Assembly (NCBI GenBank): GCA_002773985.1
Contig: PEZW01000018.1
Coordinates: 34,240-98,239, forward strand
Source of the DNA: Candidatus Berkelbacteria bacterium CG10_big_fil_rev_8_21_14_0_10_43_13
GTDB taxonomy: Bacteria > Patescibacteriota > UBA1384 > XYA2-FULL-43-10 > 1-14-0-10-43-13
DNA: 64,000 nt
Direction of reading: 5' to 3'
Shown: piece after piece, positions 1-64,000 of the stretch
How the letters are laid out: each line of letters starts with the position of its first letter
Numbering within the stretch: position 1 is the first letter of the stretch
The notes under the pieces: model-generated
What the model was told of the DNA's origin: nothing
The model's database searches: none
The model's input: only the letters and a program-made list of their open reading frames with translations
Made by a program: the position numbers and the translations under genes

Positions 1-447
1 CGAGTCTATCCCGTTGGTCGTCTTGACAAAGACACGGTTGGATTAATTATCCTGACCAACGACGGTGAGCTGACCAAAGAGCTAACTCACCCCAGTTTTG
101 AGCATCAGAAAGAGTACCTAGTTGAATGTAGAATATTGAATCCTAAATCATGGAGAGAGAGGGATATTGTTAGTAGTGTGAAACAAAAACTAACTTCTGG
201 ACTTAAGATTGATGGCAAAGTAATGAAGGTAGATAGAGTTAAAACTGCCGAAATTCAAAATTCAAAATTCATTATTCTAACCTTAGTTCTCCACACCGGA
301 TACAATCGACAGGTTCGGAAAATGTGTGCTAAAATTGGACTAGAGGTAAAAAGATTAACTCGAATTGGTATCAGTAAACTTCACCTCGACGAGTTGCAGT
401 TGAAGCCAGGCGAATTCAAAAAGATTTCTAAGGAGGATGTTTTTTAA
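1..447 (+). CDS. rRNA pseudouridine synthase, RsuA/RluB family (5'-truncated by window)
   Basis: Frame open from base 1: RVYPVGRLDKDTVGLIILTNDGEL (catalytic GRLD motif), later GYNRQVRKM and LKPGEF. Confidence 0.93.
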   Translation, partial: RVYPVGRLDKDTVGLIILTNDGELTKELTHPSFEHQKEYLVECRILNPKSWRERDIVSSVKQKLTSGLKIDGKVMKVDRVKTAEIQNSKFIILTLVLHTGYNRQVRKMCAKIGLEVKRLTRIGISKLHLDELQLKPGEFKKISKEDVF

Positions 448-1427
448 TGTTTAATCTGTTTCTGCTCTTTTCAATAGCTTTTAATACGCTCGGTTTATCC
501 GGCGCTGCTATAAAAGTTGATTCTGGCCTCATCTCCAGGTCCGCTGGCGACGCCTCAGTCGCAAACGCAGAAACTCTCAAGGTTGAACTACCTGATATTT
601 TGTCATATCCGACTGTAAATCAAGACGCTACAAAGCCAAAAATTTATGCTAAAAATTATATCCTTCTCGACAGTGATTCCGGCGCAATTTTAGCCTCACA
701 AAAACCATACGAGCGTGTTCCTGTCGCGTCCACTACCAAGATAATGACAGCTATAGTTGTACTTGAAAATTACAGCCTTGATGACGTGGCGACCGTCCAT
801 CAAGACGCGGTCACCGCTGTGTCAAACAGCGGTGCTATTCCCGATTTCTACACTGGAGAAAAGATGACCGTTCGCAATTTACTCTGGTGCATGCTGATGA
901 ATTCATCAAATGTTGCTGCTTACGCTCTGGCAGAACATATGAATTCAAAAAATGAAACAGGGCCTCAGAAATTTCTTACTTTGATGAATCAGCGAGCCAG
1001 AGACCTGGGTCTCAAAGATTCAGACTTTCGTGATCCTGCCGGACTTGACGGAAAGGGCTATTCTACGGCCTTTGACCTTACTGTTATAACCAAACAAGCA
1101 CTGAAAAGCTCTCTGTTTGCTCAGATTGTGAGAACGAAACAATCAACAGTTTATGATACTAGCGGGCGGTATATTCACCAGCTCAATAATTCAAATCGTC
1201 TTGTCAATGAGTGGAATTATCCGGGCGCGATCGGCGTCAAAACCGGTTATATGCCTGACACAGCTGAGCAACCCGGTGCCGGACACACCCTTGTTGCCGC
1301 AGTCGAGAGAAATGGTCATACTTTGATTTCAGTTATTCTAAACACTACCGCTGACACTCCGACAGCGTCAGCCGAAGAATCCCGCCGCCTTCAGGATTGG
1401 GGCTGGATGAGTGTTAGTTGGCAATAA
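447..1427 (+). CDS. D-alanyl-D-alanine carboxypeptidase (peptidase S11)
   Basis: Signal-like N-terminus; SxxK (ASTTK), SxN (SSN) and KTG motifs. Confidence 0.92.
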   Translation: MFNLFLLFSIAFNTLGLSGAAIKVDSGLISRSAGDASVANAETLKVELPDILSYPTVNQDATKPKIYAKNYILLDSDSGAILASQKPYERVPVASTTKIMTAIVVLENYSLDDVATVHQDAVTAVSNSGAIPDFYTGEKMTVRNLLWCMLMNSSNVAAYALAEHMNSKNETGPQKFLTLMNQRARDLGLKDSDFRDPAGLDGKGYSTAFDLTVITKQALKSSLFAQIVRTKQSTVYDTSGRYIHQLNNSNRLVNEWNYPGAIGVKTGYMPDTAEQPGAGHTLVAAVERNGHTLISVILNTTADTPTASAEESRRLQDWGWMSVSWQ

Positions 1428-1502
1428 TTCAATAGTATTTAGTATAAAGTTATTAGTATGGATACAAAATACCTATAACCTCATACTTTATATTTCATAC
1501 TT

Positions 1503-2198
1503 CTAAAGCGCTGTCTTGATCTCTTCCCACTTTTCGAGTGCTTTTTGTGCGGCGTCTGATTGAGCTTTTTGCTTTGATGGACCAGCGCCTATCGCCACTT
1601 CTTTACCGCCTAGATTAGCAGCAACCGTAAATGTTTTGGAGTGGTCTGGACCAACTTCGGAAACAACAGTATATGTCGGTGTCACGCCTATCTCGTCCTG
1701 AACCAGTTCCTGAAATCGACTCTTCGAATCGTATTCCAAGCCTTCGTTCAAAATTGCATCAAGTTTGTAACAGATGTTTTTCAAAATAAATTTTGTAGCT
1801 GTTTCAAAACCTTGGTCTAGATATATAGCCCCGATCAAAGCCTCAAATGCGTTAGCCAAAATAATATCTCGTGCCTTGCCAGTGTTTTTGGCTTCACCTC
1901 GAGAAGTTTTGATATAAGGATTCATCCCCAGACGCTTGGCTTCGACGGACAATGATTCTCCTTTGACCAGCGCGCTGCGCCAATTTGTCAAATCGCCCTC
2001 AGGTCGATCATATTTTTCATAAAGAAACTTTGTCGTGGCCAATTCCAAAACAGCATCACCCAAAAATTCTAACCGTTCATTGTGCTCAAGACCTGATGAT
2101 TTATGTTCATTGAGATAAGATCTGTGGATAAACACTCGCTCTAGGAGTGCTTTATCCTCAAATTTAACCTCAATAATCTTTTCAAAATCTTCTAACAT
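1503..2198 (-). CDS. rnc: Ribonuclease III
   Basis: NERLEFLGDAVL signature plus C-terminal dsRBD (GPDHSKTF). Confidence 0.97.
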   Translation of the reverse strand: MLEDFEKIIEVKFEDKALLERVFIHRSYLNEHKSSGLEHNERLEFLGDAVLELATTKFLYEKYDRPEGDLTNWRSALVKGESLSVEAKRLGMNPYIKTSRGEAKNTGKARDIILANAFEALIGAIYLDQGFETATKFILKNICYKLDAILNEGLEYDSKSRFQELVQDEIGVTPTYTVVSEVGPDHSKTFTVAANLGGKEVAIGAGPSKQKAQSDAAQKALEKWEEIKTAL

Positions 2199-2257
2199 AT
2201 ATTCCTTTCATTACCAACTGTCGTCTCGATCCAAGGGGTCGAAATGACAATTTGCAA

Positions 2258-2692
2258 TTAGCTATCTTTATCTCTTGATTTTAGTATTTGCTTTTCGCTT
2301 TGCTTATAAATCGTTCCCAAAACACCATTGACGAACTTAGATGAATTTTCACCACCAAACTCTTTGGATAATTCGACTGCCTCGTTTATAACAACTTTTG
2401 GTGGAACATCGTTGCAATTTTTCAGTTCATAAATGGCGATTTGTAAAATCACCTTGTCTATCAGAGAAATTTGGTCAACTGGCCAATCAGGCGCGACTTT
2501 ATCGATTACACCATCGAGAGCTTCTCGATCTTTTGAAACACCTTCTGTAACCATGCGAATAAAATCGCTTTCACATCGATCCGAGTACTCAGCCACGTTT
2601 CGAGCTTCAATTTCTGCCAAATCAACACCATCACGAAATTCCCATTCGTAGAGAGTTTGCATCGCAATCATACGTGAAAGGTGACGATTCAA
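2258..2692 (-). CDS. nusB: Transcription antitermination factor NusB
   Basis: [35 protein letters not shown]; TTG start at 2692 follows GGAGG. Confidence 0.95.
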
Positions 2693-2843
2693 ATTTGCCT
2701 CCGCAAATAATAACCAATTACCAAGAAACAAGTTACAAACAGTATCCAAGCTTCAATTTTTGAATATTCAAATTTGAATATTGTAATTTATTTGGTGATT
2801 GCTTACCCCTCGTAGCCCAATAGGGCGAGGTGGGGTATCTTGG

Positions 2844-3023
2844 TTATTGTTTCTTTTCGATTACTTGTTTGCCGTTATAGGTACCACAATTATAGCAAAC
2901 TTTGTGCATTTCCTTGGGCTCGTGACATTTTTCACAATAAGCCAATGCCGGTGCTATGACTTTGTCATGCATCCGTCTCATGCCCTGTTTTGAATTGTTT
3001 GTACGTTGTTTTGGTTCGGCCAT
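2844..3023 (-). CDS. rpmF: 50S ribosomal protein L32 (59 aa, absent from ORF track)
   Basis: Hand translation MAEPKQRTNNSKQGMRRMH...CEKC...HKVCYNCGTYNGKQVI; zinc-ribbon L32 next to nusB/rnc. Confidence 0.95.
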   Translation of the reverse strand: MAEPKQRTNNSKQGMRRMHDKVIAPALAYCEKCHEPKEMHKVCYNCGTYNGKQVIEKKQ

Positions 3024-3122
3024 GGTAAGTTATAAGTTAATATATTGTAGACAGTAAGATATAATATTGCTGAGCAAATTACAGATTCTATTATTGCACA
3101 AAACTGTTTAAAAATCAACCTG

Positions 3123-5753
3123 CTACTTAATAACAATGTTTACTAATTTCTTCGGTACAACGATTGTTTTGACAATTTCATTCCCAGCAAGTATTTTCTT
3201 GATTTTTTCAGTTCCAAGTCCTAGCTTTTTCATTTCCTCGTCTGAAATAGCTGAATCAACCGAAATTTTATCACGAACTTTTCCATTGACCTGAATAACT
3301 ACTTCAATTTTGTCGAATATGAGATATTTTTTGTCTGGCTCAGGCCATTTTTGCATAGTTAAATCGCTGTGTATTACACTTTCATACAATTCCTCGGCAA
3401 TGTGCGGCGCAACGGGAGAGAGTAAAAGTATGAACTTTTCATAAGACTTTGTGGAAATTGAGCCTATCTTTTCAACTAAATTATTGAACTCCATCAATTT
3501 CGAGACCACCGTATTCATCTGAAAATTTTCTAGATCATTGGTCACGCCAGTAATCGTTTGGTTCAATTTGACCAGCAACTCTGTCGGATCAACTACGTTT
3601 TCTTTAACCAGTTCCTGATTTCGCCAGACACGCTTCAAAAAACGATAGACGCCCTGAACCCCAGCCATATTCCAGGCCGATTCCTGATCGTATGGACCGA
3701 TAAACATAACATAAGCGCGCAAAGTATCAGCACCAAATTCAGCGACAATCTCATCAGGATTTATCACGTTACCAAAAGACTTACTCATCTTGCGCCCATT
3801 AGGACCAAGGATGATACCGTGGGCGATTCTCTTGGCATAAGGCTCTAAAGTTGGTACGACGCCAATATCATAGAGAAATTTATGCCAAAAACGTGAATAG
3901 AGCAAGTGCAGTGTCGTGTGTTCCATCCCACCATTATAGATATCAACCCCACCTCCGCTCTTCGAGCTACGCGCGGCATCGCCGGCGTCCAGCCAATATT
4001 CCAACTCTTTGGCATGTTTGGTAAAGATATTCGAACCACTTTTAACTTTTGACTTTAAACTTTTAACTAATGTGTAAGCCAAGTAGTACCAACTCGAGCC
4101 CGCCCAGTTTGGCATGGTGTCCGTTTCTCTCTCGGCCCTGCCACCGCATTTCGGACAAGTCGTCACGACCCAATCTGTGATTTTGGCAAGAGGGGATTCA
4201 CCGGTATCTGATGGTTCATAATTGTCGACAACCGGCAATTCCAGTGGCAGTTGATCATCGGGCAGAGGAACACGACCGCATCCGCCAGTTGGCGGATCAC
4301 AATGAACGATCGGGATTGGCTCGCCCCAGTAATGCTGGCGGGAAAAAATCCAGTCGCGAAGTTTGTAGTTTGTAGTAAATTCACCGGCACCGATACTTTT
4401 TAACTTTTCAGTAATTTTGATCTTGGCTTCATCTGATGACAGTCCGTCAAATTCACCCGAATTAATTAAGATTCCATAGTCAACAATCGCTTTGTCTAAA
4501 ATTTCTGATTTATGATTCAAAATTGAAACGACTTGTTTGATCGGGATATGGTGTTTCTTGGCAAATTCATAATCGCGTTGATCGTGAGCCGGGACACCGA
4601 TGACAGCACCAGTCCCATAGCTGGTCAGGACATAATCAGCGACCCAAATCTCAATATGTTCACCATTGATCGGGTTGACGGCATAAACGCCATAGCATTT
4701 GACACCGGTTTTATCTTTTTGTAATTCAGTTCGCTCTAGTTCTGTTTTTTTCGCCGCCACTTCGACATATTCCTTGATCTCATGATAGTTTTGAATATGA
4801 TAGCCAAGTTTTTCTAAAATCGGGTGCTCTGGTGAAACAACGACAAAAGTTGTGCCAAAAAAGGTATCAATTCGAGTTGTATAAAATTCGATTTCTTCGT
4901 CGTGAACGGTATTACTAAAACCCTTGACCTCAAATCGAACATTAGTACCGGTCGAGCGACCGATCCAATTGATCTGTTGAGTTTTGATTTTATCCAAGTA
5001 ATCAACAGTTTCAAGGTCATCAACCAAGCGGTCAGCATAAGCGGTAATTCGAAGCATCCACTGTTTTTGCATTCTCTTCTCAGTTTCCGTGCCACAACGC
5101 TCGCATTTACCGTCAACAACTTCTTCATTGGCCAGATTTATCTTGCATGATGGACACCAATTGACCGGCATCTCAGCGCGAAAGGCAAGCCTAGGAGTAT
5201 GGTAATCATCATCGGCAACTTCGATTAATTTTCCATTTTTAATTCCATGTTTGTAAAATTGCAAGAAAATCCACTGAGTCCAGTGATAATATTCTGGATC
5301 AGTCGTGTTTATCTCACGCTTCCAATCAAATGAAAAACCAAGCGAGTGGATTTGCTTCTTGAAATTTGCAATATTATCAGCTGTCGCTTTTTGCGGTTTT
5401 ATTTTATTTTTTATAGCATAATTTTCTGTTGGCAGACCAAAAGCGTCCCAGCCGATCGGAAACATGACATTGTATCCCTGAAGCCGTTTCATCCTACAAT
5501 AAGCGTCAGAGGCGCCATAACCCATCAAGTGACCGACATGCAGCCCCGCCCCGGATGGATAGGGAAATTCAACCAAATGATAATGCTTGGGTTTATCGTC
5601 AAAATCAGCAGACTGACCGTATTTGTTTTTTTGCCAAATGTCTTGCCATTTTTTTTCGATGACACGAAAATCATACTCCTGCTTGTCGTCCGTAGCCTTG
5701 GCGGAGGAGGGCCACTTTTTCTCAATTTCGTGAAAATTGTATTTGTCTGTCAC
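3123..5753 (-). CDS. leuS: Leucine--tRNA ligase (duplicated N-terminus, several small in-frame insertions)
   Basis: FPYPSGAGLHVGH, KMSKS, WIFSRQHYWGEPIP. Confidence 0.97.
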   Translation of the reverse strand: MTDKYNFHEIEKKWPSSAKATDDKQEYDFRVIEKKWQDIWQKNKYGQSADFDDKPKHYHLVEFPYPSGAGLHVGHLMGYGASDAYCRMKRLQGYNVMFPIGWDAFGLPTENYAIKNKIKPQKATADNIANFKKQIHSLGFSFDWKREINTTDPEYYHWTQWIFLQFYKHGIKNGKLIEVADDDYHTPRLAFRAEMPVNWCPSCKINLANEEVVDGKCERCGTETEKRMQKQWMLRITAYADRLVDDLETVDYLDKIKTQQINWIGRSTGTNVRFEVKGFSNTVHDEEIEFYTTRIDTFFGTTFVVVSPEHPILEKLGYHIQNYHEIKEYVEVAAKKTELERTELQKDKTGVKCYGVYAVNPINGEHIEIWVADYVLTSYGTGAVIGVPAHDQRDYEFAKKHHIPIKQVVSILNHKSEILDKAIVDYGILINSGEFDGLSSDEAKIKITEKLKSIGAGEFTTNYKLRDWIFSRQHYWGEPIPIVHCDPPTGGCGRVPLPDDQLPLELPVVDNYEPSDTGESPLAKITDWVVTTCPKCGGRAERETDTMPNWAGSSWYYLAYTLVKSLKSKVKSGSNIFTKHAKELEYWLDAGDAARSSKSGGGVDIYNGGMEHTTLHLLYSRFWHKFLYDIGVVPTLEPYAKRIAHGIILGPNGRKMSKSFGNVINPDEIVAEFGADTLRAYVMFIGPYDQESAWNMAGVQGVYRFLKRVWRNQELVKENVVDPTELLVKLNQTITGVTNDLENFQMNTVVSKLMEFNNLVEKIGSISTKSYEKFILLLSPVAPHIAEELYESVIHSDLTMQKWPEPDKKYLIFDKIEVVIQVNGKVRDKISVDSAISDEEMKKLGLGTEKIKKILAGNEIVKTIVVPKKLVNIVIK

Positions 5754-6046
5754 TTTATAAACTTTCCAACTTTATGAACTTTATGAACTAATCTAGTAAT
5801 AATTTATCACTTATTCAGTGCAAATTCAATTAAAAAAACGGCTTACACCGTTTAATTTTGGTGGTGTGTTTTAAATGAAGCTCGAACTTTTTTCGAACAA
5901 AATATTAAATAAATATTTTGGTTCCAATTTTGTAATGACCCGCTCGCGCTTCGCTCCCTAAATGTTGCAATGCGGTTCGGGCAAAAAGGAAGGGGTGTAG
6001 GGAGGGAATTTTTGCCCGATAACAGGTGGGGCGAGGGGGAGAAAAA

Positions 6047-7063
6047 TTAGTGACTTATCGGCAATTGCGGAAGTTCCTTTGCTTCGGCAATCATGCTGTT
6101 TCCAGTGATTATTTTACCTATTTCCATTCTAACAGTTTGTACATTATTGTGAATAGTGCAGTATATTTTATATCTATCCATCCAATTCTTATTATGATCT
6201 TTGATTTCCAAAAGCATCAAATTATATGCATCCTCTGCCTTACTCATTGCGTCTGACATATGAATTCTGAACTCACCTGTTTGCATATATTTTAGAATAG
6301 CTTTACCCTTTTCTTCTAACTTGTCTTTGGTCAGTTTTAATTTGTGCATTTCTAAAAGCGCGTTTCTAAGTAAAAAGGCAATATCAAGTAGGCCCATGGG
6401 GTCAATAATGATGATATCGTCTTCAATGAAAAATTTTGACTTTCCTTCTTTAATAGCATGAGTTACGATCACGGCATAATTCGCTTTTGCTTCTTCCTGA
6501 TGCCTTTTTACCTCATTGATAAATGAATTTTGATATGTCGCAGTCTTCTTGCATTCATACAAAATGCTACCAATATTCTCACCGTTATTTTTGATATATT
6601 GGATCGCATCACCTTTTTTTCCCGTTGGCCTAATCTCATCCTCAGGAAAGTTTTCCGTCAATAATTTAATAACTTCTTTTTCATAATCAAAACCAGCTGT
6701 TTGTGGAGTTCGTCCCTCTTTGAGTTGTTTCTCAAGAAGTGCGATTTTACCATTCGATACTTGTATTGCTTTCGCTTGGTTTTCGATTAATTTGCTCATC
6801 TTTTCTCTTTCGCGTTTTTCCTTTTCGACTCCTTGTTTAACACCGGATTCAAGCGCGAGTTTAGACATCTTTTTTAAATCGATTTTGTGCTTAGATTCCA
6901 AATCTAACTTTTCTTTTTTAGCTTTTTCAAGCTGTTTTTGGTTTTCCTTAATTTGTTTTTGCTGATCTTCCCACTGACCAACTATGGAAATCCATTTTTC
7001 CTTTGTCAAAATACTTTTGCACAAAGGACATAAAAAATCATTTTGCTGTTCGATGTTACTCAT
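6047..7063 (-). CDS. DUF2130-like coiled-coil protein with putative PD-(D/E)xK domain
   Basis: N-terminal CPLC, long coiled coil, then GD...GSILYECKKT motif. Confidence 0.65.
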   Translation of the reverse strand: MSNIEQQNDFLCPLCKSILTKEKWISIVGQWEDQQKQIKENQKQLEKAKKEKLDLESKHKIDLKKMSKLALESGVKQGVEKEKREREKMSKLIENQAKAIQVSNGKIALLEKQLKEGRTPQTAGFDYEKEVIKLLTENFPEDEIRPTGKKGDAIQYIKNNGENIGSILYECKKTATYQNSFINEVKRHQEEAKANYAVIVTHAIKEGKSKFFIEDDIIIIDPMGLLDIAFLLRNALLEMHKLKLTKDKLEEKGKAILKYMQTGEFRIHMSDAMSKAEDAYNLMLLEIKDHNKNWMDRYKIYCTIHNNVQTVRMEIGKIITGNSMIAEAKELPQLPISH

Positions 7064-7105
7064 AGTTTCCTCAATTCATTATTTAAGACCGTCCCTGTGC
7101 TTAAT

Positions 7106-7279
7106 CTAGTTTTTGGTTTTATCGACCAAAACATATACCTGACCTGCCTTTGGAGTGGGTGGAAGCGGCTCGCCCGTTACTACGGTGCGTTCCTTTCCGG
7201 TTTCTCCCCCTCTCGGACCAATAATTTCGTATTGGCCAGAGCGGGTGGCAGTTTGGCCGGGTTTGAAAGTCTGTTTCAT
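7106..7279 (-). CDS. Small YjzC-like protein (57 aa, absent from ORF track)
   Basis: GGAGG then ATG; MKQTFKPGQTATRSGQYEIIGPRGGETGKERTVVTGEPLPPTPKAGQVYVLVDKTKN has the FKPGQ.A..SG.Y / LPPT pattern. Confidence 0.8.
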   Translation of the reverse strand: MKQTFKPGQTATRSGQYEIIGPRGGETGKERTVVTGEPLPPTPKAGQVYVLVDKTKN

Positions 7280-7394
7280 GAGACCTCCAGTTTATTAATT
7301 AGGCAAGTTCGACATTCTTACCTGCTGATTTGCAGCCAGTCGTCATCTGCTCGCAGAGGTAAACAGGGGCGGTCTTACTAATTGTCAGGCCACT

Positions 7395-7446
7395 TGACAC
7401 TTTCCAAACGTTTTCGATATACTTAAAATGTAATCGAAAATAAATC
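7395..7446 (+). promoter_or_regulatory. Sigma70-type promoter of lexA-MTase overlapped by an inverted repeat (putative operator)
   Basis: TTGACA and TATACT boxes; ttttcgat...atcgaaaa dyad plus a further atcgaaa half-site. Confidence 0.5.
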
Positions 7447-7467
7447 GAAAGTCAAGAGGACAATCAA

Positions 7468-9012
7468 ATGCTCACCAAAAGACAAAAACAAACACTTGAG
7501 TTTATCAAGTCATACATCAAAAAAAATGATTTTGCTCCCTCCCTCGAAGAAATAAAAGCCCATTTAAAACTCTCGTCGGTCTCCACCGCACATCATCATG
7601 TTAAGGCTCTTGAAGATCAAGGCTATTTAAGAAAAGAAGATAATGTAGCTCGTGCCATTGATGTAGCTGAACCAGAACAAATGATTCAGATCCCAATAAT
7701 GGGTCTTATCGCGGCTGGTTTCCCTATCGAAGCTATTGAACAGCGAGAAACCATAGCAATACCAAAAACAAAATTACCAAAATCAGGTCAATTTTATGCA
7801 CTAAAAGTAGCTGGCAATAGTATGGTGGAAGAGAACATCAACGATGGAGACATCGTTGTAATAAAACAACAGGATCAGGTTGAAAATGGACAAAAAGCAG
7901 TCGCCTTGATAGACAATTCTGAGGTTACACTTAAAAAAATATATAAAGAGAAGTCATGTATTAGACTACAACCAGCAAACCATTTGGTGAAACCAATGTA
8001 TTATAATGCTGAAAGGGTTGCCATTCAAGGAATCTTGATTGATGTTGTTAGAAATACGCAAGAAGACTTTTCTGTTAATATTGATCTTAATAACACTTTA
8101 AACAATTCAGAATATATCCAACCGAATGCTATTATATGTGGGGATGCTTTGGATATGTTAAAAAAAATAAAACCAAACTCAATTGATTTAGTGCTTTCGG
8201 ATATACCTTATGGAATTTCACTAGATGAGTGGGATGTTCTTCATTCAAATACAAACTCGGCACTCTTAGGCCAATCTCCTGCCCAGATTGGAAAAAAAGC
8301 TTTTAAGAGGCGTGGCAAACCAATCAATGGGTGGTCAAGCGCTGACAAAAATATACCTCTTGAATACCAGCAGTGGTGCTACTCTTGGGGAAAAAAATTA
8401 TTTCCACTTGTTAAGGAGGGTGGTAGTGTTTTTATTTTTGGTGCTAGACGTACAATACATCGAGCTGTTATTGCACTAGAAGATAGCGGTTTTTTGGTAA
8501 GAGACGTACTGGCGTGGGAAAAACCAAACGCTCATCACCGAGCACAAAGTTTGAGTAAAATTTTTTATAACAGAGGATTATACGATGTCGGTGAAAAATG
8601 GGAAGGATGGAAACTAGGCAATTTAGCTCCGAAATATGAACCCATAGCCTGGCTTTTCAAACCATACAAGATTACAATTGCCGACAATGTGTTGAAAAAT
8701 AAACTTGGTGCTATGAATATTGAAGCATGTTTGATAGGTGGGAAATCCCCAACTAATATTTTAAGATATGGTTTCGATAAAAATGAGTCAGGGTTTCACG
8801 AGGCTCAGAAACCAGTGAAGCTATTAGAATACTTGATTAAACTCGTTACAATTAAAGGCCAAACTGTGCTGGATCCATTTATTGGCTCCGGGTCAACCCT
8901 AGTTGCAGCAAAACGATTAGACAGAAAATATATCGGCTTCGATAAATCAGATGAGTACTGTAAAATATCCAATCAACGAATAGATGAAGACAATCATGAT
9001 CCAGAGGTTTAA
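7468..9012 (+). CDS. LexA repressor fused to M.HindIII-like amino-DNA methyltransferase (beta class)
   Basis: Residues 1-195: LexA HTH, AAG cleavage site, GNSM and TLKK. C-terminal half: DIPY, HSNTNSAL, FKRRGKPINGWS, QKP, DPFIGSGST. Confidence 0.9.
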   Translation: MLTKRQKQTLEFIKSYIKKNDFAPSLEEIKAHLKLSSVSTAHHHVKALEDQGYLRKEDNVARAIDVAEPEQMIQIPIMGLIAAGFPIEAIEQRETIAIPKTKLPKSGQFYALKVAGNSMVEENINDGDIVVIKQQDQVENGQKAVALIDNSEVTLKKIYKEKSCIRLQPANHLVKPMYYNAERVAIQGILIDVVRNTQEDFSVNIDLNNTLNNSEYIQPNAIICGDALDMLKKIKPNSIDLVLSDIPYGISLDEWDVLHSNTNSALLGQSPAQIGKKAFKRRGKPINGWSSADKNIPLEYQQWCYSWGKKLFPLVKEGGSVFIFGARRTIHRAVIALEDSGFLVRDVLAWEKPNAHHRAQSLSKIFYNRGLYDVGEKWEGWKLGNLAPKYEPIAWLFKPYKITIADNVLKNKLGAMNIEACLIGGKSPTNILRYGFDKNESGFHEAQKPVKLLEYLIKLVTIKGQTVLDPFIGSGSTLVAAKRLDRKYIGFDKSDEYCKISNQRIDEDNHDPEV

Positions 9013-9022
9013 ATTGAAAATT

Positions 9023-9877
9023 TTATTTTAGTCCAGATATTTTTCTAATCTGAATTAGGCGATTATCAAGCTTCTCTGCCTTAATAAGTAACTCAATTGC
9101 TTTTTCTTTAGTTAGTGATGAAATTTCAGAAATTTTATTCTCGATATAAGCTATCTCTTCTTTCGCCATTCTTGTTAGCGCCACCTGCTCAACTTTTTTA
9201 AATCTACATAATTCTTTATTCGAAATCGAGAGAATTTTACAGATGGAGCTATCAATGGCTTTCCAATATAAGCTAGCATCTTTCTCCCCTTTGAGCTTTT
9301 CTCCTGATAGCCACAATCCCTTGTAGTCTAAGTTACCGCAATTGGGGCTAGACAATATGCAATATAAATGAATATATGAAAACAAAGTAACATTTTTTGC
9401 TGTTGCTTGTCTGTATATTTGACTACTATTTTTTGGGTACTGATACAGCGGCGATACAAGGCAAGCAAAGTCTTTATCTTTTTTCCATTTATCCAATGCT
9501 TCTACTTTAAAATCTTTTTGATTCTTTGCGGTTCTGCTTAATCTAAATAATTTAGCATCAGCGACTATTGTATAGTTTTTTGTTTCACCCTCAACATCTG
9601 CAGAGTCTGCTCTTTCTTTCAAGACTTTTGCGTTTAAACCCATAAATGAAAGCGCCCTCGCTAATAAAACATCAGAATACTTGGAGTATATTTTTTCCTC
9701 AGTCGAATCGTGTGAAAATGACTCAGGAATAATACCGCACTCAAGAAGATGAAGCATAACTTCTTCTTTGGTAAACTTCTCGACTATTGAGATTATCCTT
9801 TCACTATACTCAGTAAAAGAAAGTGGCTCATCAGAAATTTTAGAAATAAAATTTATAATTTCAATTCTTTTCATCAA
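9023..9877 (-). CDS. Type II restriction endonuclease, HindIII family
   Basis: HDSTEEKIYSK..D, ER.DSADV, ADAK.FRLSRTAKNQKDFKV; convergent with the cognate MTase. Confidence 0.88.
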   Translation of the reverse strand: MMKRIEIINFISKISDEPLSFTEYSERIISIVEKFTKEEVMLHLLECGIIPESFSHDSTEEKIYSKYSDVLLARALSFMGLNAKVLKERADSADVEGETKNYTIVADAKLFRLSRTAKNQKDFKVEALDKWKKDKDFACLVSPLYQYPKNSSQIYRQATAKNVTLFSYIHLYCILSSPNCGNLDYKGLWLSGEKLKGEKDASLYWKAIDSSICKILSISNKELCRFKKVEQVALTRMAKEEIAYIENKISEISSLTKEKAIELLIKAEKLDNRLIQIRKISGLK

Positions 9878-10079
9878 AAAGATCCTTTATATTTAATTTA
9901 AGAGATTTAGAAATTTTTTCAATATTCTCCAAGGTTATATTCTTCTCCGCTCTCTCAATCATCCCGATGTAAGTCCGGTGAACACCAGCAAAACCGGCAA
10001 GCTGCTCTTGCGATAGACCTTTCTTCAATCTTTCTTCGCGAACTTTGTCGCCAAATTTTTTTAGAATTTCTTTTTTCAT
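9861..10079 (-). CDS. R-M controller (C) protein, XRE HTH
   Basis: LSQEQLA...HRTYIGMIERAEKNITL; overlaps the REase start. Confidence 0.88.
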   Translation of the reverse strand: MKKEILKKFGDKVREERLKKGLSQEQLAGFAGVHRTYIGMIERAEKNITLENIEKISKSLKLNIKDLFDEKN

Positions 10080-10100
10080 ACAGATTAAATATACAGATAT

Positions 10101-10134
10101 TGCTAACTTTAGTTCTACATACTATAGTTAGCAT
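10101..10134 (-). promoter_or_regulatory. Putative C-box operator
   Basis: Dyad tgctaact...agttagca about 20 bp upstream of the C-protein start. Confidence 0.55.
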
Positions 10135-10347
10135 ATAAAAAGATAAACAAAAGGGGTTTCACTGTCTTTCGCGCGGCGGGAGGGAGGGCAAGTGAAAGTA
10201 AATAATCCGCCCCGCCCACAAAAAGCCCTACTTCGCTGAAGCTACGAAGGAGGCGCCGAGAGCGTGCGCATTCCCTCCCCATACCCCTCATTGCTCACAC
10301 CGAATAAAATTTAGAGCAAATAAAAAACGGCTTACACCGTTTAATTT

Positions 10348-10380
10348 TGGTGGACCCTAGGAGACTCGAACTCCTGACCT
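10348..10380 (-). pseudogene. 3' fragment of an older tRNA-Ala (T-arm, acceptor 3' strand, CCA)
   Basis: Reverse complement aggtcaggagttcgagtctcctagggtccacca. Confidence 0.85.
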
Positions 10381-10414
10381 AGCCGATAGATCGGCTCGCG
10401 AATTTGTTTTTATT

Positions 10415-10491
10415 TGGTGGACCTGACCGGGCTTGAACCGGTGACCTCCTCGCTGCCAGCGAGGCGCTCTAGCCAACTGAGCTACAGGCCC
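10415..10491 (-). tRNA. tRNA-Ala(GGC)
   Basis: Full cloverleaf gggcctg...caggtcc-acca; anticodon arm cctcg-ctGGCag-cgagg. Confidence 0.96.
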
Positions 10492-10511
10492 ATTAAAGAA
10501 AAACAAATGGC

Positions 10512-10530
10512 CCAACTAAGCTAAGGGCCC
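10512..10530 (-). pseudogene. 5' fragment of the older tRNA-Ala
   Basis: gggcccttagcttagttgg; GGGCCCT pairs with AGGGTCC of the 10348-10380 fragment. Confidence 0.75.
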
Positions 10531-10645
10531 AATGTTGTCTGAATACAATTCTAGCACAAAAATCGTCAATCGAGAAGAGCATTGAAGTGCGTTGATTGAT
10601 TTCTGTTTTGCGATATAATAATGACATACTTATTTTGGAGGGAAT

Positions 10646-11839
10646 ATGCCGGATCAGGGGATACTAGAATATATCCGTGCCGAGAAGGCGCGTGGTGTCG
10701 ATGCTGAGACAACAAGAAACGAACTCTTGAAAGCCGGCTGGAAGGTCAGTGATATTGAGGTCGCTTTTCGTGCTATGACACCGGAGCCGACCGTAGAGAG
10801 TCACCCGACTGCCGTGACGGCTACTGATTTTTCGAAACTTACCGAACACAAACCATCACCAACAACGATCGCCTTGCAATCAGTTCCGAAATTCAAGTCG
10901 AAGAGATTGATCTTCGAGCTGTTTGCCGTGATCCTGATAGTTCTAGCCGGCGGGGGAATCACTTATGGATATTATTATCACCTCTCACCTTATCTGGTAC
11001 TGAACAAAAGTATGGGCAAGTTATCTGAAGTCAAGACCTTTGAATATTCTCTCACAATCTCAAACACTGACACATCAAACAAATATGACAACTTCACTCT
11101 ACAGTCCAGAGGCGTCGAAGATATCACTGATTTGAATAACACCAAAAGCTCGATCACTCTGAGTGGCACTTCGGCCGATGATAGCACCTTTACCAATCCG
11201 ATCGGATTTCAAATTGATTACCGCAACATTAGCCACAATATTTACGCCAAAGTAGACAAACTTGATGGACTCGAAGACCTGGCTGCGCCCATCTTCGATA
11301 AATGGATTAAGTTTGATTTAACTCCGATCAAGGAGCAATATGATCTCGACAAAGTTGACGAGCCAGTAGCTGGCAGTAAGGATGCATCCAAGATTTCGTC
11401 TGATCAGAAAGATAAATTGTATAAAGCGCTGAAGGCCGATAAAGTCTTTGACTTTTCAGAAAGATTGCTCAATGAAAAAGTAAATGGTGTCGATGCAACT
11501 CACTATCAAATCACTCTGAACAAAGAAGGTTTTCTAGAATTTTACACCGACGCCGCAAAAATTCTGTTTGACAGAGAGTTTACAAACAATGATATCAAAT
11601 CTATGAGGCAAGATTTACGAGTAATTAATTCCGCCGACATAGAGATTTGGATCGGCAAGAATGACTCACTGCCATATAAAATAGTCGGATCATCGCAAAT
11701 CGTCGATCCCAAGACATCTAAAATCACCGGCAGCTCGACCCTGACGCTGAATTTCAAGAATTTCAACAAATCGGTCACTGTCGCAACTCCTACCGATACA
11801 ATTTCGTTCGAAGAAGCCTTCGGCCTTCTCTTCAAGTAA
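10646..11839 (+). CDS. Membrane-anchored hypothetical protein
   Basis: Short N-terminal domain (ILEYIR...LLKAGW), one TM helix, beta-rich extracellular domain. Confidence 0.75.
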   Translation: MPDQGILEYIRAEKARGVDAETTRNELLKAGWKVSDIEVAFRAMTPEPTVESHPTAVTATDFSKLTEHKPSPTTIALQSVPKFKSKRLIFELFAVILIVLAGGGITYGYYYHLSPYLVLNKSMGKLSEVKTFEYSLTISNTDTSNKYDNFTLQSRGVEDITDLNNTKSSITLSGTSADDSTFTNPIGFQIDYRNISHNIYAKVDKLDGLEDLAAPIFDKWIKFDLTPIKEQYDLDKVDEPVAGSKDASKISSDQKDKLYKALKADKVFDFSERLLNEKVNGVDATHYQITLNKEGFLEFYTDAAKILFDREFTNNDIKSMRQDLRVINSADIEIWIGKNDSLPYKIVGSSQIVDPKTSKITGSSTLTLNFKNFNKSVTVATPTDTISFEEAFGLLFK

Positions 11840-11884
11840 GATCTATTGTTGCCACAAAACGTCTTGTTGTGATAACATTAATCT

Positions 11885-13183
11885 ATGATTACCGAACATA
11901 AACCGAACTCTCATCAACCATTGGCTGAGAAATTGCGACCACAAACGCTGGATGATTTTGTTGGTCAGGAACACATCCTCGGTGAGGGGAAGATATTGCG
12001 GCGAATCATCGAGTCGGATCGAATTATCCCGATGATTTTTTGGGGACCACCCGGCTGTGGCAAGACTACATTAGCGAAAATTATTTCCAACAAAACTGAT
12101 TCTAGTTTTGTCTTCTTCTCCGCTGTCACCAGCGGCGTTGCTGATGCCAGAAAATTGATCGCCACCGCGCACGAGGAATTGGAAAATAAAAATCACCGCA
12201 CTATTTTATTTGTCGATGAAATTCATCGTTTTAGCAAATCACAGCAAGACCTGTTTTTGCCTTATGTCGAATCAGGCACTATTATTCTGATCGGGGCAAC
12301 AACAGAAAATCCCTCTTTTCAGGTCAACGCACCACTGCTATCCCGTGCTCGGGTTTTTCATTTTCGCGAAGTGACGATCGACGAAATTATTAAATTAGTA
12401 AAGTCGGTGATTAAAAGGATCAACGCTAAGCCGTCAGAATATTTCCCGACTTTATTTGGTGATTATAAAATAAAAATATCGATTACTGAAGATGCACTTC
12501 AAACTATCGCCAAACTTTGTGACGGTGATGTCAGAGACGCATATAACACTCTCGAGCTAGCAATTATTTCCGCTCCTTATTCTTCGAGTGAATCGAGAAG
12601 TAACAGAAGTAGTTCTCGACTAAGCTCGAACGATAAAATAAATATTGATCAAAAACTGGCCGAGGAATCGATCCAGCAGAAATTTATCCGTTACGACAAG
12701 GGAGCCGATCAACACTTCGATGCGATTTCTGCACTTCATAAATCAATCCGTGCCTCACAACCCGATGCCGCTCTACACTACTTGGCCCGTATGCTTGAAG
12801 CCGGTGAAGATCCACTTTATATTGTCAGACGACTTGTCCGACTCTCAGCCGAAGATATTGGTCTAGCTGACCCACAAGCACTAATTTTAGCTACTTCGAC
12901 GCAACAAGCAGTCCATTTTCTCGGCATGCCGGAATGCAATGATGTCATCGCTGAATTAGTCATTTATCTAGCAAAAGCCAAAAAATCCCGCGCAGTCGAT
13001 GACGCCTATAGTGCGGCAAAAAATGATGTTATAAATGCTCGACTTGACCCGATCCCACTCAAAATTCGCAATGCGCCGACAAAAATGATGAAGGATTTTG
13101 GCTTCGGCAAAGACTATAAAATGTACGACCAAGGGTCGCATCTGCCGGAGAATTTGAAAGATAAGAAATATTGGAAAGAATAG
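11885..13183 (+). CDS. rarA: Replication-associated recombination protein A (MgsA)
   Basis: PLAEKLRP, GPPGCGKTT, DEIHRF, ISALHKSIR, EDIGLAD. Confidence 0.95.
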   Translation: MITEHKPNSHQPLAEKLRPQTLDDFVGQEHILGEGKILRRIIESDRIIPMIFWGPPGCGKTTLAKIISNKTDSSFVFFSAVTSGVADARKLIATAHEELENKNHRTILFVDEIHRFSKSQQDLFLPYVESGTIILIGATTENPSFQVNAPLLSRARVFHFREVTIDEIIKLVKSVIKRINAKPSEYFPTLFGDYKIKISITEDALQTIAKLCDGDVRDAYNTLELAIISAPYSSSESRSNRSSSRLSSNDKINIDQKLAEESIQQKFIRYDKGADQHFDAISALHKSIRASQPDAALHYLARMLEAGEDPLYIVRRLVRLSAEDIGLADPQALILATSTQQAVHFLGMPECNDVIAELVIYLAKAKKSRAVDDAYSAAKNDVINARLDPIPLKIRNAPTKMMKDFGFGKDYKMYDQGSHLPENLKDKKYWKE

Positions 13184-13233
13184 CTGGAAGTTCAAAGCTC
13201 AAGACTAGAAATCCAATGGTGAGGGTAAAAAAG

Positions 13234-14469
13234 TTATTCGTATCGCAGAGCGTCAAGAGGATTGATTTTAGCGGCGCGATGAGACGGGTAGATTCCGGTC
13301 AGATAGCCAATGAAAACTGAGAGGACAATAATCGTCAGCAAAAACCAGTTGGGGATATAAAACATGTTTATTGCCTCGCCGCCGAAAGATTGGGCGACTT
13401 GGGCAAAAACAACATTGACACTGAACATTGCAATATAACCAAGTATTACACCCGAAGCACCACCAACAAAACCGACTGCGACCGCTTCAAACATAAACAT
13501 CTGCTTAATCGCGCGATCAGTCGCACCGATAGCTTTCATCACGCCAATCTCCCGAGTGCGCTCGAGCAGCGCAATGGTCATCGTGTTGAACATACCGATT
13601 GAAGCGATGAAGAGCGCTATCAATCCAATGACGGCAAAAACTATCTGTGAGATGTGAAAAATTTTGTTCATCTGATCAAGCGTATCGATCAGGGCCGTCA
13701 CCGCAAAACCAAGTGCCGATATTTTATCCTTGAGTACTTGGACCGATTCAGCGTTCATGGCCTTAACTTTGAGCTCGAAATATTGAGAAAAATCAATCAA
13801 GTCAAAATTTTTCAGTGGGACGAACACATAGTTGCTCTCATCTTCGATGACACCGACCACCGTAAACTTGTCCGGAAGTTGGAAAACATCAGTTGTTTCC
13901 GCTGCTGTATTTGGCACAAATAAGTCAATGCCGATTTCCTGATTTAGTGCGACTTTAGAAGTATTGAAATTTAGTAATTTTGCGGTGGAACTGCTAATAA
14001 TTATTTTTTTCGCATCTTCTGGCTCATCGGAGAAAGTTGTGCCGTAGGTCATCGTTTTACCGGCCAAACGAAAGTATGAATTTTTCACACCAAAAAGTGC
14101 GCCCTGAGTTTTGATATCAGTCCCAGATAATTGAGCTGAGAGTGATTTGACTGGGCTGACCTCAGCCACTTCTGGCATAGATTTGATCTTGGAAATGGCG
14201 TCATCATTGATGGGGATAATGTTTGAAATATCGCCATTTGCCAAAACATCCAAGGTAACCAAAGACTCAGCATTTGCCACTTTATCAACAACGATTTTTT
14301 GCAATCCAAAAGTAAGACCAACGAGAAAAAGTACGGCGGCAATACCGATACCGATTCCGAAAACGGTTAGCACTGTCCGCATTTTCTTATTGCGGATTCT
14401 CTGGTAATTGATATTTAAAATGTCGCGAAAGCGAATGTCTGTTTTGAAGATATGCTTTTTCAATTTCAT
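13234..14469 (-). CDS. MacB/FtsX-family ABC permease
   Basis: RTVLTVFGIGIG, ERTREIGVMKAIGA, NPLDALRYE. Confidence 0.93.
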   Translation of the reverse strand: MKLKKHIFKTDIRFRDILNINYQRIRNKKMRTVLTVFGIGIGIAAVLFLVGLTFGLQKIVVDKVANAESLVTLDVLANGDISNIIPINDDAISKIKSMPEVAEVSPVKSLSAQLSGTDIKTQGALFGVKNSYFRLAGKTMTYGTTFSDEPEDAKKIIISSSTAKLLNFNTSKVALNQEIGIDLFVPNTAAETTDVFQLPDKFTVVGVIEDESNYVFVPLKNFDLIDFSQYFELKVKAMNAESVQVLKDKISALGFAVTALIDTLDQMNKIFHISQIVFAVIGLIALFIASIGMFNTMTIALLERTREIGVMKAIGATDRAIKQMFMFEAVAVGFVGGASGVILGYIAMFSVNVVFAQVAQSFGGEAINMFYIPNWFLLTIIVLSVFIGYLTGIYPSHRAAKINPLDALRYE

Positions 14470-15503
14470 AGAACCTCCAATAAAGCCTCAATGTTGTCAG
14501 CAATATGGTGAGCAGTATTTGAATAAAGCCCAGCACCACCATCTTTAGTTGGTAAATCGAGATTTTTTCGCAACGCACTAATAGTGATTTTTTTGTCGAT
14601 AGCCGCCTCAATAAGTATGGCAGTTCGCTCAATCTCAGTCTCAGCAAAACCATCAAGCTGGGTTTTCGACAAAATAATTTTCATTAACTTTATTATTTTT
14701 TCTTCTCTCTTGCTATGCTTTTGCTCGACATAAGTAGTCCAGGAGTTTTTCTTTGCTGGTCGCGATGCCTCGCGATGGTGATGAACGGTTTGTTTAATCA
14801 CTTTACCATCCAAAACGTGAATGACCCTATCCGCGTAGTGGAGCTGTTCTGGGTTATGGGTAACTACTATCATCGTCGTGCCGATGTCGTCGTTTAACCT
14901 TGCAAAAAGATCCATAACCTCTGTGGCTGAGGCCGAATCAAGATTGCCCGTTGGCTCATCAGCAATGATAATTGGAGGCTGACAGATCAGAGCTCGCATA
15001 ACTCCGACACGCTGTTGTTGGCCACCAGAAACTTCTGCTGGCAGTCGATCAGCCAGGGCCGACAAATTGAAATCGTTCAACATCTTCGAGACAATCTCAC
15101 GACGTTTTGCTGGTAGTATTTTAGAAAAAACCAGTGGCAAAGAAATATTATCAAAAATATTTAAAGATGGAATGAGGTCATAAGCCTGAAAAACCATTCC
15201 TACTTTTTCACGATGAAAAATTGCCTTCTCTTCCTTGTTCATCTTGTTTATATCGACACCGTCGATTACAACCTTGCCGCCATCAGGAACCTCTAGGCCG
15301 GCTAATATGTTTAACAAAGTAGATTTTCCAGACCCAGACGGTCCGAAAAGGAAAACAATCTCTCCAGGAAAAACCTCAAAACTGACTCCGGCGAGCGCCT
15401 TGACTCGGGATTGTTCCGATCCAAAAAACTTCTCAAGTTTTTCGACGATGATCACCGGCTTTTTTTTCTCTATTGTTTCTCTTATCATAAGTTTTTTGTC
15501 CAA
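14466..15503 (-). CDS. LolD/MacB-family ABC ATPase with C-terminal extension
   Basis: [27 protein letters not shown]. Confidence 0.93.
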   Translation of the reverse strand: MDKKLMIRETIEKKKPVIIVEKLEKFFGSEQSRVKALAGVSFEVFPGEIVFLFGPSGSGKSTLLNILAGLEVPDGGKVVIDGVDINKMNKEEKAIFHREKVGMVFQAYDLIPSLNIFDNISLPLVFSKILPAKRREIVSKMLNDFNLSALADRLPAEVSGGQQQRVGVMRALICQPPIIIADEPTGNLDSASATEVMDLFARLNDDIGTTMIVVTHNPEQLHYADRVIHVLDGKVIKQTVHHHREASRPAKKNSWTTYVEQKHSKREEKIIKLMKIILSKTQLDGFAETEIERTAILIEAAIDKKITISALRKNLDLPTKDGGAGLYSNTAHHIADNIEALLEVL

Positions 15504-18500
15504 CTAAAGGCCTGTTTCAGACCACCAAGAATCAAATCAAATATCGAAGCATTTCTTGTCGGAGTCAACAACATATACTTGTCTGATTTTGCAACATTAC
15601 CGGCCTTGTCGTTGGAGAGAAGATAATACTGGTAAACGGTCGATGGCTTCAGATCGACCAAGACAACGGTGTGGTTTTTGACCAGATCAGATGAAAGGGG
15701 TGTAGAAATTACAGTTTTGCTACTCAGACTATTCTCAGCATAAACAACCTGACTATCGGCAGGTTTGTTTGTTTGCCATGTTATCACCGTCTGGACCTTG
15801 TCCTGAGATCCGGAAACAAGTGCGGAGCGGTTTTCAACTTTGGAAATTACCGGCGTATTACCATCGGCAGAAGTTGAAAAATTGTAAGAGCCGCTGCGGA
15901 CGGTATCACCCTTCTCTGTTCTCATGACAATATTGAAGGAATAACGTGAATCGTCCGAAAGATTAGATAAAGCTACCGTGTGAGTTCGCCCCAGATTGTT
16001 ATCCGCGACAGATAACGGCTTGGTGCTCAAATCACTATTGTACTCAACTATGCCGGTCGAGAGAGAAGCAGTGTTCCAACTAATACTGACCTTTGTCGTC
16101 TCTATATTATTGACCGAAACCGAGGAGATTGTGCCGGTCAACATCGTCACATCATAAAGACTCGAACTTGTCATATTGCCGGCAACGTCGGCGGACTGAA
16201 TTTTGTACTCATAGTTTTGGTTTGGCTCTAAGTTTTCAACTGTCACCGTATGTGCTCGTGAGTAGTTTGTGTCACCGGCAGTAGCAAAATCATCATTCGA
16301 ACCAATCAGCCGATACAAAACTGCTCCCGTCGAGCGAGTATCAGTGGTCCAGCTGACTGTAAAACTCTTCTCTGAAAGCGCTATCACTGTCGGACCACTA
16401 CTGGAGATCTTTGGCCCCAGACCGGAAACTGTCAAGGTCGGATCGGCGACAGAATTGATGACAGATTGTGCCGATTCAAAGGTTGTGTCACTGCTTCTTA
16501 CCGTCAAAGTAGTAAATGTCGCATCGGTATTGCTGTTTAAATTACCGGATTCATCGCTGGCGCTGACTAAATAATGATAGGTTGTGTCTGCAGTTAAGCC
16601 GCGAATAACCACTGTCTTGGTCTTGGTATAAGTATTGTTGCCTTCATTGGCACCATAAGTGTAATCAGTGGTGACTCCATACAAAACTCGACCAAGCGAA
16701 TCCTCATTTGATACAAACGTAATTGTCGCACCAGATGAGGTAATATCGGAAACTGTAACACTCGATATCGTCGGTGCCGTCACATCAGCAGTATCGGTAC
16801 CGGCCGAGGCAGTTGTGAAAGTGGAGGTATCGCTTGTTGTCGTGTTGCTACTTGCGTCTGTGCTGGAAACATTAAAGTAATAGGTTGTATTACTTGTCAG
16901 CCCAGACAAGGTCACTGCGTGACCGGTAACCGAAGTGGCCGAAGTTTCAGCCGATCCCAGCGAACCGGTGGCGCCATAGTTGACAACTGAATTGCTCGAC
17001 TCTGTAGTTGACCAAGTTACTCCGGCTGTCGTCAGCCCCACCACCGTGTTTATATTGGAGATGGTCGGTCCGGTTGTATCAGCCGCAGTCGAAAATGTCT
17101 GCGTTTCCGCATCGGTATTGGTCGTCTTGTTATTACTTGCATCATAAGATATTACTCGGAAATAATAAGTCGTATTAGAGGTTAGATTGGCCAAAGTGAC
17201 GGAATGACTAGTTGCCATTGTGGGCACGCCGGTTTCCGTTGCATAATTTGTGTCTGTGGAGTAGCCGACAGTTGAGTTCGACAATTCGTCGGTTGTCCAA
17301 GTGATAACGACCGAGTTCGTCGTTGGCGTGCCGGCAGCGACACTGGAGATTGCCGGGCCGGTGTAGTCACCACCACCGGATCCGTTTGGCATCAAGCCGG
17401 TACCTGATTGTGCGGCCGCAGCCGCGGCACTGCTTGGAGTACTGTAATTTGACTCATTTACATGATTGTCAACGACTGTGAGCTTGTAATAGTATGTTGT
17501 CGCATTATCAAGACTAGTATCTACATAATAATTTGTCAGCCGATTACTCACCTGCGCCAGAGTTGAAAAATTGTTGTTGTCTGTCGAGCGATAAAGCTGG
17601 TAATAATTGAATCCTTCCGTTGGGGTAGTAACAACATCCCAAGAAATAAATAGACGCCAATCAGAGGTTGAGGAATTCGATGTATCTTGTATCAGGACAT
17701 TTGTAGGGTTTTGGGCAGTTGTCGTTGAGACGGTAGCCGCAGTATTACCATACTGATCTTTGTAAGAAACATAAATTGATTCAGTCCGATCCACGGCCGC
17801 GCTTGCAGACCACGATTTTGAGGAAGCGTAAGAAATCCAGTTACCAGAGTCAGTATTATTTACGTCGGCAGACAAATCAGCACTATTAGAAATTTTCATT
17901 GAAACAGAGTTGCCATCAGTCGCAGCAAGAGTTAAAGTGTCGGTACGAGAATTTAAAATCACAGAGGTGCTCGTCGGCGCTTTTGAATCCATTGTCAATG
18001 CGCTAGTTTCGTCACTACTAAATTGATTGGCAGAATTACCATCATTTGCTACAAGTTTGATAGTAGCCGAGCTACTTTCAATCCCAGAAATATCGCTCGA
18101 CAGTGTCCAGGAAATACTTTTGCCAGTTCCAGTAGCGACTGTACCGACATCACCACTGACACCAGCGCTGACGCGGAGATAAATTGCATCAGAAGTCGAG
18201 TGAGACGCTGCTGTTGTACTTAGCTGTGCACGAGACAATCCCGACAATGCTGTACCGGACCGAGAGGTATAGGTGATCATCTCACTGCCAACTAAAATTG
18301 TCCCGCCACCAGTTGGCAAGAAGGTGTAAGCACTGGCATCGTCGGCTGTCAAAGTTGCACTCGTACCGGAAGATGTAATATCACCGCCAAGTATTGCACC
18401 AAATCCAGCAGTTAGATAAATACTGGCAGTGCTCTCCTCAGGATCAGACAAATTGTAATTGATTGTATACACGCCCGCTGATGATTCAGTGGGGGAGTTT

Positions 18501-20497
18501 GAAATCGAGACCGTTGGTGCGGTATTTAAAACATATTGTAGACTTAGATCACTCAGAGTCGGAGTGACACTTGTGTCTGTCGTCGAAAGAAATACTTTGT
18601 ATTTTAGCCATTCATCGTTTGTCCCGTCCGTCTGTGCAGAATTGATCGTTTCACCGCCAGCTGAGTTTGTATAAAAGTCGCCTGTACTAGTCGGTCCGAC
18701 AAAATCACTCCAGACACCTGGTGACCCAGTATCATCAACTGCAGTGCTGATCTGAAACTTAACATCAGTTCCAGCGGGCAAGCTTTCAGTCCAGCTGAGC
18801 TGGTTGAGGACGTCACCAGGATCAGATGAATCGTACGACGAAGAAATTAAAGTGCCGGAGGCCGCATACTGACTATAATTAATAGTAATGTCTGAAAGCA
18901 CAGATGTAGCAGATGGATTTGTTGTAGATAAAAATGCCTTGTATTGAAAATATTGGTTGCCGTTTAGACTAGAATCGATTACTGTACCGCTCGAAGTAAA
19001 ATATGTACCTGAGGTACCATCAGGACCAATAAAGCTCCAGGTTGCGTTATCATTATTGCCGGCAATTTGGAATTTAATCTCAGTATTACTGGGAGCTGTG
19101 GTATTAAAATCCAGATTACCAACAATCACTTTCCCGCTCAAATCGATGCTCTGAGAAATAAAATTACCGGAACTTTCATAGCCCTCAACTTTGTATGCGT
19201 ATAAAACAGGACTATCGGGAACACCAGTCATCCAATAGATATTTCCATTTGTATACACAAAATTACCAGACCAGGCTCGAGTCAACGCTGTCAAATCGGT
19301 TTTAGCTGACCAAGAGTCTCCAGCTACATCATATTGCCAGAAAGTACTTGTTCCATTACCTTTGTTAAAATATAAATAATCACCAGCGTTGACTAAAAAG
19401 GAACCGAGTCTATCGTTTGTCTCTGGAATCACTGCGAGATTTGTAGTCCAAGTCTCAAGAGTCAGATCGTAATATCCGAAGGTTGTATTATCCGAGCTAA
19501 CCTTGGTCGCATAAAGCTTGCCGTTATAGGGTGCAATATTGAAACCTACCCCTGCAGCATTTGAAGGTAGTGATACGCTGACCCAACTATCGGTCGCAAT
19601 TGTATAAACATAAAGAGAAGTTGCTGTACCTTCATATAAATAAATTTTTCCTTGGTAATAAATGCTTTGTAAATTCTGCGCGTAATTAGAGTTGTTACAA
19701 CTCGAACAAGCGGTTAAATCACCCCAAGAATCAGAGCTAATGTCATATTTATAAAAAGTATTGTTGACCAGATTGTACCAATAAATATCTGTACCATCAG
19801 AAGAAAGAGTCCCTTCGTTGGTTGCTGCCGGGGTAGTAGTTTGTGTTGACCATGTCCCCGCATCACTATCATAAGCATAGATATTGCTTGTATTATTATT
19901 TTGGTGTGTATAGATGACATTACCAATATTGGTCAATGTTCCTACACCAGCAGTATCTGCCGGGCCATTTGTCGTTGTCATAGCAGACCATGCGTTTGCC
20001 CCACTAAGGGCGGCTAGTTGGACAACGGCACTATCGCCACTGCCTGAGCTAGCAGTGCCACTATCAGTACCGGCACCAAAATCTGTATCATTTGTTTCCG
20101 TCGCAGAGCCAGCACTACTGGTCAAGGTTAGTTCTGTACCGGCAGTGACATCAGTGGCCGAATAATATTTTGTCCAGCCACTTTGGTTCGAAGTGTGATT
20201 CGCAGTTGAAACAGTATCGGCACCACCAGACCAGTTAGTTTGTAAAAAAATATATGATGTCGCCCTTGCAAAACCAGCTGGAAATAATAATGAGAATGTG
20301 CCTACGATTATAGCTATAAAAGCAGCAGTCAATCCCGTAAGATGAACTTTTTTGTGGTAGGGATGACGATGCCATTTATGATACATTTTGCTTTTACGCA
20401 GTAAAAAATTATGAAGTTTTTGAAAACACAAAAACCGCGCCCGTGAAGGCTCTTTCGTATAATCAAAACCTCTCCTGAGTCGACTGACTCCCCTCAT
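15485..20497 (-). CDS. Large surface protein: kelch-like repeats plus multiple FN3-like domains
   Basis: Basic leader and TM helix, Ser/Thr-rich, repeated YD..SDSW and W.T...S.V.Y...H.V.L..L...T.YY.V.S.D..GN units. Confidence 0.85.
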   Translation of the reverse strand: MRGVSRLRRGFDYTKEPSRARFLCFQKLHNFLLRKSKMYHKWHRHPYHKKVHLTGLTAAFIAIIVGTFSLLFPAGFARATSYIFLQTNWSGGADTVSTANHTSNQSGWTKYYSATDVTAGTELTLTSSAGSATETNDTDFGAGTDSGTASSGSGDSAVVQLAALSGANAWSAMTTTNGPADTAGVGTLTNIGNVIYTHQNNNTSNIYAYDSDAGTWSTQTTTPAATNEGTLSSDGTDIYWYNLVNNTFYKYDISSDSWGDLTACSSCNNSNYAQNLQSIYYQGKIYLYEGTATSLYVYTIATDSWVSVSLPSNAAGVGFNIAPYNGKLYATKVSSDNTTFGYYDLTLETWTTNLAVIPETNDRLGSFLVNAGDYLYFNKGNGTSTFWQYDVAGDSWSAKTDLTALTRAWSGNFVYTNGNIYWMTGVPDSPVLYAYKVEGYESSGNFISQSIDLSGKVIVGNLDFNTTAPSNTEIKFQIAGNNDNATWSFIGPDGTSGTYFTSSGTVIDSSLNGNQYFQYKAFLSTTNPSATSVLSDITINYSQYAASGTLISSSYDSSDPGDVLNQLSWTESLPAGTDVKFQISTAVDDTGSPGVWSDFVGPTSTGDFYTNSAGGETINSAQTDGTNDEWLKYKVFLSTTDTSVTPTLSDLSLQYVLNTAPTVSISNSPTESSAGVYTINYNLSDPEESTASIYLTAGFGAILGGDITSSGTSATLTADDASAYTFLPTGGGTILVGSEMITYTSRSGTALSGLSRAQLSTTAASHSTSDAIYLRVSAGVSGDVGTVATGTGKSISWTLSSDISGIESSSATIKLVANDGNSANQFSSDETSALTMDSKAPTSTSVILNSRTDTLTLAATDGNSVSMKISNSADLSADVNNTDSGNWISYASSKSWSASAAVDRTESIYVSYKDQYGNTAATVSTTTAQNPTNVLIQDTSNSSTSDWRLFISWDVVTTPTEGFNYYQLYRSTDNNNFSTLAQVSNRLTNYYVDTSLDNATTYYYKLTVVDNHVNESNYSTPSSAAAAAAQSGTGLMPNGSGGGDYTGPAISSVAAGTPTTNSVVITWTTDELSNSTVGYSTDTNYATETGVPTMATSHSVTLANLTSNTTYYFRVISYDASNNKTTNTDAETQTFSTAADTTGPTISNINTVVGLTTAGVTWSTTESSNSVVNYGATGSLGSAETSATSVTGHAVTLSGLTSNTTYYFNVSSTDASSNTTTSDTSTFTTASAGTDTADVTAPTISSVTVSDITSSGATITFVSNEDSLGRVLYGVTTDYTYGANEGNNTYTKTKTVVIRGLTADTTYHYLVSASDESGNLNSNTDATFTTLTVRSSDTTFESAQSVINSVADPTLTVSGLGPKISSSGPTVIALSEKSFTVSWTTDTRSTGAVLYRLIGSNDDFATAGDTNYSRAHTVTVENLEPNQNYEYKIQSADVAGNMTSSSLYDVTMLTGTISSVSVNNIETTKVSISWNTASLSTGIVEYNSDLSTKPLSVADNNLGRTHTVALSNLSDDSRYSFNIVMRTEKGDTVRSGSYNFSTSADGNTPVISKVENRSALVSGSQDKVQTVITWQTNKPADSQVVYAENSLSSKTVISTPLSSDLVKNHTVVLVDLKPSTVYQYYLLSNDKAGNVAKSDKYMLLTPTRNASIFDLILGGLKQAFSWTKNL

Positions 20498-20622
20498 TGA
20501 GTTCTGCCCGATTTAGCTATCTCTTTTCACTAACTAAATTATACTCTTTCCAGTCATTGCTTTCAATTAAATTTCTACGTCAAAAATACAGTCCTGCTGT
20601 TTATAAATCACAGAGTTCAAAC

Positions 20623-21450
20623 CTATTTCAATTTTTTGTTTTTTTCGACGGCAATCGCGCCATCCGGACAAAAACGAAAACAGTTGCCACAAGCAATGCA
20701 TTTTTCGAGATCAATTTCAGGCACCGGCGTGGCAAAAACACCGAGAGTGTCAGAAAATTTAAGAGCACCGACCGGGCATTTGACGATGCAAATACCACAA
20801 CCTTTGCATCGTTCCGGCAAGATCTGCGCGGTTTTTTCGGCATTTTTTATGATAATTTTACCAGTCGCAGGCTGAAAAGTCGGTCTGGAAAAATCCTTCA
20901 GTTCAAAAATATATTTTCGACCAGAAAGGTATGCCTGGCGACTTTTTTCTTTTATCTCTGGCGTTTTGAATTTTTTGCCGAGCAACTTCTCAATTTTTTG
21001 CCACACTTGATCCTCATCAAGATTAAGGACCCGACTTAGTTTTCCGGCAACAATCAGATTGAAGGCTTTTGGCGTAAATTTTTCTGTTGCAATCTGTGTC
21101 GCCGGAATACCAAAACTGTGAATCGCTTCATCAGGCAAGTCTCTAACTGAGACGGTAGAGGAATCGAAAACAACCTTTGTTTTTTTATTTATATATGCCA
21201 AAACACTCGCAACAGCCCGTTTCTGTAAAATAATGGCGTAATCAGCTGAATCAAAGCGAGGATAATAAATTTTTTCGTGCGACAAAATAATAAATGCGAC
21301 CGAGGGCGTACCGCGTTGTTCGACTCCAAAAACAGGAATGTATGATACATCTAACCCCTGTTCGGCTGCAACTTCCGTAATAACCTTGGCAATTGTCTGA
21401 ATCCCTTGTCCACCTTCACCGGCGAGAATAATTTTAGTCGTATCAATCAT
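20623..21450 (-). CDS. 2-oxoacid:ferredoxin oxidoreductase gamma subunit fused to 2x[4Fe-4S] delta domain
   Basis: AGEGGQGIQ, FGVEQRG, and two CxxCxxCxxxCP motifs. Confidence 0.92.
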   Translation of the reverse strand: MIDTTKIILAGEGGQGIQTIAKVITEVAAEQGLDVSYIPVFGVEQRGTPSVAFIILSHEKIYYPRFDSADYAIILQKRAVASVLAYINKKTKVVFDSSTVSVRDLPDEAIHSFGIPATQIATEKFTPKAFNLIVAGKLSRVLNLDEDQVWQKIEKLLGKKFKTPEIKEKSRQAYLSGRKYIFELKDFSRPTFQPATGKIIIKNAEKTAQILPERCKGCGICIVKCPVGALKFSDTLGVFATPVPEIDLEKCIACGNCFRFCPDGAIAVEKNKKLK

Positions 21451-22163
21451 TTTACCTCCCCGATTGGGTATGTTTTTTCCATCTCAAACGCCATATCCAG
21501 ACTGGCTTTGGCGCCCGTCTTCCAGTTGGTCGGACAGATCGATAATACCTCGACCAAGGCAAAATTATTATTTTCTTTTTGAGCCAAAATTGCTTTCTTT
21601 AGAGTTGATAATAAATGGATTGGATTTGTGACCGTCGTTCGGGCGATATATGCATCTTTGTGGGCCACATTGCGAATCAATTCAGGTCCCTTGAAACCAG
21701 CCCCCAACTCGGGTGATTTACCGACAGGCGAAGTCGGAGTGATCGTCCCGGGCAAAGTCGTGTAGGAGGATTGACCTCCCGTCATGGCAAAATTTTCATT
21801 GTTTATCACTATCACAGTGACAGGATTATTTCGATAGGCGGCGTGGATAATATTTTGCAAACCGATACCCCATGCGGCACCATCTCCCATATATGAGATG
21901 ACAATTCGCTTTGGCTTGACTAGTTTGTAGCCGACAAGGAGAGGCGTTGTCCGGCCGTGATGAGTCTGAATCGTCGGAACATCAAGAAAATTCCAAGCCA
22001 GGAGCGAGCAACCGATATCGACACCCATGGTGATCTCTTTTTGTATTCCGAGCCCATCAATGGCAAAACCAAGTTGTTTGAAAGTAATGCCGTGACCACA
22101 ACCCGGGCAAAAAAGATGCGGTTTCAGCTTGACGTTCCAACTTTTGGGTATTGTGCTAAGCAT
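21447..22163 (-). CDS. 2-oxoacid:ferredoxin oxidoreductase beta (TPP-binding) subunit
   Basis: FCPGCGHG, IGC, GDG...NN..FAMTGGQ, CPTNW. Confidence 0.93.
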   Translation of the reverse strand: MLSTIPKSWNVKLKPHLFCPGCGHGITFKQLGFAIDGLGIQKEITMGVDIGCSLLAWNFLDVPTIQTHHGRTTPLLVGYKLVKPKRIVISYMGDGAAWGIGLQNIIHAAYRNNPVTVIVINNENFAMTGGQSSYTTLPGTITPTSPVGKSPELGAGFKGPELIRNVAHKDAYIARTTVTNPIHLLSTLKKAILAQKENNNFALVEVLSICPTNWKTGAKASLDMAFEMEKTYPIGEVK

Positions 22164-23202
22164 TGTGTTTTTTGATCTCCTTTAATATTTCTTCCGGAGT
22201 GAAACCCTCTGCCGGTTTGCTGATCTGACTAATCTTGGCCTTGATGTTATGACCGGCCAATTCCGCCTTGGCAATAGTCCCAAGTTGGCCATATGCTGAT
22301 TCTACGATAAATATGTGTTTGGCACCTCTAGCCACAGTTCGGAGTGCCTCACCGTCAAACGGATTCAGAGTAATCGGACGGAATAATCCAATCCTAATTC
22401 GCTCATGGCGCATTTTCAAAACAGTTTCTTTGGTCGCACTGGCAACAAGTCCGTGAGCGATTACCAGATAGCGAGCATCATTTGTGTGAAATGACTCTGA
22501 TTCAACAATTTTGTTTTTATTTTTCTCCCAGTCTGTGATGTGATTGTTGAGTAAAGTATTGAGCTCCTCCTCTGAACTGAAGCAGTTGCGAAGCCAGGTC
22601 GGCGCGCCTGATTCTGACAAAATTGGTTTGGACTCAACCGGTTTTAGAAGTTTTTTTAGCTCGACTGTCGCCTTCATCTTACCGAGATAACCGTCGCCGA
22701 GTACAAATGTGGGAAAGCGATATTTCCAAGCCGCCGAGAAGGCCTTGATCACCAAACTATACATTTCCTCAACATTCGAAGCCGAATAGACAATTCGAAA
22801 TGAATCACCGTTGCCACCATGGATCGCTAGATTGACTTCTTGTTGAGAAAAATTGACTGTCCCTGTTGATGGACCGCCTCTCTGCATCATAATACCGACG
22901 AAGGGGAGACGCATATTTTCCGCCATCGCGACAGGGTCTTGGAGCAAAACATGACCGATACCGGCAGAGGCCGTAAAGGCTTTTGCCCCTCCTAGTACCG
23001 CACCGAGGACACCAAATCCCGCCGCAATCTCATCCTCAGTTTGTAAATATTGCAAACTTTTATCAGTGACAGTTTGAGCAATCCAGCCTTCAAGAATTTC
23101 AGTTGCCGGAGTGATCGGATAGCCAAACATAATCTTGGCCCCCGCATCGACAGCACCACGCACCGCCGCCTCATTTCCAGTTATAAATATTTTTTCTGCC
23201 AT
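22156..23202 (-). CDS. 2-oxoacid:ferredoxin oxidoreductase alpha subunit
   Basis: GNEA, GYPITPATE, EDEIAA, QRGGPSTG. Confidence 0.93.
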   Translation of the reverse strand: MAEKIFITGNEAAVRGAVDAGAKIMFGYPITPATEILEGWIAQTVTDKSLQYLQTEDEIAAGFGVLGAVLGGAKAFTASAGIGHVLLQDPVAMAENMRLPFVGIMMQRGGPSTGTVNFSQQEVNLAIHGGNGDSFRIVYSASNVEEMYSLVIKAFSAAWKYRFPTFVLGDGYLGKMKATVELKKLLKPVESKPILSESGAPTWLRNCFSSEEELNTLLNNHITDWEKNKNKIVESESFHTNDARYLVIAHGLVASATKETVLKMRHERIRIGLFRPITLNPFDGEALRTVARGAKHIFIVESAYGQLGTIAKAELAGHNIKAKISQISKPAEGFTPEEILKEIKKHNA

Positions 23203-23237
23203 ATCTAATGTCCTGTTGAAAAATAAAATTGAAAATC

Positions 23238-25241
23238 TTAACTAGTTATAATCCGAACATCCACCATCTCATAGCTGTCGTCAGTCACTATGATCGGATT
23301 GAAATCAACTTCCTTAATGTTTGAATAATTGTCGGCAAATGTCACCGCCTGACAAACAAGTTTCGACAACTTTTCTAAATTATACACCTTCTGTCCACGA
23401 GCACCAGCCAAGATTTTACCTATTTTTGTCGAAAGAATCAGATCAGTCGCCATTTTTTCAGTCAGGGGAGCTATAGCATAGCCGAAATCACCATAAATCT
23501 CAGAATAGATCCCGCCAGTACCAAAGAGGACTGTTGTTCCAACATTGCCATCTTTCTTAATTCCAAGAAGTAGCTCAAATTTACCCTTAATCATCTTGCC
23601 TGCCACCACCGGATAGCCAATTTTTTCTGCGGCCTTGATCAGGTCAGCCTCGCTTTGAATGTTTGTTGCCACTCCGCCTTCGTCCGTCTTGTGAGCAGTT
23701 TTATCAGCAACTTTGACCACGACCGGATAACCAATTTTGAGAGCCGCTTCCACTAATTCAGTTTTGTTCTGAGCCTTGTAGTAAGAAACTACAGGTAGAT
23801 CAAACTTTTTCAAGATAGGTTTCTCATCACCTGAATTGAAAACGTCGATCGCCGCAGTGGTAATTTTGACAGACTCTGACTCCGTCGAAAAATCGACCAG
23901 TGCGCGAATTGCGGTGACAGCTTCTTCTGGATACGAAAAACATGGTTTTGCTGCCTTTTCAATCAATTCCTTGGCAGTAGTAAGAATCTCACCACCGACA
24001 AAAGAAGCTAGTAAGGGCTTTTTACCATTAAAATTAACAACTACCTCAGCAGTGGCGACAATATCAGTCGAAGTCTGTGGTGTCAGAAGTAAGATAATTG
24101 CATCAACATTTTTGTCGGCAGAAATTATGTCTAGGGCCTTTTTGTAATCAATCGCTGTGGCATCGCCGAGCAAATCAACAGGATTTTTGAAACTAGCTTC
24201 AGATCGCATATTAGCTGACAACTTTCTGTTGGTCTCGTCACTAAATTCAGCCAACTCGAGGTGGGAGGCAGAGACGGCGTCAGAAGTTGCAATCGCCGGT
24301 CCGCCGGCATTAGTAATAATTGCTACTTTCTTTCCATTTACCTGTTTGCAACAACTAAATATTCGCGCTTTCAGCAATAAATCTTCTAAGTTGTCAGCCA
24401 AAATGACACCGGTCTGCTCGAGGTAGGTTTTGATCGCGACATAGGAAGTCACGACTGCACCTGTATGTGAGGCAGCCGCTTTGGCGCCCAGAGCACTTTT
24501 GCCACCAAAGAGAATGACCGTTGGCTTCTTTTTGGTATTTTCGTTCAGCAATTCTGTCAGCTCCGGTGTCACTTTTAAGCTCTCAATATAGCCAATAATA
24601 ACTTTAGTTTCTGGATCATCATATAGATATTTGAGAAGATCAACCTCACCAACCAAAGCCTTATTACCCAGTGAAAATATTTTAGAAAAACCGACCTGAG
24701 CTGAGTCAGACAAACTAATCATCGAGGAGATAATTGCTCCGGACTGAGACATGAAGGAAACAGCCCCTTTCTCAGGCATCCCCTTGGCAAAAGTAGCATT
24801 TAGCTTAATCTCAGTATTTATCAAGCCAAGACAGTTTGGCCCGATCAAAGTTACATCGTTTTGACGGCAGAATTTAACAACCTTGTCTTCAAGCTCCTTG
24901 CCCTCGCCGTTGATCTCAGAAAAACCGGCACTGATCACTACCACATTCCTGATATCAGCCGCGACACATTCGGCAAGAGCTGTCATCACAAAATCGCGGG
25001 GGATGACAATAATTGCTAGATTAACTGTCTTCTTTATCTCGGCGACAGACTTGAGAACTTTAAGACCAAGTATTTCGCCCCCCTTGGGATTGATGGGATA
25101 AACCTCACCAGTAAAACCAGCCGACTGGATATTTTGCAGTATCTGAAATCCGACCTTCTGGCTATGAGATGATGCTCCAATAATTGCAATCGATTTTGGC
25201 GAGATAGTTGATTTAATATTACTCATAAACATGATGCTCAA
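23238..25241 (-). CDS. ADP-forming acetate/acyl-CoA ligase (fused alpha-beta)
   Basis: PKSIAIIGAS, GPNCLG, SQSGA, AASHTG phospho-His, HKTDEGGV ATP-grasp. Confidence 0.92.
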   Translation of the reverse strand: MSIMFMSNIKSTISPKSIAIIGASSHSQKVGFQILQNIQSAGFTGEVYPINPKGGEILGLKVLKSVAEIKKTVNLAIIVIPRDFVMTALAECVAADIRNVVVISAGFSEINGEGKELEDKVVKFCRQNDVTLIGPNCLGLINTEIKLNATFAKGMPEKGAVSFMSQSGAIISSMISLSDSAQVGFSKIFSLGNKALVGEVDLLKYLYDDPETKVIIGYIESLKVTPELTELLNENTKKKPTVILFGGKSALGAKAAASHTGAVVTSYVAIKTYLEQTGVILADNLEDLLLKARIFSCCKQVNGKKVAIITNAGGPAIATSDAVSASHLELAEFSDETNRKLSANMRSEASFKNPVDLLGDATAIDYKKALDIISADKNVDAIILLLTPQTSTDIVATAEVVVNFNGKKPLLASFVGGEILTTAKELIEKAAKPCFSYPEEAVTAIRALVDFSTESESVKITTAAIDVFNSGDEKPILKKFDLPVVSYYKAQNKTELVEAALKIGYPVVVKVADKTAHKTDEGGVATNIQSEADLIKAAEKIGYPVVAGKMIKGKFELLLGIKKDGNVGTTVLFGTGGIYSEIYGDFGYAIAPLTEKMATDLILSTKIGKILAGARGQKVYNLEKLSKLVCQAVTFADNYSNIKEVDFNPIIVTDDSYEMVDVRIITS

Positions 25242-25258
25242 TTAATTTTTTAACGCTC

Positions 25259-26713
25259 TTAGTCTCCCGAAAGTAAAATTTTAAGCGCATCAAATACATT
25301 TGTCAAATCTGCCTTCGAATGGACGATTTCTTGCAGAAGTGTCTCACCTGATTTATGTTTTGTTTCAGCCGAGATAATAATAAATGGAAGATGAGACTGT
25401 CTCTGCTTCTCGTTCACCTGCTCAATCTTAGTATCTGCACCACCTTCCGCCCCACCGAAAGCCGAGCAAAAGACCACATAGCCAGAAGCGGCCAAGGCAT
25501 CCTTGACGATGCGACCAAGTGATTTATCCAGTAGTTTGACTTCGGTGACACACTCAGCAAACAAGCCCGCCTGACTAAATCGGTAAAGCGAGGGGAAATT
25601 AACGGTGATAAAGTCACACTGCTTCTGAGCAATCACCTGCAACGCCAGGTCAGTAATTTCCTCAGTAGTGCTGGTTTGCTTTTTTAGATGCGATTCCGAT
25701 CTAACTAGAGGGACTTTAATTTTTACGTGCCCAAGACCATCAAGATAATAGGTGTCTAGATTGTGCAAATTGTCCTGATCTGTCACTAGAGCCTGGTGAA
25801 GTCCTTGTTCATATAAAATGTTGGAAAGATATGACTGCAGATCCTTTTGAAAAAAATAATTAACTTTGGTGCGTAAATCGAATGGAAATTCTGAAATTGC
25901 CCAAAAATCCAAAAATGAAACGGCGCGCGAGGTTTTCTCGTTTGCAGACATAATGATTTCACGCAAAACATCAGTAAGTTGTGGAGAGGGTACAGACAAA
26001 AGAAACGGTAAATCAAAGCTGCTTATTTTGGGATTATGACGCAATTTGATAATAGTCGGGCTCATTTCAGCTGGTGTTTCTGACTTTTGCAATGCCAGCG
26101 CTTGCTTTGCAGACAACGCTGTCTGAGCTTTGCCAGACAAAAGCATTTTTACAATCAAAGCAGTGTTGTGTTTTTTCTTGTTTCCGCAGCCACTCAGACT
26201 AGCGATTTGACCATATTCAATTATTTTTAGACAATCTTCAATGGCAGATAAGCAGACAGCCGCATCTGCTTTTGTCGACACAGAGGAATCAAAGAACAGG
26301 TGAACGAAAAGACCAATAATAGAATTTCTTTTGGCGAACCTAGCTATTTCAGATAAGTTTTCAACTATTTCATCTAGATTATAGTTTGAAACCTGGGCGA
26401 GTATCTGGATTGAAGCGTTGTTTCGCTTTGCCGCATCTAAACTCGAGAGAAACCGCTGATTGTGTGACAGCGATTCCTGTGTCAAACGCACCCTGCTTTT
26501 GTTTGGTTGGCCGGTCGCTATCTCGGTATATCCAGTGTAGCAATCATCGTAAACACCTCTTTTTGATTGCAAAACAAGATGGCGATAGTCCTGCCAATAT
26601 TCTGAAAAAATAGCTGTTTGAGCTGCTGTAATTGCATTTCCCTGCCAGCTTGTGCTCAAGCCAAAACCGTCAGCAATTATTAATACAATAGGTTTTTTTT
26701 CTTTTTGTGTCAT
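25259..26713 (-). CDS. Degenerate iPGM paralog (probable pseudoenzyme)
   Basis: PIVLIIADGFG...GNAI start, collinear with iPGM, but catalytic motifs are lost. Confidence 0.75.
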   Translation of the reverse strand: MTQKEKKPIVLIIADGFGLSTSWQGNAITAAQTAIFSEYWQDYRHLVLQSKRGVYDDCYTGYTEIATGQPNKSRVRLTQESLSHNQRFLSSLDAAKRNNASIQILAQVSNYNLDEIVENLSEIARFAKRNSIIGLFVHLFFDSSVSTKADAAVCLSAIEDCLKIIEYGQIASLSGCGNKKKHNTALIVKMLLSGKAQTALSAKQALALQKSETPAEMSPTIIKLRHNPKISSFDLPFLLSVPSPQLTDVLREIIMSANEKTSRAVSFLDFWAISEFPFDLRTKVNYFFQKDLQSYLSNILYEQGLHQALVTDQDNLHNLDTYYLDGLGHVKIKVPLVRSESHLKKQTSTTEEITDLALQVIAQKQCDFITVNFPSLYRFSQAGLFAECVTEVKLLDKSLGRIVKDALAASGYVVFCSAFGGAEGGADTKIEQVNEKQRQSHLPFIIISAETKHKSGETLLQEIVHSKADLTNVFDALKILLSGD

Positions 26714-26714
26714 A

Positions 26715-28322
26715 TTAGTGCAGAACCAATGATTCAGCTTTTGTTTCACTTTTAAAGGGTATCTTCATCAGGTCCAATACTGTCGGGACAATGTTTGACA
26801 GGGAACCTCCACTTTTGAGCTTTGTTTTTGCGATTTGTTGATCGGCACTGACAATGATAAAAGGGACGGGATTTGTTGTGTGCTCTGTATCAGGCTCACC
26901 AGTGCGAGGATTGACCATCTGCTCAGCATTTCCATGATCAGCAAAGACAAAAACTGTGCCATTTTTCTGGAGCACAGTATTTAATATTTCTCCTAGACAC
27001 TTGTCAACAAATTCCACCGCTTTGACGGCGGCTTTCATATTACCAGTGTGCCCGACCATATCAGCGTTGGCAAAATTTACGATAAAAGTATCGTAGATAT
27101 TTTTATTGATTGCCTGTAGCAGTGTGTCTGTGACACCCTGTGCTGACATTTCCGGTTTCAAATCATATGTTGGCACATCGCGAGGGGAAGGAACCATTTT
27201 CCAATCTTCGCCAGGAAATGGCTTTTCACGGCCACCGTTCAGAAAATAAGTAACGTGGGCGTATTTTTCCGTTTCTGCTGTATGATATTGACGAAGATTA
27301 TTGAGCGATAATTGCTCAGCTAAAGGACTCATCACCTGTTGTGGTTCAAAGACATGATTTCCAAGCGTCGTGTCCCCATGCATGACAAAGGAAGCAAAAT
27401 AAAGATTTTTGAGCATCTTTCGGCCTGGCAACTTATCTCTCATGTCTGGTTCCAAAAAAGCATTTGTCAGCTCCCTTGCTCGATCAGCGCGATAATTGAA
27501 AAATACAACGCTGTCGTTGTCAGAGATAAGCTCGGCATGATTGTCTTTATTGATAATCACGCTTGGTTCGATAAATTCGTCGGTCATACCACGAGCATAT
27601 GATTTAGTGAAAATTTCACCGGCAGAACTAAATTTTGTGCCTTTACCTAGAGTCAATAAGTCATACGCCTCAGCGATTCGCTCCCAGCGATTATCGCGAT
27701 CCATCGCATAAAATCGGCCAATTATTGTCGAGATCTGGCCAACTCCGATCTCTCGCATCTGATTTTCAAGCTCCGCCAGTGTCTCAATACCAGTCATCGG
27801 CTCTGAATCACGACCATCAGTAAAAATATGCAAATAGACATTGCTAAAATTCATTTTTTTGCACAATCTCAAAATAGCATAAATATGGGAAATTTGACTG
27901 TGAGTACCAGTCTTTGAGAGAAGTCCCATCAAGTGCAGACGAGCATGGTTCTGCTGAGCTGAGTGGATAGCTCGATTCAAAACCTCATTTTTCTCGAAAC
28001 TGCCGTCTTCAATAAATTTATCAATAATTGATTGATCCTGATAAACCACGTGGCCAGCACCAATGTTTAGGTGTCCAGCCTCAGAATTTCCAGGGGATTC
28101 AGCCGGCAAACCAACCGCAGTTCCAGAAGCCTGGAGTGTTGTGTGCGGACACTTTTTTGTAATAGTGTTGTAGTTCTTTACCTCAGCAATACTGAGAGCA
28201 TTGCCACCCCAAACCGGAGCCACGCCCCAACCGTCTAATATAATCAAACCAAAAATATTCTTCTTTGTATTCGTGCCTAAAACCAAAATCCCTCCAAAAT
28301 CGTTTGCGATTTTGTCCTCCAT
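26715..28322 (-). CDS. gpmI: 2,3-bisphosphoglycerate-independent phosphoglycerate mutase
   Basis: ILDGWG, GNSEAGH, DGRD, GRFYAMDRD, ETEKYAHVT, DMVGHTG, ADHGNAE. Confidence 0.96.
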   Translation of the reverse strand: MEDKIANDFGGILVLGTNTKKNIFGLIILDGWGVAPVWGGNALSIAEVKNYNTITKKCPHTTLQASGTAVGLPAESPGNSEAGHLNIGAGHVVYQDQSIIDKFIEDGSFEKNEVLNRAIHSAQQNHARLHLMGLLSKTGTHSQISHIYAILRLCKKMNFSNVYLHIFTDGRDSEPMTGIETLAELENQMREIGVGQISTIIGRFYAMDRDNRWERIAEAYDLLTLGKGTKFSSAGEIFTKSYARGMTDEFIEPSVIINKDNHAELISDNDSVVFFNYRADRARELTNAFLEPDMRDKLPGRKMLKNLYFASFVMHGDTTLGNHVFEPQQVMSPLAEQLSLNNLRQYHTAETEKYAHVTYFLNGGREKPFPGEDWKMVPSPRDVPTYDLKPEMSAQGVTDTLLQAINKNIYDTFIVNFANADMVGHTGNMKAAVKAVEFVDKCLGEILNTVLQKNGTVFVFADHGNAEQMVNPRTGEPDTEHTTNPVPFIIVSADQQIAKTKLKSGGSLSNIVPTVLDLMKIPFKSETKAESLVLH

Positions 28323-28625
28323 CTTGTCCCTCGTAGCCCGCAGTGGGCGAAGTGGGAAGCTTTATGCGAAGGAGGACTAGTCATTATTTATGCAATTTCT
28401 TATCCTATTATATTATGCTAGACTGTTTTTAGCAATTGCACACAACAAGCTTAATTCTTAATACTTTATTCTACGCGTTATGTGTAATTATTGTTCGAAG
28501 CTGAAAACTATCAGCTGATAACTTAAAAAGTTTATTAAACTTCTCGCTTCACGCTCGAAGAATAAAAAAACAGTTAAATGTTAATTTAATTGCACATAAC
28601 GCGTTTTATTTTTAATTCTGGTAAT

Positions 28626-29219
28626 ATGAACATCAAAAAACTAACACCTCAAAATTTTGAACAGGTTGTGACTGAAGCCGTAAATATTATCAAATCTGGC
28701 GGTCTTGTCATCGCACCTTTTGATACTGTCTATGGCATCATTTGCGATCCGAAAAATGACGAGGCTGTCAAAAAGATTTTTGATCTGAAGAAAAGACCAC
28801 TCGACAAAACTATTGGCCTGGCCGTCACTTCAATTCCAGCACTAGAATTGATTGCGGAAAACACTCATCCAGATTTTATAAAATCTCATATTTTCGGTCC
28901 GTATACATTTATATTGAAATCAAAGAAAAATAATGGCATTTCCAAATATTGCCAAAAAGAGGGGACTGTCGCAGTTAGAATTCCAAATTCGGAGCTAATT
29001 CTGACAATTGCTAAAAAGTCAGATTATATCCTCGCTCAAACCTCAGCCAATCTCACCGGCAAGCCAACATCTGCCTCGGTCGAAGAAATAACTGCCCAAT
29101 TTGAACCAAAAGTGTTGGACGCAATCGGATTAATTATCGACGGCGGCAATATCAAAAACCCCTCTCCATCACAAATTTTCGATCTAACAGGCGACAAGCC
29201 GATTGAGATTGCGAGATAA
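28626..29219 (+). CDS. tsaC: Threonylcarbamoyl-AMP synthase (Sua5/YwlC/TsaC)
   Basis: PFDTVYG, KKRP, VAVRIP, TSANLTG. Confidence 0.92.
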   Translation: MNIKKLTPQNFEQVVTEAVNIIKSGGLVIAPFDTVYGIICDPKNDEAVKKIFDLKKRPLDKTIGLAVTSIPALELIAENTHPDFIKSHIFGPYTFILKSKKNNGISKYCQKEGTVAVRIPNSELILTIAKKSDYILAQTSANLTGKPTSASVEEITAQFEPKVLDAIGLIIDGGNIKNPSPSQIFDLTGDKPIEIAR

Positions 29220-29245
29220 GTTATTTTCTGCTATTATTTGGTCAT

Positions 29246-29288
29246 GCCGAAGTGCCTGCCTGCCGGCAGGCAGGGCGGAATTGGTATA
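29246..29288 (+). pseudogene. 5' fragment of an older tRNA-Leu, interrupted by a 20-bp palindrome
   Basis: gccgaagtg[cctgcctgccggcaggcagg]gcggaattggtata, preceded by TTGCGA-17-TATTAT. Confidence 0.85.
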
Positions 29289-29299
29289 ACCTATTATAT

Positions 29300-29539
29300 A
29301 TGTATTTTGTCTATGTATTAAAAAGTACAAAAAGGAATTATCATTATATTGGTATTAGCAATAATTTATCTCGAAGAATAAATCAACACAACAAGGGTTA
29401 CAACAAAACAACTAAGCCTTACACACCTTTTAAATTAATTTACAGTGAAAAGTACCCTGACCGTGTCTCAGCCAGAACTAGAGAAAAACAATTAAAAAGT
29501 GGTTGCGGTCGTGAATTTATTCGAAAAATAGATATTTAA
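29300..29539 (+). CDS. Minimal stand-alone GIY-YIG nuclease (79 aa)
   Basis: YFVYVLKS...YIG.S.NL.RR..QHN.G...A..RE..LK motif set. Confidence 0.92.
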   Translation: MYFVYVLKSTKRNYHYIGISNNLSRRINQHNKGYNKTTKPYTPFKLIYSEKYPDRVSARTREKQLKSGCGREFIRKIDI

Positions 29540-29569
29540 ATAATTTGATTAGCGTCTTGTTCATTTTGG

Positions 29570-29655
29570 GCCGCGGTGGCGGAATTGGTATACGCGTACG
29601 ACTCAAAATCGTATTCCCTCAAGGAATGTGGGTTCGATTCCCACCCGCGGCACCA
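29570..29655 (+). tRNA. tRNA-Leu(CAA)
   Basis: gccgcgg...ccgcggc-acca; anticodon arm tacga-ctCAAaa-tcgta; long variable arm. Confidence 0.96.
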
Positions 29656-29668
29656 AATGAATAAGAAT

Positions 29669-29769
29669 CGCACGACCTGTCTGCCGACAGGCAGGCTCAA
29701 AATCGTGTGGCCTCGTGCCTTATGGGTCTGCCTGTCGGTAGACAGGTTCAAATCCCACCTTCGGTACCA
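29669..29769 (+). pseudogene. 3' part of the older tRNA-Leu(CAA), interrupted by two 20-bp palindromes
   Basis: cgcacga[20 bp]ctcaaaatcgtgtggcctcgtgccttatggg[20 bp]ttcaaatcccaccttcggtacca; CTTCGGT pairs with GCCGAAG at 29246. Confidence 0.88.
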
Positions 29770-29796
29770 AAAAAAACAGCTTAATTGCTGTTTTTT
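29769..29796 (+). terminator. Intrinsic terminator
   Basis: aaaaaacagc-ttaatt-gctgtttttt hairpin with U-run after the tRNA locus. Confidence 0.7.
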
Positions 29797-29864
29797 ATTT
29801 ATCCAATTTTGTTGATGGGCGGAAGGTTTCTGGCACACGGCCCGAAACCTTCCGCCCCGACACT

Positions 29865-30230
29865 TCAGGGCGACTCCTTGTCGCCCTGCAACTTCTTTGT
29901 CTCCTTCGAGGCCTGTTGTTCCGCGACGATCTTCATTCGCGGGCTATCCTTCACAGCCTCAGCCTCCGCAGCCTGTTGCTCAGCAACGATCCGCATCCGC
30001 AGACTATCGCTGAGATCAGCCGCATTACTCTCCTCACCGGCACGTTGTTCGGCGACGACCTCCGCCGCCGACATGTTCGGCTCCGGATCGGGCCGAACCG
30101 ACTCGCTTGGCTGCACCGCCACAGACTGTGCAGGTTTGTAGCCGTAGTCGTCGACTTTGTGGCAACCGACGAGAATTGAAAACCCGAGGGATGCCACCAC
30201 AATTGCCAACACATCGGAAAACTCTTCCAC
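29865..30230 (-). CDS. GC-rich orphan, putative lipoprotein with internal repeats
   Basis: Hydrophobic stretch ending ILVGC; repeated (I/V)VAEQ(Q/R)A; upstream TTGACA-17-TATAAA; downstream GC hairpin. Confidence 0.55.
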   Translation of the reverse strand: MEEFSDVLAIVVASLGFSILVGCHKVDDYGYKPAQSVAVQPSESVRPDPEPNMSAAEVVAEQRAGEESNAADLSDSLRMRIVAEQQAAEAEAVKDSPRMKIVAEQQASKETKKLQGDKESP

Positions 30231-30296
30231 TGTATGACTCCCTTTCCCTTGACATGTTTATAACATTTTTGACTGTGTGTGTCAACATTTTTGGGA

Positions 30297-30495
30297 GTAA
30301 CTGCTCACCCATCTTTTCATTTCGACCCCGTGAGCTCTGTCGAACGGTCGGAGAAATCTGACACGAAGTGTCATTCCCTCGGCTAGCTCGGGACAGGCTC
30401 TGAGCTTGTCGAAGGATCTTTTCAAGAAACAAGATCTCTCCACCCTCGACGAACCGAGGAGTCGAGATGACAATATGAAGTGAGTTAGTAATTAC
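30297..30495. repeat. Composite nested palindromic element (GTAACTGCTCA shell, TCAT...ATGACA core)
   Basis: Shares termini with the 42550 and 48640 elements; contains tgagcttgtcgaagg-type sub-hairpins. Confidence 0.75.
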
Positions 30496-30633
30496 TTTTC
30501 TCTGAGAACACAAAAAAAACCGGCATCCGAATGGACAACCGATTACATTATTTTCTTTTTAATTTTGCTGTGTCGGCGAGGGTCCCCCGAAGGGTACCCC
30601 CGCCGACGAGCTTTCATCACGACGCCACTCCTG

Positions 30634-31089
30634 TTATTTCTCCGCCGCCACGGGGCGGAGAGAGGCGGCCATCTCCTTGGCCGCTTCCTCCGCTGTCGGG
30701 ACCCTCTGCACCAGAGGTGACGAAGGGTCGACCGCCGAATCAACCGGCAACAGCAAGCTGTCACCGGAGGACAGCTGGCCGTTGCTCGACGACCGCCTGT
30801 TAATGCGGTCGAGCTCAGCCTCCCAGTGCCGCTTGTCAGCGCCTTTCGGCGCAAACAAAGTGGCGATCGAGTGATACGTGTCGCCGTCCTGGACGGCGTA
30901 GTACCATCGCGTCGGCTCAGCAACAGCGGCACGGACCGCTACCGCACGCCGATTGCCATCATCGACGGCGCGGGTGATGAACGCCGCCGCGATGGCAACG
31001 ATCACGATCACTAGTACCAGCCACGCCGCAACCTCTTTCAAGGTCATCGGCTCGGCCGGTCGATCAAACGCTTTCACGTTTTTGCCCAT
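30634..31089 (-). CDS. GC-rich membrane-anchored LysM-domain protein
   Basis: TM helix then YAVQDGDTYHSIA...IN...LSSGDSLLLP; ATG at 31089 after GGAG. Confidence 0.8.
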   Translation of the reverse strand: MGKNVKAFDRPAEPMTLKEVAAWLVLVIVIVAIAAAFITRAVDDGNRRAVAVRAAVAEPTRWYYAVQDGDTYHSIATLFAPKGADKRHWEAELDRINRRSSSNGQLSSGDSLLLPVDSAVDPSSPLVQRVPTAEEAAKEMAASLRPVAAEK

Positions 31090-31386
31090 CTTCAGGGCTC
31101 CTTTTTCGGGCAGGATTGGCAGAATTGCCAAAATTATACTAACAGATTTGATAGTATTTGTCAATATATAAGCACAAAATTATGTTCAATTTAGTATTTT
31201 GTCAGACCCAAACTGTATAAACACCGGAATTCGCGCCATTTTCTAGTCGAAAGCTTTAGTCTTTTAGCCATCTTTTCAGCTTTATCTCAGCCAATATGGT
31301 ATAATATCAACGTAGATCCAAGTTCACAGTACCGAGTACCGAGCGCCCCCTAATACGTTATACGAGATACCTAATACGAAATTTGT

Positions 31387-31464
31387 ATGAGATTGCTTGT
31401 TATTGAAGACGATCACCAGCCTACGCCAAGGCTACGGCCGGCAGGACGAGGTTTGAGATATTAA
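31387..31464 (+). pseudogene. Orphan duplicate N-terminus of the response regulator, cut off by a palindromic element
   Basis: Encodes MRLLVIEDDH, then element-derived QPTPRLRPAG and a stop. Confidence 0.8.
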
Positions 31465-31487
31465 ACTAGAATGCGAGATTTTAACAT

Positions 31488-32171
31488 ATGAGATTATTGG
31501 TTATAGAAGATGATCACAAAATTGCCAATGCAATTAAAAAAGGCTTAAATCAGGAGTCCTATGCTGTCGATGTTTCTTTTGACGGCAAGGACGGCTTGGC
31601 GACCGCTCTGACGATTGATTATGATTTAATTATTATCGACCGAATGTTACCCGGAGTTGACGGCATCAAGGTCTGCCAGGCTTTGCGTGACAAGAAATAT
31701 AACACGCCAATTCTCTTTCTGACCGCCAAAGATAAAATTTCTGACCGTGTCGAAGGTCTCAATGCTGGCGCTGATGATTATCTGATCAAGCCCTTTGCCT
31801 TCGAGGAATTATTGGCCCGCGTCCGCGCTCTTCTGCGACGGCCGAGCAAAACAGACGATACAGTGCTTCAAATTGCTGATCTGACGCTTGATCCGGCTCG
31901 TTTCGTCGTCAAGCGCAAAAACAAAGACATCAAACTCTCGAGCAAAGAGTTTGCACTACTGGAATACATAATGCGCAATCCTGATCGGATCTTGACCAAG
32001 GACAACATCATCGCCCATGTCTGGGATTACGACGCCGACATTTTGCCCAACACTGTCGAAGTTTACATTGGATATTTGCGTAATAAAATCGATCGACCAT
32101 TTCCCAAAGAACCCAACCTTATCCAGACAAGCAGGGGATTTGGCTACAAAATCACCGAGGCACCAGAATAA
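31488..32171 (+). CDS. OmpR/PhoB-family response regulator
   Basis: Receiver (EDD, D.MLP, GADDYLIKPF) plus wHTH (VEVYIGYLRNKID, RGFGY). Confidence 0.95.
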   Translation: MRLLVIEDDHKIANAIKKGLNQESYAVDVSFDGKDGLATALTIDYDLIIIDRMLPGVDGIKVCQALRDKKYNTPILFLTAKDKISDRVEGLNAGADDYLIKPFAFEELLARVRALLRRPSKTDDTVLQIADLTLDPARFVVKRKNKDIKLSSKEFALLEYIMRNPDRILTKDNIIAHVWDYDADILPNTVEVYIGYLRNKIDRPFPKEPNLIQTSRGFGYKITEAPE

Positions 32172-32307
32172 TCACAATGATTACAAAACTACAAATCAAT
32201 GCAAATCTTACAAATGGTTCCTCCCCTAAGCTAGGGGAGGCTAGGTGGGGTATGTATTTGTAGAATTTGTAATCAATTCGTAATTTTGTAATCCCTTGGC
32301 AACTATC

Positions 32308-33342
32308 ATGAAGCTCCATAAGTCTCCCTATCTTCGTCTGACCCTATTTTACGTCCTGATCGTCATGACGATCAGCATGCTTTTTAGTTTTGTTATCTTC
32401 AATTTATCATCAAAAGAGCTCGACTCTGGACTTGGTCGACAATCACGTGTTATCTGGAATATAGGGCAAAACAACGGAATGATGACACCGTTTTCCGACA
32501 TTGACCAGATCCGCCAAAACCAGCTCAGTGAATCCGAGGATAATTTGCGCGACAATCTGATTTATTGGAATTTAATTATCCTGATATTGTCATCATTCTT
32601 GAGTTATTTTCTCGCCAAAAGCTCGATGCGACCGATCGAAGACGCACTTTACTCTCAAAACTGTTTTACCGCCGATGCTTCTCACGAGCTTCGTACTCCC
32701 TTGACTGCGATGAAGACCGAAGTTGAAGTAGCCTTGCGTGATAAAGATATCCATTTAGATGACGCCAAAAAGTTATTACAAAGTAACCTCGAAGAGATTG
32801 GCAAACTCGAATCTCTCTCAAATGCACTTCTCAAAGTTGCCCGAAGCCGAGAAGCAGCAAAAGCAAGTTTTACAAAAATTGCAATATCAAATATTGTCCT
32901 CGAAGCTTACGAAAAGATAGAAAGTCTGGCAAAGAAAAAATCGATTCACTTCACCTTCAAGGGTCAAGCAAAAGATCTTTTTGTCCACGGTGACACCCCA
33001 AGTCTCAACGAACTTTTTGTTATTCTTTTTGATAACGCGATCAAGTACTCAGATGAAAAATCAAAAGTTGATATTTATCTCTCCGCTGACAAGAAGCACG
33101 CAGTCGTGTCGGTAAAAGATCATGGTGTCGGCATCAAAGCAGGTGATGTACCGTATATTTTTAACCGTTTTTATCGTGCGGACAACTCACGTGTCAGAAA
33201 TGTCCCCGGTGGCTACGGTCTTGGGTTATCAATCGCCAGAAACATCGCTGAGATGCATGACGGGATCATCACGATCGAAAGTCAGCCCGGTCACGGCAGT
33301 GAGTTCAGAGTGACTTTTCCACTTTTACACTTGCCAAAATAG
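32308..33342 (+). CDS. Sensor histidine kinase
   Basis: Two TM helices, ASHELRTPL, DNAIKYS, D.G.GI, GYGLGLSIA. Confidence 0.94.
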   Translation: MKLHKSPYLRLTLFYVLIVMTISMLFSFVIFNLSSKELDSGLGRQSRVIWNIGQNNGMMTPFSDIDQIRQNQLSESEDNLRDNLIYWNLIILILSSFLSYFLAKSSMRPIEDALYSQNCFTADASHELRTPLTAMKTEVEVALRDKDIHLDDAKKLLQSNLEEIGKLESLSNALLKVARSREAAKASFTKIAISNIVLEAYEKIESLAKKKSIHFTFKGQAKDLFVHGDTPSLNELFVILFDNAIKYSDEKSKVDIYLSADKKHAVVSVKDHGVGIKAGDVPYIFNRFYRADNSRVRNVPGGYGLGLSIARNIAEMHDGIITIESQPGHGSEFRVTFPLLHLPK

Positions 33343-33420
33343 TAAAAAATCTATATAATAGATAGGTTGAGTATCCACAATCTAGTGGATTTTTGTTTGT
33401 AATAAAACAAGGAGGACAAG

Positions 33421-33888
33421 ATGACCAAAAAGAAAAAAATCAAAAAAATCACTCTAGATACTATTTCTGACGCAACTGTTGTCTGGGTTGGTACGACCCA
33501 ATCAATAATTGTTCACACTATTTTGTTTGCTCTCTTTTTCGCAGCTCACTGGATTTTCGGATTAACATACGACCTGATCTTGCTGATTTTAACCACGGTG
33601 GTCTCGCTTGAAGCAATTTATCTGGCTATCTTTATCCAACGCTCCGTCAATCAGCAGGCCGACAGACTTGACGACTTCGAGGAAAGCCTTGATGATGTCG
33701 AAGAGAGCTTGGATGATGTGGAGGAAAATCTTGACGACGTTGAGGAGTCAATCGATGCCGTCGAGGGTCACTTGGCCTCTGATCACGAAAAAACAGAGAT
33801 TGATCGCCACAAAAAACTGGACAAGACACTCGATCAAATTATTGACGAACTCAAAAATCTCAAGGCCAAGATCGACGATCTGGATTAA
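33421..33888 (+). CDS. DUF1003-like membrane protein with acidic heptad repeats
   Basis: LTTVVSLEAIYLAIFIQ motif; about five LDDVEES-like heptads. Confidence 0.8.
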   Translation: MTKKKKIKKITLDTISDATVVWVGTTQSIIVHTILFALFFAAHWIFGLTYDLILLILTTVVSLEAIYLAIFIQRSVNQQADRLDDFEESLDDVEESLDDVEENLDDVEESIDAVEGHLASDHEKTEIDRHKKLDKTLDQIIDELKNLKAKIDDLD

Positions 33889-34039
33889 GCATTTCTTCAG
33901 CTTCCTGTTATAAGATCATATTAAGTTGATCATTAAACATAGGAGGCGCCAATGGGAGAAACAAAAATGTGTACTTGCCAAGGCATGTGATCATGCCGGA
34001 TCAGGGACCAACAATTTATTAAAAAAATAATTTAACCCA

Positions 34040-34074
34040 TAAAAAAGACACGTCGATCGCTGGCGTGTCTTTTT
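34040..34074. terminator. Bidirectional intrinsic terminator
   Basis: aaaaaagacacgtc...ggcgtgtcttttt. Confidence 0.7.
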
Positions 34075-34198
34075 GTCGCGAATACAATATTCAAATACAT
34101 AGCGCGTTATTAAGCCTGTTCTCAGGTTGTTGTTTTAAACTAATATTAGTTCTAGTCGCCCCGCTCACATCATCCTCCCCCGGTATGGGCGGGGCACT

Positions 34199-34296
34199 GA
34201 ACTGCTCACCACCTTCTTTGTCATCCTCGGGTTCAGCGGTGTGACTTGCTCCGCCTTGAGACTTAGGCGGGGCGAGAGAGTGAAGCCCGGGGATCT
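34199..34296. repeat. Half copy of a TGTCAT-type composite palindromic element
   Basis: Near reverse complement of about 42690-42788. Confidence 0.8.
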
Positions 34297-34360
34297 ATAG
34301 GAGGTTTGGTCGCGATTGTACTGTTTGAGTTTAAATAAAGTGATATTAAAGAAAGAGGTT

Positions 34361-34891
34361 ATGGTGGACGAGGAAATGAAAGAGAAAAAAACAAACGAAT
34401 CTGAATATAATAAGATGAATCAGGAAAAAATGCACTACTATCGTCATCAGTATGGTCCGTTTGGAATGATTTTTGGTGTGCTAATTTTCTTGCTAATTCT
34501 CGGTGGTGTTTTTGCACTCGGCAGAGGATCAAGCCGACATTACGCTTATGGGAGTTTTGGTAAAATAGCGGGCACTGAAGCTAGCTATGGCGGCGGCGGA
34601 ATGATGAGGGGATATGGACGACATCGCGTGATTGATGGCGATGAGAACACCATCTCTGGTTATCGAAATAGAATTGCGGGACAGATTAGTACGGTCAATT
34701 CCGACAACATCGTCATAAAAGACACTGACGGCACCGCCTACACCGTCAAAATTGCCTCAGATACCTCAGTGGTTATTAACGGCAAGATCGACAAAGCCAG
34801 TAACCTTAAAGCCAGCAGTGAAGTCATCGTTGTCGGCGACTCAAACAGTGACGGCAGTATCAACGCAACAATCATCCGTAGTTTGCAATGA
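34361..34891 (+). CDS. Membrane protein with C-terminal DUF5666-like domain
   Basis: TM helix, Gly-rich linker, IAGQI..V...IVIK...V.V.G....GSINA..I. Confidence 0.7.
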
Positions 34892-35230
34892 AGCTCCCCA
34901 CGGCCAAGCCGTCGGGCACATGCTGCCAAACTACTCAAACAGGCTGGCATAACCGATGACAAATTTTTACGCAAACCGACCAGACTATCTGGCGGTGAGC
35001 AGCAACGTGTTGCAATTGCCAGGGCGCTGGCAAACAATCCAAAATTAATTTTAGCTGACGAACCGACAGGTAATCTCGATTCGGCTACCGGGCAAATTGT
35101 TATTAATTTGCTCAAAAGCTTGGCGAAAACCGAGAACACAACTATACTCGCTGTTACTCACGATAACGGTGTTGCCGATCAAGCCGAAAGAACTTTCCGC
35201 CTCAAAGACGGCAGGCTTGTTTCGTCGTAA
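34892..35230 (+). pseudogene. C-terminal half of a LolD/MacB-type ABC ATPase (no start, no Walker A)
   Basis: Hand translation [33 protein letters not shown]...VTHD...LKDGRL*. Confidence 0.88.
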
Positions 35231-35348
35231 CTGTTGTCATTTCGACCGATGTGGTTTCAAAAGCGGAGAAACATCACAAAAAAACACTATGACCTGAGTT
35301 ATTTTTTTGCTAAAATATTAACATCAACCATAGTTACTTCCTGCGGTA

Positions 35349-35392
35349 TCATTGCGAGCCAAGCCGATGTTCATCGGCTGGCGCGGCAATCT
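35349..35392. repeat. TCATTGCGAG...GCAATC REP-like palindrome
   Basis: Near-identical to 38802-38847; truncated copy near 36204. Confidence 0.8.
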
Positions 35393-35416
35393 ATCACAAT
35401 GTTAATAAAGTAGGCA

Positions 35417-36193
35417 ATGAAACAACAAATCACCGAAGAAGATCTCGTCAGGCTTTTTTCCTACCGGGACCGTGCTGAAAAACGACAAAGTGTACTTTTT
35501 AGTATATTTTACTATTTCATGTATTTCGCAATTTTTTCTGCGATAGTTTATTCTGTTATCAATTTCAATGCCGTCTCTTCGACAATCACTTATTGGTACA
35601 AAAGCAACTTTACGACGCAAACGACCGATGAAACACCTGTCGTTCAGATAAATGTGCCGAAAGTGCCAACTCTAGAGGAAGAAAAATACTCAACGCCGAA
35701 TGTCGCAGATAATCACATTGCGATTCCCGTATTGGATGTCAACGCACCAGTTACCTTTGGTGTCAACAATGTTTACAAAGAGGTTGAATCAAATTTAATC
35801 AATGGTGTTATTCAGATCAACGGCACCTCACTACCGGGACAAACCGGGAATATTTATATTACCGGTCATAGTTCCAATTACGTTTGGGTCAAAAGTGATT
35901 ATAACTCTATTTTTGCTCTACTTGATAAGCTCGTCATTGGCGACCAGATCTATATCAATTATAACGATGTTGTCTATGTTTATCAGGTTTTTGACACAAA
36001 AATTGTCGTGCCAAGTGACATTTCACTTTTAAAAGCTACAAATGATTCACGCCTGACCCTTGTAACTTGCTGGCCGGTCGGCACATCTCTAAAGCGCGTC
36101 GTCGTCCTGGCAAATCAAATTCATCCGGATCCCAAAAATAATACCAAGCCAGACACTCCGATCAATTTCCAGTCTTTGACTAGTGGACGATAA
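35417..36193 (+). CDS. Sortase-family protein
   Basis: TM anchor; ITGHS, LTLVTC and downstream Arg (His-Cys-Arg triad). Confidence 0.9.
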   Translation: MKQQITEEDLVRLFSYRDRAEKRQSVLFSIFYYFMYFAIFSAIVYSVINFNAVSSTITYWYKSNFTTQTTDETPVVQINVPKVPTLEEEKYSTPNVADNHIAIPVLDVNAPVTFGVNNVYKEVESNLINGVIQINGTSLPGQTGNIYITGHSSNYVWVKSDYNSIFALLDKLVIGDQIYINYNDVVYVYQVFDTKIVVPSDISLLKATNDSRLTLVTCWPVGTSLKRVVVLANQIHPDPKNNTKPDTPINFQSLTSGR

Positions 36194-36310
36194 AATTTTA
36201 CTTGTCATTGCGAGGATTAAGCCTGTAATTCGACTGTCATGAGCACTCACTGTCAAATGATGGGCATCGATCTGTCGTGTTTTAGTCAGAATATTAAAGA
36301 GAAAAGTAGT

Positions 36311-37186
36311 TTGTTTATCCAAATTTTCATCAATGGTTTAGTCGCTGGCGCAATCTACGCTCTGATCGCGTCTGGTTTTTCGTTGATTTATTCGACCAAT
36401 AAATTTGTTCATTTTGCCCACGGCACCGTCGCGGTTTGGGGTGGTTATCTTCTGTACTGGTTTTATTCACTTTTAGGACTGGACTTTTGGCTCGCCGCTG
36501 TCCTGACAATCATTTCGACCGCTATCATTGGATTTTTACTCAATTTACTTTTTTACAAACCACTTAGAAAAAGGAAATCGAGTTCGTCGATTTTATTGAT
36601 CGCCAGCGTCGGACTTTTAATTTTGCTGGAATCACTTATTCAAATTTTCTTCGGAAATAATGTCAAAACAATTGGGTTTGTCCAGTCAAGAACGGGCATC
36701 TCGATTGCCGGTGGCTTAATCACGCCACTTCAAATCATAACAATCATCAGCGCGGTCATCCTTTTTATCTTTCTGACATGGTTTATGAATAAAACCAAGA
36801 CCGGCAAGGCGATGAGAGCTGTCGCCGACAACAAGGACGTGGCCGAGATCGTCGGGATTTCAGCAGAAAAAATTTATACTTGGTCTTTTGTAGTCGGCTC
36901 GGCTATCGCCGGCTTGGCCGGTATTTTGATCACACTTGAATACAATCTAACACCGACAATGGGAACAAACTTGATGATCAAAGGCTTCGCCGGCGCCATC
37001 ATCGGCGGCATCGGCAGCGTTCCTGGCGCTATCGCCGGCTCATTTTTTCTCGGTCTGGTCGAAAAATTCGGCATCTGGTTTTTACCTTCTGGTTTCCAAG
37101 ATGCTATTGCCTTCATTATTTTGTTTATTTTTCTATTATTTAAGTCAACTGGATTATTTACGGTCAAGAAAGAGGCAACAAAATGA
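36311..37186 (+). CDS. livH: Branched-chain amino acid ABC permease
   Basis: NGLVAGAIYALIASG, HFAHG, GKAMRAVA, IIGGIGS; probable TTG start. Confidence 0.92.
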   Translation: MFIQIFINGLVAGAIYALIASGFSLIYSTNKFVHFAHGTVAVWGGYLLYWFYSLLGLDFWLAAVLTIISTAIIGFLLNLLFYKPLRKRKSSSSILLIASVGLLILLESLIQIFFGNNVKTIGFVQSRTGISIAGGLITPLQIITIISAVILFIFLTWFMNKTKTGKAMRAVADNKDVAEIVGISAEKIYTWSFVVGSAIAGLAGILITLEYNLTPTMGTNLMIKGFAGAIIGGIGSVPGAIAGSFFLGLVEKFGIWFLPSGFQDAIAFIILFIFLLFKSTGLFTVKKEATK

Positions 37187-38055
37187 TCTCGAGCTATTTT
37201 GGCGGATTACTGATAATGATTTCGATTTACTTGATTTTGGCACTGTCACTTCAACTCGCACTTGGCTTTTGTGGTTTGTTTAATCTCGGGTTTGTCGGCT
37301 TCTACGCTATCGGGGCTTATGCTTCCGCTCTTTTGGCTTTGTCCGGCCAACCGTTTTGGTTTTGCTTGCTCACCGCTGCTCTGGTACCAACAATCTTTGC
37401 TTATATACTTTCGACCGCAACCAATAAATTAAAAGGGGATTATCTCGCACTGGCAACGATGGGGTTTTCATTTGTGATCTACGCTGTCACTCTCAACTGG
37501 ATTGGACTGACCAAGGGTCCACTTGGACTACCCGGGATTCCGCGACCACAATTTTGGGGTATAGATTTCAACAACGACACAAACTTTTTAATTCTCTCTG
37601 CTCTGATCGCAATTTTAACTTATTTAATTCTACACAAAATTGCTTCATCGCCGTTTGGTAAAACACTCGAAGCCATCAGAGATGACGAATTGGCAGCCAA
37701 GAGCTTAGGTAAAAAGACAGCCACTGCCAAAAGCCTGGCCTTGATGATTTCAGCTTTTTTTGCTGGCATCGCCGGCTGCTTACTGGCATCTTATCTTTCA
37801 TACATCGATCCAACCTCTTTTATGTTTGTCAACTTGATTCCTATCCTAACCATTGTCGTTATCGGCGGACTTGCCTCTCTGCCCGGTACTGTCTTTGCAA
37901 CTATAATAATTGTCTTACTTCCTGAGCCGCTCCGCTTCATCGGCTTGCCATCATCACTGATCGGTCCGGGACGCCAATTGCTCTATGCCCTGTTTTTACT
38001 TTTAATACTTCTTTACAAACCAAAGGGGTTTTATGGAAAGGTTGAACTTGAGTAA
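37183..38055 (+). CDS. livM: Branched-chain amino acid ABC permease
   Basis: LKGDYLALAT, SPFG..L.AIRDDE.AA, KPKG. Confidence 0.92.
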   Translation: MISSYFGGLLIMISIYLILALSLQLALGFCGLFNLGFVGFYAIGAYASALLALSGQPFWFCLLTAALVPTIFAYILSTATNKLKGDYLALATMGFSFVIYAVTLNWIGLTKGPLGLPGIPRPQFWGIDFNNDTNFLILSALIAILTYLILHKIASSPFGKTLEAIRDDELAAKSLGKKTATAKSLALMISAFFAGIAGCLLASYLSYIDPTSFMFVNLIPILTIVVIGGLASLPGTVFATIIIVLLPEPLRFIGLPSSLIGPGRQLLYALFLLLILLYKPKGFYGKVELE

Positions 38056-38782
38056 TATTTTGGAAATAAAAAATCTTAAGCGGTCATTTGGCGGCGTCAA
38101 AGCGGTTGACGGCTGTAGTTTTGAAATTGAGTCCGGCAAAATTATTGCCATGATAGGTCCAAATGGTTCAGGCAAGACAACCGTCTTTAATTTGATTTCC
38201 GGAATTTTATCTGTAGACTCAGGCAAAATAATCCTTGACGGATCCAATATCACTGATAATTCAGTTGAAGAAAGAGCCCGGTTGGGTATCTCGAGAATGT
38301 ATCAGCAATCGCGGCTGTTCAAAAATCTAACCGTCAAGGAAAATCTGTTGTTGGTGCTCGATCAGAGAAATTTTAATTTCTTTGCCAGGTCTAAGCCATC
38401 GACAGAACAGACAGAACAAATAAATGAAATTTTGGATTTATTTGAACTCAACAAAAAAATAAATATGCCGGTCAAAACTCTCAGCTTCGGTCAACGCCGA
38501 CTGATTGAAATTGCCCGAACATATCTCTTGCCACACAAAATTATGCTTCTCGATGAGCCGGTCGCCGGTGTTACGCCACATTTGCGAAACGAAATTTCAA
38601 AATTCTTAACCAAGCTTAAGGATGAGGGAGAGACTATTCTAATTATTGAACATGATATGAACTTTGTGTACAATTTAGTTGATGAGGTGGTGGTCATGGA
38701 TGCAGGTAAAATAATCGCACATGGCAATCCGGTTGAGATCGAGAAAAATCAAAAAGTCAAAGAAGCTTATCTCGGTGCATAA
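38033..38782 (+). CDS. livG: Branched-chain amino acid ABC ATPase
   Basis: FGGVKAVD, GPNGSGKTT, LSFGQRR, EHDM, VKEAYLG. Confidence 0.93.
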   Translation: MERLNLSNILEIKNLKRSFGGVKAVDGCSFEIESGKIIAMIGPNGSGKTTVFNLISGILSVDSGKIILDGSNITDNSVEERARLGISRMYQQSRLFKNLTVKENLLLVLDQRNFNFFARSKPSTEQTEQINEILDLFELNKKINMPVKTLSFGQRRLIEIARTYLLPHKIMLLDEPVAGVTPHLRNEISKFLTKLKDEGETILIIEHDMNFVYNLVDEVVVMDAGKIIAHGNPVEIEKNQKVKEAYLGA

Positions 38783-38801
38783 ATGAATCTAGGCACCTAT
38801 C

Positions 38802-38847
38802 CGTCATTGCGAGCCAAGCCGATGAACATCGGCTGGCACGGCAATCT
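38802..38847. repeat. CGTCATTGCGAG...GCAATC REP-like palindrome
   Basis: Internal hairpin agccgatg-aa-catcggct; second copy at 35349. Confidence 0.8.
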
Positions 38848-38958
38848 ATGACTTTCGAAATGCAGAACTCAATTTATTAACATATTTTCCGATATATCAG
38901 ACAAGATGGAAATAAAATTTCTAAAATTTATGCAGAATTAATTTAAGAAGGTGGAGGA

Positions 38959-40143
38959 ATGGACAAAAAAGAAGAAGTGGAAGAACAGAAAAAAACCAAC
39001 TGGTGGCTACCAATCGGTTTAGTTATTTTATTGGTTGTATTTATCGGCGGGTTGTCGTGGTGGCAACAAAATAAAACGCCAAAGACCAATATTAAAATTG
39101 GAGTTATAGCACCACTGACAGGCGTAGCGGCACTTTATGGTCAGGGTTCGCTCGACATGATCAATATGGCTGTTGAAGAAATTAACAAAGCAGGTGGCAT
39201 CGACGGGCGAAATTTGAGTGTAGTTGCTGAAGATGGTAAATGTCAAGCTGATCAGGCCGTGATTGCTGCAAATAAGTTGATTCAGACTGACAAGGTTAAA
39301 TTTATTCTCGGTGGTCATTGTAGTAGTGAAACTGCCATAATCGCACCAATCTTGGACAAAAATAAAGTTTTTGGATTGGCCGGTGTTTCGACAGCCCCAG
39401 GAATTTTGGATAAATATTCTTATGTTTTTCGAACAAGTCCATCGAGTTCTGACCAATCAGCACAAATTGCACAGCTGGCTTATAATACTTACAATCTTAA
39501 AACAATCGCTACAATCACAGAACAGACAGCGTACGCAAAAGGTATTACTGATGATTTTATAAAAGATTTTGTCGCTTTGGGTGGAACAATTATCGACTCC
39601 GAGGAATATGCTTCAGGTCAAGCCGGTTTTCAAACCGAGTTAACAAAGATAAAGGCCGCCAAACCTGACGCGCTGTTCGTCTCTCCACAGGGGCAACCAA
39701 CTGCAATAGAAATTGCCAAAGAAATAAAAACTCTCAACATTACTGGAACACTTCTGGGTAATTCAGTTTTTGTTGGAAAGACGGTATACGCACAATCCGG
39801 TAATGCTCTCCCTGACGGAACATTTACTGTTGCTCCGTATGCTAATTTAACATCCAAAAATACAGCTGCATTAATTTCAAAATACAACGCTAAATATGGC
39901 AAGGATATTCCTTACAACAACTTTTTTGTTGGTGCGGCTTATGACGGTGTTTATATGCTAAAAAATGCATTGGTAAAATGCGGCGAAGATTCAACGTGTG
40001 TGAAGGATTACTTTTCTTCAATTAAAGATTACAACGGATCCGTTGCCACCTTTTCATTCAAGTCAAATGGTGACGCCGACATCAATAATTGGTACGAGCT
40101 GAAGTTGGTTGGTGGTAAGGAAGTATACTCAAAAGTTCAGTAA
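38959..40143 (+). CDS. livK: Branched-chain amino acid ABC substrate-binding protein
   Basis: TM anchor, IKIGVIAPLTG, EINKAGGI.G, GGHCS. Confidence 0.9.
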   Translation: MDKKEEVEEQKKTNWWLPIGLVILLVVFIGGLSWWQQNKTPKTNIKIGVIAPLTGVAALYGQGSLDMINMAVEEINKAGGIDGRNLSVVAEDGKCQADQAVIAANKLIQTDKVKFILGGHCSSETAIIAPILDKNKVFGLAGVSTAPGILDKYSYVFRTSPSSSDQSAQIAQLAYNTYNLKTIATITEQTAYAKGITDDFIKDFVALGGTIIDSEEYASGQAGFQTELTKIKAAKPDALFVSPQGQPTAIEIAKEIKTLNITGTLLGNSVFVGKTVYAQSGNALPDGTFTVAPYANLTSKNTAALISKYNAKYGKDIPYNNFFVGAAYDGVYMLKNALVKCGEDSTCVKDYFSSIKDYNGSVATFSFKSNGDADINNWYELKLVGGKEVYSKVQ

Positions 40144-40161
40144 TACAAAAATGATTTAATC

Positions 40162-40198
40162 TGCTCAAAAAGCTCATCTCTGGGCTTTTTTGAGTAGT
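40162..40198 (+). terminator. Intrinsic terminator after livK
   Basis: ctcaaaaagctc...gggcttttttgag hairpin. Confidence 0.6.
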
Positions 40199-40219
40199 TT
40201 GAGATATAATAAACTCATC

Positions 40220-41053
40220 ATGAAAAAGTCAAATTCCATAATCCTATTTGATCAAAAGAAAGTTCGCCGCACTTGGAATAAGGAGAGAGAGCTGTGGTAT
40301 TTTTCAGTCGTTGATGTTATTGAAATTTTAACCAATTCGACTATCCCAAAACGATACTGGAGTGATTTAAAAAATAAACTAAAAGACGAAGGAAGTGAGG
40401 TGTACGAAAAAATCGTACAACTGAAGTTTGTTGCCTCTGACGGTAAAAAATACGCGACAGACTGCTTTTCTACGGAAAATTTACTTCGTCTTGTTCAATC
40501 GATTCCCTCACCAAAGGCTGAGCCGTTTAAACTATGGCTGGCAAAAGTCGGATACGAGAGAATAGAAGAAACTGAGGATCCAGAGCTTGCTTTTGATCGG
40601 GCGATGAAAATTTATTTGCGAAAAGGTTATTCAAAGGAATGGATAAACCAGCGCTTGAAAAGTATTGAAGTACGCAAAGAGCTGACCGATGAATGGCACG
40701 AACGAGAAATGAAAGAGGGGCTGGAATACGCGATTTTAACGGATGAAATCACAAAAGCTTGGGCGGACAGGAGTGTCAGAGATTACAAAAAGCTGAAAAA
40801 ACTCAAAAAAGAAAATCTGAGAGATAATATGACCAATCTAGAGCTGATCTTGAATATGTTGGCCGAAGCCTCTACGATGGAAATTTCCAAAAAACAGAAG
40901 CCGACCGGATTACAAAAAAACAGGGAAGTGGCTCGAAAAGGTGGTTTAGCCGCAAAAAAAGCGCGATTAGAAGTGGAAAAGCAAACAGGTGAAAGTGTTG
41001 TGACTTCAAAGAATGCCAAAGTGTTGCGTCACGAGAACAAGAGACTAAAATAA
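40220..41053 (+). CDS. BRO-N domain (phage antirepressor-like) protein
   Basis: VRRTW...WYFSVVDVI..LT, QSIPSPKAEPFKLWLA, ENLRDNMT. Confidence 0.85.
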   Translation: MKKSNSIILFDQKKVRRTWNKERELWYFSVVDVIEILTNSTIPKRYWSDLKNKLKDEGSEVYEKIVQLKFVASDGKKYATDCFSTENLLRLVQSIPSPKAEPFKLWLAKVGYERIEETEDPELAFDRAMKIYLRKGYSKEWINQRLKSIEVRKELTDEWHEREMKEGLEYAILTDEITKAWADRSVRDYKKLKKLKKENLRDNMTNLELILNMLAEASTMEISKKQKPTGLQKNREVARKGGLAAKKARLEVEKQTGESVVTSKNAKVLRHENKRLK

Positions 41054-41054
41054 T

Positions 41055-41759
41055 ATGCTAAAAATATCCTCTCTAAAATCCGGTTATGATGGTATGGAAA
41101 TTCTTCGCGGGGTTGATATTTATGTCGATCCGGGCGAGATTGTGGCATTGATCGGTACCAATGGAGCAGGCAAGTCGACATTACTCAAAAGCATTTTTAA
41201 CTTGGCAGATATCTATGATGGCCAAATTATTTTTAAAGACAAAGACATTACAAATCTACCAACACACGACTTGATTAGGGAGGGTATTAGCTTTGCTCCA
41301 CAGGGCAGACTGGTTTTTTCCGACATGACGGTGTTCGAAAATCTAGAGATGGGAGCTTTTATCTTTACCGACAAGGAGCTGGTCAAAAGAAATATTAAAG
41401 ATATATTTGAAAAATTCCCAACCCTTAAAGCAAAGCAGAAACATAACGCATCTACCCTTTCAGGGGGACAACAGCAATTGCTCTCAATCGCTCGTGCACT
41501 TGTTCAAAATCCTGAGTTACTACTCCTTGATGAACCATCACTTGGTCTTTCTCCAATCGCGATGAAAGAAGTGTTTAGTAAAATTGTTGAAATTAATCAT
41601 AGAAGTGTGTCAGTTTTAATTGTCGAACAAAACGTTAAACAGGCTGTCTCGATTGCAAACCGTACATACATACTTGAAAATGGGCGTGTCGCGCTTGAAG
41701 GAAATAAAGATATTTTAAAAAATCCCGAGACCAGCCAAATTTATTTTGGTCTAAAATAA
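41055..41759 (+). CDS. livF: Branched-chain amino acid ABC ATPase
   Basis: G.NGAGKST, PQGR.VF, LSGGQQQ, DEPSLGLSP, VEQN. Confidence 0.93.
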   Translation: MLKISSLKSGYDGMEILRGVDIYVDPGEIVALIGTNGAGKSTLLKSIFNLADIYDGQIIFKDKDITNLPTHDLIREGISFAPQGRLVFSDMTVFENLEMGAFIFTDKELVKRNIKDIFEKFPTLKAKQKHNASTLSGGQQQLLSIARALVQNPELLLLDEPSLGLSPIAMKEVFSKIVEINHRSVSVLIVEQNVKQAVSIANRTYILENGRVALEGNKDILKNPETSQIYFGLK

Positions 41760-41800
41760 GCAATAGTCCTACTTATTATTAAAGAGATTTATATTCAGAT

Positions 41801-42523
41801 TTACCGAATCTTTGCCATTTTGTACTTACCGTCATCCTGAAAATAGAGTTCTGAACCACGACTCCCGATAGCAAAGATGGTCGGCGTATCACTGGATAAT
41901 TTCACAAGGGCAGTGTCGTTTTGACCATTTGACTCGATAAGACGAATTTCTTTGCCCTGTTGATATACTATATGAGCAAGATCCGGATACCAGACTGCGC
42001 CCTGGACAGGTGATGCAAATCGAGTTACGAGTTGATTACCGACCCAAATCTCGTATTCATTGTACAACAATTGATCAGGGGCATTTGACGCCAGAACTTC
42101 GGTTGGTTCCGTCAAAATACCGATTTTATCCGGATCAGTCAGATCAGAAACAGGTATTTTCGAACGAAAAAGTATGATGTCACTAAATTCATTGACAGAC
42201 TGAGATCTCACCTGCAGACCAAGCTTCCATGACACATATCCAGATTTATCGACTGAAACATGATATAAACCGGGCGTCAGGTTTTCAACAAAACTTGAGG
42301 ATTCTTCCTGACGCAGATCATTTACGCTGATCGTCACATTTCGTGGCTGAAATTTGAGATAGAGTACGCCGGTTTTTACGACTCTGAAGGTTGAAAAATC
42401 GAAACGATAACCTTCAGCATAAAAGATAACACCAAGGGACATTAAAATAACAATGAATGCAACTATGGATTGTCCAAACAAAATTTTTGGCAGCAAACGT
42501 GTACGTCGATCATTTCTAACCAT
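41801..42523 (-). CDS. PEGA-domain membrane protein
   Basis: TM helix, GYRFD...KTG.L...P, LTPG.Y.V.V.K.GY..W. Confidence 0.75.
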   Translation of the reverse strand: MVRNDRRTRLLPKILFGQSIVAFIVILMSLGVIFYAEGYRFDFSTFRVVKTGVLYLKFQPRNVTISVNDLRQEESSSFVENLTPGLYHVSVDKSGYVSWKLGLQVRSQSVNEFSDIILFRSKIPVSDLTDPDKIGILTEPTEVLASNAPDQLLYNEYEIWVGNQLVTRFASPVQGAVWYPDLAHIVYQQGKEIRLIESNGQNDTALVKLSSDTPTIFAIGSRGSELYFQDDGKYKMAKIR

Positions 42524-42549
42524 TTTGTGCTTTCATAATATTGCAAACT

Positions 42550-42789
42550 GTAACTGCTCACTCGGCTGTCATTCCCGCCCCGTATCAGAGTACGGGATAA
42601 ACTCCGGCGGGTCATCGATTCTGAGGGATGAGCCCTCAGGCTCAGACTCGAATGAGAATCCAGGTGGCACAATCGCAACCGAACTTCCTGGATCCCCGGG
42701 CTTCACTCCCTCGCCCCGCCTAAGTCTCAAGGCGGGGCAAGTCACACCGCTGAAACCGAGGATGACAGAAAGGATGGATGAGCAGTTAC
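42550..42789. repeat. Composite nested palindromic element (MITE-like)
   Basis: Terminal IR gtaactgctca/tgagcagttac enclosing tgtcattccc...ggatgaca with three extra hairpins. Confidence 0.85.
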
Positions 42790-42865
42790 TGCAAATTGTC
42801 TTGTAACTTTACATTTATTACAATACAATAATAGCAAATAGTATAGAAAAAATAAATGAGGTTTT

Positions 42866-44128
42866 ATGGCAAAGTTCAAAATAACAGGACAAACAAAATT
42901 AAACGGTACCATCAAAATAGGTGGAGCAAAGAACGCAGCTTTAAAAATTTTACAAGCGGCAATTTTAGCAGATTCACCGTCAACCATTTCAAATGTGCCG
43001 AACATCTTGGATATAAATAAAAGCCTGGCAATCCTTGAAAGCATTGGTGCTAAAATTAAGCTTACAAACAACGTTGTAACGATCGACCCGACAGAGATAA
43101 AATCGTCACATCCAGATGAAAAATTAATGAAAAAATTGCGCGGATCAATCGTTCTGATCGGGGCACTTCTATCGAAATTCGGTCACGCCGTCTTTTCCCA
43201 GCCGGGTGGCTGTTTGATCGGTTCCAGACCGATCGACGACCATCTCGATTTATTCAAACAGCTCGGCGTCAAAATTACCTCCGACGACCATACTTTTTAT
43301 CTCGGCGGTAAACCACAAGCCGGAAAAATTGTCCTCAATAAAATGAGTGTTACCGCGACTGAAAACGCTATTTTGGCGACAGTTTTTTCCCCTGGAAAAA
43401 CCGAGATACATATAGCTGCAGCCGAGCCGGAAATCGCTGACTTGGCCAACTATTTGAATAAAATGGGGGCAAAAATCTCCGGCGCCGGCACTCATGTCAT
43501 CACTGTTGAGGGTGTGAGCAGTCTATCCGGAACAGATTATGAAGTCATGCCTGATCGGATAGAAGCGGGAACATATCTGGCCGCTGCGATTGCGACAAAT
43601 TCCGGGCTCGAGATTGGCCCAGTTATCAGTGACCATCTGTCCATCTATCTTAAAAAGATGAAAGACGCCGGAGCTAGTTTTTCAATAGTGAATCACAATG
43701 GCGCTGAATATATTAAAACTTCACGACACTCCGGTCTCACTGCTCAATCTATCGACACGCGTCCGTACCCGGGTTTTTCGACCGATCTCCAATCGCCTTA
43801 TGCAGTCCTGATGACTCAAGCAAAAGGATTGACAAATATTTTTGAAACCATGTTTGAAGGCCGATTTGCTTATCTCGAACAAGTAAGGAAAATGGGGGCG
43901 AGTACAGAGATCGTCAATACGCACGAATTTACCATTTCAGGTCCGTGCGAACTAACAGGGGCAGAGGTTTCTGGCGCTGACATCCGTGGAGGTGCCGCTC
44001 TAGTTATCGCTGCGTTGATTGCCAAAGGAGAAACAATTATCACCGATATCGAATTTGTTGATCGCGGCTATGAAAATATGGATAAAAAATTACGTGCCGT
44101 CGGCGCCGATATTGAACGAATTAGCTAG
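42866..44128 (+). CDS. murA: UDP-N-acetylglucosamine 1-carboxyvinyltransferase
   Basis: GAKNAAL, PGGC.IG.RPID.H, PGF.TDLQ, DRGYE. Confidence 0.97.
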   Translation: MAKFKITGQTKLNGTIKIGGAKNAALKILQAAILADSPSTISNVPNILDINKSLAILESIGAKIKLTNNVVTIDPTEIKSSHPDEKLMKKLRGSIVLIGALLSKFGHAVFSQPGGCLIGSRPIDDHLDLFKQLGVKITSDDHTFYLGGKPQAGKIVLNKMSVTATENAILATVFSPGKTEIHIAAAEPEIADLANYLNKMGAKISGAGTHVITVEGVSSLSGTDYEVMPDRIEAGTYLAAAIATNSGLEIGPVISDHLSIYLKKMKDAGASFSIVNHNGAEYIKTSRHSGLTAQSIDTRPYPGFSTDLQSPYAVLMTQAKGLTNIFETMFEGRFAYLEQVRKMGASTEIVNTHEFTISGPCELTGAEVSGADIRGGAALVIAALIAKGETIITDIEFVDRGYENMDKKLRAVGADIERIS

Positions 44129-44170
44129 CGACTAATTTTTAACTCTTAATTTTAAATCAATTTATATTTA

Positions 44171-44285
44171 TTACCACTGTTGTGTAGTTGTCATGCTGAA
44201 CTCGTTTCAGCATCTCGGAATCAAGCCGCGGGATCCCGAAACGAGTTCGGGATGACATAAAAGATTTAATTGTACAACATTAGTA
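44171..44285. repeat. Palindromic element (TTACCACTGTTGTGTA shell, TGTCAT...ATGACA core)
   Basis: Shell shared with the 59740 and 63604-63718 elements. Confidence 0.75.
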
Positions 44286-44377
44286 TTTATTCTAATTTTC
44301 TAACAATAGAACATTGGGATTTTATTAGAAATTAAGTCAAAGACTCCCCTTTGGGGGAAATTAGAAATTTTATTAGC

Positions 44378-45385
44378 ATGATCCGCAAAATAGCCATCGA
44401 TCTTGGAACCAACAATGTTCGAGTTTATATTCCCAAGAAGGGGATAGTTATTAGCGATCCTAGCGTTGTTGCTCTCCAGGCCGCTGACAACAAGGTTATG
44501 GCAATTGGCGAAGAAGCCAAGAAAATGATCGGACGAACCCCGGAGAGCATCATCGCTGCCAGTCCGCTCAGAGATGGTGCGATTGCCAGTTTCCATATCG
44601 CGGAAGCCATGCTCAAGCACTACATCGACAAAGTTTCTGGTAGTATCCGTCTTTTCAAACCAGACATTATGGTTTCGATTCCTGCCGGTGTCACTTCGAC
44701 AGAGAGACGTGCCGTTATCGATGCCTGTAACTCTGCTGGCGCCAAACAAACTTATTTGATCAAGCAACCAGTCGCCGCGGCACTAGGAGCAGGAATCCCG
44801 ATTGCCATTCCTGCCGGCAACATGATTATTGATATTGGTGGCGGTACTAGCGAAGTTGCCGTCATCTCACTCGGCGATGTCGTCGCTTCGACTTCCGTAC
44901 GCGTTGGTGGCAATAAATTTGATTCTGCTATTGCCAATTATGTTCGAAAAAAACACAATCTTATTATCGGCGATCAAACTGCTGAAGAGATCAAGATTAA
45001 GATCGGTTCAGCTCAACCGTTGAAAAAAGAGTTGAAAATGGAAGCCTCTGGGTCAAATTCTATTACTGGCCTACCTGAAAGCATCATTCTCTCATCAGAG
45101 GAAATCGTCGCAGCCATCAAAACACCACTTCTGGAGATTATCAACGCAGTCAAAGATGTTTTACAAAAAACCCCTCCAGAACTCGCTTCCGATATTATGG
45201 ATAAAGGGGTCATCTTGACCGGTGGCGGCTCGCTCCTTCGCAACATCGATGCGCTCTTGACAAAGGTCACAGGAGTTCCCTGTGAAGTAGCAAACAACCC
45301 GATGGAGTGTGTCGTTAAGGGGTCTGGAATTGCTCTCGAAAATCTCGACGCATTTAAGAAGTCAGTTCTTTGGTCCAAAAGCTAG
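44378..45385 (+). CDS. mreB: Rod shape-determining protein MreB/Mbl
   Basis: IAIDLGT, DIGGGTSE, LTGGGSLL. Confidence 0.96.
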   Translation: MIRKIAIDLGTNNVRVYIPKKGIVISDPSVVALQAADNKVMAIGEEAKKMIGRTPESIIAASPLRDGAIASFHIAEAMLKHYIDKVSGSIRLFKPDIMVSIPAGVTSTERRAVIDACNSAGAKQTYLIKQPVAAALGAGIPIAIPAGNMIIDIGGGTSEVAVISLGDVVASTSVRVGGNKFDSAIANYVRKKHNLIIGDQTAEEIKIKIGSAQPLKKELKMEASGSNSITGLPESIILSSEEIVAAIKTPLLEIINAVKDVLQKTPPELASDIMDKGVILTGGGSLLRNIDALLTKVTGVPCEVANNPMECVVKGSGIALENLDAFKKSVLWSKS

Positions 45386-45487
45386 ATCATTCTACAAATT
45401 ACAAATTTAATACAAAAATACAAATATCGATAAACTGATTTGTATATTTGTAATCAGATTTGTAATATGTAGAGATTTGGAGCTATT

Positions 45488-46585
45488 ATGATCATCGGCA
45501 TCGACGCTTCAAAAGCAGCAGTCAAAAATAGAACTGGCATAGAAAATCTTGTCTATGAGCTTATTTTGAATTTGATAAAAATCGATCACAATAATATCTA
45601 TTATCTATACACCAACGCCCCTCTGCCAAAAGAACTCAAACACCAGCTAAATTTTATCGAAAAGTTAGATCGACGAAAACGTTTCTGGAATAGCTGGTTC
45701 TTACCCCAAATTGTTCGCACAAATAAGTGTGATGTCTATCTCCAGCCAACCGATAAAATTCCAGCAAGCGCCCCGAAAAAATCAATTGCAATTGTTCATG
45801 ACCTGGCTTGGAAGTATTTTCCCGCAGCATATTCTGTTCTCGGAAATATACGCCAAAGGCAGGCGATTGATAATTACTTACGCCGAGCCAAAAAACTAAT
45901 CTGCGTCAGTGAATCAACAAAAAATGACCTGACCAAATATTTTCCCGAAGCGAAATCAAAAGCCTCCGTCGTCCCGCTCGGATACGACAAAAATGTTTTT
46001 CATCCATTTTCGTCACCACGTGATTTGCTTAAAATTGATAGCCCTTATATTCTCTCTGTCGGACGTCTCGAGGAGCGAAAAAATACCGCTCGCCTGATAA
46101 ATGCATTTGTTAGCTTGAAAAAGGAGAAGGGGATCGAGCACAAACTTGTTCTCATCGGCTCGCCTGGATATAATTTTGATGTTATTTACAGATTGATCAA
46201 CGATGCGGGACAATATGCCAAAGATATCGTCTTGCCTGGCTTTATCAAACGCGATAAACTGGCCGAGGTAATCGCTCGCGCTGATGTCTTTGCGTTTCCG
46301 ACACTCTACGAAGGTTTTGGCTTGTCAGTTCTCGAAGCGTTGGCCTGTGGTGTCCCGGTAGTCACGTCCAATGTCTCGTCATTGCCGGAAATTGTTGGCA
46401 ACGCCGCTCTGCTCTGTAATCCCGAGGATGAAAATGACATTGGCGAAAAAATATTTCAATTTATCTCCGACGAAAAACTAAGAGATAAATATTCCCGTCG
46501 AGCCGTCGATCAAGCTACCAAGTTTTCTTGGGAAAAAACAGCAAGAGAGACTCTGAACATTATTGAGAAATGGAAAAATGAATAA
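45488..46585 (+). CDS. Glycosyltransferase family 4
   Basis: VGRLEERKN, YEGFGLSVLEALACG. Confidence 0.92.
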   Translation: MIIGIDASKAAVKNRTGIENLVYELILNLIKIDHNNIYYLYTNAPLPKELKHQLNFIEKLDRRKRFWNSWFLPQIVRTNKCDVYLQPTDKIPASAPKKSIAIVHDLAWKYFPAAYSVLGNIRQRQAIDNYLRRAKKLICVSESTKNDLTKYFPEAKSKASVVPLGYDKNVFHPFSSPRDLLKIDSPYILSVGRLEERKNTARLINAFVSLKKEKGIEHKLVLIGSPGYNFDVIYRLINDAGQYAKDIVLPGFIKRDKLAEVIARADVFAFPTLYEGFGLSVLEALACGVPVVTSNVSSLPEIVGNAALLCNPEDENDIGEKIFQFISDEKLRDKYSRRAVDQATKFSWEKTARETLNIIEKWKNE

Positions 46586-47735
46586 AACAGAAAATGAAAA
46601 AAATGGGCTAAAGGTCGCACTTGTTTGTGATTTTTTGACCAAGATGGGCGGCGCCCAAAAAACCCTTGCCGCCATCTGTGAACTTTATCCTGATGCGCCC
46701 ATTTATTGCATGATTTACGATGAAGAGGGGACGCACGGTATTTTTAAAAATCACAAAATAATTACTACTAGTCTGCAAAAATACCAGATATTTTTCCGAC
46801 AAAAACCAAAATATTTAATCGGTAAATATTCTCGAGCCGTCGAAGAACACGACCTTTCAAAATACGACGTTGTCATTTCCTCAAATGATTCCTATGCACA
46901 CGGCGTCATCACCAAACCGGAGACTTTCCACCTCTGCTACTGCCACACACCAACTCGCTATCTCTGGGACTGGACAAACGAATATCTGCATGAAAATAAT
47001 ATCGGTTGGGGTTTGAAAGGGTTGTATATCCGCAACATTCTCCACAAATATCGTCTCTGGGATCGAGCTTCAGCTGATCGCGTTGACCATTTTCTGGCTA
47101 ATTCGGAAAATGTTCGAAAAAGAATATCCAAATACTATCGACAAGATAGCCGTGTTTTATATCCACCAGTTGAAGTATCTGAAATTGAAATGGCAAAAGA
47201 TGGTCCAAGCGATTATTTTCTGATCGTCTCGCGACTCGAACCATACAAGCGCATCGACCTAGTTATCGATGTTTGCAATAAATTGCAGAAAAAATTGATT
47301 ATCGTCGGCGAGGGATCATCACAGGCAGATCTCGAAGCAATTTCCGGACCGACAATTAAATTCGTCGGTTGGCAAAGCGATGTGAAGACCTATCAATTTT
47401 ATCGTGATTGTCGCGCCTTTATCTTCGCCGGCGAGGATGATTTTGGCATCACACCTCTCGAGGCGATGGCGGCTGGGCGACCGGTTATCGCCTATAGTCG
47501 CGGCGGAGCACTGGAAACAGTTGTTCAAAACGTGACAGGAGTTTTTTTTGATAATCCGACGACCGAATCGCTCGAAAAAGCAATTGTCGAGCTGGAAGAA
47601 AAGTATGATACCTTCATACCACAAAATTGTCGCTCCCAAGCTGAGAAATTTTCTAAAGAAAAGTTTTTAGAACATCTAAGCCATCATGTCGATGATGGTT
47701 ACCGGAAATATTTGGAGAAAATGAAAAATGCCTAG
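46578..47735 (+). CDS. Glycosyltransferase family 4
   Basis: YCHTPTRYLW, SRLEPYKR, DFGITPLEAMAAGRPV. Confidence 0.92.
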   Translation: MNKTENEKNGLKVALVCDFLTKMGGAQKTLAAICELYPDAPIYCMIYDEEGTHGIFKNHKIITTSLQKYQIFFRQKPKYLIGKYSRAVEEHDLSKYDVVISSNDSYAHGVITKPETFHLCYCHTPTRYLWDWTNEYLHENNIGWGLKGLYIRNILHKYRLWDRASADRVDHFLANSENVRKRISKYYRQDSRVLYPPVEVSEIEMAKDGPSDYFLIVSRLEPYKRIDLVIDVCNKLQKKLIIVGEGSSQADLEAISGPTIKFVGWQSDVKTYQFYRDCRAFIFAGEDDFGITPLEAMAAGRPVIAYSRGGALETVVQNVTGVFFDNPTTESLEKAIVELEEKYDTFIPQNCRSQAEKFSKEKFLEHLSHHVDDGYRKYLEKMKNA

Positions 47736-48567
47736 AAACATTATCAATGTCCTCGGTGTGACTTTTGACAATCTCTCTTTTGCTGAAGCAGAACAAAAAA
47801 TTGTTGACTTCGTCGAATCGAGCCAAAAATCAATTATCACTACTCCGAACACAGAGTTTGTCATTCGCGCCCAAACTGATGAAGAGTTCAAGGATATATT
47901 AAATAAAAAATCAAAACTAAATCTGCCAGACAGCTATGGCATCCTTTGGGCCGCCCATTTTCTCGATTTCAAAGCTCCAAAAAATAAATATTTACGTGCA
48001 ATTACTATTACTATTTACTGGTTTTTGTCACTTTTATTTCTGCCACTTGCTACTAGGCGTTATCACACACCACTTCAAGAAAAAATCTCCGGGTCTGATT
48101 TTATCTGGTCTATTGCCAAGGTCGCCGCTCAAAACAAGTACCGTCTTTTTCTTTTTGGCGGCACCGCCACAGTTGCCGAACGAGTCGCCCTGAAACTCCA
48201 AACCGATGTCCCAGGCCTTCGTGTTGCTGGCGTCTTCGATGGAAAAATAGGTGCCAAGGGCTCAGAAATAATTGAGGTGATCAATCATTCCAAAGCCGAC
48301 ATCTTGCTTGCCTGCCTTGGCGCGCCCAAGCAAGAACGTTGGCTTGTCGAAAACTTAGCCAAAACTTGTTGCAAAGTCGGCGTCGGTCTCGGCGGTACTT
48401 TTGATTTCATCGCCAAGATAACACCGCGCGCTCCGCACTGGATGCAAAAAAGTGGGCTAGAGTGGCTTTATCGCTTAATTCACGAACCAAATCGAGCCAA
48501 ACGTCAACTCGCCCTACCCAAACTCGCTTGGCTGGTCTTGAGGGAAAAGATGAAACAACCCTCTTGA
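47728..48567 (+). CDS. WecB/TagA/CpsF-family glycosyltransferase
   Basis: TPNTE, LGAPKQE, GLGGTFDF, RAP..MQ..GLEWLYRL. Confidence 0.93.
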   Translation: MPRNIINVLGVTFDNLSFAEAEQKIVDFVESSQKSIITTPNTEFVIRAQTDEEFKDILNKKSKLNLPDSYGILWAAHFLDFKAPKNKYLRAITITIYWFLSLLFLPLATRRYHTPLQEKISGSDFIWSIAKVAAQNKYRLFLFGGTATVAERVALKLQTDVPGLRVAGVFDGKIGAKGSEIIEVINHSKADILLACLGAPKQERWLVENLAKTCCKVGVGLGGTFDFIAKITPRAPHWMQKSGLEWLYRLIHEPNRAKRQLALPKLAWLVLREKMKQPS

Positions 48568-48639
48568 TTTTTAGGCTACTTTGAGTTAAAGTATAATCAA
48601 TGTTAGTGGTCCTTCGGACCACTTCTTTTTTTCAGAAAT

Positions 48640-48776
48640 GTAACTGCTCATTTGCAGTGTCATTCCCGCGCAGGCGGGAATCCAGGCAGCACAAACTTTT
48701 TATGGATCCCCGGGCACCACTCTCGAGAACACCGCTGGTCCCGAGGATGACAATGATAGGGTGAGTGAGTAGTTAC
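48640..48776. repeat. MITE-like palindromic element with ATTCCC-N8-GGGAAT core
   Basis: gtaactgctca...tgagtagttac shell around tgtcattcccgcgcaggcgggaatccag...ggatgaca. Confidence 0.85.
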
Positions 48777-48848
48777 AAAAAAATACACAGTTCAAATATT
48801 GAACTCTGTGCTATAATTAAATTTAAGATTTAGATAAGAGGAGTTGTT

Positions 48849-50030
48849 ATGAAACAAGTTAGCCCGTTCATGTTGGCGATAGACGACATTTGCGAAGAAA
48901 AAGGTTTGGACAAGGCAATTATTTTGGAAACTGTCGAGGCAGCACTTGCTGCTGCTTATCGTAAGGACTATGGTAAAGCACGACAGATAATTCGCACCAA
49001 GCTAAACCCGGAAACCGGTCAAGCTGAAATGTTTCGCATCTATGACGTCATCGAGGACCCCGAAGAGATCAAGGAACACGAACACGAGCTGACACTAGAT
49101 GAAGCAAAGGAAATTGACGCCAAAGCCGAATACGGCAAAGAAGTTATCGTCCCGCTACCACACCACGATGATTTTGGTCGTATCGCCGCCCAGACCGCCA
49201 AGCAGGTTATCATCCAGCGCATTCGTGAAGCTGAGCGCGACTTACTCTTTGCTGAGTTCAAAGACAAGGAAAACAAAATCATCACTGCAACAGTTTCCCA
49301 GCTTGAAGGCAGAAATATTGTTGTCAGCCTTGGTAAGGTAAATGGTATTTTGTATCCCTCCGAGCAAATTCCCAACGAGCGCTATCATCTAGGCCAAAGA
49401 CTAAAGGTTGTCGTCAAGGAGGTTTCACAGTCGGTCAAGGGTCCACAGATTATCGTTTCTAGAAGCAACGAAGAGCTTATTCGAGGACTATTTGAAATCG
49501 AGGTGCCAGAGATTCTGGCTGGCACTGTCGAGATAAAAAGTATCGCCCGAGAAGCTGGCTTCAGGACAAAAATTGCCGTCATCGCCACAGAAGACAAGGT
49601 TGATCCGGTCGGTTCGTGCGTCGGTCAACGTGGCACCAGGGTCCAGGCCGTACTTGATGAGATTGGCATGGAGAAAATTGATATAGTTCTCTGGGATGAA
49701 GATGTCGAACAATTTATCATGAACGCTTTGTCGCCAGCCAAGACTCGCCAGATTCAAATTTCATCCAAAGACAGCAAGGCTACCGTTTACGTCGACACCG
49801 ACAACCTATCACTTGCAATCGGCAAAAATGGTCAAAACGTTCGTCTTGCCTCAAAACTTACTGGATGGGGGATCGACATCAAATCACTTGAAGACCTCGG
49901 CGAAGAAGCAGCTGCTGAAGCAGTTGAGAAGAAAGAGATGACTATCAGTACTGCCAAAAAAGCTCCAGCCAAGAAGAAGGTATCAAAAAAGTCAAAGGCC
50001 AAAAAAGACAAAATTATTGACGAAGAATAA
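48849..50030 (+). CDS. nusA: Transcription factor NusA
   Basis: FGRIAAQTAKQVI, REAG.RTK, AIGKNGQNVRLASKLTGW. Confidence 0.97.
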   Translation: MKQVSPFMLAIDDICEEKGLDKAIILETVEAALAAAYRKDYGKARQIIRTKLNPETGQAEMFRIYDVIEDPEEIKEHEHELTLDEAKEIDAKAEYGKEVIVPLPHHDDFGRIAAQTAKQVIIQRIREAERDLLFAEFKDKENKIITATVSQLEGRNIVVSLGKVNGILYPSEQIPNERYHLGQRLKVVVKEVSQSVKGPQIIVSRSNEELIRGLFEIEVPEILAGTVEIKSIAREAGFRTKIAVIATEDKVDPVGSCVGQRGTRVQAVLDEIGMEKIDIVLWDEDVEQFIMNALSPAKTRQIQISSKDSKATVYVDTDNLSLAIGKNGQNVRLASKLTGWGIDIKSLEDLGEEAAAEAVEKKEMTISTAKKAPAKKKVSKKSKAKKDKIIDEE

Positions 50031-50059
50031 CTCACTTTTAATGTCTACTCGTATTATTC

Positions 50060-50161
50060 TGTCATTCCCGCGCAGGCGGGAATCCAGGCGAGTTGAATAA
50101 TTTCGAAAGCAAAGTATTGCAACCAAACTTCCTGGATCCCGGATCAGTGTCCGGGATGACA
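50060..50161. repeat. TGTCAT...ATGACA palindromic element with ATTCCC-N8-GGGAAT core
   Basis: First 30 bp identical to the 48658 copy. Confidence 0.85.
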
Positions 50162-50192
50162 AAAACGCAATATTATTTTTTGAGGAACAAAA

Positions 50193-52709
50193 ATGAACAA
50201 TGATATATTCAATAAATTCACCCCTAGTCTGAAGAAAACTTTGATAGACGCAGAGCAAATCGCTCGCGAACGCAATCTCACTCTCGACACGGAGCACCAG
50301 CTTTTGGCCATTTTGCAAAATAGGGATACTTTGGCCGCTGAGATACTGACAAGCTTTGATGTTACCTCCGATAGAGCCGAGCTGATCTCGTCGCTGATCT
50401 CGCACAAAAAAACCAAAACGACAAAACCTACAGTGATTACTGAATCAGCCAAAAAATCCCTCCAACTTGCCGTTCAAACGGCTCTAAAATACCGCCATTC
50501 CAATGTTGGCTCAGAACACCTTCTCCTGGCTCTGATTTCCAATAAAATGTTTAACTCATATCTCGTTATCGAGCGTATCGGTGTTGACCCGAAAAAAATC
50601 AAGAAACAGGTCGAGTCAATCTTCAATGGTATCAATCAATCGTTTAATCAGCTGGACAGTCAACCACAAATCAATCCAATGATAAACCCGAGCAATCTCC
50701 TAGAAGACGAAGGAATAGCTGATGAACAGTTTTTCGGTCCAATGCCACCGATGCCAGGTTTAAATAATCCTGCCCAAACAAAAGAATCTACTCTCGACAC
50801 CCATTCGACAAATCTAACTGCACTGACAAAAACAAAGAAACTAGATCCGGTGATCGGCCGAGAAAAGGAGATTCATCGTTTGATCCAGACACTATCGCGC
50901 CGAACGAAAAACAATCCGGTGCTTGTCGGCGAGCCGGGTGTCGGAAAAACAGCGATTGTCGAAGGTCTAGCCCAGAAAATTATCAAGGGCGAAGTTCCTG
51001 AAAAAATTGCTAATACCGAAATTTTGTCTCTCGATTTAGGCTCGATTCTAGCTGGAACGATGTACCGTGGCCAATTTGAAAGCCGAGTCAAAAAGATTTT
51101 GGCCGAAATAGAGAAACGCAAAAACATCATTCTTTTCGTCGACGAAGTTCATATGATCATCGGCGCTGGTTCGACCGAAGGTTCGGTCGACGCCGCAAAC
51201 CTGCTCAAACCAATGTTGGCCAAAGGCAAGCTCCGTCTGATCGGCGCGACAACATTTAACGAGTACAAGAAATATATCGAAAAAGACTCCGCCTTCGAGC
51301 GACGCTTCCAACCGATCAAGGTTGAGGAACCGACTCGTGACGAAGCATATAAAATTTTGACTGGGATTAAGAGTTATTACGAAGAATTTCATCATGTAAA
51401 ATATAGTCCCGAATCTCTCGATGCTGCCGTCGATTTTTCCATCCGCTATATTCATGACCGATCCCTGCCAGACAAGGCGATTGACCTGATCGACGAAGCC
51501 GGCGCCGCCCATAACTCCGAGGTCAAGAAGGCTGATCCGCTGTCAAAATTACAAAAAGAATTAGCTCAAATTTCACGTGAAAAAGAAAAATTAATTGACG
51601 CTGAGAAATACGAACAAGCAACGCTTTTGCGCGAAAAAAGCTTAAAACTCCAAAACAAAATCAAGCAACTAAAGTCAGACCGAAAAGCCGCTTCTGTTCC
51701 CGAAATAAATGCCCGAGATATCGCTGATTTAGTTTCCGAGTGGACTGGAGTACCCGTGACCACGATGTCGCTCAAGGAGAGAAGCAGCTACATAAATCTT
51801 GATAAGAAATTGAAAAAATACATCGTCGGACAGGACGAAGCGATCGTCGAGCTGGCCCGGGCGATCAAACGAGCTCGAACTGGTATCGCCAATCCGGCCA
51901 GACCGATTGGCTCCTTCATCTTCCTCGGCCCGACCGGGGTAGGCAAGACCGAACTGGCCAAGGTTTTAGCGCGCGAAATCTTTGGTAGTGAAAAAACACT
52001 GGTCAAAATAGATATGTCTGAGTTTGCCGAGAAGCACAATGTTGCTCGCTTGATTGGCGCGCCTGCGGGCTACATCGGCTACGAAGAAGGTGGCAAGCTG
52101 ACGGAGAAAATTCGCCAAAATCCTTACTCTGTCATTCTCTTCGACGAGATCGAGAAGGCTCATCCTGAAGTCTTTAATATTTTACTACAAATCATGGATG
52201 AGGGGGCACTGACCGACGCAAAGGGTCGCACAGTTGATTTCAAAAATACTATTATCATCATGACTTCAAATCTCGGCACTGATATCATTCGTCGCCAAGC
52301 AGCGATCGGTTTTGGTCACTCGAAATCAGACCAAGGCAGATATGAGATGATGAAAGAAAACGTCATCGAGACTGTCGAGAAAACTTTTCGACCGGAATTT
52401 ATCAACCGACTCGACAAAGTCATCGTCTTTTCACCACTGAGCAAAATCGTCATTCGCAAAATTGTCGATCTACAAATTGGCGAATTAGTCACACGATTGG
52501 CAAATAAAAATATTAAGCTGGTCGTTCCGATCGATGTCCGCAAATTCATCGCTGACAAGAGTTATTCCGACGACTACGGTGCCAGACCCATCCGCAAATT
52601 CATCGCCGACAAGATCGAAAGCATTCTCTCTGACAAACTGCTCGAACATGACACAGCCGAAAACCTAACTCTAAAATTGAAGCTGGAAAAAGATAAAATA
52701 ATTTTATAA
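50193..52709 (+). CDS. clpC: Clp protease ATP-binding subunit ClpC
   Basis: Clp-N repeats, two AAA modules (GEPGVGKT, GPTGVGKT), short UVR-like middle domain. Confidence 0.93.
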   Translation: MNNDIFNKFTPSLKKTLIDAEQIARERNLTLDTEHQLLAILQNRDTLAAEILTSFDVTSDRAELISSLISHKKTKTTKPTVITESAKKSLQLAVQTALKYRHSNVGSEHLLLALISNKMFNSYLVIERIGVDPKKIKKQVESIFNGINQSFNQLDSQPQINPMINPSNLLEDEGIADEQFFGPMPPMPGLNNPAQTKESTLDTHSTNLTALTKTKKLDPVIGREKEIHRLIQTLSRRTKNNPVLVGEPGVGKTAIVEGLAQKIIKGEVPEKIANTEILSLDLGSILAGTMYRGQFESRVKKILAEIEKRKNIILFVDEVHMIIGAGSTEGSVDAANLLKPMLAKGKLRLIGATTFNEYKKYIEKDSAFERRFQPIKVEEPTRDEAYKILTGIKSYYEEFHHVKYSPESLDAAVDFSIRYIHDRSLPDKAIDLIDEAGAAHNSEVKKADPLSKLQKELAQISREKEKLIDAEKYEQATLLREKSLKLQNKIKQLKSDRKAASVPEINARDIADLVSEWTGVPVTTMSLKERSSYINLDKKLKKYIVGQDEAIVELARAIKRARTGIANPARPIGSFIFLGPTGVGKTELAKVLAREIFGSEKTLVKIDMSEFAEKHNVARLIGAPAGYIGYEEGGKLTEKIRQNPYSVILFDEIEKAHPEVFNILLQIMDEGALTDAKGRTVDFKNTIIIMTSNLGTDIIRRQAAIGFGHSKSDQGRYEMMKENVIETVEKTFRPEFINRLDKVIVFSPLSKIVIRKIVDLQIGELVTRLANKNIKLVVPIDVRKFIADKSYSDDYGARPIRKFIADKIESILSDKLLEHDTAENLTLKLKLEKDKIIL

Positions 52710-52853
52710 ATTTCTCTATTTATATAAATAATGTCACTCTGAATGCACATGAAGAGTCTGTTTTCTGATTCTGAATGCAAATTCAATCACGGGACGCTCG
52801 GCGACCAAATCAATGGTCTGCCAAACGTCCCGCACGGCTTGTAGGTGGACAGA

Positions 52854-53288
52854 CTAGCCGTCACCATCAAGACTCTGAAGCAGTTCCCCGAGACCGCTGA
52901 TGAGGGTATTGTCCATCAGCCGAGCGGAGCTTGCCATGTAACTAATGTCAACCAGCCCCCCTGACAGCTTGGCCAATGTGGTCGCGGAAACTCTCATGAC
53001 CTCGGGGTCGTCTGTCGTCTTGATCTTGGCCGACAGTACCTCAACGACCGATTCCAGGGCGTACTTCAACACCCTGAGATCATCCTGCGTCTGCACCCTT
53101 GTGAAGAAGGCGCCGAGGTTGGCGCCATCATGAAGCTCGAGTAGCCTCAAGATCTCATTCGCCAGACTGGTGATCGTCATGGCGGCTGGCGATGCCTCAG
53201 GAATGAGATCCCCGAAGTACACAGCGAGCTTGCCCTCGTCCAGCGGATCGCTCTCGTCACCAAATCGGTCCGAACCTGTGTCACTCAT
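52854..53288 (-). CDS. GC-rich orphan hypothetical protein
   Basis: GGGAG RBS before ATG 53288; downstream GC hairpin at about 52790-52832; no recognised motif. Confidence 0.55.
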   Translation of the reverse strand: MSDTGSDRFGDESDPLDEGKLAVYFGDLIPEASPAAMTITSLANEILRLLELHDGANLGAFFTRVQTQDDLRVLKYALESVVEVLSAKIKTTDDPEVMRVSATTLAKLSGGLVDISYMASSARLMDNTLISGLGELLQSLDGDG

Positions 53289-53496
53289 CTCGACTCCCTT
53301 TGTCAGTGCGATGGCAAAAGAGTACAATATTAAGACAAATTTTGCAATATTTCTCCTGAGTACTCAGTACTATGCACTGCATACTGCGTACTGAGTACTA
53401 TCTAGATTTGACTTTCACGCTTGAGTCCTGCTAAAATTGGCTCAGTTGAGATCGAATTCTGAATAATATCATTCTTAATTCTGAAAGAGGAACTCT

Positions 53497-54792
53497 ATGG
53501 GCAAACAAGTCTATCAAACAGCGCGGGGAACCAAGGATATCCTACCAGCCGAACAGCCGTACTGGGCACAGATCAAACAAGTTGCCGAAAAAACCTTACT
53601 TGGACTCGGTTTTGGCCGCATCACACTGCCGCATTTTGAAGACGCTGATATCTACACCAAGGGGATCGGCGCTGATACTGACATCGTGTCCAAGGAAATG
53701 TTTTATCTCAAATCTCACACTGATAGCGACTCGGTCAAACTTGCCCTCCGACCCGAAGGTACTGCCGGCGCTGTCCGCTCTTATATCCAAAACGGTATGT
53801 CAAGTTTGTCACAGCCCGTCCGCCTATATTACACCGGCGCTATGTTTCGTCACGAGCGACCACAAAAGGGCCGCTTTCGTGAATTTTATCAGGTCGGCGT
53901 CGAGATTTTTGGCGATGATTCAGCCAAAGCTGATTATCTCGTCATAATGTCTGCTTGGGAGATCCTGAATCGTCTTGGTTTAAAAAACTTAATCGTCTAT
54001 GCCAATTCGATCGGCTGCCCGAAATGTCGGCCGAAATATATTGCGAAATTAAAAAAATATTACAAAAGTCATCTCGACAATCTCTGCACTGATTGCCAAA
54101 ATCGTTATGAAGTCAATCCACTTCGCCTGCTCGATTGTAAGGAAGACAGTTGTCAGAAGGTCGCCAAGGGCGCCCCGACCATGCTCGACAATCTCTGCAC
54201 TGATTGCAAGACACATTTCCAGCAAACTCTCGAGTATCTTGATTATTTCAACATCCGCTACGATCTGGATCCGACACTGGTCCGCGGCCTCGATTATTAC
54301 ACGCGGACTGTTTTCGAAATCGTTGATAAGAGTGACAAGGGGCGCAAAAACACCATTGTCGGCGGGGGTCGCTACGACGGCTTGGTCGAATTACTTGGTG
54401 GTCATTCGACTCCAGCTGTCGGCTATTCGATCGGGCTAGAGAGACTGGTTGGGGCGATGAAAGAGCAGGGGATTAAGCCGCCAAAAACTCGCGGCGTTGA
54501 AGTCTGTATTCTCCAGCTCGGTGACAAAGCGCGAGAAATTTCCAAAAAAATTTACGACACCTTGGCAAAATCTGATATAAATGTTTATTTTGTCCCTAGT
54601 AATGATGGTATCCGACCACAGATCAAGTCAGCTGCCAAGATTGGGGCAACATACGCCGTCATCATCGGCCAGAAGGAAGCGCTCAACGATGAGATTATTC
54701 TGCGCGACCTGACCTCGTCCTCACAGGAAGTTTTCTCCTCCAAGGATATCGCCGAAGAGATCAAGAACCGCTTGATCAAATGTGAATGCTAA
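53497..54792 (+). CDS. hisS: Histidine--tRNA ligase
   Basis: RGTKD, LRPEGTA, RHERPQKGRFREF, VRGLDYY, GGGRYD. Confidence 0.97.
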   Translation: MGKQVYQTARGTKDILPAEQPYWAQIKQVAEKTLLGLGFGRITLPHFEDADIYTKGIGADTDIVSKEMFYLKSHTDSDSVKLALRPEGTAGAVRSYIQNGMSSLSQPVRLYYTGAMFRHERPQKGRFREFYQVGVEIFGDDSAKADYLVIMSAWEILNRLGLKNLIVYANSIGCPKCRPKYIAKLKKYYKSHLDNLCTDCQNRYEVNPLRLLDCKEDSCQKVAKGAPTMLDNLCTDCKTHFQQTLEYLDYFNIRYDLDPTLVRGLDYYTRTVFEIVDKSDKGRKNTIVGGGRYDGLVELLGGHSTPAVGYSIGLERLVGAMKEQGIKPPKTRGVEVCILQLGDKAREISKKIYDTLAKSDINVYFVPSNDGIRPQIKSAAKIGATYAVIIGQKEALNDEIILRDLTSSSQEVFSSKDIAEEIKNRLIKCEC

Positions 54793-54840
54793 CAACTTTG
54801 AACTTTACATACTTTTTTACTTTATAAACTTTCTCACTTT

Positions 54841-55293
54841 ATGAACTTATCCCTTGTTCTCGACAATATCCGCTCGATGCAAAACGTCGGTTCGATTTTT
54901 CGAACCGCCGACGCTGCTGGAGTTAGTAAGATTTATCTCTGTGGCTTCACGCCCAAACCACCGCGCAAGGAGATCGACAAAGCGGCTCTCGGCGCCGTTG
55001 ATTTTGTCGAGTGGGAATACCAAGACAATTTAAAAAATTTAATTTTCAATTTAAAAACAAAAGGGATTAAAATCATTGCCCTCGAACAGCATGAAAACTC
55101 AACCCCTTATACGTCATACGTTATACCTAATACGAATACTCTCGCTCTCATCGTCGGTAACGAAGTCGACGGCATCTCCAAAGAAATTTTGGAACTATGC
55201 GACGACATTATCGAAATCCCGATGCACGGCCAGAAGAATTCTCTAAATGTTGCCGTCGCCACAGGCATCGTGTTATTCGAATTAATAAAATAA
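54841..55293 (+). CDS. TrmH/SpoU-family RNA methyltransferase
   Basis: LDNIRS..NVGSIFRTADA, GNE..GI, IPM.G...SLNVAVA. Confidence 0.93.
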   Translation: MNLSLVLDNIRSMQNVGSIFRTADAAGVSKIYLCGFTPKPPRKEIDKAALGAVDFVEWEYQDNLKNLIFNLKTKGIKIIALEQHENSTPYTSYVIPNTNTLALIVGNEVDGISKEILELCDDIIEIPMHGQKNSLNVAVATGIVLFELIK

Positions 55294-55380
55294 TTTTATT
55301 ACAAACAAACACACCACTCTAATAGATCTTTAAGTCTTTAAATCATTAAACACACTATTCTTTTCTATACTTCCGCTATT

Positions 55381-55428
55381 ACTTTTTATCCTTTTGACTA
55401 ACGATCGTTGTATAAAAGGATAAAAAGT
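55381..55428. repeat. 48-bp near-perfect palindrome (copy 1)
   Basis: actttttatcctttt-gact-aacgatcgtt-gtat-aaaaggataaaaagt. Confidence 0.92.
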
Positions 55429-55442
55429 TTTAGAATTACATT

Positions 55443-56042
55443 ATGATCCAAAAAGAGACAAAAGAAATTATTAAATTAACTAGCAAGGAAATTTTACTTC
55501 TTTTTGCGGACGGGGTGGCATCTCTCGGATTTGCATTTACAAAATCCAAAAAAGACAAAAATGCTTTAGGAAAATATTTAGATGAACGATCCATCGATCG
55601 ATCAGATTTTTCACGAAAAATATATCGTCTCAAGCAACGCGGTTATATCCGAAAAATCGTTGAAAACAAGAGTGATTATATTGAGCTTACCGACTTAGGT
55701 AAAAATCGTGTAGAGATAAATTATTTAAATGAGCTGAAACCGAGAATTTCAGATCACTGGGACAAAAAATGGCGAATTATAATTTTTGACATTCCGGAAA
55801 AGTACCGCACAATCCGTGATGTCATCCGTTCAAAACTTTATGAACTTGGTTTTATCCAGGTTCAAAAAAGCGTGTTTGTATATCCGTTTGATTGCCATCA
55901 TGATATACAATTAATTTGTAAACATTATGGTGGATCAACCTATATTAAATATATGATCGCAGAAATTATTGAGGGGGAAGAAGAGTTCATAGAAATATTT
56001 ATTAATAATAACATACTAACTAAAGATATTTTATCCTTTTAA
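55443..56042 (+). CDS. PaaX-like protein: wHTH plus Cas2-like ferredoxin-fold domain
   Basis: IYRLKQRGYI...LTDLG, then WDKKWRIIIFDIPE...R..L..LGF..VQKSVFVYP. Confidence 0.85.
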   Translation: MIQKETKEIIKLTSKEILLLFADGVASLGFAFTKSKKDKNALGKYLDERSIDRSDFSRKIYRLKQRGYIRKIVENKSDYIELTDLGKNRVEINYLNELKPRISDHWDKKWRIIIFDIPEKYRTIRDVIRSKLYELGFIQVQKSVFVYPFDCHHDIQLICKHYGGSTYIKYMIAEIIEGEEEFIEIFINNNILTKDILSF

Positions 56043-56070
56043 CTAACGATCGTTAGTTAAAAGGATAAAA
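56029..56070. repeat. 42-bp perfect palindrome (copy 2)
   Basis: ttttatccttttaactaacga|tcgttagttaaaaggataaaa; contains the stop codon of the PaaX-like gene. Confidence 0.95.
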
Positions 56071-56115
56071 ATAAAGTTGAATAGTAAAAATAGCCACAAT
56101 TTTTGCAGAATAATT

Positions 56116-57438
56116 ATGAGAATAAAAATTGAGAAGTTAATATATGAAGGCTGGGGCATCGGGCACGACGAAAATGGTCGCGCTGTTTTTGTCAAAAAAT
56201 CTGTTCCTGGCGACGTCTTGGATGTCAAAATAACCAAAGAAAAAAAGTCCTATACTGAAGCTGTGATTGAAAAAATAATCGAGCCATCAGAAAAAAGAAT
56301 TGATCCACCATGTCAATATTTTGATCTCTGTGGTGGCTGTGAACACCAAAATATTGCTTATCCTGATCAATTGAAATTTAAAGAAGAAATTTTTAGAGAA
56401 ACGCTGTCGCGGACAAAAATTGAGACAGAGATATTGCCAATCGTGCAAGCCTCTGAGCCATTCTTTTATCGCAACTCCATCCGTTTCTTTTTGGTCGAGC
56501 AAAAAAGCGGAAAGAAAATTTTCACTCGCCACAATTATCTCTACACTGATGGCTTAGTCGAAGCAGAAAGCTGTTTGCTCCAATCAGTAAAATCAAACCT
56601 GATTTTGTCTCTGATTTTAGAAGTCGTCAATTCTGATCGCAACAAATCTCTATCCGGTTTTTATCAGGTCAAGATCCGTGAAGGTAAATTTACTGATGAA
56701 TTTATGGTCGAGCTGATGACTGATGACAATAAGTTGCCATTTGAGCTGGAACTAAAAACCGCCCTCAATCAAATTCCGGAGATTAAGTCCCTCTATCACA
56801 CAGTCACTCCACAGAGGCAACTGAGGAATATTCGACGACGCTTACTTCATGGCTCACCAATAATAAGCGAAAAGATTGATAAATATAAATTTCAGATTTC
56901 GCCAGATTCTTTTTTTCAGACCAATTCACTCGGAGTTAAGGCTTTATATGACAAGATCAAGGAATTCGCACAGATCGAAATGGGGGACACTGCTCTTGAT
57001 CTTTTCTGCGGTACTGGCACGATCGGTATTTATCTCTCGACACTGGCCAAGGAAGTTGTCGGCGTCGAAGTCGTCCAAAGTGCCGTCAATGACGCCAAAG
57101 TCAATGCTAGAATAAATAATATTTATAATTGTGAATTTATCCACGCCGATGTAAATATGTGGCTTAGAAATGAAAAAATTGAAAAATATGAAAATATAAA
57201 AATTATCCTCGATCCGCCTCGCGCTGGGCTAAACAAAGAATTGATCAAAAAACTTTCTAACTTTTTGTCCTTGAAAAACTTTACAAACTTAATTTATGTT
57301 TCCTGCAACCCTGCGACTTTTGCCCGCGACATCAATGAATTTGAATTACATGGACTAAAATTAAAAAAAGTCCAGCCACTGGACATGTTTCCGCAAACCC
57401 ATCACCTCGAATGTGTCGGATTATTGCAAAAGATCTAA
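56116..57438 (+). CDS. rlmD: 23S rRNA (uracil-1939-C5) methyltransferase
   Basis: TRAM domain, C...CGGC, SFFQTN, DPPRAG, YVSCNPAT, DMFPQTHHLE. Confidence 0.93.
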   Translation: MRIKIEKLIYEGWGIGHDENGRAVFVKKSVPGDVLDVKITKEKKSYTEAVIEKIIEPSEKRIDPPCQYFDLCGGCEHQNIAYPDQLKFKEEIFRETLSRTKIETEILPIVQASEPFFYRNSIRFFLVEQKSGKKIFTRHNYLYTDGLVEAESCLLQSVKSNLILSLILEVVNSDRNKSLSGFYQVKIREGKFTDEFMVELMTDDNKLPFELELKTALNQIPEIKSLYHTVTPQRQLRNIRRRLLHGSPIISEKIDKYKFQISPDSFFQTNSLGVKALYDKIKEFAQIEMGDTALDLFCGTGTIGIYLSTLAKEVVGVEVVQSAVNDAKVNARINNIYNCEFIHADVNMWLRNEKIEKYENIKIILDPPRAGLNKELIKKLSNFLSLKNFTNLIYVSCNPATFARDINEFELHGLKLKKVQPLDMFPQTHHLECVGLLQKI

Positions 57439-57496
57439 TCAGTGCAAACGAGCCGCTCGAGATTTTGGTAAACCAGGAGCGGCTCCGAAAAGGGGA

Positions 57497-57631
57497 GGTG
57501 AGGTGGCCTGTCTCTAGGAGCGCCAATGCGATGCCTGTGTGACATTCTAGACTACTGCTCGTCACAGCAGCCGAGAATGTGGCCAACCACACAGGCACTA
57601 TCCGTGTCGGGATTGTCGCACCACCTCACCT
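57497..57631 (-). ncRNA. Putative structured ncRNA (rod-like with central bubble; 6S-like topology)
   Basis: Nested stems aggtgaggtgg/ccacctcacct, tgcctgtgtg/cacacaggca, acattct/agaatgt, ctgct/agcag; TTGACA and TATAAT boxes directly upstream on the minus strand. Confidence 0.65.
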
Positions 57632-57860
57632 GTGATTATATTAGCGTTTTTCAATTTTTTGTCAATCTTATTAAAAGTTTTCCACAGGCCTTTGTTTGAC
57701 TTTTGTTTGGGTTATGTTCGATAATGTATAAGTAAACAGACCGAACACAATCGGATTTCAATTCTACCGACACTAAATATTAATCCGCATTTGTATGTTT
57801 GTATTAGATTTGTCCCCCAAAGGGGGATCTCCCCTTGGGATGATAATTTGTAGATATCTT

Positions 57861-58466
57861 ATGGAAACACTGACAAAAAAACAAAAAGAAATCCTAGAAT
57901 ATATCCGTCAATTCATTGACGAAAACGGCTACGCGCCGAGCTATCGCGAGATTGCTGCTTATTTTGAATTATCATCGACCGGAACCATCGCTGAATACGT
58001 TTCTATATTAGAAGATAAGGGCTATCTGACAAAGGAAGCGACCGAAGCTCGTGCGATCCAGTTGACACCGGCTTATGATGACGGCGTCGAGTTGCACTCG
58101 ATACAACTCCTTGGAATTATCGACGCCGGCCGGCCGATCGAAGCCATCAGGACAAACGAAACAATAGACATACCTCGTGATATGCTGGGGCGACATACTT
58201 TTGCCCTCAAGGTTCGTGGCGAATCAATGATTGATGACGGCATTTTGGAGGGGGACTATGTCATCATTGAACAGACATCTTTGCCAAAAAACGGCGAGAT
58301 CGTCGTCGCCTTGATCGATAATTCGAACGCCACACTAAAACGCTACTATAGTGAAAAAAATAGTGTTCGTCTCCAGCCGGCCAACAAGACGATGAAGCCA
58401 ATGCTATTCAAAAAAAATCGTGTCACCATCCAGGGTCGTGTTAAAGGCGTCATCCGCAAGTTCTAA
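57861..58466 (+). CDS. lexA: SOS repressor LexA
   Basis: LTKKQKEIL..I...GYAPS.REIA, AG.P, GESM, ATLKR. Confidence 0.95.
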   Translation: METLTKKQKEILEYIRQFIDENGYAPSYREIAAYFELSSTGTIAEYVSILEDKGYLTKEATEARAIQLTPAYDDGVELHSIQLLGIIDAGRPIEAIRTNETIDIPRDMLGRHTFALKVRGESMIDDGILEGDYVIIEQTSLPKNGEIVVALIDNSNATLKRYYSEKNSVRLQPANKTMKPMLFKKNRVTIQGRVKGVIRKF

Positions 58467-58572
58467 ATATTTTTTTCAATTCAAAATCATTTACACAAAA
58501 GTTCTTTTGGTAAAAATAGACAACAAATTTCGTTGTGCTATAATTTAGATGTATATTTTCCGAAGGAGGGAA

Positions 58573-59316
58573 ATGGGGATATCAGACGACATTTCGCCAC
58601 GACGAAATCATCACTCGACACACGCTATACCGAAGCCTGAAATAAAACTTCCGGTTGCTTCTGATGATGATTTAAAACCAGAAAAAACCCACAAGACTGT
58701 AGAGCCGAAGAAGAAGACGGAAACAGATGGAGATTTGTTTACACCAAACAATGAAAGTGACTTTTTTCCGCCAAGCAAGAAGGCCAAAGAGCCAATAAAA
58801 ATTTCAGCCGCAAAAACACCCACCAAAGAGAAAAACTCAGAGACTGATCAGCGAAAGACTGTTTTTTCTTGGCGGCAGGCATTTCGCAATATTATAGCTA
58901 TTGTCATCATTGTGTTGCTGACGATATTGATTTATAGCAATATCGACTCAATTAAGAATTTTGTTTCCGACGGTGACACAACAAAGAAATCTGGCGATGC
59001 AAACGCAGTAACTGTTGTGGAAACACCGGCGGCTCCTGACAAGACAACCACTACTATTCAAGTCTTGAACGGTAGTGGAGTCAACAATATCGCAGCCACT
59101 TATAAGACAATTCTCAGCCAGGCAGGGTACAATGTTGCAGCGATTGGAAACGCCTCGCGCTATGATTACTGGAGCACTTATGTTTATTACAAAACCGGAT
59201 ATGATACCATCGCTTCAGATATTAAAACCGTCCTGAAGCGAAAATCGACACTGTTAAAAAATGACGACACGATGACAAAAAATTATGACATTGTCATAAT
59301 CATGGGAAGCCACTAA
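58573..59316 (+). CDS. Membrane protein with LytR C-terminal domain
   Basis: Disordered N-terminus, TM helix, IQVLNGSG...GNA...DIVIIMG. Confidence 0.8.
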   Translation: MGISDDISPRRNHHSTHAIPKPEIKLPVASDDDLKPEKTHKTVEPKKKTETDGDLFTPNNESDFFPPSKKAKEPIKISAAKTPTKEKNSETDQRKTVFSWRQAFRNIIAIVIIVLLTILIYSNIDSIKNFVSDGDTTKKSGDANAVTVVETPAAPDKTTTTIQVLNGSGVNNIAATYKTILSQAGYNVAAIGNASRYDYWSTYVYYKTGYDTIASDIKTVLKRKSTLLKNDDTMTKNYDIVIIMGSH

Positions 59317-59475
59317 ATCTTTCGCGACACCTGACTACCACAAATACATTTCTGGTTTGTTTGTGTTTAGATACTGAAAGTGGTGACGAATTTCTAATTT
59401 CTAATTTCCCCCAAAGGGGAGTCTTTGACTTAATTTCTAAACAAATTTTAAGGTTAAATTCCTAAATTTCACATT

Positions 59476-59736
59476 ATGGATCTGCTAATTTCAATATTTA
59501 GTTTCTACGACAAAACCCTCTCCGGACTGCCAGCAAATGCCCAGTTTTTTATCGCTTTATTGCTAATCGCCTTGATTTGCTGGTCTTTTTATTCTATTTT
59601 TGCTCATGGGCACTGGATTTTTATCATTATTTTTGTCATTCTATTCCCAGGTGCCTGGCCAGCCCTAAAATCAATCGGCGTTATTACTTGGGCAGCTCTT
59701 AAGTTTCTAATCGTCAGAATCCGCATCAATATATAA
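59476..59736 (+). CDS. Small hydrophobic membrane protein
   Basis: 86 aa, mostly hydrophobic, fills the intergenic gap. Confidence 0.6.
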   Translation: MDLLISIFSFYDKTLSGLPANAQFFIALLLIALICWSFYSIFAHGHWIFIIIFVILFPGAWPALKSIGVITWAALKFLIVRIRINI

Positions 59737-59739
59737 ATA

Positions 59740-59840
59740 TTACCACTGTTGTGTAATTCGGATCGAAGTGTCATTCTGAGGTAACGAAGAACCTCTCTAG
59801 ATCCTTCGCTTCCAAACTACATCGGCTCAGGATGACAATT
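59740..59840. repeat. ~100-bp palindromic element, inverted copy at 63619-63718
   Basis: tgtcattctgag...ctcaggatgaca core; only a few differences from the second copy. Confidence 0.88.
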
Positions 59841-59969
59841 AGACAGCTCATGTAAATTTTATAAATTTTCTGGTTGCAAAAAAACAATGTCTTTGTCCTA
59901 CAGTGTGCCACCCAACATAAATAAGTGATCAATTTGTGTCAACTTTAATAACCAACCGAAAGGGTATAT

Positions 59970-61220
59970 ATGAGCGAGACAAATGCATTTGACAATGCGA
60001 TTGCCCAGATCGAAAATGCTTCGGGTTGTTGCAGTAATAGTGACAAAAAATTAATTGAGATATTGAAATTTCCCCAGAAAATTATTGAGGTTTCGATTCC
60101 TCTCCGGATGGACAATGGCAGTATCCGTGTTTTTACTGGATTTAGAGTTCAACACAATAACGCTAGGGGACCATACAAGGGTGGGGTGCGCTTTCATCCC
60201 GGAGTTACTCTTGATGAAGTCAAGGCACTTTCACTCTGGATGTCGATGAAATGTGCCGTTGTCAATATTCCTTACGGTGGTGCAAAAGGCGGAATCATCG
60301 TCGACCCCAAAAAATTAACCGGGCATGAGCTAGAGCACCTGACACGAGGTTATGTCGATAAAGTTTTTGACTTCATCGGTCCGATAAAAGATGTGCCGGC
60401 ACCTGACGTTAATACAAATGCCCAAACGATGGCTTGGATTATGGACGAGTATTCACTTCTCAGCCGAGAACACTCACCAGCTGTAGTCACTGGTAAACCT
60501 GTCGCAAATGAGGGCTCGCTTGGTCGTGACACGGCAACAGCAATGGGAGGAAAACACGTTTTACTTGAATATTTGAAAGCAAAAGGCGTTAACCCAAAAA
60601 CCATGACCGTCGCAGTCCAAGGTTTTGGTAACGCGGGTTACAATATCGCCAAATTGCTTCATGACGAAGGTATGTCTATCGTCGCAATCGCCGATTCCAA
60701 GGGGACTGTGTATAACGAAAGCGGCATCGACCCGATGCGGGCACTTAAGTACAAAGAAAAGCATGGCAGTATCAAAAATTTACCTGACAGTGTCGAAATA
60801 AAATCAGAAGAAATATTTGGGCTAGATTGTGATGTTCTCATCCCAGCTGCACTTGAAAACGCTATCGATCACAAAATCGCCAAAACAGTCAAAGCTAAAA
60901 TAATTTTAGAACTAGCAAACGGCCCGATCACTCCTGAGGCTGATATTATTTTGAAGGAAAAAAATATTACGGTAATTCCTGATATCTTGGCAAACTCTGG
61001 TGGTGTCACCGTCAGTTATTTTGAATGGGTTCAGAACCTTTCTCGAGATTATTGGACACTTGAAACAGTAGAAAACAAGCTTCGCGAGATTATGGTAAAT
61101 GCATTTACTGATATATATAATTTTGCCAATCGCAAGAAGGCCACGATGCGCTCTGCAGCATTTGCTTTAGCGATGAATAGGATTATTGAAGCAACTAAAA
61201 ACAGAGGAATATTGTCATGA
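59970..61220 (+). CDS. gdhA: Glu/Leu/Phe/Val dehydrogenase (glutamate dehydrogenase-like)
   Basis: [49 protein letters not shown]. Confidence 0.93.
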
Positions 61221-62155
61221 CAGAAACCAAAAAGTATGATGTTGTCATAATCGGTGGTGGACCGGCTGGATTAACTGCTGGAATTTATGCTGGACGTCGG
61301 GCGCTGAAGACGTTGGTTGCAACAAAAGATATTGGTGGTCAAATCGCTCAAACAAGCGAAGTTGAAAATTACCCTGGTTTCGAATTGATTTCAGGTTTTG
61401 ATCTAGCCAAGAAATTTTTCAATCAAGCTAAAAAGTTTGGTGCCGAGATTAAATTTGATGAAGCCAAAAAGATTACAAAATCAAAAGATGGTTTCAAGAT
61501 CAAATTTACTCGCGAAACAGTCGAAGCCAAAACCATTATTCTGGCTTTCGGTAAGAAACCGCGAGAACTTGGTGTCCCCGGAGAAGAAAGGCTTAGAGGC
61601 GCCGGAGTTTCGTATTGTGCCACCTGCGACGCACCATTTTTCAAAGGAAAAATACTGACAATAGTTGGTGGTGGTAACACCGCCTTGGAGTCATCGATAT
61701 TTTCCGCCGCTATCGCCAAAAAAGTTTATCTTATATATCGTGGCTCTGAATTTCGTGGCGAAAAGATTCTGCAAGAAAAAGTAAAGAAAATTCCAAATGT
61801 TGAGATAATGTTTAGCGAAGAAGTGACAGAAGTTTTTGGCAAAGACACTGTCGACTCGATCTCTCTTAAATCGGGCAAAAAGCTCAAAACTGATGGCATA
61901 ATTGTCGAAATCGGCTTTGTAGTTGATCGGACACTGGCCGAGGGATTTGTTGAGATGGACGAAAAAAATCAGATTGTTATCAATCCACTTCAAGAAACCT
62001 CAGTTCCTGGAATTTTTGCTGCTGGCGATCTGACGCAGACAGCAGCCAAACAAGTTGTCATCGCTGCTGGAGAAGGTGCAAAAGCAGCCCTGTCCTGCTT
62101 CGACTATCTTCAGCGAATTGACGGCAAACGTGGCATTTTAGCCGACTGGCATTAA
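61217..62155 (+). CDS. trxB: Thioredoxin reductase
   Basis: [26 protein letters not shown]. Confidence 0.92.
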
Positions 62156-62278
62156 TGTTTCAAAGTAAGACTGGGCCATTTTGCAGTCGCAAAACGGAGT
62201 TGCTTTATTATTCTTTTCGAATTCGTTATAATATTCTTATACGAATTGTTTTTACGATATTTCAAATAAGGAGGGTAA

Positions 62279-63595
62279 GTGGCTGCAATTAAAGAAATCC
62301 GCGCTAGTGAAATTTTAGATTCTAGAGGAAATCCCACAGTTTCTTGCGAAATTTTACTTGATGACGCGACATACGCTGTCGGATATGTCCCTTCAGGCGC
62401 TTCCGCTGGCAAATATGAGGCTATTGAGCTAAGAGATGGGGACAAGAAACGTTTCAACGGCAAAGGCGTTCTCAAGGCCGTCAACAACGTAAACACCTCT
62501 ATCAGAAGTGCTCTTATCGGTATGGATGTGGCCAATATCTCTCAAGTTGATCAGAAAATGATTGCTCTCGACGGTACCACAAATAAAGCCACCTTGGGCG
62601 CAAACGCGATATTGTCTGTATCCTTTTCTGTCGCTAAAGCCGCCGCCAAAAGTAGTAGGATGCAGTTGCACCAATATCTTGCCGCATTGATGGGTAAACG
62701 GACAGACAAGTTAATTCTTCCAATCCCATTTTTTAATATTTTAAACGGTGGTAAACACGCTGTTGGTTCGACAGATTTTCAGGAGTATATGATTGTTCCG
62801 ATCAAATTTCCCTCATTTCGCGAGGCTTATCGGGCGGCTACTGAGATTAATCACGCCTTGGGCAAAATACTCGAAGAAAGAAATTATCAGCCACTTGTTG
62901 GAGACGAGGGAGGCTATGCTCCATCACTTTTTTCAAACGAACAAGCCATGGAGCTTTTGATGATGGCGATTGCCGAAGCTGATTATCGGGCTGGAGAAAA
63001 TATCTTTATCGCCCTTGACCCTGCGGCTAGTCGGATTTATTCTGAAGAAAACTTTTATGAACTTCACCGAGAAAATAAATCACTCACCAGTGACGAACTG
63101 ATTAATTTTTACGAGGCTTGGATAGAAAAATATCCGATTATTTCCATCGAGGATCCACTGGCTGAAGGTGATTGGGATGCTTGGCGTGATATGACCCAGC
63201 GCGTCGGAGATAAAATCGAGATAATAGGTGACGACATTTATGTTACAAATACCGAATTGTTGAAGAAGGGGATTGAGCAAAAAGCCTCGACTGGCATCCT
63301 TGTTAAGCCGAATCAGATCGGAACTGTGACTGAAACTCTCCAGACTGTGAAAATGGCTGAAGACTCAGGCTTCAAAGTGATGATTTCTCACCGCTCCGGT
63401 GAAACAGAGGATACCTTTATCTCTGACCTGGCCGTCGCGACTGGATGTGGTACGATCAAATCTGGTGCTCCTTGTCGCTCGGAGAGAACATCAAAGTACA
63501 ATCGTCTCTGTGAGATAGAGGACAAAAATCAGGGGAACGCTTCTCTCGCGACATGGTCTATGTCAGACGATGTGGTTGTCACACCTCAACTGTAA
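62279..63595 (+). CDS. eno: Enolase
   Basis: ILDSRGNPT, PSGASAG, GDEGG, SHRSGETED, KYNRL. Confidence 0.97.
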   Translation: MAAIKEIRASEILDSRGNPTVSCEILLDDATYAVGYVPSGASAGKYEAIELRDGDKKRFNGKGVLKAVNNVNTSIRSALIGMDVANISQVDQKMIALDGTTNKATLGANAILSVSFSVAKAAAKSSRMQLHQYLAALMGKRTDKLILPIPFFNILNGGKHAVGSTDFQEYMIVPIKFPSFREAYRAATEINHALGKILEERNYQPLVGDEGGYAPSLFSNEQAMELLMMAIAEADYRAGENIFIALDPAASRIYSEENFYELHRENKSLTSDELINFYEAWIEKYPIISIEDPLAEGDWDAWRDMTQRVGDKIEIIGDDIYVTNTELLKKGIEQKASTGILVKPNQIGTVTETLQTVKMAEDSGFKVMISHRSGETEDTFISDLAVATGCGTIKSGAPCRSERTSKYNRLCEIEDKNQGNASLATWSMSDDVVVTPQL

Positions 63596-63603
63596 ATAAA
63601 ATA

Positions 63604-63718
63604 ATACTGGTGTTGCACAATTGTCATCCTGAGCCGATGTAGTTTGGAGGCGAAGGATCTCAGAGATTCTTCGTTACCTCAGAATGACACTTCGATCAGA
63701 ATTACACAACAATGGTAA
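63604..63718. repeat. Palindromic element, inverted copy of 59740-59840
   Basis: tactggtgttgcacaa...ttacacaacaatggta shell with TGTCAT...ATGACA core. Confidence 0.88.
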
Positions 63719-63725
63719 ATAATAT

Positions 63726-63759
63726 AAAAAATCCCGCCATTTCTCAGGCGGGATTTTTT
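63726..63759. terminator. Bidirectional intrinsic terminator
   Basis: aaaaaatcccgcc...ggcgggattttt between convergent genes. Confidence 0.8.
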
Positions 63760-64000
63760 ATATTTCTAGACCGTAACTTCGTGCTAAATTCTTAATTTTA
63801 TTTAGATAAGAAATTGAACGATTATACTTCAAAATGGCGTTATCTTTATCAGCCTGATAATTGCAATCACTCAAAAGTTTTGCAGCTGAATATATTGCAT
63901 CAGAAACATTGTGGACATTTTTCACCCCGTCACCATCACCATCAACAGCGTGCCCACGAAACGTTGAGGGCATAAACTGCATCGGGCCGGTCGCACCGGA
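63758..64000 (-). CDS. Lytic transglycosylase (SLT-like) C-terminus, truncated by window
   Basis: SGATGPMQFMPSTF...DGDGDG...DAIYSAAK.L...AI..YN. Confidence 0.85.
   Translation of the reverse strand, partial: SGATGPMQFMPSTFRGHAVDGDGDGVKNVHNVSDAIYSAAKLLSDCNYQADKDNAILKYNRSISYLNKIKNLARSYGLEI

Follow-up and report, generated by a model that had tools for sequence, protein, structure and literature searches.

The window analysed here is a stretch of 64,000 nucleotides from a Candidatus Berkelbacteria genome of 838 kb (28 contigs, 43 intron-free tRNA calls and one tmRNA). On its minus strand, at positions 10348 to 10530, an intact tRNA-Ala(GGC) gene lies within a second, split tRNA-Ala gene, and each part that had been proposed by a sequence-only reading was found in its place. 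Read 5' to 3' along the minus strand, the locus opens with the 5' piece of the outer, dead tRNA-Ala (10512..10530), which holds tRNA positions 1-19, that is, the acceptor 5' strand, the D-stem 5' strand and the D-loop up to G18-G19. After 3 bases comes the left arm of an inverted repeat (10499..10508) and after another 7 the inner tRNA-Ala(GGC) (10415..10491; called by ARAGORN, 65.6 bits with Rfam RF00005), the only Ala(GGC) gene called in the assembly. The right arm of the repeat (10402..10411) follows 3 bases further on and is the perfect 10-bp complement of the left one (10508-10499 / 10411-10402), as had been claimed. A spacer of 5 bases ending in GCG (10397..10399) leads to a palindromic 16-bp hairpin with a two-base centre (10396-10381; 10381..10396), and this runs directly into the 33-nt 3' piece of the outer gene (10348..10380; positions 44-76: variable loop, T arm, acceptor 3' strand and ACCA). 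An intrinsic-terminator-like hairpin, recognised by consensus match only, stands 3' of this piece on the same strand (10318..10342).

The two outer pieces pair with each other as proposed: the outer acceptor closes with 7/7 pairs, including G3:U70, and A73-CCA is present. Relatives have GAGCG before the hairpin, and by this comparison the GCG is assigned to the remnant of outer positions 24-26, the end of the D-stem 3' strand. The outer gene has lost positions 20-23, and 131 bases stand in for positions 20-43. The hairpin, of the type xxCCGAY-n-RTCGGxx that tags one clade of GIY-YIG nucleases, sits between the D-stem 3' strand and the variable loop, which is the exact place of positions 27-43. 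The outer anticodon arm had been described as missing; it is indeed absent, but it has been swapped for the palindrome and is not simply gone. No nuclease gene was found at the locus, in line with the earlier reading, the insert holds no integrase ORF, and a promoter scan gave no minus-strand site.

In the predicted fold of the locus both tRNA-like bodies are kept. The inverted repeat continues the inner acceptor helix in register (14/17 positions pair outward from -1/73), and a score of 10 for the repeat was reached in 17/5000 spacer shuffles. Pairing of the inner acceptor was 0.997 in the native sequence vs a mean of 0.952 over 200 spacer shuffles, with no cross-pairing to the shell; a requirement of the repeat for folding of the inner tRNA is unsupported by these shuffles. 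Repeat scores of at least 9 occur around 6/10 tRNAs that have the hairpin behind them vs 15/180 others, 13 of these 15 being remodelled loci by eye; the Fisher p of 1e-4 for this association is an overstatement, since kin are not independent and 2/10 of the tRNAs precede the 5' copy of the next gene. Archaeal tRNA introns, split or permuted tRNAs and bacterial group I introns likewise show a fragmented tRNA gene whose insert folds out, and here the repeat would extrude the insert and leave a tRNA-like fold around it. That the insert is intron-like and spliced to yield a working outer tRNA is nonetheless a very remote prospect: its removal leaves a tRNA without positions 20-23 and without an anticodon loop, which cannot be restored to a decoding tRNA, no Rfam intron family matches at E <= 1, and no such joint occurs in DNA contigs of four public runs.

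Alleles, assembly and the neighbouring island

The outer pieces (19 + 33 nt) were compared with 62 distinct Ala tRNA genes. They are identical at 52/52 bases to the intact tRNA-Ala(GGC) of G009, a genome of the same family, and match two Ala(TGC) genes at 50/52. The 3' piece is 33/33 identical to the G009 gene, and the 5' piece is 19/19 identical to the same gene and also to the Ala(TGC) genes of G008 and G015. G3:U70 and A73 are alanine identity elements. By these matches, the outer gene was certainly an alanine gene and likely of the GGC isoacceptor. The inner gene shares 39/52 of these positions with the outer one and differs at 13/52; its nearest relative among the 62 is the gene of G004 (48/52 compared positions). 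As a chance control, tRNA-fragment matches were found in 0/860 random genome windows.

The outer gene had been taken as the older, resident one, a view that holds up: it is this gene that has the upstream flank, the terminator and the leuS-side end. The leuS gene lies inside the fetched flank at 19/60 other Ala(GGC) loci, in either orientation. The locus is thus probably the usual site of Ala(GGC), with native ends that appear to belong to the shell and not to the inner gene. The only genome of the same genus (71% complete) has no Ala(GGC) match to indicate the native allele of the lineage. Among relatives, tRNA-Ala(GGC) and leuS occur in both relative orientations, so that the tRNA has flipped with respect to leuS at least once.

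Contigs from public sequencing runs match both sides of the structure without differences (X1 over 10324-10493 and 10465-10609; X2 over 10463-11400), with the qualification that X1 may be the source sample and that no single listed contig covers all 183 bases. Contigs of four public runs contain no joint that removes the insert or the neighbouring 4.5-kb island; public-run joints across 10378-10473 have other anticodon arms and are read as ordinary tRNAs from other organisms. An assembly chimera over tRNA repeats would fit the absence of a listed contig spanning the full structure, and the fact that the two X1 pieces share just 29 bases, within the inner tRNA. Against this, complementary repeat arms and complementary acceptor strands are carried on opposite sides of the supposed joint, depths of 15.6 and 22.4 resemble those of the flanks (21-23), and the same layout is present in three other genomes; we give the chimera next to no weight.

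The 3' end of the shell doubles as the boundary of an island. A 32-bp direct repeat on the minus strand covers the outer CCACCA and the terminator (10322..10353), and its second copy (5833..5864), 80 bases before leuS, closes an island of 4.5 kb, which includes a HindIII-type restriction-modification set. Between these perfect repeats (window 5833-10353) lie a HTH regulator, a HindIII-type endonuclease, a LexA-methyltransferase fusion, YjzC and DUF2130. This island is a separate, ordinary event, distinct from the nested tRNA. It does show that the site is used by ordinary islands, and partial tRNA copies from integration are described as common (PMC9897764), as would be expected if the two outer pieces were leftovers of two separate integrase events (attL/attR) beside a live tRNA. 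Islands of this kind, as presented in that source, resemble the locus in targeting a tRNA gene and keeping a working copy (PMC9897764). They differ in having an integrase, whereas here there is none, both a 5' and a 3' piece remain, and the functional gene, complete and of a different allele, is lodged within the old one: the two partial pieces are only 39/52 identical to the live gene. No integrase domain was detected in the five island proteins scanned, and the same hairpin accompanies this layout in other isotypes. Both observations largely refute an origin in two ordinary attL/attR events, which we hold to be very improbable.

The hairpin and its nuclease clade

The exact form of the hairpin was found in arm position in 7/162 genomes of the class, including this one, within dead copies of Ala(GGC), Ala(TGC), Val, Asp and Arg genes. 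Its general form, xxCCGAY-n-RTCGGxx between the same flanks, occurs in 22/401 sampled genomes of the phylum; reversed-pattern controls gave 0 in both searches. Exact or general, the arm-position hairpin lies in Ala, Val, Asp, Arg and Pro copies, and its flanks GAGCG and AGGTC are the tRNA's own positions 22-26 and 44-48. Statistics were drawn from 30 fetched loci, that is, 33 distinct matches. The four unconstrained outer bases of the hairpin form 61 Watson-Crick and 3 G-U pairs in 66 cells, a called tRNA lies at most 650 nt from 30/33 hairpins (in two, the tRNA is the match itself), and a GIY-YIG gene lies within the same distance of 15/33, leaving 18/33 with no nuclease nearby. A pattern scan of genome contigs, too loose to give a count beyond the phylum, returned at least 120 loci, with a T arm after the palindrome in 3/120 among the matches listed.

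Among 43 hairpins, centres of 2, 3, 4, 5 and 6 bases number 8, 2, 20, 5 and 8. The three-base centre that would restore a normal anticodon loop is thus a rarity (2/43), and one of the exceptions is the complete tRNA-Ala(GGC) of locus L243 (see below). This rarity could be taken to favour a shell kept at work, as a two-piece, anticodon-less alanine acceptor comparable to the tRNA-like domain of tmRNA, serving as a decoy or an alanine carrier once the inner tRNA has been excised. The shell at our locus has an intact acceptor, G3:U70, A73, CCA and T arm (predicted pairing probability 0.93) and its 52/52 identity with a live gene, and it shares with tmRNA an alanine acceptor with G3:U70, a T arm and the lack of an anticodon. 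However, it has no tag reading frame, the tmRNA model matches only a 10.5-bit T-arm scrap (gathering score 47), a normal tmRNA is present on contig C22, the layout is found for many amino acids, and the shells of relatives are often decayed, unpaired or without CCA (G013, G014, G037). A working shell is hence quite improbable.

Six copies of the AGCCGAT form are present in this genome, three of them in arm position (at the Ala locus, in an Asp copy on contig C6 and in an Arg-type copy at the end of C12). The Arg(CCG)-type dead copy (C12, positions 1-90) runs off the contig end into what appears to be the start of a GIY-YIG frame. The other three copies (C9:69601, C9:73056 and C28:5882) lie away from tRNAs, inside the loop of a stem-loop repeat of the GTCATTGCGAG type; similar GTCATT repeats border another GIY-YIG gene at Leu(TAA) on C27. 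Because the same hairpin recurs inside a non-tRNA stem-loop at these 3 sites, it appears to move on its own. A complete, canonical-looking tRNA-Ala(GGC) in another genome (locus L243, G298) carries an anticodon arm of its own of the hairpin type, and the hairpin may thus derive from a real anticodon arm. Elsewhere, a dead copy of Pro type is whole and unsplit and receives a Val call from ARAGORN (L245, G485), and a tRNA-Asp cassette is followed by four dead, hairpin-bearing 3' copies in tandem (L260, G459), suggestive of amplification. Outside the genome sets, the exact hairpin with flanks matched 3 metagenome stretches and 0 viral stretches, and the general form matched 15 viral stretches, of which 2 are real cassettes with GIY-YIG gene and tRNA, 1 is a plain tRNA and the rest are apparently chance matches. 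The two cassettes (viral-collection contigs L281 and L282) carry hairpin shells, a GIY-YIG gene and a tRNA (Pro and Ala-GGC); prophage flanks or a viral vehicle are possible.

A tree of 53 GIY-YIG proteins includes 16 whose genes are preceded by an arm-position hairpin; all of these belong to a single clade with 26 members (support 97/97), and the 27 proteins outside it include none. The sample was enriched by our own queries, the alignment has 86 columns and kin share labels, so that the informative part of this result is the absence of the hairpin outside the clade; 3 members of the hairpin-tied clade carry no hairpin label. A second type of hairpin, a different, double one inserted in the D-loop at 17/18 of Ala copies (L227, L235, L021 and contig C19 of this genome, ~1590-1970), goes with a GIY-YIG clade of its own (4/4 proteins, support 100/100). 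The hairpin-linked nucleases are 85-90 aa long and belong to Pfam GIY-YIG PF01541. Their closest solved structures are the UPF0213 proteins 1zg2 and 1ywl, and they score 21-25 bits with TIGR01453, vs a cut-off of 56. UPF0213 proteins have been assigned to the bacterial Slx1 family, paralogous to homing endonucleases, in the account cited (PMC1564403).

The nuclease-bearing form exists at tRNA-Ala(GGC) itself, which agrees with the proposal that our locus is a non-autonomous case. In G013, a genome of the same family, the locus reads, in order, dead positions 1-26, hairpin, 44-51, a GIY-YIG gene of 86 aa, the live tRNA, 22-26, the same hairpin again, and 44-76; a related cassette is found at L114. 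Of 30 loci returned across the phylum for the G013 nuclease, 28 have a tRNA beside the gene; in this genome, a tRNA is at most 40 nt away from 10 of the 12 small GIY-YIG matches. On contig C6 (~34790-35245, L170), a tRNA-Asp cassette encodes an intact GIY-YIG member of the clade (gene at ~34850-35110) with an AGCCGAT-n-ATCGGCT hairpin upstream, a candidate for an enzyme acting in trans; its dead copy equals the live gene over positions 1-26, and a 23-point inverted repeat surrounds the live tRNA.

Comparison of these loci shows that, in dead copies of many isotypes, the hairpin stands precisely where the anticodon arm belongs, and that it travels with one nuclease clade. The same comparison shows the full form to consist of a dead 5' copy, the nuclease gene and a live tRNA, with or without a dead 3' copy, and gene-less forms to be common.

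Recurrence, breakpoints and proposed mechanism

Nesting is repeated elsewhere in this genome, where six of the 43 tRNA genes appear nested by eye (Ala, Leu-CAA, Lys-CTT, Phe, Trp and Pro-CGG). A strict BLAST for shell pieces flagged 14/43 tRNA windows (10 distinct, 4 neighbour repeats), which is an undercount in that the Leu-CAA shell was missed; low-threshold ARAGORN with introns gave 779 calls, mostly spurious, and was dropped. The nested, nuclease-free layout with this type of hairpin is also present at Val(GAC) in G004 and Arg(GCG) in G487, and with another hairpin at Ala-GGC in G126. Among 60 other Ala(GGC) loci (59 class genomes), 6 have a GIY-YIG gene and a dead 5' piece upstream (one gene being broken), 1 has only a 5' stub and 1 is the nested, nuclease-free locus of G126. 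Since the other 52/60 are plain by the pattern test, 9 of these 52 having <100 bases of flank on one side, the remodelled state of Ala(GGC) is the minority one. Downstream of Ser-GCT, Arg-CCT and Trp (contigs C12, C22 and C24), a shared spacer of ~120 bases followed by a short copy of a tRNA 3' end marks a different repeated element.

The sequence-only reading had proposed a recurrent mechanism of tRNA replacement, with a break fixed just after the GG of the D-loop and one architecture common to both tRNA loci of the window. The recurrence stands, in the six genes here and in G004, G487 and G126, and replacement as its mechanism remains an interpretation. The fixed breakpoint does not: the break lies in the D-loop for Ala, Leu-CAA (after GGTATA) and Lys-CTT (before the GG), and in the anticodon arm for the other three, Phe, Trp and Pro-CGG. 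Nor do the two loci represent one element. The comparison locus (29246..29769, plus strand) holds a tRNA-Leu(CAA) in a split Leu gene with a GIY-YIG nuclease of 79 aa, which falls outside the hairpin-tied clade, indeed outside both hairpin-associated clades, and its 20-bp palindrome is different.

Our preferred reading as a whole, to which we assign a probability of roughly two in three, is that the tRNA-Ala locus is the non-autonomous, nuclease-free scar of a nuclease-plus-hairpin element that replaces tRNA genes. The selfish element would consist of a Slx1-like GIY-YIG nuclease and its own short hairpin. The nuclease would nick tRNA-gene DNA where this is folded into arms (single-stranded or cruciform), and the break would be repaired from a donor carrying inverted repeat, live tRNA, inverted repeat, GAGCG, hairpin and variable loop. 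The resident tRNA-Ala(GGC) beside leuS would in this way have lost positions 20-43 and gained a live tRNA-Ala(GGC) of another allele. Such a swap may be free of cost to the cell, as a live gene of the same isoacceptor is delivered, and the resident promoter side, acceptor, T arm and terminator would remain as the outer shell. The inverted repeat would be a footprint of fold-back repair or of the ends of the mobile unit, and not a folding aid. RNase P and 3' trimming excise tRNAs from shared transcripts, and the inner tRNA would be released from the shared transcript in the same manner. Action in trans is possible, because the genome encodes the intact clade member at tRNA-Asp with the same hairpin upstream.

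The exact steps of nicking and donor repair are proposed tentatively, at somewhat below even odds. In four nested cases the left piece ends a few bases from the start of the right piece (~15-24), whereas simple gene-loss derivatives at several loci keep the left hairpin; the pattern speaks for an insertion at the D-loop rather than a deletion from a G013-type cassette. In fresh cassettes the inner gene is identical to the shell over positions 1-26, so that an enzyme cutting normal tRNA genes would also cut the inner gene, a point that counts against the scheme.

The chief alternative is that nicks were followed by duplication and template switching in place, a break-induced process without homing: a nick made nearby by a tRNA-adjacent nuclease would let template-switch repair scramble the tRNA pieces and turn an arm into a palindrome in place, the nested form being a by-product and no transfer between genomes taking place. 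Tandem dead copies (4 in G459; 2 each in G008 and G399), a hairpin in G507 that has its 3' half in common with the Val(CAC) arm next to it, and the whole tRNA with a hairpin-type arm at L243 are all consistent with it, and the amplification of tRNA genes driven by SegB, as presented in the cited source, offers a precedent (PMC13096335). Yet the same hairpin core is shared by isotypes with unlike arms of their own, it also occurs outside tRNAs, and the inner and outer genes differ at 13/52 positions while the outer one equals an intact gene of a relative. We consider local duplication unlikely, and return to replacement by a nuclease-linked element as the preferred reading, in which a family of very small nuclease genes seems to invade tRNA genes of ultra-small bacteria and to take their place.

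Relation to known systems and significance

The nested, hairpin-tagged layout is real and recurrent. No description of tRNA-in-tRNA cassettes or anticodon-arm hairpins is found among the full-text literature matches listed, a body of text that leaves subscription journals mostly outside, and the layout is apparently undescribed.

The nearest system is SegB of phages T4/T6, described in the cited accounts as a free-standing GIY-YIG homing endonuclease of phage tRNA clusters that recognises a T-loop motif in double-stranded phage DNA (PMC2330249; PMC13096335). As in our case, a GIY-YIG gene lies beside tRNA genes of many isotypes and, in those accounts, spreads or amplifies them by cutting tRNA-gene DNA (PMC2330249; PMC13096335). 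A GIY-YIG gene in or beside the element is lacking at the tRNA-Ala locus and present in the full cassettes of relatives and in the tRNA-Asp candidate. Unlike SegB as there described, the partner here is a chromosomal, stand-alone domain of Slx1 type that goes with split tRNA shells and a clade-specific hairpin, and the partner proteins, 84-88 aa long, do not belong to the I-TevI/Seg lineage with its long DNA-binding C-terminal part.

REP/RAYT systems (REPtrons) and CGTC-tagged palindromes, as set out in the cited source, resemble the element in combining a palindrome with a dedicated small enzyme, in non-autonomous copies and in insertion into stem-loops (PMC3733652). In the same account, RAYTs are HUH tyrosine transposases, REPs end in GTAG, and CGTC repeats lack a known transposase (PMC3733652); here it is a GIY-YIG gene, a term that occurs nowhere in that source, that stands beside the hairpins, with no GTAG (or CGTC) tag. 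As in REPtrons, the palindrome is conserved in structure (61 + 3 of 66 cells) and has scattered non-autonomous copies (6 copies, 3 outside tRNAs). The difference is that the hairpin here replaces a tRNA arm and that the cassette carries a whole tRNA.

A tentative further reading is an undescribed class of mobile elements, an idea that we rate at a little less than an even chance. In it, stand-alone bacterial Slx1-like nucleases, each clade with a hairpin and a cloverleaf position of its own, would edit tRNA genes arm for arm in the DNA itself, deliver a tRNA for the same amino acid and move alleles between lineages. As one defined hairpin goes with one defined nuclease clade, the idea lends itself to direct testing. 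For annotation, dead shells can be miscalled, as in the Val call by ARAGORN for L245. If the class is real, it would suggest a function for the UPF0213 proteins, so far uncharacterised, and provide a candidate mobiliser for orphan palindromic repeats. If the nuclease-linked reading is right, an enzyme of 85 residues would recognise DNA by its folded shape and rewrite a single arm. A selfish nuclease-plus-hairpin system, free of integrases and introns, would then turn over the tRNA genes of small genomes, which bears on the assumption that tRNA alleles track the species tree.

Follow-up and report, generated by a model that had tools for sequence, protein, structure and literature searches.

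tRNA genes are usually viewed as stable, vertically inherited core genes. What, then, is to be made of a tRNA-Leu(CAA) gene that stands, together with a gene for a very small nuclease, inside the remains of another tRNA-Leu(CAA) gene, and how could such an arrangement have arisen? We examined such a locus in a 64,000 nt stretch of DNA (the window, meaning the whole stretch that was analysed) from a Candidatus Berkelbacteria bacterium, here termed the source genome, and compared it with loci from relatives. Its anatomy is that of a native tRNA-Leu(CAA) gene, now dead, into which a very small GIY-YIG gene and a foreign, hairpin-clamped tRNA-Leu(CAA) are set (Table 1). This type of locus is real and recurrent. 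It is apparently undescribed in print, since literature searches, conducted largely outside subscription journals, returned no description of such a nuclease-plus-nested-tRNA cassette.

Table 1. Coordinates of the nested tRNA-Leu(CAA) locus, its surroundings and a second nest in the window.
Feature	Position	Strand	Evidence or remark
tsaC / Sua5-YrdC gene	28626..29219	+	PF01300, E 3e-40; last codons overlap promoter-like site
Promoter-like site of old tRNA gene	29209..29237	+	Promoter scan, weak alone; position
5′ piece of old tRNA-Leu(CAA): acceptor strand, D-stem, D-loop	29246..29288	+	Split by palindrome 1
Palindrome 1, perfect 20-mer	29255..29274	.	tRNA positions 9/10; also in L175
Inserted 380-bp block	29289..29668	+	Enters between D-loop and D-stem (canonical 21/22) with loss of 2 target bases
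79-aa single-domain GIY-YIG nuclease gene	29300..29539	+	PF01541, E 1e-17; 29% GC
Left clamp arm	29555..29569	+	Complement of trailer; last bases complement CCA end
Intact inner tRNA-Leu(CAA)	29570..29655	+	ARAGORN and Rfam; different allele
Right clamp arm, from CCA end	29655..29666	+	End of tract shared with L175
3′ piece of old tRNA, anticodon arm to CCA	29669..29769	+	Split by palindromes 2 and 3
Palindrome 2, imperfect	29676..29695	.	5′ edge of old anticodon loop
Palindrome 3, imperfect, reversed family member	29727..29746	.	5′ edge of old T-loop
Terminator-like 10-bp hairpin after old CCA end	29771..29796	+	Hairpin/inverted-repeat search
Second nest: tRNA-Ala(GGC) in other Ala allele, without nuclease	10348..10530	-
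Intact tRNA-Ala(GGC)	10415-10491	-	12-bp repeat clamp
Old Ala 5′ piece	10512-10530	-
Old Ala 3′ piece	10348-10380	-

Removal by coordinate of the three 20-mers and of the block 29289-29668 leaves an 84-nt sequence that ARAGORN calls as a tRNA-Leu(CAA). The rebuilt gene matches the intact 86-nt tRNA-Leu(CAA) adjoining tsaC in a relative of the same genus (G001; locus L002) at 82 of its 84 bases, and the comparison identifies the 2 bases lost at the join as the first two of the 3′ D-stem strand. The 5′ piece (29246-29288) has the same sequence as in the intact G001 gene. Because this intact counterpart stands in a member of the same genus, the outer gene is the old allele of the lineage. The original prediction had rebuilt an outer tRNA-Leu(CAA) with about 2 nt missing and had looked to relatives for an uninterrupted copy, and both points hold. 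Furthermore, the three 20-bp palindromes that it described are all present, although only the first is perfect (20/20, 16/20 and 12/20 self-complementary bases for palindromes 1, 2 and 3). In G001 itself, the intact old allele (L002 2090-2445) points the other way relative to tsaC, and a copy of the allele's 3′ end lies closer to that gene, a layout suggestive of a local inversion at the tRNA.

The inserted block had been described as an integrase-free and intron-less unit holding a 79-aa GIY-YIG ORF and an intact, divergent tRNA-Leu(CAA), and the searches returned the same picture. The nuclease gene is the sole ORF of the block, in which no integrase gene is present, and Rfam finds only tRNAs in the window, with no group I intron ribozyme core. 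No target duplication accompanies the insertion at 29289-29668. Both inner acceptor strands are those of the new allele and both outer strands those of the old one. The outer pieces are decayed, as they carry three further insertions in this genome and a large deletion in L175, a locus discussed below. Other accounts of this layout were considered and rejected: a spliced outer tRNA, because the outer pieces are decayed; tandem duplication of the resident gene, because 16 positions separate the two alleles and it is the outer one that matches G001; and single-crossover integration of a circle, because it would yield two hybrid tRNAs.

The upstream gene tsaC is a conserved neighbour of this tRNA, as tRNA-Leu(CAA) is found in 26 of the 30 tsaC loci of relatives. 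A nuclease gene occurs in 2 of the same 30 loci, namely that of this genome and L013. The prediction also had the old promoter and terminator still bracketing the locus. The promoter-like site (29209-29237) is appropriately positioned, motifs resembling it lie upstream of tRNA-Leu genes of the family, and 25 of the 26 bases at 29220-29245 are common to L175. However, it is one of 3 sites found where 1.4 are expected by chance, and the hairpin at 29771-29796 was not called by the terminator scan. Both elements are therefore assigned by position, and the promoter also by the family motifs.

The source genome (0.84 Mb, 91% complete, 43 tRNAs) is present in groundwater and aquifer runs. Logan contigs from all four of the runs examined, two of which may be the genome's own source, exhibit 0 differences at the locus. 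Specifically, the left junction is spanned in runs X1-X3, the right junction in all four (X1-X4) and the join between the GIY-YIG gene and the inner tRNA in X1, X2 and X4. An assembly chimera of tRNA-Leu loci from co-occurring organisms might be suspected because no single contig covers the whole stretch and the assembly graph breaks in the conserved core of the inner tRNA. This possibility is extremely improbable, given that both junctions are spanned without differences in several runs, including one that dates from another year, that the two acceptor strands, like the two clamp arms, pair with each other over the contig break, and that L175 has the same layout with differences of its own. 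The locus is not a chimera, and the layout stands; a concern that had been raised along with the original prediction is thereby met. The four runs yielded no empty allele; the joints compared had sides of about 20 bases and were probably those of other organisms.

The inner tRNA, with 16 of 86 positions unlike those of the G001 gene, is the sole Leu(CAA) gene found among the 43 tRNAs of the source genome. Its anticodon arm is matched in 2 of the 44 genomes of the order, the source genome and G036, and the G036 gene differs elsewhere and has no nuclease nearby. There is no match to this arm in viral contigs, and a donor of the inner allele was not found among family alleles, the best of which score 80/86. 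The inner and old alleles are identical at positions 7-27, a stretch of 21 bases with 17 to the left and 4 to the right of the break.

A 12-bp inverted repeat had been noticed around the inner tRNA (29555-29566/29655-29666), and it is confirmed with 11 Watson-Crick pairs and one G-T. In the predicted fold of the window, the last leader bases pair with the CCA end, and this clamp scores 10 on an in-register repeat measure. In-register repeats of at least 11 bp flank 14 of 171 tRNAs in five genomes (all 43 of the source genome and 23-39 per relative, from fetched loci with enough flank), compared with 0 of 2000 shuffled pairs. The clamp arms continue the acceptor stem. The register is 3-5 in 20 of the 29 tRNAs that have an encoded CCA and a repeat of at least 9 bp (exactly 4 in 13), compared with 39/210 expected by chance. 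A G stands opposite C75 in 10 of 20 clamped tRNAs and in 15 of 184 unclamped ones.

Clamps are associated with tRNA remnants. In a wider set of 285 tRNAs, repeats of at least 11 bp occur in 11 of the 58 with a 3′ remnant and in 9 of the 227 without (p 0.0004), and within the 171 the corresponding values are 6/35 and 8/136 (p 0.04), where kin included in both comparisons are not independent. Clamps at plain tRNAs, without any remnant, number 3 in 109. The arm sequences differ from case to case, and because they are not common to different cases the arms are not transposase-binding ends. Two loci (L292 and L324) have clamps of 20-23 bp around tRNA-Asp with neither remnants nor nuclease, and the two paired changes that separate these clamps between genera fit either re-copying or selection on pre-tRNA pairing.

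Fold-back copying would be the simplest source of the clamp, by analogy with the template switching of quasi-palindromes. That process is described as perfecting or extending inverted repeats by fold-back copying, which fits the in-register arms, although the cited account presents it as a source of point mutations and not of gene insertion or replacement (PMC7202029). A different view is that the clamp is a selected RNA feature, in which leader-trailer pairing allows folding and processing of the inner tRNA from a precursor that also contains competing pieces and the nuclease message. Nests would then arise by any route and survive if clamped. The enrichment of clamps where remnants exist, the paired changes on both arms of homologous clamps and the small loop that the arms leave beside C74 and the discriminator are consistent with this proposal. 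[quoted passage not shown] Selection on RNA pairing also accounts for the clamp only, and not for the nuclease, the palindromes or the transfer described below. It is compatible with the explanation that we favour, but as the principal explanation of the locus it is very unlikely.

The 79-aa nuclease carries Tyr5, Tyr16, Arg, His30 and Glu62. Its domain spans residues 1-67, leaving no DNA-binding extension, and the protein scores far below the cut-off of TIGR01453. By sequence, the nearest solved structures are PDB 1zg2, 1ywl, 6seh and 4xlg, all weak matches (E 0.001-0.3). These represent UPF0213/YhbQ-like proteins and SLX1, an enzyme that cuts branched DNA by structure, and none is described as tRNA-linked or mobile in the accounts available. 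Among viral contigs there were 13 word matches to the nuclease, 0 of which were confirmed as relatives.

Relatives of this nuclease reside at tRNA genes. The source genome yields 12 tblastn matches, 10 of which lie within 220 nt of a tRNA gene, compared with 3.2% of random places. Among metagenome loci, 72 of 80 lie within 300 nt of an ARAGORN tRNA; these are the best 80 of 167 relatives, collected by words of the query peptide, and kin among them are not independent. Both counts bear out the predicted tie between GIY-YIG homologues and tRNA genes. Most commonly a 5′ fragment is followed by the nuclease gene and then by the intact tRNA. The nuclease genes usually adjoin a copy of the same allele that they split, the fragment having the first 9 bases of the intact copy in 38 of 54 GIY-YIG cassettes. 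Two loci (L035 and L211) have nuclease cassettes before tRNA-Asn genes with long anticodon-loop insertions, which we take to be intron-like. In L036, the nuclease gene runs with its final codons and stop into the left clamp arm, and a 37-base target duplication surrounds the block.

On a quick tree of 125 proteins, the query falls in a clade of 13 (SH-aLRT 96) in which 11 members adjoin tRNA-Leu genes with four different anticodons. Furthermore, tRNA type is clustered on a tree of 118 proteins, with 24 changes compared with 48.8 after shuffling (0/200). The trees (quick and FastTree) use 77 columns, have many open forks and represent a sample drawn by query words.

Do these observations indicate a homing endonuclease and its resistant partner? 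The original prediction was of one homing cassette whose double-strand endonuclease destroys the old gene, with the inner tRNA as a cleavage-resistant replacement. In its favour, the phage T4 enzyme SegB is described as cutting tRNA genes and as driving the inheritance of its own region (PMC2330249). The present cassette has moved recently as a whole, and a long recognition site could discriminate between alleles that differ at 16 of 86 positions. However, the alleles do not differ at positions 7-27 around the break, L013 has an inner-type, clamped allele that is itself broken at the same place, and the same 5′ end is kept in most cassettes. These three points speak against resistance as such. 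The model also has to contend with a protein that lacks the DNA-binding domain of SegB and with modules that occur apart, and we regard it as quite improbable. The spare copy is better read as rescue rather than immunity; the phage that carries SegB likewise retains cleavable sites (PMC2330249).

Evidence for movement comes from L175, which has the same nest at tsaC. The two TsaC proteins are 84% identical, and 64 of 165 same-residue codons differ (39% synonymous divergence). In contrast, 2 of 72 same-residue codons differ in the nuclease gene (3%), and the inner tRNAs have 1 difference in 86. The near-identical tract has a sharp left edge within the final codons of tsaC and extends to the end of the right clamp arm. 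Palindrome 1 is common to both loci, and L175 has its own second palindrome and a shortened 3′ piece. Because L175 shares palindrome 1 and not the rest, palindromes 2 and 3, or their loss, are later than the sharing of the cassette. The L175 nuclease carries changes and a frameshift near its end. On this comparison, the cassette, including its dead 5′ piece, appears to have been shared recently between diverged lineages. The tract agrees with non-reciprocal transfer at the cognate locus, and neither direction nor drive can be read from it.

The argument for recent transfer draws on one pair for Leu and one for Phe, the latter being a Phe nest that is 89% identical to that of G017 over 238 nt, non-coding sequence included, at a tsaC identity of 42%. 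Three relatives (G001, G010 and G019) keep the old Phe allele intact. The nest (G000 contig C5, about 25530-25755; L288) is shared with genus g17 down to a second insertion in the dead 3′ piece, and its clamp arms look like halves of a palindrome family.

Nests also occur without the nuclease. Both a 5′ and a 3′ remnant were flagged at 13 of the 171 tRNAs of the five genomes, and 9 of these 13 have no GIY-YIG gene upstream. The clear nests of the source genome besides Leu are Ala(GGC), Phe(GAA) and Trp(CCA); the first lies in the window (Table 1), and its old 5′ end matches the intact allele of G019. Nuclease-free nests stand even at the tsaC Leu site (L022, L088 and L150). Junctions vary, ranging from the 2-base loss at this locus to 35-45-base duplications (L013, L036). 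The predicted homing-like cassette is thus sustained as regards recent movement between diverged lineages, but because nuclease-free nests are commoner and are found at this very site, the nuclease and the replacement tRNA are not supported as one obligatory unit.

Searches for a double 3′ end, which is a narrow pattern, returned the source genome only, 1 of 401 genomes of the phylum. Among 185,579 species the pattern gave 113 loci, mostly plain 3′ duplications or tandem genes. Those with a repeat of at least 8 bp, a 5′ fragment or a nuclease were examined, and 3 nests were found among them; 33 of the 113 had short flanks. A separate observation concerns G000 contig C22 17907-18621, where two different tRNA-Val(CAC) genes lie 560 bases apart.

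The palindromes likewise favour tRNA genes. Among 54 distinct contexts, many of which represent related events, 34 rejoin to tRNA sequence, and 17 of these 34 (one ambiguous) lie at the D-loop/D-stem border, the entry site of the block. The block at 29289-29668 therefore entered at the commonest palindrome site. Most of the remaining palindromes lie at tRNA positions 9/10, 15-17, 31/32 and 53/54. There are, then, three separable modules, namely 20-bp palindromes, clamped tRNAs and nuclease genes, that enter tRNA genes at stem-loop borders. In Trp, Cys and Leu nests (G000 contig C24, about 37960-38200; L295; L309, Cys; L088), a palindromic element seems to hold the clamped tRNA in its loop, between its two arms.

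Separable modules might be no more than passengers. According to this explanation, no nuclease drives the process; tRNA genes would capture DNA, using short homology at one end and an illegitimate fold-back join at the other, and nuclease genes, clamped tRNAs and palindromes would spread by ordinary recombination and drift. The 17 identical bases to the left of the break could have served as an anchor, and the absence of a nuclease gene from most nests, the variable junctions and the altered L175 nuclease are all in keeping with passive capture. Left unexplained are the location of about 90% of the sampled nuclease relatives at tRNA genes, the clades that track tRNA type and the clustering of insertions at stem-loop borders. 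We therefore consider passive capture unlikely.

We lean, by a small measure, towards an explanation that combines nicking of single-stranded tRNA-gene cloverleafs by the nuclease family, hairpin patching and homing-like spread via the dead halves. A nuclease of this family, acting in cis or in trans, would nick, at the D-loop/D-stem border, a single-stranded tRNA gene folded as a cloverleaf, and the nick would be patched with hairpin DNA. The clamp would form by fold-back copying nucleated on the acceptor stem. The only events to survive would be those leaving an intact tRNA, such that the spare copy rescues the host and resistance is not needed. The promoter, the 5′ piece and the 3′ piece could then act as homology arms for homing-like conversion, and the promoter-like site would now drive the fragment, the nuclease gene and the inner tRNA as one transcript. 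New palindromes would continue to insert into tRNA sequence and would last in dead pieces alone. The unit is likely to be a selfish cassette, one that spreads by invading tRNA genes and brings a spare copy with it.

Two published activities provide precedents. SsnA is described as a single-domain GIY-YIG protein that cuts single-stranded DNA beside a hairpin (PMC11893778), and template switching is described as a process that perfects inverted repeats (PMC7202029). We infer cutting, strand state, joining and drive from the arrangement of the loci, and likewise a role for the nuclease in nests that have no nuclease gene in cis. Several points count against this explanation. A hydrolytic nuclease has no means of joining DNA on its own, and the proposed joining lacks an enzyme. 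Clamps also occur where there is no remnant, the four runs gave no empty allele, and the double 3′ end was matched in a single one of the 401 genomes of the phylum. The nuclease gene is absent in cis from 9 of 13 nests, no ARAGORN tRNA is near 2 of the 12 copies in the source genome and 8 of the 80 metagenome loci, and clamps may be selected at the RNA level. A bolder formulation is that of recombinase-free mobile DNA, in which GIY-YIG nucleases specific for tRNA type read single-stranded cloverleafs and splice in hairpin-closed DNA, be it palindromes, clamped tRNAs or their own gene. We advance this idea only tentatively and doubt it more than we believe it.

Among known systems, the cassette would work most like SegB homing, the DNA-binding domain excepted. 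The gene of SegB in phage T4 likewise has no intron, encodes a GIY-YIG protein and stands among tRNA genes, with whose precursors it is co-transcribed, and the enzyme is reported to target a conserved tRNA motif and to spread itself and neighbouring tRNA genes (PMC2330249), as this cassette might also do. The phage enzyme differs in having a C-terminal DNA-binding part, in cutting double-stranded DNA at the tRNA gene 3′ end by a T-loop motif and in acting between phage tRNA genes (PMC2330249). In contrast, the protein of the cassette described here consists of the nuclease alone (79 aa), and its gene interrupts a chromosomal tRNA gene at the D-loop, together with a nested spare copy. Compared with free-standing GIY-YIG homing endonucleases of the SegB type, it has the free-standing gene without intron or intein and lacks the C-terminal DNA-binding domain. 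We place the cassette, as a variant, with free-standing tRNA-targeting nuclease elements; that it represents a categorically new hairpin-splicing system is conceivable, though rather doubtful.

The Ssn family (the cd10448 clade; SsnA with its NTS/SRM hairpin repeats) resembles the present case in its small single-domain GIY-YIG protein (<150 aa) and short hairpin repeats, and the catalytic Tyr, Tyr and Glu lie at 6/17/64 in SsnA and at 5/16/62 here, as compared by position only (PMC11893778). Its authors liken the gene-plus-repeat layout to a mobile element, and the main text of their paper makes no mention of tRNA (PMC11893778). The 20-bp palindrome family has another sequence than the Ssn repeats, and a loose SRM-like pattern found no repeat within 200 nt of the 79-aa gene. 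Two GIY-YIG genes do lie among SRM-like hairpin repeats (G000 contigs C24 306-539 and C27 7232-7429) and are candidates for true Ssn family members; they group apart from the 79-aa protein on the quick tree, whose sequences do not include SsnA. The SRM-like label is unclustered on the tree, with 7 changes for 7 rows, and is therefore a loose label.

Integrative elements at tRNA genes also target a tRNA, keep the gene function and leave a tRNA fragment, as they are described (PMC11476347). Measured against that description, the present insertion has no integrase, is 380 bp long and lies in the D-loop of the broken gene instead of at its 3′ end; the two old halves, both dead, enclose a whole different allele. 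Because dead old halves flank a whole different allele, the locus has no single-crossover att origin. The att-like direct repeats (attL/attR) and restored hybrid gene of such elements were not found at the locus, where the inner strands are new allele, the outer strands are old allele and 2 bases are lost. Group I tRNA introns differ as well, there being no Rfam match and no spliceable exons. MITEs have conserved terminal inverted repeats and a target-site duplication, whereas here the arms differ from case to case and no target is duplicated.

At least 4 of the 43 tRNA genes of the source genome (Leu, Ala, Phe and Trp) are replacements nested in a displaced allele, and two of these cassettes (Leu and Phe) look recently shared between diverged lineages. 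If the recombinase-free reading is true, ultra-small bacteria have their tRNA genes overwritten time and again by foreign alleles, and the mobile unit is the tRNA gene itself. If it is true that the nucleases recognize folded single-stranded tRNA genes by type, they would be among the smallest sequence- or structure-specific nucleases and would extend the Ssn finding. The locus offers a ready substrate pair, comprising an old and a new allele with a known break. It also serves as a warning that tRNA counts and 'att' calls at tRNA ends can mislead in such genomes.

Several further loci are of interest in their own right. On G000 contig C22 (41874-42459), a tRNA-Glu(TTC) has a leader that is an inverted copy of its own 3′ end and trailer, and a nuclease gene lies between it and a probable nest at tRNA-Lys(CTT). 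Right after the Leu locus, the window contains two GC-rich ORFs (29865-31164, minus strand; 121 and 176 aa) without a Pfam match, which are not present at the corresponding place in L175. Upstream, two adjoining ORFs (25259-28322, minus strand; 496 and 535 aa) resemble by eye what are presumably paralogous phosphoglycerate mutases, one of them degenerate.

Follow-up and report, generated by a model that had tools for sequence, protein, structure and literature searches.

The gene studied here encodes a short PaaX-like protein, mini-PaaX, and together with the two long palindromes that flank it forms a unit that recurs, in most cases with a palindrome pair of its own, among the relatives tested. 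I give a probability of about one half to the reading that this unit is a self-repressing cassette, in which a dimer of the protein would read both ends and which would be relocated slowly by host recombination and repair rather than by a catalytic activity of its own. The gene-palindrome unit is apparently undescribed in print; no description was found in the openly accessible literature searched.

The cassette and its family

The window, i.e. the whole stretch of 64,000 nucleotides that was analysed, contains the following features at this locus:

54841 to 55293, plus strand: SpoU/TrmH-family methyltransferase gene, the left flank, a host gene outside the cassette
55381 to 55428, no strand: P1, the upstream palindrome, 24-bp arms with symmetry in 20 of 24 pairs, dyad at 55404/55405; predicted left end of the cassette and predicted operator
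55408 to 55436, plus strand: candidate sigma-70 promoter, TTGTAT-17 bp-TAGAAT, read by eye from the sequence
55443 to 56042, plus strand: mini-PaaX gene, 199 aa, ATG at 55443 (open reading frame, profile and fold matches)
55548 to 55730, plus strand: winged-helix domain, about residues 36-96 (structure model, co-variation)
55752 to 55982, plus strand: Cas2-like (PaaX_M) domain, residues 104-180 (Pfam, co-variation)
56029 to 56070, no strand: P2, the downstream palindrome, perfect 21-bp arms (42 bp), containing the stop codon TAA at 56040-56042; predicted right end of the cassette or second binding site
56116 to 57438, plus strand: rlmD, the right flank, a host gene outside the cassette

An earlier note on this DNA had described a near-perfect palindrome of 48 bp lying 14 bp 5' of the ATG and a perfect one of 42 bp over the stop codon, and both are recovered, near-perfect standing for four mismatched pairs in P1. 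As the note also held, they share their centre, the AACGA/TCGTT dyad, and are direct repeats of each other, with 91% identity over 43 nt. The half-site pattern matches four times in the window and not once in 100 shuffles, and the DNA fold z-scores of the two palindromes are -6.1 and -8.8; Rfam returns chance hairpin matches only. The cassette is indeed AT-rich (GC 31%, against 42% for the window) and interrupts a pair of RNA-methyltransferase genes. Its description as a solitary gene holds within the window but not in the genome (an assembly of 838 kb, 91% complete), which contains six paralogues and 14 solo palindromes.

Dispersed short repeats are numerous in the source genome. Within the window, a REP-like hairpin repeat of the GTCATTCCCGCG...GCGGGAATC type is located between a wecG-like gene and nusA (48640-48760), tandem repeats of 7-9 nt (GTACTGA and AACTTT types) occupy intergenic spacers at 53356-53401 and 54795-54850, and hisS contains two identical 24-nt repeats 111 bp apart (54073-54207), each encoding LDNLCTDC within a Cys-rich insert. 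A spacer of 350 bp (57440-57790) separates rlmD from a lexA-like gene; its first half (57440-57630) is G+C-rich and possibly structured, and ARAGORN finds no tRNA or tmRNA in the spacer.

That the protein joins a winged helix-turn-helix (wHTH) to a Cas2-like domain agrees with the profile matches, which are strong for PaaX_M (PF20803, E 9.7e-22, residues 104-180), weak for the wHTH and below cut-off for Cas2. A PDB search with the single sequence gave no match. The AlphaFold model (pLDDT 83.8) is closest in fold to E. coli PaaX (8a39, Foldseek E 1.6e-5; VIA Z 9.2, rmsd 6.8 over 172 residues), followed by PaaX-family and Cas2 structures and by MarR/PadR-type winged helices, with Z values of 8.8 and 8.4 for the Cas2-type structures 8ia4 and 3exc. 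Neither context that such a protein calls to mind is present: paaA and paaC are absent from the window and from the 91%-complete genome, as is cas1 from the latter, and the window contains no CRISPR-like array of short-spaced repeats. In an alignment with five full-length actinobacterial PaaX sequences, P118, E119, R125 and R129 are common to both proteins, and the C-terminal domain of PaaX is missing from mini-PaaX. No longer, fused forms of mini-PaaX were found, which is weak evidence.

The expectation that homologues carry cognate palindrome pairs of their own was borne out. In the source genome, all six paralogues have such a pair, the other five being 28-41% identical to the window copy. 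From the order, represented by 44 genomes, 102 family loci were fetched out of about 120 matches listed, and 87 of these have a pair at the strict score of at least 56, a score reached by 7% of mismatched upstream/downstream controls and by 8 of the 344 open reading frames of the source genome, a number that includes the six paralogues. When inspected by eye, 98 of the 102 loci have a family-type pair; these 98 cassettes form the set analysed below, and four loci were dropped. In a sample of the phylum the gene occurs in 47 of 201 genomes, and of the 27 loci fetched 19 score above the control maximum, three more have a family-type pair and five have none. Pairs are general, and the gene is not syntenically fixed, the 98 cassettes falling into 58 flank clusters; the combination of naked homologues and fixed synteny that would have pointed away from a distinct unit is not what is seen.

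Copies number from 0 to 14 per genome in the order. A profile search yielded 6,391 clusters at 50% identity (E <= 0.001), a figure that may include Cas2 and PaaX proper. The source genome is of CPR type, as the named close homologues come from Patescibacteria, including Berkelbacteria, and several family members are labelled 'CRISPR-associated Cas2' in lineages largely without CRISPR. The genes that flank the cassettes (135 neighbours scanned) are varied, unrelated housekeeping genes with no common function. At one locus (L031 of genome G010, about 2900-2960), the 3' end of the mini-PaaX reading frame includes P2, which is in frame and translated there.

Predicted recognition of the palindromes

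Across the family, the two arms of the sites are symmetric in 86-98% of cases at positions ±1-4 from the dyad, in 61-77% at ±5-9 and again in 84-95% at ±14-18; symmetry decays beyond ±19, and information is at most 0.42 bits at ±19-26. The CG at ±2,3 of the core is common to the whole family, positions ±9-11 form an A/T tract, and each cassette has an outer arm of its own. Sites with a non-modal base at ±2 keep their symmetry in 33 of 38 cases. In the predicted hairpin the central four bases form the loop, and since loop bases need no symmetry, the central symmetry speaks against a hairpin; the palindromes look like duplexes bound by protein. The earlier suggestion of a cruciform or hairpin-resolution substrate was rejected, and likewise a hairpin-telomere substrate, as the family sites are mostly imperfect at ±5-9, lose their symmetry near ±19 and are most symmetric at the would-be loop. 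No sbcD was found in the 91%-complete genome, an absence that may let perfect palindrome copies persist. The spacing of the outer elements matches that of the PaaX site, TGATTC(N27)GAATCA; PaaX is also a repressor of its own promoter (PMC9493321). Solo palindromes show no significant excess of symmetry over cassette sites (p 0.30). A helical phasing of the P1-P2 distance was also considered, but the 10.4-bp signal is weak (p about 0.01, n = 98 and n = 68); in 22 loci of the phylum it did not recur in phase, and it was set aside.

Protein and palindrome co-vary, as the earlier note had anticipated. The overall Mantel correlation between protein and site is 0.40 (rho; 0/500 permutations), among kin that are not independent. 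With kinship ignored, the top residue-base links join K142, E119, R122 and R129 to positions ±1-4 of the core, and R53, S57, K59 and R62, in the helix of residues 53-65, to positions ±14-18 of the outer arms; these pairs fall where a PaaX-like dimer would be predicted to place them. At the level of domains, the partial correlation between the wHTH and the outer arms is near zero (<=0.06), and their link is visible only in the residue-level analysis, in which kinship is ignored. The clearest pattern concerns residue 119. Where it is acidic (Glu/Asp), position ±2 is C/A (91/91 cassettes), and where it is Lys, Arg, Asn or Gln, position ±2 is T/G (7/7), the seven latter cassettes being located on several branches of the quick tree used for the co-variation. 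The 22 separate loci of the phylum set follow suit: all 17 acidic proteins have mainly C/A, and the five non-acidic ones mainly T/G, with one mixed case. The amino groups of C and A can donate a hydrogen bond to an acid, and donors suit T or G. The residue-119 rule and the co-variation are together the strongest evidence that the protein would read its own ends, and the predicted binding of the palindromes by mini-PaaX is well supported.

A dimer of mini-PaaX likely binds each palindrome of about 38 bp; its Cas2-like part, seated on the dyad, would read ±1-4, with E119 reading ±2, and its two winged helices would read ±14-18. Binding at P1 would block the -35 region and so repress the promoter of the gene itself. 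The candidate -35 element, TTGTAT (4/6 consensus), is built from the asymmetric bases of the inner arm of P1, and the candidate -10 element, TAGAAT (5/6), lies 6 bp 5' of the ATG, a position that suggests a leaderless mRNA; the pair is absent from the output of the promoter scan. The distance from the P1 dyad to the ATG clusters at 25-29, 34-39 and 44-49 bp in 56 of the 98 cassettes, with five in the gaps between, and at the clustered distances P1 always overlaps a promoter placed just before the start. From co-variation and geometry, a mini-PaaX dimer on a long palindromic operator, repressing its own promoter, is likely. The earlier note had set a mobile unit against a double-operator autoregulator, and these turn out not to be exclusive: P1 overlaps the predicted promoter, and the cassette also relocates.

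P2 would be a second site marking where the unit ends, possibly with a bridge to P1. It usually cannot be an operator for the downstream gene, because in 60 of 95 cases that gene is convergent with the cassette. Each paralogue would drift to a private palindrome, so that residents do not silence one another, and perfect palindrome copies would arise by arm-to-arm correction, a known mechanism. What self-repression leaves unexplained is the strong purifying selection on the gene (dN/dS 0.03-0.13 in 7 pairs), as a pure self-repressor has no output.

Relocation, solo palindromes and passenger genes

Empty sites between trmH and rlmD, for which the earlier note had proposed a search, do exist: in 11 of 20 relatives, including a same-genus genome, the two genes are adjacent without any palindrome. 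Six of the others carry unrelated accessory genes there (L028-L030, L033, L035 and L042), two lack trmH, and one (G010) has a cassette that is 50% identical and has a different palindrome. Given this varied content, trmH-rlmD is a general insertion hot spot rather than a clean empty site. The 3' junction of recO is common to cassette lineages that are 23-33% identical, and in 30 genomes, a sample to which five cassette loci were added on purpose, it holds seven cassettes and two solos and is empty in 21. The queA 3' junction is common to two lineages (23-25% identical), and one junction is filled by cassettes in both orientations. The same site is kept between cassettes at 93% and at 84% identity, sites being inherited within and across genera; with the purifying selection and the lack of near-identical copies in any genome, this points to a slow pace of relocation. 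A scan of genome contigs gave one locus and a metagenome scan three near-identical loci, with no strain-level pair of empty and filled sites.

The source genome contains 14 solo sites, against 0-1 in shuffles, and ten of these match a resident cassette at no fewer than 30 of 38 bases. Those of the window cassette are C22:10777, which is perfect, and C9:98812. Each of the two solo patterns searched, among them the motif of the window cassette, occurs only in the genome with the cognate gene (1/44 genomes of the order). C9:98812 amounts to an inserted segment of about 55 bp within a leader that is conserved otherwise. At the two alignable sites, C9:98812 and C23:10240, the solo is absent from the orthologous place in a same-genus genome. 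Where the source genome has C9:98812, genome G001 has a GTACTGAG array, which resembles the tandem repeats of the window. No match was found between the 14 solos and the cassette junctions of relatives in the flanks sampled, and the number of solos at junctions that bear cassettes is too small to demonstrate an enrichment. In G014 and G023, the solo at recO matches a cassette elsewhere in the same genome. Four family-type solos of the source genome (G000: C9:147, C22:16836, C22:18770 and C24:46409) match no resident cassette, and their cassette gene may have been lost or may be unassembled. The C22:16836/18770 pair was rejected as a clean insertion, as parts of the enclosed region also match at that locus in relatives. 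A further candidate, L078, in which a C22 solo flank is joined to foreign, TGA-rich DNA with a TGA-interrupted reading frame (1-919) that I take to be TrmB-like, was dropped as a probable assembly chimera, the partner probably being an organism with an alternative code.

Palindrome pairs also enclose genes that are not of the family, in 4 of 92 distinct pairs. The stand-alone case (G010, L387:930-1540) consists of two identical perfect palindromes around a frameshifted gene between grpE and dnaK, and they are cognate to the trmH-rlmD cassette of the same genome. None of the other 29 grpE loci has the enclosed gene, which is presumably cupin-like though with no Pfam match; its five homologues have other locations and no palindromes. 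Four other genomes have a mini-PaaX cassette at this place 3' of grpE. In the three tandem cases a third cognate palindrome lies next to a cassette (L365:227-1567 in G023, L092:829-1416 and L069:572-1341), and the passengers encode a Zn-ribbon protein, GrpB and a hypothetical protein.

Solos and bracketed passengers could be the target operators of ordinary small regulons, with the paralogues as transcription factors. The PaaX ancestry of the protein favours such regulons, as do the match of solos to the sites of resident proteins, restricted to the genome with the cognate gene, and the ATG of the G010 passenger, which lies 39 bp from the dyad, the modal distance in cassettes. However, several palindromes are located between convergent 3' ends, the neighbours have no function in common, the ligand-binding C-terminal domain is missing, and at both alignable sites the solo is not shared with the same-genus genome, which leaves this reading improbable. 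Under self-repression with passive relocation, solos would be scars or copies, arising by loss of the gene between P1 and P2 or by copying of the site, and host enzymes would bring about the slow change of address. Ten cognate solos in one 838-kb genome and a passenger between identical palindromes are nevertheless more than passive loss easily explains.

This excess, together with the conserved residues of the Cas2-like domain, gives some room to a catalytic protein. D116, R125, Q141 and S143 are invariant in 98/98 cassettes, and D116 is found in none of the five full-length PaaX sequences, in which Q141-x-S143 is likewise not kept; these invariant Cas2-type residues fit a catalytic role. The nuclease VapD requires D7 and S43 for its activity (PMC3351183), and by motif these look equivalent to the residues of mini-PaaX. 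In an autonomous minimal mobile element, the winged helices would place the Cas2-like dimer on the dyad, and the dimer itself would nick or exchange strands, by way of D116 and a metal. Such an element would excise and insert the gene, seed solo palindromes and sometimes move passenger genes, its activity being restricted by self-repression to entry into a naive cell. Besides the invariant residues, it would accord with the copy numbers and the 58 flank clusters, with the recO and queA junctions common to divergent lineages and the one filled in both orientations, with the solos at recO in G014 and G023, with the passengers, with a P2 that in 37 of 98 cassettes touches the stop codon or overlaps it, and with asymmetries common to both palindromes, 116 of them direct and 32 inverted.

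Against it, the marks of transposition are missing. No excision, inversion or circle joints are present in the contigs of four runs, contigs being prone to drop rare variants; one run (X1) has a single unexplained contig break at P1. Target-site duplications are absent (mean 4.9 nt, against 4.75 nt in controls), and no genome has near-identical copies, the highest identity among 224 within-genome pairs being 78%. The family has no invariant Tyr or His (the best-conserved are present in 72/98 and 32/98, respectively), and orientation is constant at recO (7/7) and queA (5/5). None of 50,697 phage records matches, the 23 plasmid matches are weak and of the PaaX family where annotated, and the single homologue on a viral contig is without palindromes. 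Of the one-gene mobile unit that had been proposed, relocation stands; nicking and self-encoded mobility are putative, with no joints in those contigs, no target duplication and no invariant Tyr/His found. It is doubtful that CPR bacteria have in the cassette their smallest autonomous unit for moving DNA, in which a fusion of wHTH and Cas2 would read a 38-bp palindrome through a simple code of residues and bases and would cut or exchange DNA at its dyad by means of the Cas2-type Asp. The source genome also encodes three Y1 transposases, which could act in trans on the cassette; its palindromes are without a REP-type foot.

The same invariant residues (PMC3351183) could belong to a self-repressed nuclease toxin or defence gene, a Cas2/VapD-like RNase or DNase unleashed when autorepression fails, e.g. 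upon phage infection, and spread like other accessory defence genes. The patchy, multi-copy distribution under purifying selection agrees with this, and so does the observation that CPR lineages are mostly without CRISPR-Cas (PMC4742961). The Cas2 surface, however, co-varies with the palindrome core and so probably has duplex DNA bound to it, the PADLOC matches (Cas2 and CARF-HTH) are weak, no partner gene is seen, and the neighbours are varied housekeeping genes rather than defence islands. As solos and passengers would also be left unexplained, I consider a toxin the least probable of the readings, and both it and the regulons are weaker than a recombinase of Cas2 fold.

Comparison with known systems

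Each gene of the family has a predicted binding site beside it, and through the E119/±2 rule the specificity can be tested directly. At the least, the cassettes would provide a natural set of compact, mutually orthogonal repressors and operators, along with an example of DNA sequence being read by a Cas2 fold. Were the domain catalytic, they would constitute a novel means of DNA movement in streamlined genomes, and a truly autonomous element would represent a new class of recombinase or transposase with thousands of natural orthogonal protein-site pairs.

In contrast to DDE-type insertion sequences, the cassette has neither target-site duplications nor near-identical copies. With Cas2 and VapD, mini-PaaX shares the ferredoxin-like fold, the Asp of beta-1 and the D...Q.S motif. 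In the Cas2 dimer, the scaffold of Cas1-Cas2, the middle of a DNA duplex is held between the two alpha-1 helices (PMC11021501), and the same is predicted for mini-PaaX on the dyad. Unlike Cas2, it is fused to a wHTH, scores below the Pfam and TIGR cut-offs for Cas2 and is apparently sequence-specific for the centre of the DNA.

REPtrons (RAYT/TnpA-REP; PMC8266576) resemble the cassette in layout: the gene is flanked by cognate palindromes, cognate solos occur in intergenic DNA, and protein and palindrome co-evolve. The RAYT protein, however, is an HUH/Y1 enzyme that acts on single-stranded hairpins preceded by a conserved motif, whereas mini-PaaX lacks HUH, an invariant Tyr and any Y1_Tnp match. 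The palindromes of the cassette are zero-loop dyads, symmetric through the dyad, with no foot motif or conserved tetranucleotide seen, and each cassette has 1-3 solos, compared with many in REPtrons.

PaaX itself (8a39; 3l09 from Jannaschia; TIGR02277, PF20803) has the same wHTH and Cas2-like middle domain, shares W.D..W and PE..R...R with mini-PaaX, and binds a palindromic site of about 39 bp with outer recognition elements, much like the palindromes of the cassette (PMC9493321). The differences are the lack of the C-terminal ligand-binding (phenylacetyl-CoA-binding) domain, mini-PaaX ending before it at 199 aa, a TIGR02277 score of 31.7 bits against a cut-off of 264.6, the retention of D116 and QxS, a conserved symmetric core in the site, a second site at the stop codon, and the many paralogues with private sites. 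None of five paaX genes has a flanking palindrome pair. The mini-PaaX cassette would function in the manner of a PaaX-type autorepressor and is laid out like a REPtron, but belongs to neither family.
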